A DNA stretch of 14,586 bases from an uncultured delta proteobacterium (GTDB lineage: Bacteria > Desulfobacterota > RBG-13-43-22), in contig CAWJJC010000018.1 of NCBI GenBank assembly GCA_963843145.1, positions 1 to 14,586 on the forward strand, read 5' to 3'. Under the pieces are notes generated by a model that worked only from the letters and a program-made list of their open reading frames with translations, was not told the DNA's origin and ran no database searches. Positions 1 through 14,586 of the stretch are shown one piece after another; within the stretch, counting starts at the first letter, position 1; each line of letters starts with the position of its first letter. Both the position numbers and the translations under genes were made by a program.

Positions 1-23
1 ATGGTTCTTTTTATGACCGCACC

Positions 24-1839
24 TTACTGGGTCCCCTTCTTAAGTTCCTCAATACTGTTATAGTAGGTTCGGAGGATATCCTTCCGGCTGACCATGGAGA
101 TCAATTTTCGGGAATCCTCCCGACTGACTACCGGTAATTCCCTGATCTCGGCTCCCGCCATCTTTTTCAGGGCCGCATTCAGACTGTCCTCAGGCGTTAT
201 GGTAATGACCTTCTCCGTGGCGACATCTTTGGCTATGACCAGGTTATGCAGTTCCTTTTCCAAGAGGACCTGACGCATATCGGTTAAGGAAAGAATTCCG
301 CTCAATCGACCATCCTCATCCATGACCGGAAAATTGGATTGATGGGAGGTGACGATCGTTTGAACAATTTCATCAAAATGCATGTCTTGGGGAATGGTCT
401 CAATTTTTCTGTCCGCCGGTAAAGCCTCTTTGACCGATATATGATCCAGAAGATCCACGGCAAAATCACCGATATGGGCCGGCGAATCGACCCGTGTGGG
501 GACCTGTTTTTCATAAAGGGAATACTCTCCCAATAAAAGGTACGATATGGTGGAGACGATTAACAGGGGAACAATCAGGCTGTACCCTCCGGTCATCTCC
601 ATGATCATAATCAAGGCGGCGATGGGCACTTTGGCGATTCCGGCAAAAAAACCTCCCATGCCCACTAAGACAAAAGGGCTGGGAGAACTCACCAGATGGG
701 GAAACCATTCAAAACAAAGATTTCCATAAAAACCACCCAGCATGGCGCCGATAAAGAGCGAAGGAGCGAAAACTCCGCCGCTGCCCCCGGAACTGATAGT
801 AAAGGAGGTGGCTATGATTTTGCCGAATATCAGCAGCAGCATCAGGCCGGTGGTCAAATTCCCGTCTATCGCCGATTGCATCGATCCGTAGCCCCCTCCC
901 AAAACCTGGGGGTAAAAGAAGGCCAGGACTCCCAACATCAGCCCTCCCAAAGCCGGCACGATCGATTTGGGGAGCCGGACCTTTTTGAAAAAACGGTCCC
1001 TCAGGAGATAGAAAAAGCGGATATAGAAAAAGCCGACGGCGGCGCACAGAAGGCCGAGAAGCCCGTAAAAAGGGCAGTTCGGCCGGCGAGGTGAAGGAAA
1101 AAACGGGGATATGGAATATGGTCCCCCAGCCATCGTAAAAGGTGAAGACCGTGTATCCGACAATGGAGGAGATGATGCAGGGGATAATCGCTTCAAATTC
1201 GAACTCCGGTTCCCTATAAAGTACTTCCGTGGCAAAAAGGGCCGCCCCCAGGGGGGATTTGAAGATGGCTCCCAGACCCCCGGCCGCTCCGGCCAGAAGC
1301 ATAAGCCTCCGTTCCCGATCCCCCAATTTCAATAAGGTGGCTAAGGTGGAGCCAAAACCCGATCCGATCTGGGCCACCGGTCCTTCTTTGCCGGCAGATC
1401 CTCCAGAGCCGATGGTGATGGCCGAGGCAATCGTTTTGATCACCGGGACCCTTTTCCTCACCCTCCCTTTTTTTCGATGAAAGCTCTCGATCATGGCGTC
1501 GGTCCCATGCCCTTCGGTTTCAGGGGCCAGGTTGAAAACGATCAGGCCGGAGAGGAGTCCCCCCAACGCGGGGATCCAGATGATCATCCACCGCTGAAGG
1601 GGGATGGAGAGAAAGGGGGTTTCCCCGAGCTTTCCAGGAAGAATCAGGGAGACCAGATCGGTCATAAAGAACCGGCCCCCCCTTTGGAGAAGATAAGTAA
1701 ACAATATGGCCCCAAGGCCGGAAACCACCCCGATGACCGCCCCGAAGAAAATCCAGCGCCAGACCAATCGTATTCGTTCAAAAGATAGCGGCAATCGCAA
1801 TTTATTGATCAGGAAATTTATCTTGTCGTTGAGGGTCAT
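24..1839 (-). CDS. ClC-family chloride channel / H+/Cl- antiporter with C-terminal tandem CBS domains; one frameshift (sequencing error or pseudogene)
   Basis: ORF 709..1839 gives the N-half (GHGTD, GSGGSAGKEGP with gating Glu, AGAAGGLGAIFKSPLG). ORF 24..1235 gives the C-half (GGSGGVFAPSL, EMTG, SLYEKQ, CBS pair FPVMDEDGRLSGILSLTD / LPVVSREDSRKLISMVSRKD). Removing one A from A5 at 1067-1071 joins ...SPAELPF-YGLLGLL... into a 604-aa protein. Confidence 0.93.
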
Positions 1840-1876
1840 GCAAATCCTTCTCTAAAGGACGGAATTTCGATTGCTA

Positions 1877-1905
1877 ACTATACCTTTTCTCTTTCGAGCT
1901 GTCCA
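1877..1905 (-). promoter_or_regulatory. Putative sigma70 promoter for the ClC gene
   Basis: Minus strand reads TGGACA-17 nt-TATAGT, ending 37 nt upstream of the ATG at 1839. Confidence 0.55.
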
Positions 1906-2176
1906 GATGGGTTCTTGAGCACTTCAATGGGAAAAAATATGAGATAGGGAAATAGGAGAATGTCTATAGTGGAGCAAGATAACCCCCTCATAGGTTAGAT
2001 CACCCAAAGAACAGATTTTCTTTTTCGTGTAGCCTTCAACTCGGTCCTTGTCTTTTTAACAGCAAAATGTAAAATAACGGTCAGGCAAAAGGCCATGCTC
2101 TCGGGTAGGGTGTTCCCGGTAACGAAGGCCTTTAACCCGATCAAGATAATTCACAAACGTGAATATGATCGCTTCC

Positions 2177-3703
2177 ATGAACATCGCTTGGTGGGTGCAG
2201 CGCTGGAGTGAACTCCATCCCCAGAAGAGTGCCATCATCTATGAGGAAGAAGCGATTACCTATCTGGATCTGGACCGGCGGGCCAATCGGGCCGGTTGCT
2301 GGCTTCAGTCCCTGGGCCTCGATAAGGGGGACCGGGTGGCGGTCCTGCTGCCCAATGGTCCGGCCTTCATCGAACTCTACCTGGCTTGCGCCCGGCTGGG
2401 GGCCATCTTTGTGCCGCTCAATTTCCGTCTGGCCCCGCCGGAGCTGGACTATACCCTCCAAAACGCGCGGCCGCGGCTGCTGGTGTTCGGCCAAGAGTTC
2501 GCCGGCGCCGTGGCGGAACTCCGTCTCGGCCCCCAAAGGTCGGAGATGCTATTGGCCGGCGTCGGCCCCGGTTATCGGCCGGACGAGATCCGGGATTATG
2601 AGGCCGAGACCCAAGCCTTTGGTGAAGAAAAACCCTTTCAGGCCAAATCCCCGGGCCCGGCCAGCGAGGAGGAACCCCAGGTGATCATGTATACCTCGGG
2701 CACCACCGGCCTGCCCAAAGGGGCGGTTCTCTCCCACCGCAAGACCTTTTTCAACTGTCTGAATGCTGAGATTTTTTTCAAGTTCCATTTTGATGATATT
2801 ATGCTCATCGTCCTACCCCTATTTCACTCCGGTGGTCTGTTCATTCAAGCTTCCCCTACCCTGTACAAAGGGGCCACCATGATCATTCATCCGAAATTCG
2901 ATCCCCAACGGACCTTCGAAGACATTCAACGTTACCGGGTCACGAAGTTCCTCGGGGTCCCGACGATATTCAAATCTCTGGTTCGGGCGGGGAACGGAAA
3001 AAAGTCGGACCTTTCTTCCTTGCAGGTCTGCGCCATCGGCGGAGAAAAGGCCACTCCCGGGATGATGGCCCGTTTCCGAGAAGCCGGTTTTTCGCTCCGT
3101 CAAATTATGGGTCAAACCGAAACCTCCATCCTGTTGTGGGCCTCGGAGGAGGATGTGATCCGTAAGCCCGGTTCGGTGGGCCGGCCCGTCTTTCATGCCG
3201 AGGTCGAACTTGTTGATCGAGACTGCCGGACGGTGAAGCCGGGGGAGGTGGGGGAGATCGTCGTCCGGGGGTCAATCATGATGAACGAGTACTGGAAGGA
3301 TCCGGTAAAAACCGCGGAGACAATCCGGAACGGATGGCTCCATACCGGTGACCTGGCCCGCCGGGATGAGGAGGGGTATTATTATCTAGTAGACCGGGCC
3401 AAGGACCTCTATATCTCCGGCGGGGAAAATGTCTATCCGGCCGAGGTGGAACGGGTCCTTCGTGCGCACCCCGAGGTGGAAGACGCGGCCGTGATCGGGA
3501 TCCCCGATGAGGTCTGGGGTGAAGCAGGTCACGCCTTTGTCATCCGAAGGGCCGAAGGCCGAGTCTCGTCGGAAGCGCTGATCGCCTTCTGCGAGGGGAA
3601 GCTGGCCCATTTCAAGTGGCCGAAAAAAGTGACCTTCTGTAATGAATTTCCCCAGACCGCCCTCGGAAAGGTTCGAAAATCTGCGCTCCTTCAGGAACCT
3701 TAA
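2177..3703 (+). CDS. AMP-dependent acyl-CoA synthetase/ligase (FadD/MenE-like ANL superfamily)
   Basis: Motifs IMYTSGTTGLPKG (P-loop), MGQTET, GWLHTGD, DRAKDLYISGGENVYPAEVE and C-terminal GKV lysine. Start uncertain: GTG 2159, ATG 2165 or ATG 2177. Confidence 0.93.
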   Translation: MNIAWWVQRWSELHPQKSAIIYEEEAITYLDLDRRANRAGCWLQSLGLDKGDRVAVLLPNGPAFIELYLACARLGAIFVPLNFRLAPPELDYTLQNARPRLLVFGQEFAGAVAELRLGPQRSEMLLAGVGPGYRPDEIRDYEAETQAFGEEKPFQAKSPGPASEEEPQVIMYTSGTTGLPKGAVLSHRKTFFNCLNAEIFFKFHFDDIMLIVLPLFHSGGLFIQASPTLYKGATMIIHPKFDPQRTFEDIQRYRVTKFLGVPTIFKSLVRAGNGKKSDLSSLQVCAIGGEKATPGMMARFREAGFSLRQIMGQTETSILLWASEEDVIRKPGSVGRPVFHAEVELVDRDCRTVKPGEVGEIVVRGSIMMNEYWKDPVKTAETIRNGWLHTGDLARRDEEGYYYLVDRAKDLYISGGENVYPAEVERVLRAHPEVEDAAVIGIPDEVWGEAGHAFVIRRAEGRVSSEALIAFCEGKLAHFKWPKKVTFCNEFPQTALGKVRKSALLQEP

Positions 3704-3715
3704 AACGATTACAGG

Positions 3716-3758
3716 TTGACATCACCTAATTAGTGATGTAAGATGTAACTATAGGAGG
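3716..3758 (+). promoter_or_regulatory. sigma70 promoter with overlapping palindromic operator and RBS for the TA operon
   Basis: TTGACA (3716-3721)-17 nt-TAAGAT (3739-3744); inverted repeat ACATCAC (3719-3725)/GTGATGT (3733-3739); AGGAGG at 3753-3758. Confidence 0.8.
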
Positions 3759-3765
3759 ATATTGT

Positions 3766-4026
3766 ATGGGAAGCAGCAAACACAGGACTCAAATATCTTT
3801 AGAGATATGGCAATATGAAGCCTTGATGGAGGAATCACGAAAAACCAGGAAAAGCCTGGCCGGCATCCTGAGGGATTTAGTTGCAGAAAAATTCTCGGCC
3901 GACAAGACAAACCAAGTGGATGACCCGATTATGAGCATTATCGGCCTGGGCTCCGGCGACGGGAAAGCGGTTGCCAGAAATCATGACACCCTCCTTTATG
4001 ATGTTAAGCATCAAGATCCCAAATGA
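3766..4026 (+). CDS. Ribbon-helix-helix (CopG-like) antitoxin, VapB-type
   Basis: N-terminal RTQISL beta-strand plus two helices (QYEALMEES..KSLAGILRDLV); C-terminal DPIMSIIGLGSG..NHDTLLY typical of PIN-associated antitoxins; strong RBS; ATGA overlap with the PIN gene. Confidence 0.8.
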   Translation: MGSSKHRTQISLEIWQYEALMEESRKTRKSLAGILRDLVAEKFSADKTNQVDDPIMSIIGLGSGDGKAVARNHDTLLYDVKHQDPK

Positions 4027-4430
4027 AGCGTGTTTTCGTTGATACCGGTGCCTGGTATGCCTTGGTTGACCAGAAAGATCCCGATCACTCTGCTGCCGCA
4101 TCGTTCTTGAAAAATAATAAGATCCCCCTGCTGACAACCAATTTTATTTTTGATGAAACAGTCACTTTACTCAGAAGGAGGCTTGGTTGGATCATAGCGG
4201 TCCACTTCGGCAGACAGTTGAAAAACAGCAGACTGACCGACCTTGTTGCAGTGCAACGGGAAAACGAAGAAAAGGCATGGGAACTATTTCTTAAATTTAA
4301 AGATCAGGATTTTAGCTATACCGACTGCACGAGTTTCGCGGTCATGGAGGCCCTTAAAGTCGATAGCGCTTTCTCTTTTGATCGACATTTTCTGACGATG
4401 AATTTTAAGGTCTTTCCGGAAATCCAATGA
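4023..4430 (+). CDS. vapC: PIN-domain toxin, VapC family ribonuclease
   Basis: Four acidic catalytic positions in VFVDTGAW, FIFDETVT, SYTDCTSF and FSFDRHF; 135 aa; coupled to the upstream small gene. Confidence 0.9.
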   Translation: MKRVFVDTGAWYALVDQKDPDHSAAASFLKNNKIPLLTTNFIFDETVTLLRRRLGWIIAVHFGRQLKNSRLTDLVAVQRENEEKAWELFLKFKDQDFSYTDCTSFAVMEALKVDSAFSFDRHFLTMNFKVFPEIQ

Positions 4431-4569
4431 AACCGCATCGGGGAAGACCTTTGGTCATATATCACTTTAATACCCCTACTTCACCTGGAACTACCCCTCC
4501 GATAAATTAAACGGACCGGTTCCCTACTACCTTCTATCAAGTGGCCTTCCCAGGGAGCGCATTTTCTTC

Positions 4570-4611
4570 TTGACCTGATTATATCAATCCGATATATATC
4601 TAACAAATATA
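4570..4611 (+). promoter_or_regulatory. Promoter region with tandem palindromic operators, probably PadR autoregulation
   Basis: TTGACC at 4570-4575; TATATC-N5-GATATA (4580-4596) overlapping TATATC-N5-AATATA (4595-4611), directly upstream of padR. Confidence 0.6.
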
Positions 4612-4629
4612 TTACGGCGGAAAGGTCGC

Positions 4630-5163
4630 ATGGACATCAAATCAATTCTTCTGGGATTTCTCAACCGTCAGCCTTTGACCGGCTATGATTTGAAGAAACG
4701 TTTTTCCATCTCCTTCTCTTTTTTTTCCGGTGCGAGCTATGGGTCCATCTATCCGGCCTTGAAGAAAATGGAAAGGGAGGGACTGGTAACACAGCAGATG
4801 GAAATTCAGGATGGGGCACCCAACCGCAAGGTCTATTCCATCACCGCTGCCGGACGTAAGGCTTTTATTGAGGCGTTAACGGCCCCCTATCATTGGGAGA
4901 TGCCGAAGAATACGTTTTTGATGCGCCTTTTTTTCTTCGCCCACCTCTCCCCGGAAGAACGGAAAACGGCGGTTCGCAGTCACTTGGAATCCCTGAAAGA
5001 AACGCAACGACAGCTCAAATCGACCCGATCGAAGATCGAAGGCCGGGCCGACTTTTACCAACTTCAATGCTACAACTTCGGGCTACGGTTCTACCAGGAC
5101 ATTATCCGAAACGTATCCCAAGTGCTTCAGGCTCTGGAAAAGACACCGGAAAAGGAGCAATAG
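4630..5163 (+). CDS. PadR-family transcriptional regulator (long, subfamily-1 type with C-terminal helical domain)
   Basis: ILLGFL..PLTGYDLKK, ASYGSIYPALKKMEREGLV, PNRKVYSITAAGR winged helix; 177 aa. Confidence 0.93.
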   Translation: MDIKSILLGFLNRQPLTGYDLKKRFSISFSFFSGASYGSIYPALKKMEREGLVTQQMEIQDGAPNRKVYSITAAGRKAFIEALTAPYHWEMPKNTFLMRLFFFAHLSPEERKTAVRSHLESLKETQRQLKSTRSKIEGRADFYQLQCYNFGLRFYQDIIRNVSQVLQALEKTPEKEQ

Positions 5164-5166
5164 CCC

Positions 5167-6201
5167 ATGGATTCCTTGAGCCGACCCCGGCAGCTTTTTT
5201 TATATATCGCCCCGTTTCCGGCCCTGGCCTTTTTCAAAATTTGGGCCTCCTTTGAGCCCTCGGCCGCAAGCCTGACCTGGATCACCCTGTTGCTTTTAGC
5301 CTACTGCCTGGCCATATTGGTCATTGCCCGGCAATGGGACAAACCCACCTATTTCGACTGGACCATCGCCGTCTATTTTACGATTGTTCTTTTGTCCTTA
5401 CTGATCGGACCGAATACCGCCGGACCTTTCCTTTCCCGTTATGCCGTCACCGGCATCTATACCTGTCTTTTCACGGCGGCCTTTTTCCCTCCCCTCCTGG
5501 GCCTGCCCCCCTTTACCTATCACTATGCCAAGAAATCTACCCCCCGGGATCTTTGGGAAAATCCGATTTTTATCCGAATCAACCGGATTATGACCTATGT
5601 CTGGTCCGGGATATTCGCGGCCTGTCTGCTCTTAAGCCTATCTCCTTCTGTTTTCACCAGGGCTTTGATACCGTTAACCTTGATCCTGGGAATGGGGATG
5701 CCCTTTAATTTTCGATTTCCTGACTATTATCTAAGAAAGATAGGCCTGCCCTCACTGGCTGAGCAGAAGAAACTGGCGGCAGAGGCGTCGGGCATGGTCC
5801 GTCCGGATCCTTCAACGGTCCCTTTGCCGGAAAGTGCCTGGGAGAACATTTCCCGGATGCCGGATTATTTCAACCCGGAGGCTTCCGGCGAACTGAATGC
5901 GGTTATCGCTTTCCTGGTGTCAGGATCTGAGCGCTTCGACGCCTACCTCGTTATTCAGGCGGGCAACTGCCGTCTGGAAAATACGCCGCCCCGTCAACCT
6001 GACCTGACCATCCGCACCCCCGCTGAGGTCTGGCTGGCCGTCACCCGCGGGGAACTCGACGGCCAGCAAGCTTTCTTTCAAAAAGCCTATCAAGCGGAAG
6101 GGGACCTGGGGCTACTGATGCGGATGAAAATCTTGTTCAGCGGCGGGGTCGCTGTGTCCGGCGGGAAAACACAAAGCGCTAAAACCGGACTTTCCGAATA
6201 G
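5167..6201 (+). CDS. Integral membrane protein (about 6 TM segments) fused to a C-terminal SCP2 sterol/lipid-binding domain
   Basis: Hydrophobic segments across aa ~10-180 with PFTYHYAK...W.NPIFIRINRIMTYVW; the C-terminal domain FNPEAS..AVIAF..PDLTI..EVW..GELDGQQAFF..EGDLGLLMRM matches the SCP2 fold pattern. Starts 3 nt after the padR stop. Confidence 0.8.
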   Translation: MDSLSRPRQLFLYIAPFPALAFFKIWASFEPSAASLTWITLLLLAYCLAILVIARQWDKPTYFDWTIAVYFTIVLLSLLIGPNTAGPFLSRYAVTGIYTCLFTAAFFPPLLGLPPFTYHYAKKSTPRDLWENPIFIRINRIMTYVWSGIFAACLLLSLSPSVFTRALIPLTLILGMGMPFNFRFPDYYLRKIGLPSLAEQKKLAAEASGMVRPDPSTVPLPESAWENISRMPDYFNPEASGELNAVIAFLVSGSERFDAYLVIQAGNCRLENTPPRQPDLTIRTPAEVWLAVTRGELDGQQAFFQKAYQAEGDLGLLMRMKILFSGGVAVSGGKTQSAKTGLSE

Positions 6202-6262
6202 GCATCTCAATAGTTGCCTTAAGTAAATCACCAGCAAGCAAAACACAAGAAAGGAGCAGGCA

Positions 6263-7340
6263 ATGAACATATTGGCTTTAAACGCCAGTCCTCGAGGCGG
6301 AGGACAAAGCAAGACGGAATTTTTGTTAAATCATCTGGTCCAGGGCATGCAGGAGGCCGGCGCTGGCGTAGAGGTGGTGGCGCTCCGCAAGAAGAAAATC
6401 AAGTACTGCGTCGGCTGCTTCACCTGCTGGACCAAGACCCCCGGGGTCTGCATCCACCAGGACGACATGACCAACGAGTTATTCCCGAAGTGGCTGGCCG
6501 CCGATCTGGTGGTCTATGCCTTCCCCCTGTATAGTTACACCGTCAGTGCCGCCATGAAAACCTTTATCGAACGCACCCTGCCCGTGCTTACAACCTTTTT
6601 TTGACCACCGCGAAGGTGAAACCTGGCATCCGTTGCGATGCGACCCTCCCAAGCGTGGTCATGCTTTCGGTGGCCGGTTTTCCCGAAAATCTGTATTTAA
6701 TCTACTTTCCTCCTGGGTCTCGGTTCGTTTTCGGCTTCGTCACGATTTTCTGGTGGCGGAACTGTATCGATCGGCGGCCGAAAACCTGATCGCCCCTATC
6801 TTTCTGGAAAAAGCCCGGGAGATCCGAGAGGCCTTTGTGCAGGCCGGTCGGGAGATTGTTCAGCAGAGTCTTGTCACCCCGGAAACCATGGCCCTTCTTA
6901 CCCAGGACTTTACCGAAAACAAGGAAATGTTCACCCGCATGGGGAACGCTTTCTGGAAAACGTGCATTGCGGAGGGGGTAAGCCCCAGGGAATTTGAGGA
7001 AAGAGGTCTTGTTCCCCGGCCAGATTCCATTGAAACCTTTATGATGCTTTTGTCGATGGGATTCAACCCGGATGGGGCCGGCAACACCAAGGCCGTCATT
7101 CAATTTAACTTTTCGGGTGAAGCGGAGGGATCCTGTTATTTCCATATTGAAAACGGTCGGATTGAACCGCAGCCAGGAAAAGCCGAAAAACCGGACCTGA
7201 CCATCGAAGCACCCTTCGAAGTCTGGATGGACATCATGACCGGCAAGGCCGACGGCCAGCAGATGTTCATGGAACAGAAATACCGGGTGAACGGCGATTT
7301 ATCCCTGCTGATGCGGATGAAGCAGTTTTTCGGGAAATAA
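6263..7340 (+). CDS. Isf-like iron-sulfur flavoprotein (flavodoxin/FMN-reductase fold) fused to a C-terminal SCP2 domain; several frameshifts at 6590-6740
   Basis: FMN loop ILALNASPRGGGQSKT; Cx2Cx2Cx7C (CVGCFTCWTKTPGVC); DDM..ADLVVYAFPLY..MKTFIERTLP. The protein continues through ORFs 6601..6789 (VVMLSVAGFPE) and 6633..7340 (SCP2). Span is 1078 nt = 359 codons + 1, i.e. net one extra base. RBS AAGGAG at 6251-6256. Confidence 0.85.
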
Positions 7341-7359
7341 ACCAAGCAAGTTAGGATCC

Positions 7360-7421
7360 CGAAATCCGAAGCACGAAATTCGAAACAAATTCGAATGATC
7401 AAAATCCAAATGATCGAAACA
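7360..7421. repeat. Degenerate 7-8 bp tandem repeat (CGAAAYN-like)
   Basis: CGAAATC CGAAGCA CGAAATT CGAAACA AATT CGAATGAT CAAAATC CAAATGAT CGAAACA. Confidence 0.75.
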
Positions 7422-7432
7422 TCTCAACATCT

Positions 7433-7473
7433 CCCCCTCCCTCGGCGGGAGGGGGGGGCGGGGCGGTGGGTGA
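7433..7473. repeat. GC-rich REP-like hairpin between convergent genes; possible bidirectional terminator
   Basis: Stem CCCCCTCCC (7433-7441), loop TCGGC, stem GGGAGGGGG (7447-7455), then a G-rich tail ending GGTGGGTGA. No classic U-tract. Confidence 0.6.
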
Positions 7474-7516
7474 ATCCCGAATCTGAGCTAAAAATTTAAG
7501 TACTGTTGGTTGAAAA

Positions 7517-8998
7517 TTAGGCTGATTTTTCACCGGGGTCTTCTTTCTCCGCCAAGTCCGGCTTCCGGGCGGCCAGGACCTCGTCCAGGCGTCCTACCGG
7601 CGTGGTGTGGGGCGCGGTTCGCAACAACTCCGGGTCGGTCTCGGCCGTCCGGGCGATGCGTTCCATGGCGGCCACCAAGGCGTCCAGGTTTTCCCGGTTC
7701 TCGGTTTCGGTGGGCTCGATCATCAGGGCCTCTTTGACCACCAGGGGGAAGTAGATCGTCGGGGGATGAAAGCCCTCGTCGATCAGGGCCTTGGCAATAT
7801 CGACCGCCCGAACCCCGTACCGCTCGGCCTTGTCGGCCGCCGAGAAAACCACCTCGTGCAGGCAGGGCCCTTCCACGGCCGGTTGCCAGTTTTCAGACAG
7901 TTTTACCCGCAGGTAGTTGGCCGCCAGGACCGCGTCCTCGGCCACTTTTTTGAGACCCGGCCCCCCCAGGGCTAAAATATAGGCGTAGGCCTTGAGGATG
8001 ACGCCGAAGTTGCCGTAGAAGGGCGCGATGTAGCCGATGGATTTCGGACGGTCATAGTCCAGGAAAAACGTTCCGTCGGCCCGCTGGAGCACCCGGGAGA
8101 CGGGCAGGTATTCGGCCAGCTTTTCCACCACCCCTACCGGGCCGGCCCCGGGACCGCCTCCCCCGTGGGGTGTCCCGAAGGTCTTGTGCAGATTCAAGTG
8201 GACGATGTCAAAACCCAGGTCCGCCGGTTTGGCCCGGCCCAGAATGGCGTTCAAGTTGGCTCCGTCGTAGTACATCAGGGCGTCGACCCGGTGGGCCGCG
8301 TCCGCGATTTGTTTAATGTACGGATTGAAGAGGCCCAGGGTGTTGGGATTGGTCATCATCACCCCGGCGACGCGGTCGTTCAGCCGGGCCTCGAAGGTCT
8401 CCGGGGTCATGATCCCCTTGACCGTCGGCACGGGTACCACCTCATACCCGGCAATGGCCGCACTGGCCGGATTGGTGCCGTGTGACTCATCCGGGGCCAG
8501 GATAATTGATTTATCGTTTCCCCGGTCCCGATGGTAGGCGGCCATCAACATCAGGCCGGTGAGTTCCCCGTGGGCCCCGGCCAGAGGCTGCAGGGTAAAG
8601 GCGTCCATGCCGGTAATCCGGCCCAGGAGCTGCTCGGTGTCGTAAAGGACCTGCAGCGCCCCCTGGGCCAGCAGACCGCCTCTTCGCAGTTGGGGCAGCA
8701 GGGGGTGGAGCTGGGCGAAGCCGGGAAGCCGGACCATTTCCTCCGTAAATTTCGGGTTGTATTTCATGGTGCAGGAACCCAGGGGGTAGGTCCCTACGTC
8801 GACCCCGAAATTGAGTCGGGAAAGATTGGTGAAGTGGCGCACCACGTCCACCTCGGCCATTTCCGGCAGCTCTGCCGGCCTGCTTCGGGAAAGTTCCGCT
8901 GGAAGCCGGCTAGCGGTAAAGGCCTCCGTCGGGATCCGCGGCCGGGGAAACATGACGGCCTGGCGGCCGGGACGGCTTTTCTGGAAAATGGTTTTCAT
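7517..8998 (-). CDS. gcvPB: Glycine dehydrogenase (decarboxylating) subunit 2, glycine cleavage P protein beta
   Basis: YPLGSCTMKYNPK, QPLAGAHGE, SHGTNPASA, TNPNTLG, PLP-lysine motif HLNLHKTFGTPHGGGGPG, MIEPTETE. Confidence 0.97.
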   Translation of the reverse strand: MKTIFQKSRPGRQAVMFPRPRIPTEAFTASRLPAELSRSRPAELPEMAEVDVVRHFTNLSRLNFGVDVGTYPLGSCTMKYNPKFTEEMVRLPGFAQLHPLLPQLRRGGLLAQGALQVLYDTEQLLGRITGMDAFTLQPLAGAHGELTGLMLMAAYHRDRGNDKSIILAPDESHGTNPASAAIAGYEVVPVPTVKGIMTPETFEARLNDRVAGVMMTNPNTLGLFNPYIKQIADAAHRVDALMYYDGANLNAILGRAKPADLGFDIVHLNLHKTFGTPHGGGGPGAGPVGVVEKLAEYLPVSRVLQRADGTFFLDYDRPKSIGYIAPFYGNFGVILKAYAYILALGGPGLKKVAEDAVLAANYLRVKLSENWQPAVEGPCLHEVVFSAADKAERYGVRAVDIAKALIDEGFHPPTIYFPLVVKEALMIEPTETENRENLDALVAAMERIARTAETDPELLRTAPHTTPVGRLDEVLAARKPDLAEKEDPGEKSA

Positions 8999-10314
8999 AG
9001 TACCGCCTCCAGGGCTTCGGCGAAACGGCCGATCTCTTCCTTGGTCCGTTTCTCGGTGACCGCTACCAGCAGGTTATTGGCTTGATCCGGATAATAGCGC
9101 CCCAGGGGAAAGCCGGCGGCAAACCCCTTATCGATCAGCCGGCTGACCGCCAAGCGGGCATCCAGGGGAAGCCGGAGGCGAAACTCGTTGAACCAGGGGC
9201 CCCGGTCCACCAGCGCCACTCCCGATATGGCGGTCAAACGGGAACGGGCATAGGCCGCCAGAGCCATGTTGAGCCGGGCCAGTTCCACCAGTCCGTTTTT
9301 TCCCAACAGACAAAGGTGGATCAGAGCGGCCACGGCGCAAAGGGCTTGATTGGTGCAGATGTTGCTGGTGGCCTTTTCTCGGCGGATGTGCTGTTCCCGG
9401 GTTTGGAGGGTCAGGCAATAGCCGGTGCGTCCCTGCCCATCCTTGGTGCGGCCCACCACTCGACCGGGCATGGCCCGGATCAATTCCTGGCGGACGGCCA
9501 TGATTCCCAGGTAAGGTCCTCCGAAAGAAAGGGGCAATCCCAGGGACTGGCCCTCTCCGACGGCGATGTCCGCACCCATCTCCCCCGGCGTTTTACAAAG
9601 GCCCAGGGCCAGCGGATAGCAATTGAGGATGGCCAGGGCCCCCAGTTCATGGGCCCTGGAAAAGTGAGCGGAAAAATCATGGAGACGGCCGAAAAAGTCA
9701 GGGTTCTGCAGGATGACGGCGGCGGTGGCCTCGTTGATAAAAGATTCCAGTGCGGCCGGATCTTCGAGATCTTCTTCCACCAGATCGATTTTCAGGTTGG
9801 CGGTATACGATCGGAGCATGACCCGATAGATGGGGTTGACCGAGGCGCAGACCAGCAGCCGCCGCCGTCCGGTCCGGCGGACGGCGATCATGGCCGCCTC
9901 GAACAGGGCCGTCCCCCCGTCATAGAGCGAGGCGTTGGCGGCGTCCAGGCCGGTCAGGCGGCAGACGGCCGTCTGGTATTCGTAAATGGCCTGCAGGGTC
10001 CCCTGGGATATTTCAGCCTGGTACGGGGTATAGACCGTGTAAAATTCGCCGCGGCGGATCAGGGCATCCACGGCGGCCGGAGTGAAATGGTCGTAAAAAC
10101 CCGCGCCCAGGAAACCGATCAGATGATGGGCATTCATGCCGGCCAGATACCGGAGGTGGTCTGTGACCTCCAATTCGCTCAGGGGCTCGGGAAGATCCCA
10201 GGTTTTCGCTTGCAGTTCCTCGGGGATGACCGCGAAGAGTTCATCCCCGGAATGAAGCCCCAGGGCTCTCAGCATTCCGGCCCGGTCCTTGTCGGTGTGA
10301 GGGGTGAAGTCCAA
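8995..10314 (-). CDS. gcvPA: Glycine dehydrogenase (decarboxylating) subunit 1, glycine cleavage P protein alpha
   Basis: FLGAGFYDH, YTPYQAEISQGTLQ, NASLYDG, GGPYLG, LQTREQHIRREKATSNICTNQAL; TTG start; ATGA overlap with gcvPB. Confidence 0.97.
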   Translation of the reverse strand: MDFTPHTDKDRAGMLRALGLHSGDELFAVIPEELQAKTWDLPEPLSELEVTDHLRYLAGMNAHHLIGFLGAGFYDHFTPAAVDALIRRGEFYTVYTPYQAEISQGTLQAIYEYQTAVCRLTGLDAANASLYDGGTALFEAAMIAVRRTGRRRLLVCASVNPIYRVMLRSYTANLKIDLVEEDLEDPAALESFINEATAAVILQNPDFFGRLHDFSAHFSRAHELGALAILNCYPLALGLCKTPGEMGADIAVGEGQSLGLPLSFGGPYLGIMAVRQELIRAMPGRVVGRTKDGQGRTGYCLTLQTREQHIRREKATSNICTNQALCAVAALIHLCLLGKNGLVELARLNMALAAYARSRLTAISGVALVDRGPWFNEFRLRLPLDARLAVSRLIDKGFAAGFPLGRYYPDQANNLLVAVTEKRTKEEIGRFAEALEAVL

Positions 10315-10317
10315 GGG

Positions 10318-10713
10318 TCAGACCCCTTTCTCCAGAAAGTCCTGATAACCCCGGGAGGACATCAGTTCCGCCACCTCTTCGGGATTGAATTCCTTGAGCT
10401 TGACCAGCCAGCCGCGGCCGTAACAATCCTGGTTGATCCATTCCGGATGGTCTCCCAGGTCCGAGTTGACTTCCGCCACTTCACCGGAAAGGGGAGAGTA
10501 AAAGTCCGCCGCCGTCTTGACGGATTCAATGGTCCCCAATTCTCCCATTCGGTCGACTCGTCGGCCGACTTCCGGGAGATCCACATAGGTGATATCACCC
10601 AACTGCTGCTGGGCGTGGTCCGTTATCCCCACCCAGGCCAGGGCGCCCTCGATTTTCACCCATTCATGCTCGGAAGTAAAATTCAATTCTTCCGGAATCA
10701 AGGTTTGGTCCAT
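10318..10713 (-). CDS. gcvH: Glycine cleavage system H protein (lipoyl carrier)
   Basis: EHEWV, VGITDHAQQQLGDITYVDLP, lipoyl-lysine motif IESVKTA, SPLSGEV, GWLVK. Confidence 0.97.
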   Translation of the reverse strand: MDQTLIPEELNFTSEHEWVKIEGALAWVGITDHAQQQLGDITYVDLPEVGRRVDRMGELGTIESVKTAADFYSPLSGEVAEVNSDLGDHPEWINQDCYGRGWLVKLKEFNPEEVAELMSSRGYQDFLEKGV

Positions 10714-10780
10714 ACCCGATCCTCCCGATTAATTAAGTTCAGCCGCCATTAATGACGACCTCGAAAAAAATCCAAAAACC

Positions 10781-10882
10781 TGTCATTGCGACCCCGGACT
10801 TGATCCGGGGGAAGCTAATCCCCAGCATAGTAGCTAGCTGATTCTGGGGGATTGCTTCGTCGCTTCACTCCTCGCAATGACA
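10781..10882. repeat. REP/MITE-like palindromic element A (GTCATTGCGA...TCGCAATGAC type)
   Basis: Perfect 11-bp terminal IR TGTCATTGCGA (10781-10791)/TCGCAATGACA (10872-10882); inner hairpin CCCCGGA-CTTGA-TCCGGGG; imperfect stem GAAGCTAATCCCCAG/CTGGGGGATTGCTTC. Confidence 0.8.
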
Positions 10883-10948
10883 GCGCTGGGGCCTTTTTGC
10901 GAACATATCAGCAATGACGCCCTCGGAAAAAGCTCAGCAGTCACGGTT

Positions 10949-11103
10949 TGTCATTCTGGGTCCCGCGACAGCGCGGGACCCAGAATCCTCCTACCGACAT
11001 CCTCCGCGGAGTTTATCCTGAGCCGAAAAACCAGATCCTTCGCGTTGCTCAGGATGACCAGCGCGGGGCTGAGGATGACGGCAGGCGAAGGGCTAAAAAT
11101 GAT
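10949..11103. repeat. REP-like palindromic element B (GTCATTCTG.../...CAGGATGAC type), nested and degenerate
   Basis: Perfect 15-bp stem ATTCTGGGTCCCGCG-ACAG-CGCGGGACCCAGAAT (10953-10986); ATCCTGAGC (11015-11023)/GCTCAGGAT (11047-11055); three degenerate copies GCTCAGGATGAC, GCTGAGGATGAC, GCTAAAAATGAT. Confidence 0.75.
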
Positions 11104-12282
11104 CTAAACCGAAAGAGCCCTCAGATATTGGCCCTCCCTTTTCAGAAATCGGGAGACGATTTCCCCCTGGAGTTCCTTCCCCCGATACTCAATGGTTACC
11201 CGATCCCCCGGGCGTAGGTTTCGGTCCAGATAGGCCAGGCCGATAGCCCGGATAAAGGATTTTTCCCCGGGTCGGGACCCGTCGAATTCCCAGGCGGGGA
11301 CCATCGTTCCGCTGGTCAATTCTCCCACTATCCGATCGTTAAATCGAACGGTCGATCCCTGCCGGATCATGCCTTTCCCCCGTACCTGCACCTTCATAAT
11401 CCTCCGGGGGACCAGGCTAACCGCCTCTGACCCTAGTTCCGCCGCCTGGGCGGCCAGGGCCTCCCGGCCCGGGAAATCACTCCGCTCCCGGGTCAGGCTT
11501 ACGCCGCGCAGCGCCTGGGGTAAGGAAAGGAGGGGCCGCTCCGGGCGGAGTTCATGCCCGTACAGCGGTAACCCGGCCTCCAGGCGCAGGGTGTCGCGGG
11601 CGCCCAGGCCGGCGGGAAGGACACCCAGGGGCTCCCCGGTTTTGACCAGGGTATCCCAAAAAGCGCCCAAGGCCTGGGCTGGAAGCATTACTTCGAAGCC
11701 CAGCGGTTCACCGGTGTAACCGCTTCGGGCGGTCAGCAATTCCAGCTTCCGCCAGCGAGCTGCGGCCGTCAGGCCGAACCCGGCGGCGGGTAGCCCTTCC
11801 ACCCCTGACGCGGCTAAAAGGGCCTCGCTCTTCGGACCCTGAACGGCCACCATCGACAATTCGTCGGTCATATCTTGAAGTCCCCTCTCGGATCCCGCCT
11901 GTCGGGTAAGGATTTCCCAGTCCCTTTCCCGGTTGGACGCATTGACCACCAGCAGCGTTTTATCCGGTGTGAATTGATAGAGGTAGGCATCGTCCAGCGG
12001 CCGCCCCTGCTCATCGGAAAACAGGGTGTATTGAGAAAATCCCGGTCGGAGACGGGAAGCGTCGTTGGTCAAGGTCCGGGTAAGGAGGGCCAACCCCTCC
12101 GGCCCTTTGATTAGGAAGCGGCCCAGGTGGCTGATATCAAACAGGGCGCCAAACTTCCGGCAGGCCAGATGTTCGGCGATGATACCGGAAGAATAATTGA
12201 CCGGCAAGCTCCATCCGGCGAATTCGGTCATTCGCCCCTTATGGGCCTCATGCCAGGCATCCAGGGGGGTACGGTGAGACAA
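11104..12282 (-). CDS. gcvT: Glycine cleavage system T protein (aminomethyltransferase)
   Basis: RTPL..H, FAGWSLPVNY, LFDISHLG, LDD, VVNASN, AVQGPKS, RSGYTGE..GFE, GLGARDTLRLEAGLPLYGHE, GELTSG; TTG start with GGAGG RBS. Confidence 0.96.
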   Translation of the reverse strand: MSHRTPLDAWHEAHKGRMTEFAGWSLPVNYSSGIIAEHLACRKFGALFDISHLGRFLIKGPEGLALLTRTLTNDASRLRPGFSQYTLFSDEQGRPLDDAYLYQFTPDKTLLVVNASNRERDWEILTRQAGSERGLQDMTDELSMVAVQGPKSEALLAASGVEGLPAAGFGLTAAARWRKLELLTARSGYTGEPLGFEVMLPAQALGAFWDTLVKTGEPLGVLPAGLGARDTLRLEAGLPLYGHELRPERPLLSLPQALRGVSLTRERSDFPGREALAAQAAELGSEAVSLVPRRIMKVQVRGKGMIRQGSTVRFNDRIVGELTSGTMVPAWEFDGSRPGEKSFIRAIGLAYLDRNLRPGDRVTIEYRGKELQGEIVSRFLKREGQYLRALSV

Positions 12283-12306
12283 AAGGACCTCCCTTGCGGG
12301 AAAAGA

Positions 12307-12837
12307 CTATTTGAACTTCGAGACGGCCGCTTTCAGGGCCTTTTCCACCTCTTTCCAGGCGCCCTCGATCCCCGTCTTCAGGTCTTCCCAGGCCCCTCCC
12401 GATGACTGGTGGAGTTCATCCAACTTGGCTCGAGCGTTTTTCTGTTTGCCCTGCAGATCCTCGATCAATTTGCGGTATTCGGTTTTGGCCTCTGCGGCCG
12501 CCTGTTCCGCTTTGGCCTTCAGCCGGTCGATTTCCGGCTTCCATTCGTCAAACTGGGCTTGCAGCCGTTGAATGTAGACTTCCTTTAAACCGGGCGGCTC
12601 TTTTCCTTCAAAAGGGTTATACCCAGGCTTTTTGTACAAGCGGGCCTCGTTTCCTAATATATCCGGGCGATAGACCTTTTCGGCCCATTCGGAAGGTTCC
12701 ACCTCCTCAAAGGCTACCGACACGGTCTTTTCTTCACAAACGGCAATCTCCATGACCTCCCGGGTGATGGCTTCCGCCAGTCGTTTCTTCTGGTCCTCGG
12801 TCCGCCCGGGATGCAGCTTAATGATTACATGAGGCAT
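12307..12837 (-). CDS. 4-oxalocrotonate tautomerase-family (PptA/YdcE-like) domain fused to a ~95-aa coiled-coil domain
   Basis: The likely start is the ATG at 12837 (GAGGAG RBS upstream), giving M-Pro1[19 protein letters not shown]..[21 protein letters not shown]. The C-part [36 protein letters not shown] resembles a small stand-alone helical protein family (Sll1863-like, from recall). The ORF-track start at 12954 would bury the catalytic Pro1. Confidence 0.85.
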
Positions 12838-12930
12838 ACGGATGGTCTCCTCTCTTCCGGATAATTGCTCGAGCCTGTTGCCCAATTCCACGAGGCAGCG
12901 AAACCCAAAATTTATTTTATTTCTTGTATA

Positions 12931-12959
12931 GTTATAGCACTTCTCTTTATCCATTTCAA
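12931..12959 (-). promoter_or_regulatory. sigma70 promoter with extended -10 for the tautomerase-fusion / gcv transcript
   Basis: Minus strand reads TTGAAA-17 nt-TATAAC, with TGn directly before the -10 (TGCTATAAC). Confidence 0.65.
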
Positions 12960-13011
12960 ATTGTATAATCTCTTCCGGGGCCGGTACTCATCAAATAAGA
13001 GGAGATCTATT

Positions 13012-13281
13012 GTGCGAAAAATCTTAATCTCAACCACATTATTTGTTTTTTCTCTTTGTTCAATATTTTCTTTTTGTTATGCAGCGGAAAATCAAGCCCT
13101 CCATAATTCCAAAAAGGAAATTCTGGTAGCCAAAGGGGAGAAAAAAGAAGTAGCGGAAAAAATTGAAAAGTTGGAAAAGAAGATCAAGGAATTAAAGGAA
13201 GACAAGGAAAAGACAGAAAAAGAGATCAAAGAAAACGAAAAAGAATTGAAGGAGCTTAAAGAAAAGAAGAAAAAATCATAG
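13012..13281 (+). CDS. Small secreted Lys/Glu-rich coiled-coil protein, hypothetical (89 aa)
   Basis: GTG start at 13012 with AAGAGGAG RBS at 12997-13004; Sec-type signal MRKILISTTLFVFSLCSIFSFCYA|A; heptad K/E tail; TATAAT at 12964-12969. Confidence 0.7.
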   Translation: MRKILISTTLFVFSLCSIFSFCYAAENQALHNSKKEILVAKGEKKEVAEKIEKLEKKIKELKEDKEKTEKEIKENEKELKELKEKKKKS

Positions 13282-13371
13282 AAATCAATTTCTATGAGGC
13301 CGACCCCAATTTACGCCTCTATCTTCAGCCTTTGAAGTGAATTTTCAGCCGACCTTCGAATCAATCCTTTT

Positions 13372-14274
13372 TTAAATTTTATAGGCCACGGTGGTCTTAC
13401 TGACCCCGGGAATCAACCAGCGGCCTTGACTGATCCGGGAGAGCCATTCCCCGGCTCCCCCGAAAATCAAAGACGACACCATTCCCAGGTTGGAAGAAGG
13501 CTTTGTCTTTCCAGAAATGAAAGTTTTTATATTAATAAATCCTATAGTTGCAAGTTGTTTTTCAATAAAAAGTTTAGAAAAATCGAAGAGATGATAAGGG
13601 GTGTGATAAAGATCCAAATACCGGCTGAAAGGACCCAACAGGCGGACAATCGGGGTGGTATGCGGCCAACGAAGCAGCACTACCCCTCCCGGCCTTAAGA
13701 GACGAAAGACTTCCCGGAGCACAATTAGCGGATCTGGAAGATGCTCGATGACATAAAAGAGCGTCACCGCATCATAGCTATTTCCTGGAATTGAAGGATC
13801 AGGCAGGGGAGTGGATCGAATATTTAAGCCCGGGAAATGGGTCTGACAGTAATTTCGGCCGGGTTGAGATATTTCGATGCCATCGGCCCGCCAGCCCCTA
13901 TTGGCCATATAGTGAAGAAAAAATCCATATCCGCTGCCCACATCTAAAATCCTTCCGGGTTTACTCCCTTTTTCGATAATTTTGGCCGATTTTCGAATCA
14001 CCTCCTCCTGGGACCGAGACCAGGACTCTATTTCATCCGGTTTCCCGGGCAGGTAGCTCTGATACGTGGTAGTCAATTCCGGAGAAGAGGGCTGGGGGGC
14101 AATGAAGACTAAGGGACAGAATCCACACTGATAATAGGACCAGGAAGCCTTTTTCGCCACCAGTCGATCGGATGGGGTATGGCAAATCGGGCAGAGGCAA
14201 GGGAATATTTTTTTATTTTTATTATTAATATCAATAGAATGCATATATTTTCTTGACCGGACCGAGTCAATCAT
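13372..14274 (-). CDS. Class I SAM-dependent methyltransferase with N-terminal Cys4 zinc-ribbon-like motif
   Basis: CPIC...CGFC; motif I ILDVGSGYGFF; GIEIS; YDAVTLFYVIEHLPDP; LLRPGG; PYHLFDFS. The start may instead be ATG 14244. Confidence 0.88.
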   Translation of the reverse strand: MIDSVRSRKYMHSIDINNKNKKIFPCLCPICHTPSDRLVAKKASWSYYQCGFCPLVFIAPQPSSPELTTTYQSYLPGKPDEIESWSRSQEEVIRKSAKIIEKGSKPGRILDVGSGYGFFLHYMANRGWRADGIEISQPGRNYCQTHFPGLNIRSTPLPDPSIPGNSYDAVTLFYVIEHLPDPLIVLREVFRLLRPGGVVLLRWPHTTPIVRLLGPFSRYLDLYHTPYHLFDFSKLFIEKQLATIGFINIKTFISGKTKPSSNLGMVSSLIFGGAGEWLSRISQGRWLIPGVSKTTVAYKI

Positions 14275-14315
14275 TTATATCCTAATTCACCTTAAAATGG
14301 GAATCAGGTTTCTTG

Positions 14316-14586
14316 ATGAAAATTTTTTTTTATTATGTCATCTTTCCTCTCTATCGGCCTTTTTACTTAGTAGCGGTGATTATCGACACCCTGCTGCTCG
14401 GCTTTCTGATTATTATTCTTTCACCTTTGGACCCCTCAGGGAATTTTGTCCATTATATAGGAAAGTTTTGGTCCAGGCTGAATATTTATCTGGGGTTCTG
14501 CCGGGTGAGGGTTAGGGGGATGGAACATCTAGATCCTGAAAGGGCGTATATCGTCATGCCCAATCACCAGAGTTTTTTTGATGTTT
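14316..14586 (+). CDS. plsC: Lysophospholipid acyltransferase (1-acyl-sn-glycerol-3-phosphate acyltransferase, PlsC-like), 5' partial, runs off the window
   Basis: Manual translation from ATG 14316: MKIFFYYVIFPLYRPFYLVAVIIDTLLLGFLIIILSPLDPSGNFVHYIGKFWSRLNIYLGFCRVRVRGMEHLDPERAYIVMPNHQSFFDV. Contains the catalytic NHxSxxD (HX4D) motif. Absent from the ORF track. Confidence 0.88.
   Translation, partial: MKIFFYYVIFPLYRPFYLVAVIIDTLLLGFLIIILSPLDPSGNFVHYIGKFWSRLNIYLGFCRVRVRGMEHLDPERAYIVMPNHQSFFDV

Follow-up and report, generated by a model that had tools for sequence, protein, structure and literature searches.

Organization of the locus

The DNA analyzed, referred to here as the window, is a stretch of 14,586 nt from contig CAWJJC010000018.1 (GCA_963843145.1) of an uncultured delta proteobacterium. 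Three consecutive genes encode a PadR-family regulator, a six-helix membrane protein ending in an SCP2 domain (SCP2a) and a flavoprotein that also ends in such a domain (SCP2b) (Table 1). This order had been proposed in an earlier sequence-only reading and was borne out by the positions of the open reading frames and Pfam domains, as was the gap of 3 nt between padR and the membrane gene, with the padR stop codon (TAG) at 5161-5163 and the ATG of the membrane gene at 5167. As the flavoprotein gene is preceded by its own ribosome-binding site, its separation from the membrane gene is genuine in the window. Five proteins were compared with PADLOC, which matched no anti-phage defence system among them, and no structured RNA or riboswitch was detected in the window at the Rfam gathering score.

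Table 1. Features of the padR locus and the basis of their assignment.
Feature	Position	Strand	Details
padR promoter with embedded candidate operator	4570-4598	+	Sequence reading and inverted-repeat search
−35 region of padR promoter	4570-4575	+	TTGACC
Inverted repeat TATATCAATCCGATATA	4580-4596	+	17 bp
padR	4630-5163	+	177 aa; two-domain PadR-family regulator
Membrane protein with C-terminal SCP2	5167-6201	+	344 aa
Membrane domain	5167-5745	+	~193 aa, six helices, undescribed family
SCP2a, end of membrane protein, disordered tail, stop codon	5836-6201	+	Pfam, Foldseek
Ribosome-binding site AAGGAG	6251-6256	+	6 nt 5' of ATG 6263; read from sequence
Flavoprotein region	6263-7340	+	FMN_red, helical linker, SCP2; broken into fragments by indels
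Flavoprotein fragment 1	6263-6604	+	113 aa, frame 2; FMN_red start, SPR...SKT loop
Four-cysteine motif	6407-6451	+	Read from translation
Five-indel cluster breaking the flavoprotein frame	6590-6737	+	tblastn and DNA alignment against L011
Flavoprotein remainder	6738-7340	+	Frame 3; flavodoxin-like end, helical linker, SCP2b
SCP2b	~7086-7331	+	Pfam

The regulator and its promoter

Pfam analysis of the padR product identified an N-terminal winged helix-turn-helix (PF03551, 67.5 bits, E 1e-18; cutoff 27) and a C-terminal helical dimerisation domain (PF10400, Vir_act_alpha_C, 36.6 bits, E 7.4e-9; cutoff 22.4), with all NCBIfam models scoring below cutoff. The same combination of winged helix and C-terminal helical domain is found in the PadR subfamily-1 regulators (B. 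subtilis PadR, LmrR-like and AphA-like proteins), which typically govern responses to phenolic or hydrophobic compounds.

The inverted repeat occurs once in the whole window, between the −35 and −10 regions of the padR promoter, and its right half together with the next bases forms a TATATA-like −10 region. A layout of TTGACA followed by TATATCG-N4-5-CGATATA was present in 41 of the 47 padR upstream regions inspected and in 0.03% of shuffles, with the centre of the palindrome (core TATATC-N-GATATA) at a median of 37.5 nt ahead of the padR start codon. The palindrome was found upstream of the membrane gene in none of the 12 loci lacking padR. This conserved palindrome is a candidate PadR operator, by which padR may repress its own promoter. 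A palindromic operator overlapping the regulated promoter is also a feature of PadR subfamily-1; however, the candidate site differs from the ATGT-N8-ACAT type of known PadR, and the genes under its possible control would be new in comparison with known PadR targets.

The six-helix membrane domain

AlphaFold2 modelled the membrane protein (pLDDT 85.8) as six long helices followed by an SCP2 fold, the helices of the membrane domain covering residues 9-28, 33-57, 62-80, 82-110, 133-157 and 162-191. According to positive-inside counts, the lysine and arginine residues of this domain lie at the N-terminus, in loops 2 and 4 and at the C-terminus, which supports a topology with both of its ends in the cytoplasm. 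This topology places the SCP2 domain and the flavoprotein in the cytoplasm as well. A conserved cytoplasmic loop carries the pattern PFT-x-x-Y-A-K...W-x-N-P-x-F-x-R-I-N, and residues F116, T117, W130, P133, F135, N139, W146 and F150 are invariant in the domain across bacteria and archaea. A reading of the domain as a heme-binding cytochrome b was rejected, there being no conserved histidine or cysteine in it.

The family to which this domain belongs comprises 1,897 representative clusters (50% identity) at E<=1e-3, with members in Desulfobacterota, Actinomycetota and archaea. The domain of the window matched no Pfam family, and a search of 34 members at E<=5 gave no consistent family, the best being a phage-holin model in 4 of the 34. 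The top NCBIfam score was 17.6 bits, obtained with a DxFTY membrane-protein model (cutoff 60). When the membrane protein was used for a fold search of the PDB, every significant match lay on the SCP2 part and none on the six-helix domain, while the best score in the ESM Atlas (0.87) was to unnamed Actinomycetota membrane proteins, with a weak lead to DUF3159/YciB. The six-helix domain appears to belong to an undescribed family, lacking a Pfam or NCBIfam model or a solved fold in the searches made. It had previously been described as a membrane anchor, a term which understates what was found here, as the domain is the best-conserved part and has a large family of its own.

Fusion partners were scanned in 56 representatives, picked by length from the best 150 of the family. 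An SCP2 domain was present in 13, FMN_red with SCP2 in 11, FMN_red in five, FMN_red with LytTR in one, an alpha/beta-hydrolase in three and an FAD amine-oxidase in one, with the other 22 having no partner domain. Among individual loci, the domain is fused to an FAD oxidase in Thermofilaceae (L076), in Methanoregula (L064, L065) the membrane gene directly follows an FMN_red gene, and three Streptomyces loci (L075, L078, L080) have a divergent PadR. A general tie to carotenoid-cleavage oxygenases was considered and discarded, RPE65 adjoining the membrane gene in L078 only.

The SCP2 domains

Both C-terminal domains matched PF02036 (cutoff 21.3), SCP2a with 47.3 bits over residues 239-324 and SCP2b with 56.7 bits. 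In Foldseek, the SCP2a model matched the SCP2-like domain of human SCP2/MFE-2 and AF1534 (E 4e-5 to 6e-5), with target TM values of 0.62-0.67 against 8af2, 1ikt and 3cnu, and SCP2b of a relative (P0082) gave a TM of 0.68 against 1ikt. The earlier assignment of both domains to the SCP2 fold is therefore upheld by target-normalised TM values of 0.62-0.68 against solved SCP2 proteins.

The C-terminus of the flavoprotein was also matched by the Pfam model Alkyl_sulf_C (28.6 bits; cutoff 27). In the model of a fused relative, which is of moderate quality (pLDDT 71, pTM 0.40), the linker and SCP2 domain resemble the dimerisation and SCP2 part of YjcS/SdsA1 (Foldseek E ~2e-6). The alkylsulfatases SdsA1, Pisa1 and YjcS, with C-terminal dimerisation and SCP2-like domains resembling the linker and SCP2b, offer a precedent for the architecture seen here, in that their SCP2 domain brings a hydrophobic substrate to the catalytic domain with which it is fused. 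However, their catalytic domain is a hydrolase of the metallo-beta-lactamase fold, whereas here it is a flavoprotein, and the alkylsulfatases are not membrane-integral. Weak matches were also obtained to UbiJ and UbiT, accessory factors of ubiquinone biosynthesis whose SCP2 fold binds isoprenoid quinone intermediates: the NCBIfam UbiT model scored 20.5-21 bits (E 3e-4 to 5e-4), far below its cutoff of 46.9, and the SCP2a model aligned with UbiJ-SCP2 structures at E 4e-3 to 8e-3. Here, by contrast, the SCP2 domain is joined to either a membrane domain or a reductase.

The flavoprotein

Fragment 1 of the flavoprotein matched FMN_red (PF03358) with 64.4 bits and contains four cysteines, C49-x2-C52-x2-C55-x7-C63 (CX2CX2CX7C), in keeping with the FMN_red domain and compact cysteine motif that had been recognized earlier. 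The four cysteines are kept without exception in the 19 orthologues compared and may bind a [4Fe-4S] cluster. Two motifs, WKTCI and PRPDS, are invariant in the helical linker that follows the flavodoxin-like domain.

Among solved structures, the nearest relative of the flavodoxin domain is the flavone reductase FLR (7d38), with E-values of 4.9e-9 by sequence and 7.6e-11 by profile (positions 1-107) and an alignment that spans the same four cysteines. FLR, from the gut Firmicute Flavonifractor plautii (7d38/7d39), is a FMN enzyme of WrbA fold whose C-terminal extension forms a pocket for hydrophobic polyphenols (PMC7862272). The passages of that paper which were searched mention neither cysteines nor an Fe-S cluster, so that the cluster is to be regarded as putative even in FLR. 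While the N-terminal FMN domains are homologous, the sequence match ends at about residue 107-146, after which the protein described here has the helical linker and SCP2 instead. FLR is also unlike the present unit in being soluble, of 310 aa and without a membrane domain or a reported PadR context, and its C-terminal subdomains are not SCP2 (Foldseek target TM 0.43).

Fold matches were found by Foldseek to FLR and, at E 4e-6 to 1e-4, to the archaeal NAD(P)H:quinone oxidoreductase 4r81, AzoR, paAzoR1 and NQO1/2. None of the NCBIfam families was matched by the flavoprotein, the scores among WrbA, NQO and azoreductase families being 22.4 bits for NF007280 (cutoff 162) and 18.3 bits for NF002370 (cutoff 143). 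Enzymes of the WrbA, NQO, azoreductase and MdaB types, which carry out the two-electron reduction of hydrophobic electrophiles, are thus alike at the level of fold only; they have no cysteine motif, SCP2 or integral membrane domain, all of which are present here.

A compact four-cysteine motif (CX2CX2CX4-7C type) by an FMN_red fold is the hallmark of the iron-sulfur flavoprotein Isf, for which ferredoxin is the presumed electron donor in Methanosarcina thermophila. The flavoprotein has the same fold with the same kind of N-terminal motif, but SCP2, linker and membrane partner are all missing from Isf, and sequence kinship between the two was not detected. Profile matches in the PDB were confined to FLR, azoreductases, a WrbA-like chain and SCP2 proteins, and the 19 PDB sequences found at E<=0.01 included no chain named Isf, a result that bears on kinship only if the copy of the PDB searched contains such a chain.

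Disruption of the flavoprotein gene in the window

Mention of a repaired flavoprotein in the sequence-only reading had implied a broken gene, and a comparison with the closest intact orthologue (L011, 357 aa) located five indels: +1 at ~6590, +1 at ~6654, −1 at ~6687, +1 at ~6719 and +2 at 6736-6737. The two DNAs share 89% identity; by tblastn, the first 113 residues of the window protein agree with those of L011 at 83% of positions, and long stretches of the SCP2b end are almost the same in both. The reading frame 6603-7340 ends in SCP2. With these indels the window copy is either mis-assembled or inactive, and sequence alone cannot decide between assembly error and pseudogenisation.

The flavoprotein is read in a single frame in 56 of the 63 sources with a match; seven were flagged, L032 being a false alarm caused by an upstream SCP2 gene. 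Frame breaks occur at scattered positions in L002, L013, L020, L031 and L057. A programmed or hot-spot frameshift was rejected given the 56 single-frame sources and the scattered positions of the remaining breaks. That idea had been prompted by the window, L002 (P0041) and P0117, whose frames are broken in a similar part of the gene.

It is possible, if rather doubtful, that the indels are real and that the system of the window is a dead relic, in which the flavoprotein gene has become a pseudogene and the products are limited to PadR and the membrane-SCP2 protein. The five indels fall inside 150 bp and mostly outside long homopolymers, a CLC channel gene in the window (24-1839, reverse strand) is likewise split by a frame change, and some relatives naturally have no adjacent flavoprotein (L010, L012, L062, L063). 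Outside the 150-bp cluster, however, the gene is clean and well conserved in comparison with L011, and clustered indels that are not accompanied by substitutions point to a poor local consensus more than to decay. Breaks are also present in the five other loci, and further MAG loci have them in padR or in the membrane gene; such a scatter over several loci is the pattern of assembly indel errors.

Conservation of the unit

Conservation was assessed in 64 sources, namely the window and 63 Desulfobacterota loci (L001-L063), with relatives taken from genome contigs as the best 80 of 109. The flavoprotein is adjacent to or fused with the membrane domain in 59 of the 64, which answers the question of whether the genes co-occur in other genomes, and no flavoprotein lies beside the membrane gene in the other five. 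Both parts are encoded by a single ORF in 38 of the 64, 29 having the order membrane domain-flavoprotein-SCP2 and nine having a further SCP2 between the first two. These nine four-domain fusions, counted from the 64 sources together with the 56 representatives of the partner scan, are 717-732 aa in length. The three-domain fusion that the sequence-only reading had recommended looking for exists in 595-aa and ~725-aa forms. A padR gene lies on the same strand no more than 186 nt upstream in 41 of the 64 sources and 1.2-2.05 kb upstream in seven more; it is absent within at least 1 kb upstream in 12. Whether as three genes or in fused form, the unit is strongly conserved, and recurrence in dozens of genomes places the arrangement far from chance.

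The idea that the two SCP2 domains dock or hand off a ligand to each other does not hold in general, as 37 of the 64 sources have no SCP2 between membrane domain and flavoprotein. The largest group (29/64) has the membrane domain fused straight to the flavoprotein with one SCP2 only, and six further sources have a bare membrane domain beside the flavoprotein.

Homologues bear only generic names derived from their domains, in line with the earlier view that the system has no assigned function, and no report was found in the literature of an architecture combining SCP2 with an iron-sulfur flavoprotein or FMN reductase, or PadR with SCP2 and flavodoxin. Three outcomes had been named beforehand as speaking against the sequence-only reading (no co-occurrence, no SCP2 fold, a known function), and none of them was observed.

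Clustering of the neighbourhoods of the 64 sources identified padR and an Fe-S protein as the only recurrent neighbours. The latter, a ferredoxin-like, RnfB-like protein of ~360 aa with 2x[4Fe-4S], was present in 14 of the 64 loci and directly adjacent in 10. The same clustering revealed no conserved catabolic or transport genes that would indicate a substrate, no recurrent ubi or men genes, and no conserved peroxiredoxin, rubrerythrin or similar gene. The taxa carrying the unit include the syntrophs Syntrophobacteraceae, Smithella and Syntrophorhabdus.

Proposed function

From its domains and context, it is suggested that the three genes form a single self-regulated operon encoding an autorepressed, inducible, membrane-tethered reductase, which acts at the cytoplasmic face on a lipophilic quinone- or polyphenol-like compound; taken as a whole, this reading is given about an even chance. 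PadR bound to the palindrome would keep the entire operon silent unless released by an inducer of hydrophobic or phenolic nature. Electrons would enter through the putative [4Fe-4S] cluster on the four invariant cysteines, with ferredoxin or the adjacent RnfB-like protein as the donor, although NAD(P)H is also possible. The FMN would then reduce a membrane-partitioning quinone, flavonoid-like compound or other polyphenol by two electrons, the loop of the membrane domain and the SCP2 domain or domains lifting the compound from the bilayer and presenting it to the flavin, a step modelled on the role thought to be played by SCP2 in the alkylsulfatases. Bacteria of anoxic soil, peat and groundwater would probably employ such a system, on induction, to detoxify or exploit aromatics derived from plants or humic matter.

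A less probable explanation is that the unit serves the isoprenoid quinone of the cell itself, as a membrane-tethered menaquinone reductase or as a UbiJ/UbiT-like chaperone-reductase with an NQO-type enzyme. In syntrophic Desulfobacterota it would then feed or protect the quinone pool. Syntrophs, for which quinone-linked reverse electron transport is important, are among the carriers, and there is a resemblance between the flavodoxin domain and NAD(P)H:quinone oxidoreductases. The matches of the SCP2 domains to UbiT and UbiJ, which also favour this explanation, are weak, however, with the UbiT score far below its cutoff, and the recurrence of padR and the Fe-S protein alone as neighbours argues against it. 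A PadR promoter under autorepression would fit an inducible response better than a housekeeping respiratory component, and the partners of the membrane family, which include a hydrolase, an FAD oxidase and a neighbouring carotenoid-type oxygenase, do not point specifically to quinones. It is improbable that the unit is an Isf-type oxidative-stress enzyme passing ferredoxin electrons to O2, H2O2 or lipid hydroperoxides, with SCP2 presenting the peroxidised lipid, since the cysteine motif beside the FMN_red fold and the ferredoxin-like neighbours in 14 loci are set against the lack of detected Isf kinship or of an NCBIfam family for the flavoprotein, the restricted PDB profile matches, the lack of conserved peroxide-related genes nearby in the 64 sources and the fact that PadR regulators are not known as typical peroxide sensors.

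Tentatively, the six-helix domain may represent a new and widespread family of substrate portals, passing compounds dissolved in the bilayer to a cytoplasmic partner, fused or adjacent, of the FMN reductase, FAD oxidase, alpha/beta-hydrolase or SCP2 type. In Desulfobacterota, the portal would act together with SCP2 and a ferredoxin-driven Fe-S flavoprotein under PadR control. If so, this would constitute an unrecognised route by which strict anaerobes reduce membrane-partitioning humic or plant quinones or polyphenols.

As to the window itself, its operon is a member of a conserved family, but its own reductase gene has been disrupted or mis-assembled. Because fusions occur naturally and the candidate operator is conserved, direct tests could be made on a single polypeptide, a single regulator and a single 17-bp site. 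Were the proposed reductase function to be true, it would provide a role for SCP2 domains in anaerobic bacteria, where their function is largely unknown, and for an unnamed membrane family of ~1,900 clusters that recurs with enzymes of lipophilic substrates. An inducible Fe-S flavoprotein of this kind could then take part in the turnover or detoxification of quinones and polyphenols in peat, soil and groundwater.

Gene Organization of the Unit and Its Surroundings

The sequence-only reading had described a trio made up of padR, a gene for a membrane domain followed by SCP2 and a gene for a flavoprotein ending in a second SCP2, and the ORFs, Pfam domains and cysteine motif were all found within 4630–7340 of the window (see table). 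Three bases separate the padR stop codon from the start of the membrane-SCP2 gene, and the flavoprotein gene begins after a further 61 nt, which include an AAGGAG site. The cysteine motif of the flavoprotein is C49-x2-C52-x2-C55-x7-C63.

Between the convergent flavoprotein gene and gcvPB lies a G/C-rich hairpin which may be a terminator, and which was not called by a consensus terminator scan. Downstream of the unit there is a complete glycine-cleavage set (7517–12282), and no Rfam family, the glycine riboswitch included, matched the window at gathering score. The 215-aa ORF adjoining this operon encodes an unusual fusion, in which residues 40–113 form a 4-oxalocrotonate-tautomerase-type domain and the C-terminal domain belongs to the sll1863 stress-response family (NF052504, 108 bits). 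Immediately 5′ of the padR promoter, an 86-aa ORF and a PIN-domain gene show a VapBC-type toxin-antitoxin layout.

Features of the window (indels are relative to locus L011)
Feature	Position	Strand	Details
CLC chloride-channel/CBS gene	24-1839	-	split into overlapping ORFs 709-1839 and 24-1235
86-aa ORF and PIN-domain gene	3766-4430	+	86-aa ORF without family; 4-nt overlap; 135-aa PIN-domain protein (PF01850, 47.4 bits)
TTGACC	4570-4575		
Palindrome	4580-4596		single copy in window
padR	4630-5163	+	177 aa; PadR domain 67.5 bits; C-terminal Vir_act_alpha_C domain 36.6 bits
Membrane-SCP2 gene	5167-6201	+	344 aa; SCP2 47.3 bits in C-terminal 100 residues
Flavoprotein gene	6263-7340	+	N-terminal FMN_red/flavodoxin-like domain 64.4 bits; SCP2 at end 56.7 bits
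Indels in flavoprotein gene	~6590; ~6654; ~6687; ~6719; 6736-6737		+1; +1; -1; +1; +2
Hairpin	7431-7457		CTCCCCCTCCC-TCGGC-GGGAGGGGGGG
gcvPB	7517-8998	-	
gcvPA	8995-10314	-	
gcvH	10318-10713	-	
gcvT	11104-12282	-	
215-aa ORF	12307-12954	-	two-domain fusion

Conservation and Domain Architecture

At least 165 relatives of the membrane-SCP2 protein were found in the protein collection, all with generic names (putative sterol carrier protein, multimeric flavodoxin WrbA, SCP2 sterol-binding domain-containing protein), with many being approximately 595 aa in length and having the membrane domain fused with FMN_red and SCP2. A genome scan using one genome per species gave 109 encoding stretches, of which the best 80 were examined. 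Sixty-three of these are Desulfobacterota loci, from MAGs in nearly all cases, representing Syntrophobacteraceae, Desulfomonilaceae, Desulfatitalea, Syntrophorhabdus, Smithella and Syntrophales; the other 17 are from distant relatives.

The window and these 63 loci were sorted by local phmmer on stop-to-stop ORFs. As the assemblies hold some frame errors, the fused and split classes should be read accordingly: a single ORF of membrane domain, flavoprotein and SCP2 was found in 29 of the 64 sources, and a single ORF of 717–732 aa with an additional SCP2 after the membrane domain in nine. A separate flavoprotein-SCP2 ORF accompanied membrane-SCP2 in the form seen in the window (9/64), membrane-SCP2 with an SCP2 of the flavoprotein type (6/64) or the membrane domain by itself (6/64). 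The remaining five had no adjacent flavoprotein, with the contig of one of them (L017) ending 357 nt past the membrane gene. The membrane domain and flavoprotein thus occur together in 59 of the 64 sources and on the same polypeptide in 38, which is strong evidence that they act as a single unit. The sequence-only reading had also proposed that a ligand is handed from one SCP2 domain to the other; as the largest class has one SCP2 only, this does not hold as a general mechanism. It should also be noted that in each of two MAGs (L012 and L021; L058 and L062) the membrane-domain gene is present twice, in differing architectures, one copy fused to a flavoprotein and the other without an adjacent one.

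The Broken Flavoprotein Gene

Compared with L011, the locus with the closest intact orthologue (357 aa; 89% DNA identity across the affected stretch), the flavoprotein gene of the window contains five indels, all within 150 bp. The remainder is conserved without breaks, with residues 1–113 being 83% identical and the SCP2 end showing long near-identical stretches. A single reading frame was present in 56 of the 63 sources with a match. Seven were flagged as broken, one of which (L032) was a false alarm from an upstream SCP2 gene, and the genuine breaks (window, L002, L013, L020, L031 and L057) lie at differing positions. A programmed frameshift is disfavored on both of these grounds, and the scattered breaks fit sporadic assembly indels. 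The CLC gene of the window is likewise broken and so bears on this question of assembly error: Pfam Voltage_CLC positions 1–166 fall in its first ORF and 162–344 in its second, placing a frame change at approximately 1066–1079. Alternatively, the reductase gene of the window may be a real pseudogene, in this genome only.

padR and a Predicted Operator

A padR gene was found on the same strand within 186 nt upstream of the membrane gene in 41 of the 64 sources, at 1.19–2.05 kb in seven and at 3,988 nt in one. It was absent from 12 in which the upstream sequence extends for 1 kb or more, and could not be assessed in three with 338 nt or less. In six of the seven loci with padR at 1.19–2.05 kb, the intervening stretch contains a gene for an Fe-S protein.

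Analysis of the 110 nt upstream of padR showed the presence of TTGACA followed by a palindrome, TATATCG-N4-5-CGATATA, with its right half forming the −10 region. The strict pattern was found in 41 of 47 padR upstream regions, with the other six deviating from it, versus 0.03% of shuffles. In the 12 loci lacking padR, no palindrome was detected upstream of the membrane gene. It is inferred that PadR autorepresses the whole operon.

The Flavoprotein and a Candidate Electron Donor

The only strong-scoring solved sequence relative of the flavoprotein was the flavone reductase FLR of Flavonifractor plautii (7d38; E 4.9e-9 by sequence, 7.6e-11 by profile), with the alignment spanning all four cysteines. 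FLR is a dimeric FMN enzyme of the WrbA fold whose flavone pocket is built by a C-terminal extension, and its assay used FMNH2 made by a separate reductase (PMC7862272). A text search of the main text of that paper found neither "cysteine" nor "Cys", and its sole mention of 4Fe-4S refers to a different enzyme class (PMC7862272); an Fe-S cluster on the motif is therefore putative and unproven, even for FLR. The four motif cysteines, C230 (in WKTCI) and C287 were invariant in 19 of 19 orthologues.

A model of the fused relative P0082 was of moderate quality (pLDDT 71, pTM 0.40), and at fold level its domains matched FLR, an archaeal NAD(P)H:quinone oxidoreductase, azoreductases and NQO1/2, with its linker and SCP2 resembling the C-terminal region found in two alkylsulfatases, YjcS and SdsA1. 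Each soluble domain of the unit lies within a known superfamily. The flavoprotein did not qualify as a member of the FLR (C-terminal part), UbiT, WrbA or azoreductase families.

A protein of approximately 360 aa, which ends in a 2x[4Fe-4S] ferredoxin domain and also shows a cysteine-rich CCxCCC stretch and partial RnfB-like similarity, was encoded in 14 of the 64 loci and is absent from the window. Its gene is immediately adjacent in ten, lying between padR and the membrane gene (L028, L030, L032, L045, L047, L053) or right after the flavoprotein (L004, L023–L025), and the protein is a plausible candidate for the electron donor.

The Membrane Domain

The AlphaFold2 model of the membrane-SCP2 protein, built with good confidence on a 49-sequence alignment (pLDDT 85.8, pTM 0.67), shows six long helices followed by an SCP2 fold. 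Lysine and arginine are concentrated at the N-terminus, in loops 2 and 4 and past helix 6, which predicts that both termini, and hence the SCP2 and flavoprotein, lie in the cytoplasm. The membrane domain is the most conserved part of the protein, with a hallmark cytoplasmic loop-helix (PFT-x-x-Y-A-K...W-x-N-P-x-F-x-R-I-N) in which F116, T117, W130, P133, F135, N139, W146 and F150 are invariant, also in the Methanoregula, Thermofilaceae and Actinomycetota relatives. A heme protein was rejected, since neither His nor Cys is conserved in the domain.

No Pfam or NCBIfam family and no PDB fold matched this domain, and its ESM Atlas matches were unnamed Actinomycetota membrane proteins only (0.87 at most), so that by these comparisons it is outside every described family. 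When a profile was run against 1.84 billion representatives, 1,897 membrane-domain clusters were matched at E ≤ 1e-3, of which 1,048 also passed E ≤ 1e-10. Among the 147 newly listed best matches, 77 were stand-alone proteins of 170–230 aa. A Pfam scan of 56 longer matches found as C-terminal partners SCP2 (13), FMN_red with SCP2 (11), FMN_red (5), an alpha/beta-hydrolase (3), FMN_red with LytTR (1) and an FAD amine-oxidase-type domain (1), with none recognized in 22. The hydrolase, LytTR and amine-oxidase-type fusions are P0190, P0191, P0195, P0197, P0260 and L076:3-2060, the last being on a Thermofilaceae contig where the partner is an FAD oxidase. In Methanoregula (L064, L065), an FMN_red gene lies directly upstream of the membrane-domain gene, and in Streptomyces (L075, L078, L080) a divergent two-domain PadR lies beside it. 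In L078 (8209–9633) the membrane domain is located between this PadR and an RPE65-type oxygenase, a gene seen in no other examined locus. Since the membrane domain recurs with lipid-binding domains or with kinds of enzyme which often handle hydrophobic substrates, it is suspected to be more than an anchor.

Proposed Function

The functional statements made throughout are all inferred from domains, fusions and context. The best overall explanation, to which we would give roughly an even chance, is an inducible, PadR-repressed, membrane-tethered reductase for a quinone- or polyphenol-like compound. PadR would repress the operon until induced, low-potential electrons would pass through Fe-S to FMN, and the FMN would reduce a membrane-partitioning compound of this kind presented to the flavin by the membrane domain and SCP2. 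Detoxification of oxygen or peroxide in the manner of Isf, the least likely of the functional readings, would agree with the presence of the four-Cys motif, but kinship to Isf was not detected in NCBIfam or PDB profile searches. Handling of endogenous menaquinone ranks between these two but is still unlikely: similarity to UbiT/UbiJ is weak and under cutoff and quinone genes were not among the conserved neighbors in clustering of the 64 sources.

The sequence-only reading knew of no characterized system of this architecture, and this stands: neither the source names nor full-text literature searches gave an assigned function or a described architecture, and PADLOC gave no match for the five proteins compared. 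The unit would be a PadR-controlled, flavodoxin-like reductase for hydrophobic electrophiles, of which the undescribed membrane module may turn out to be the more interesting part.
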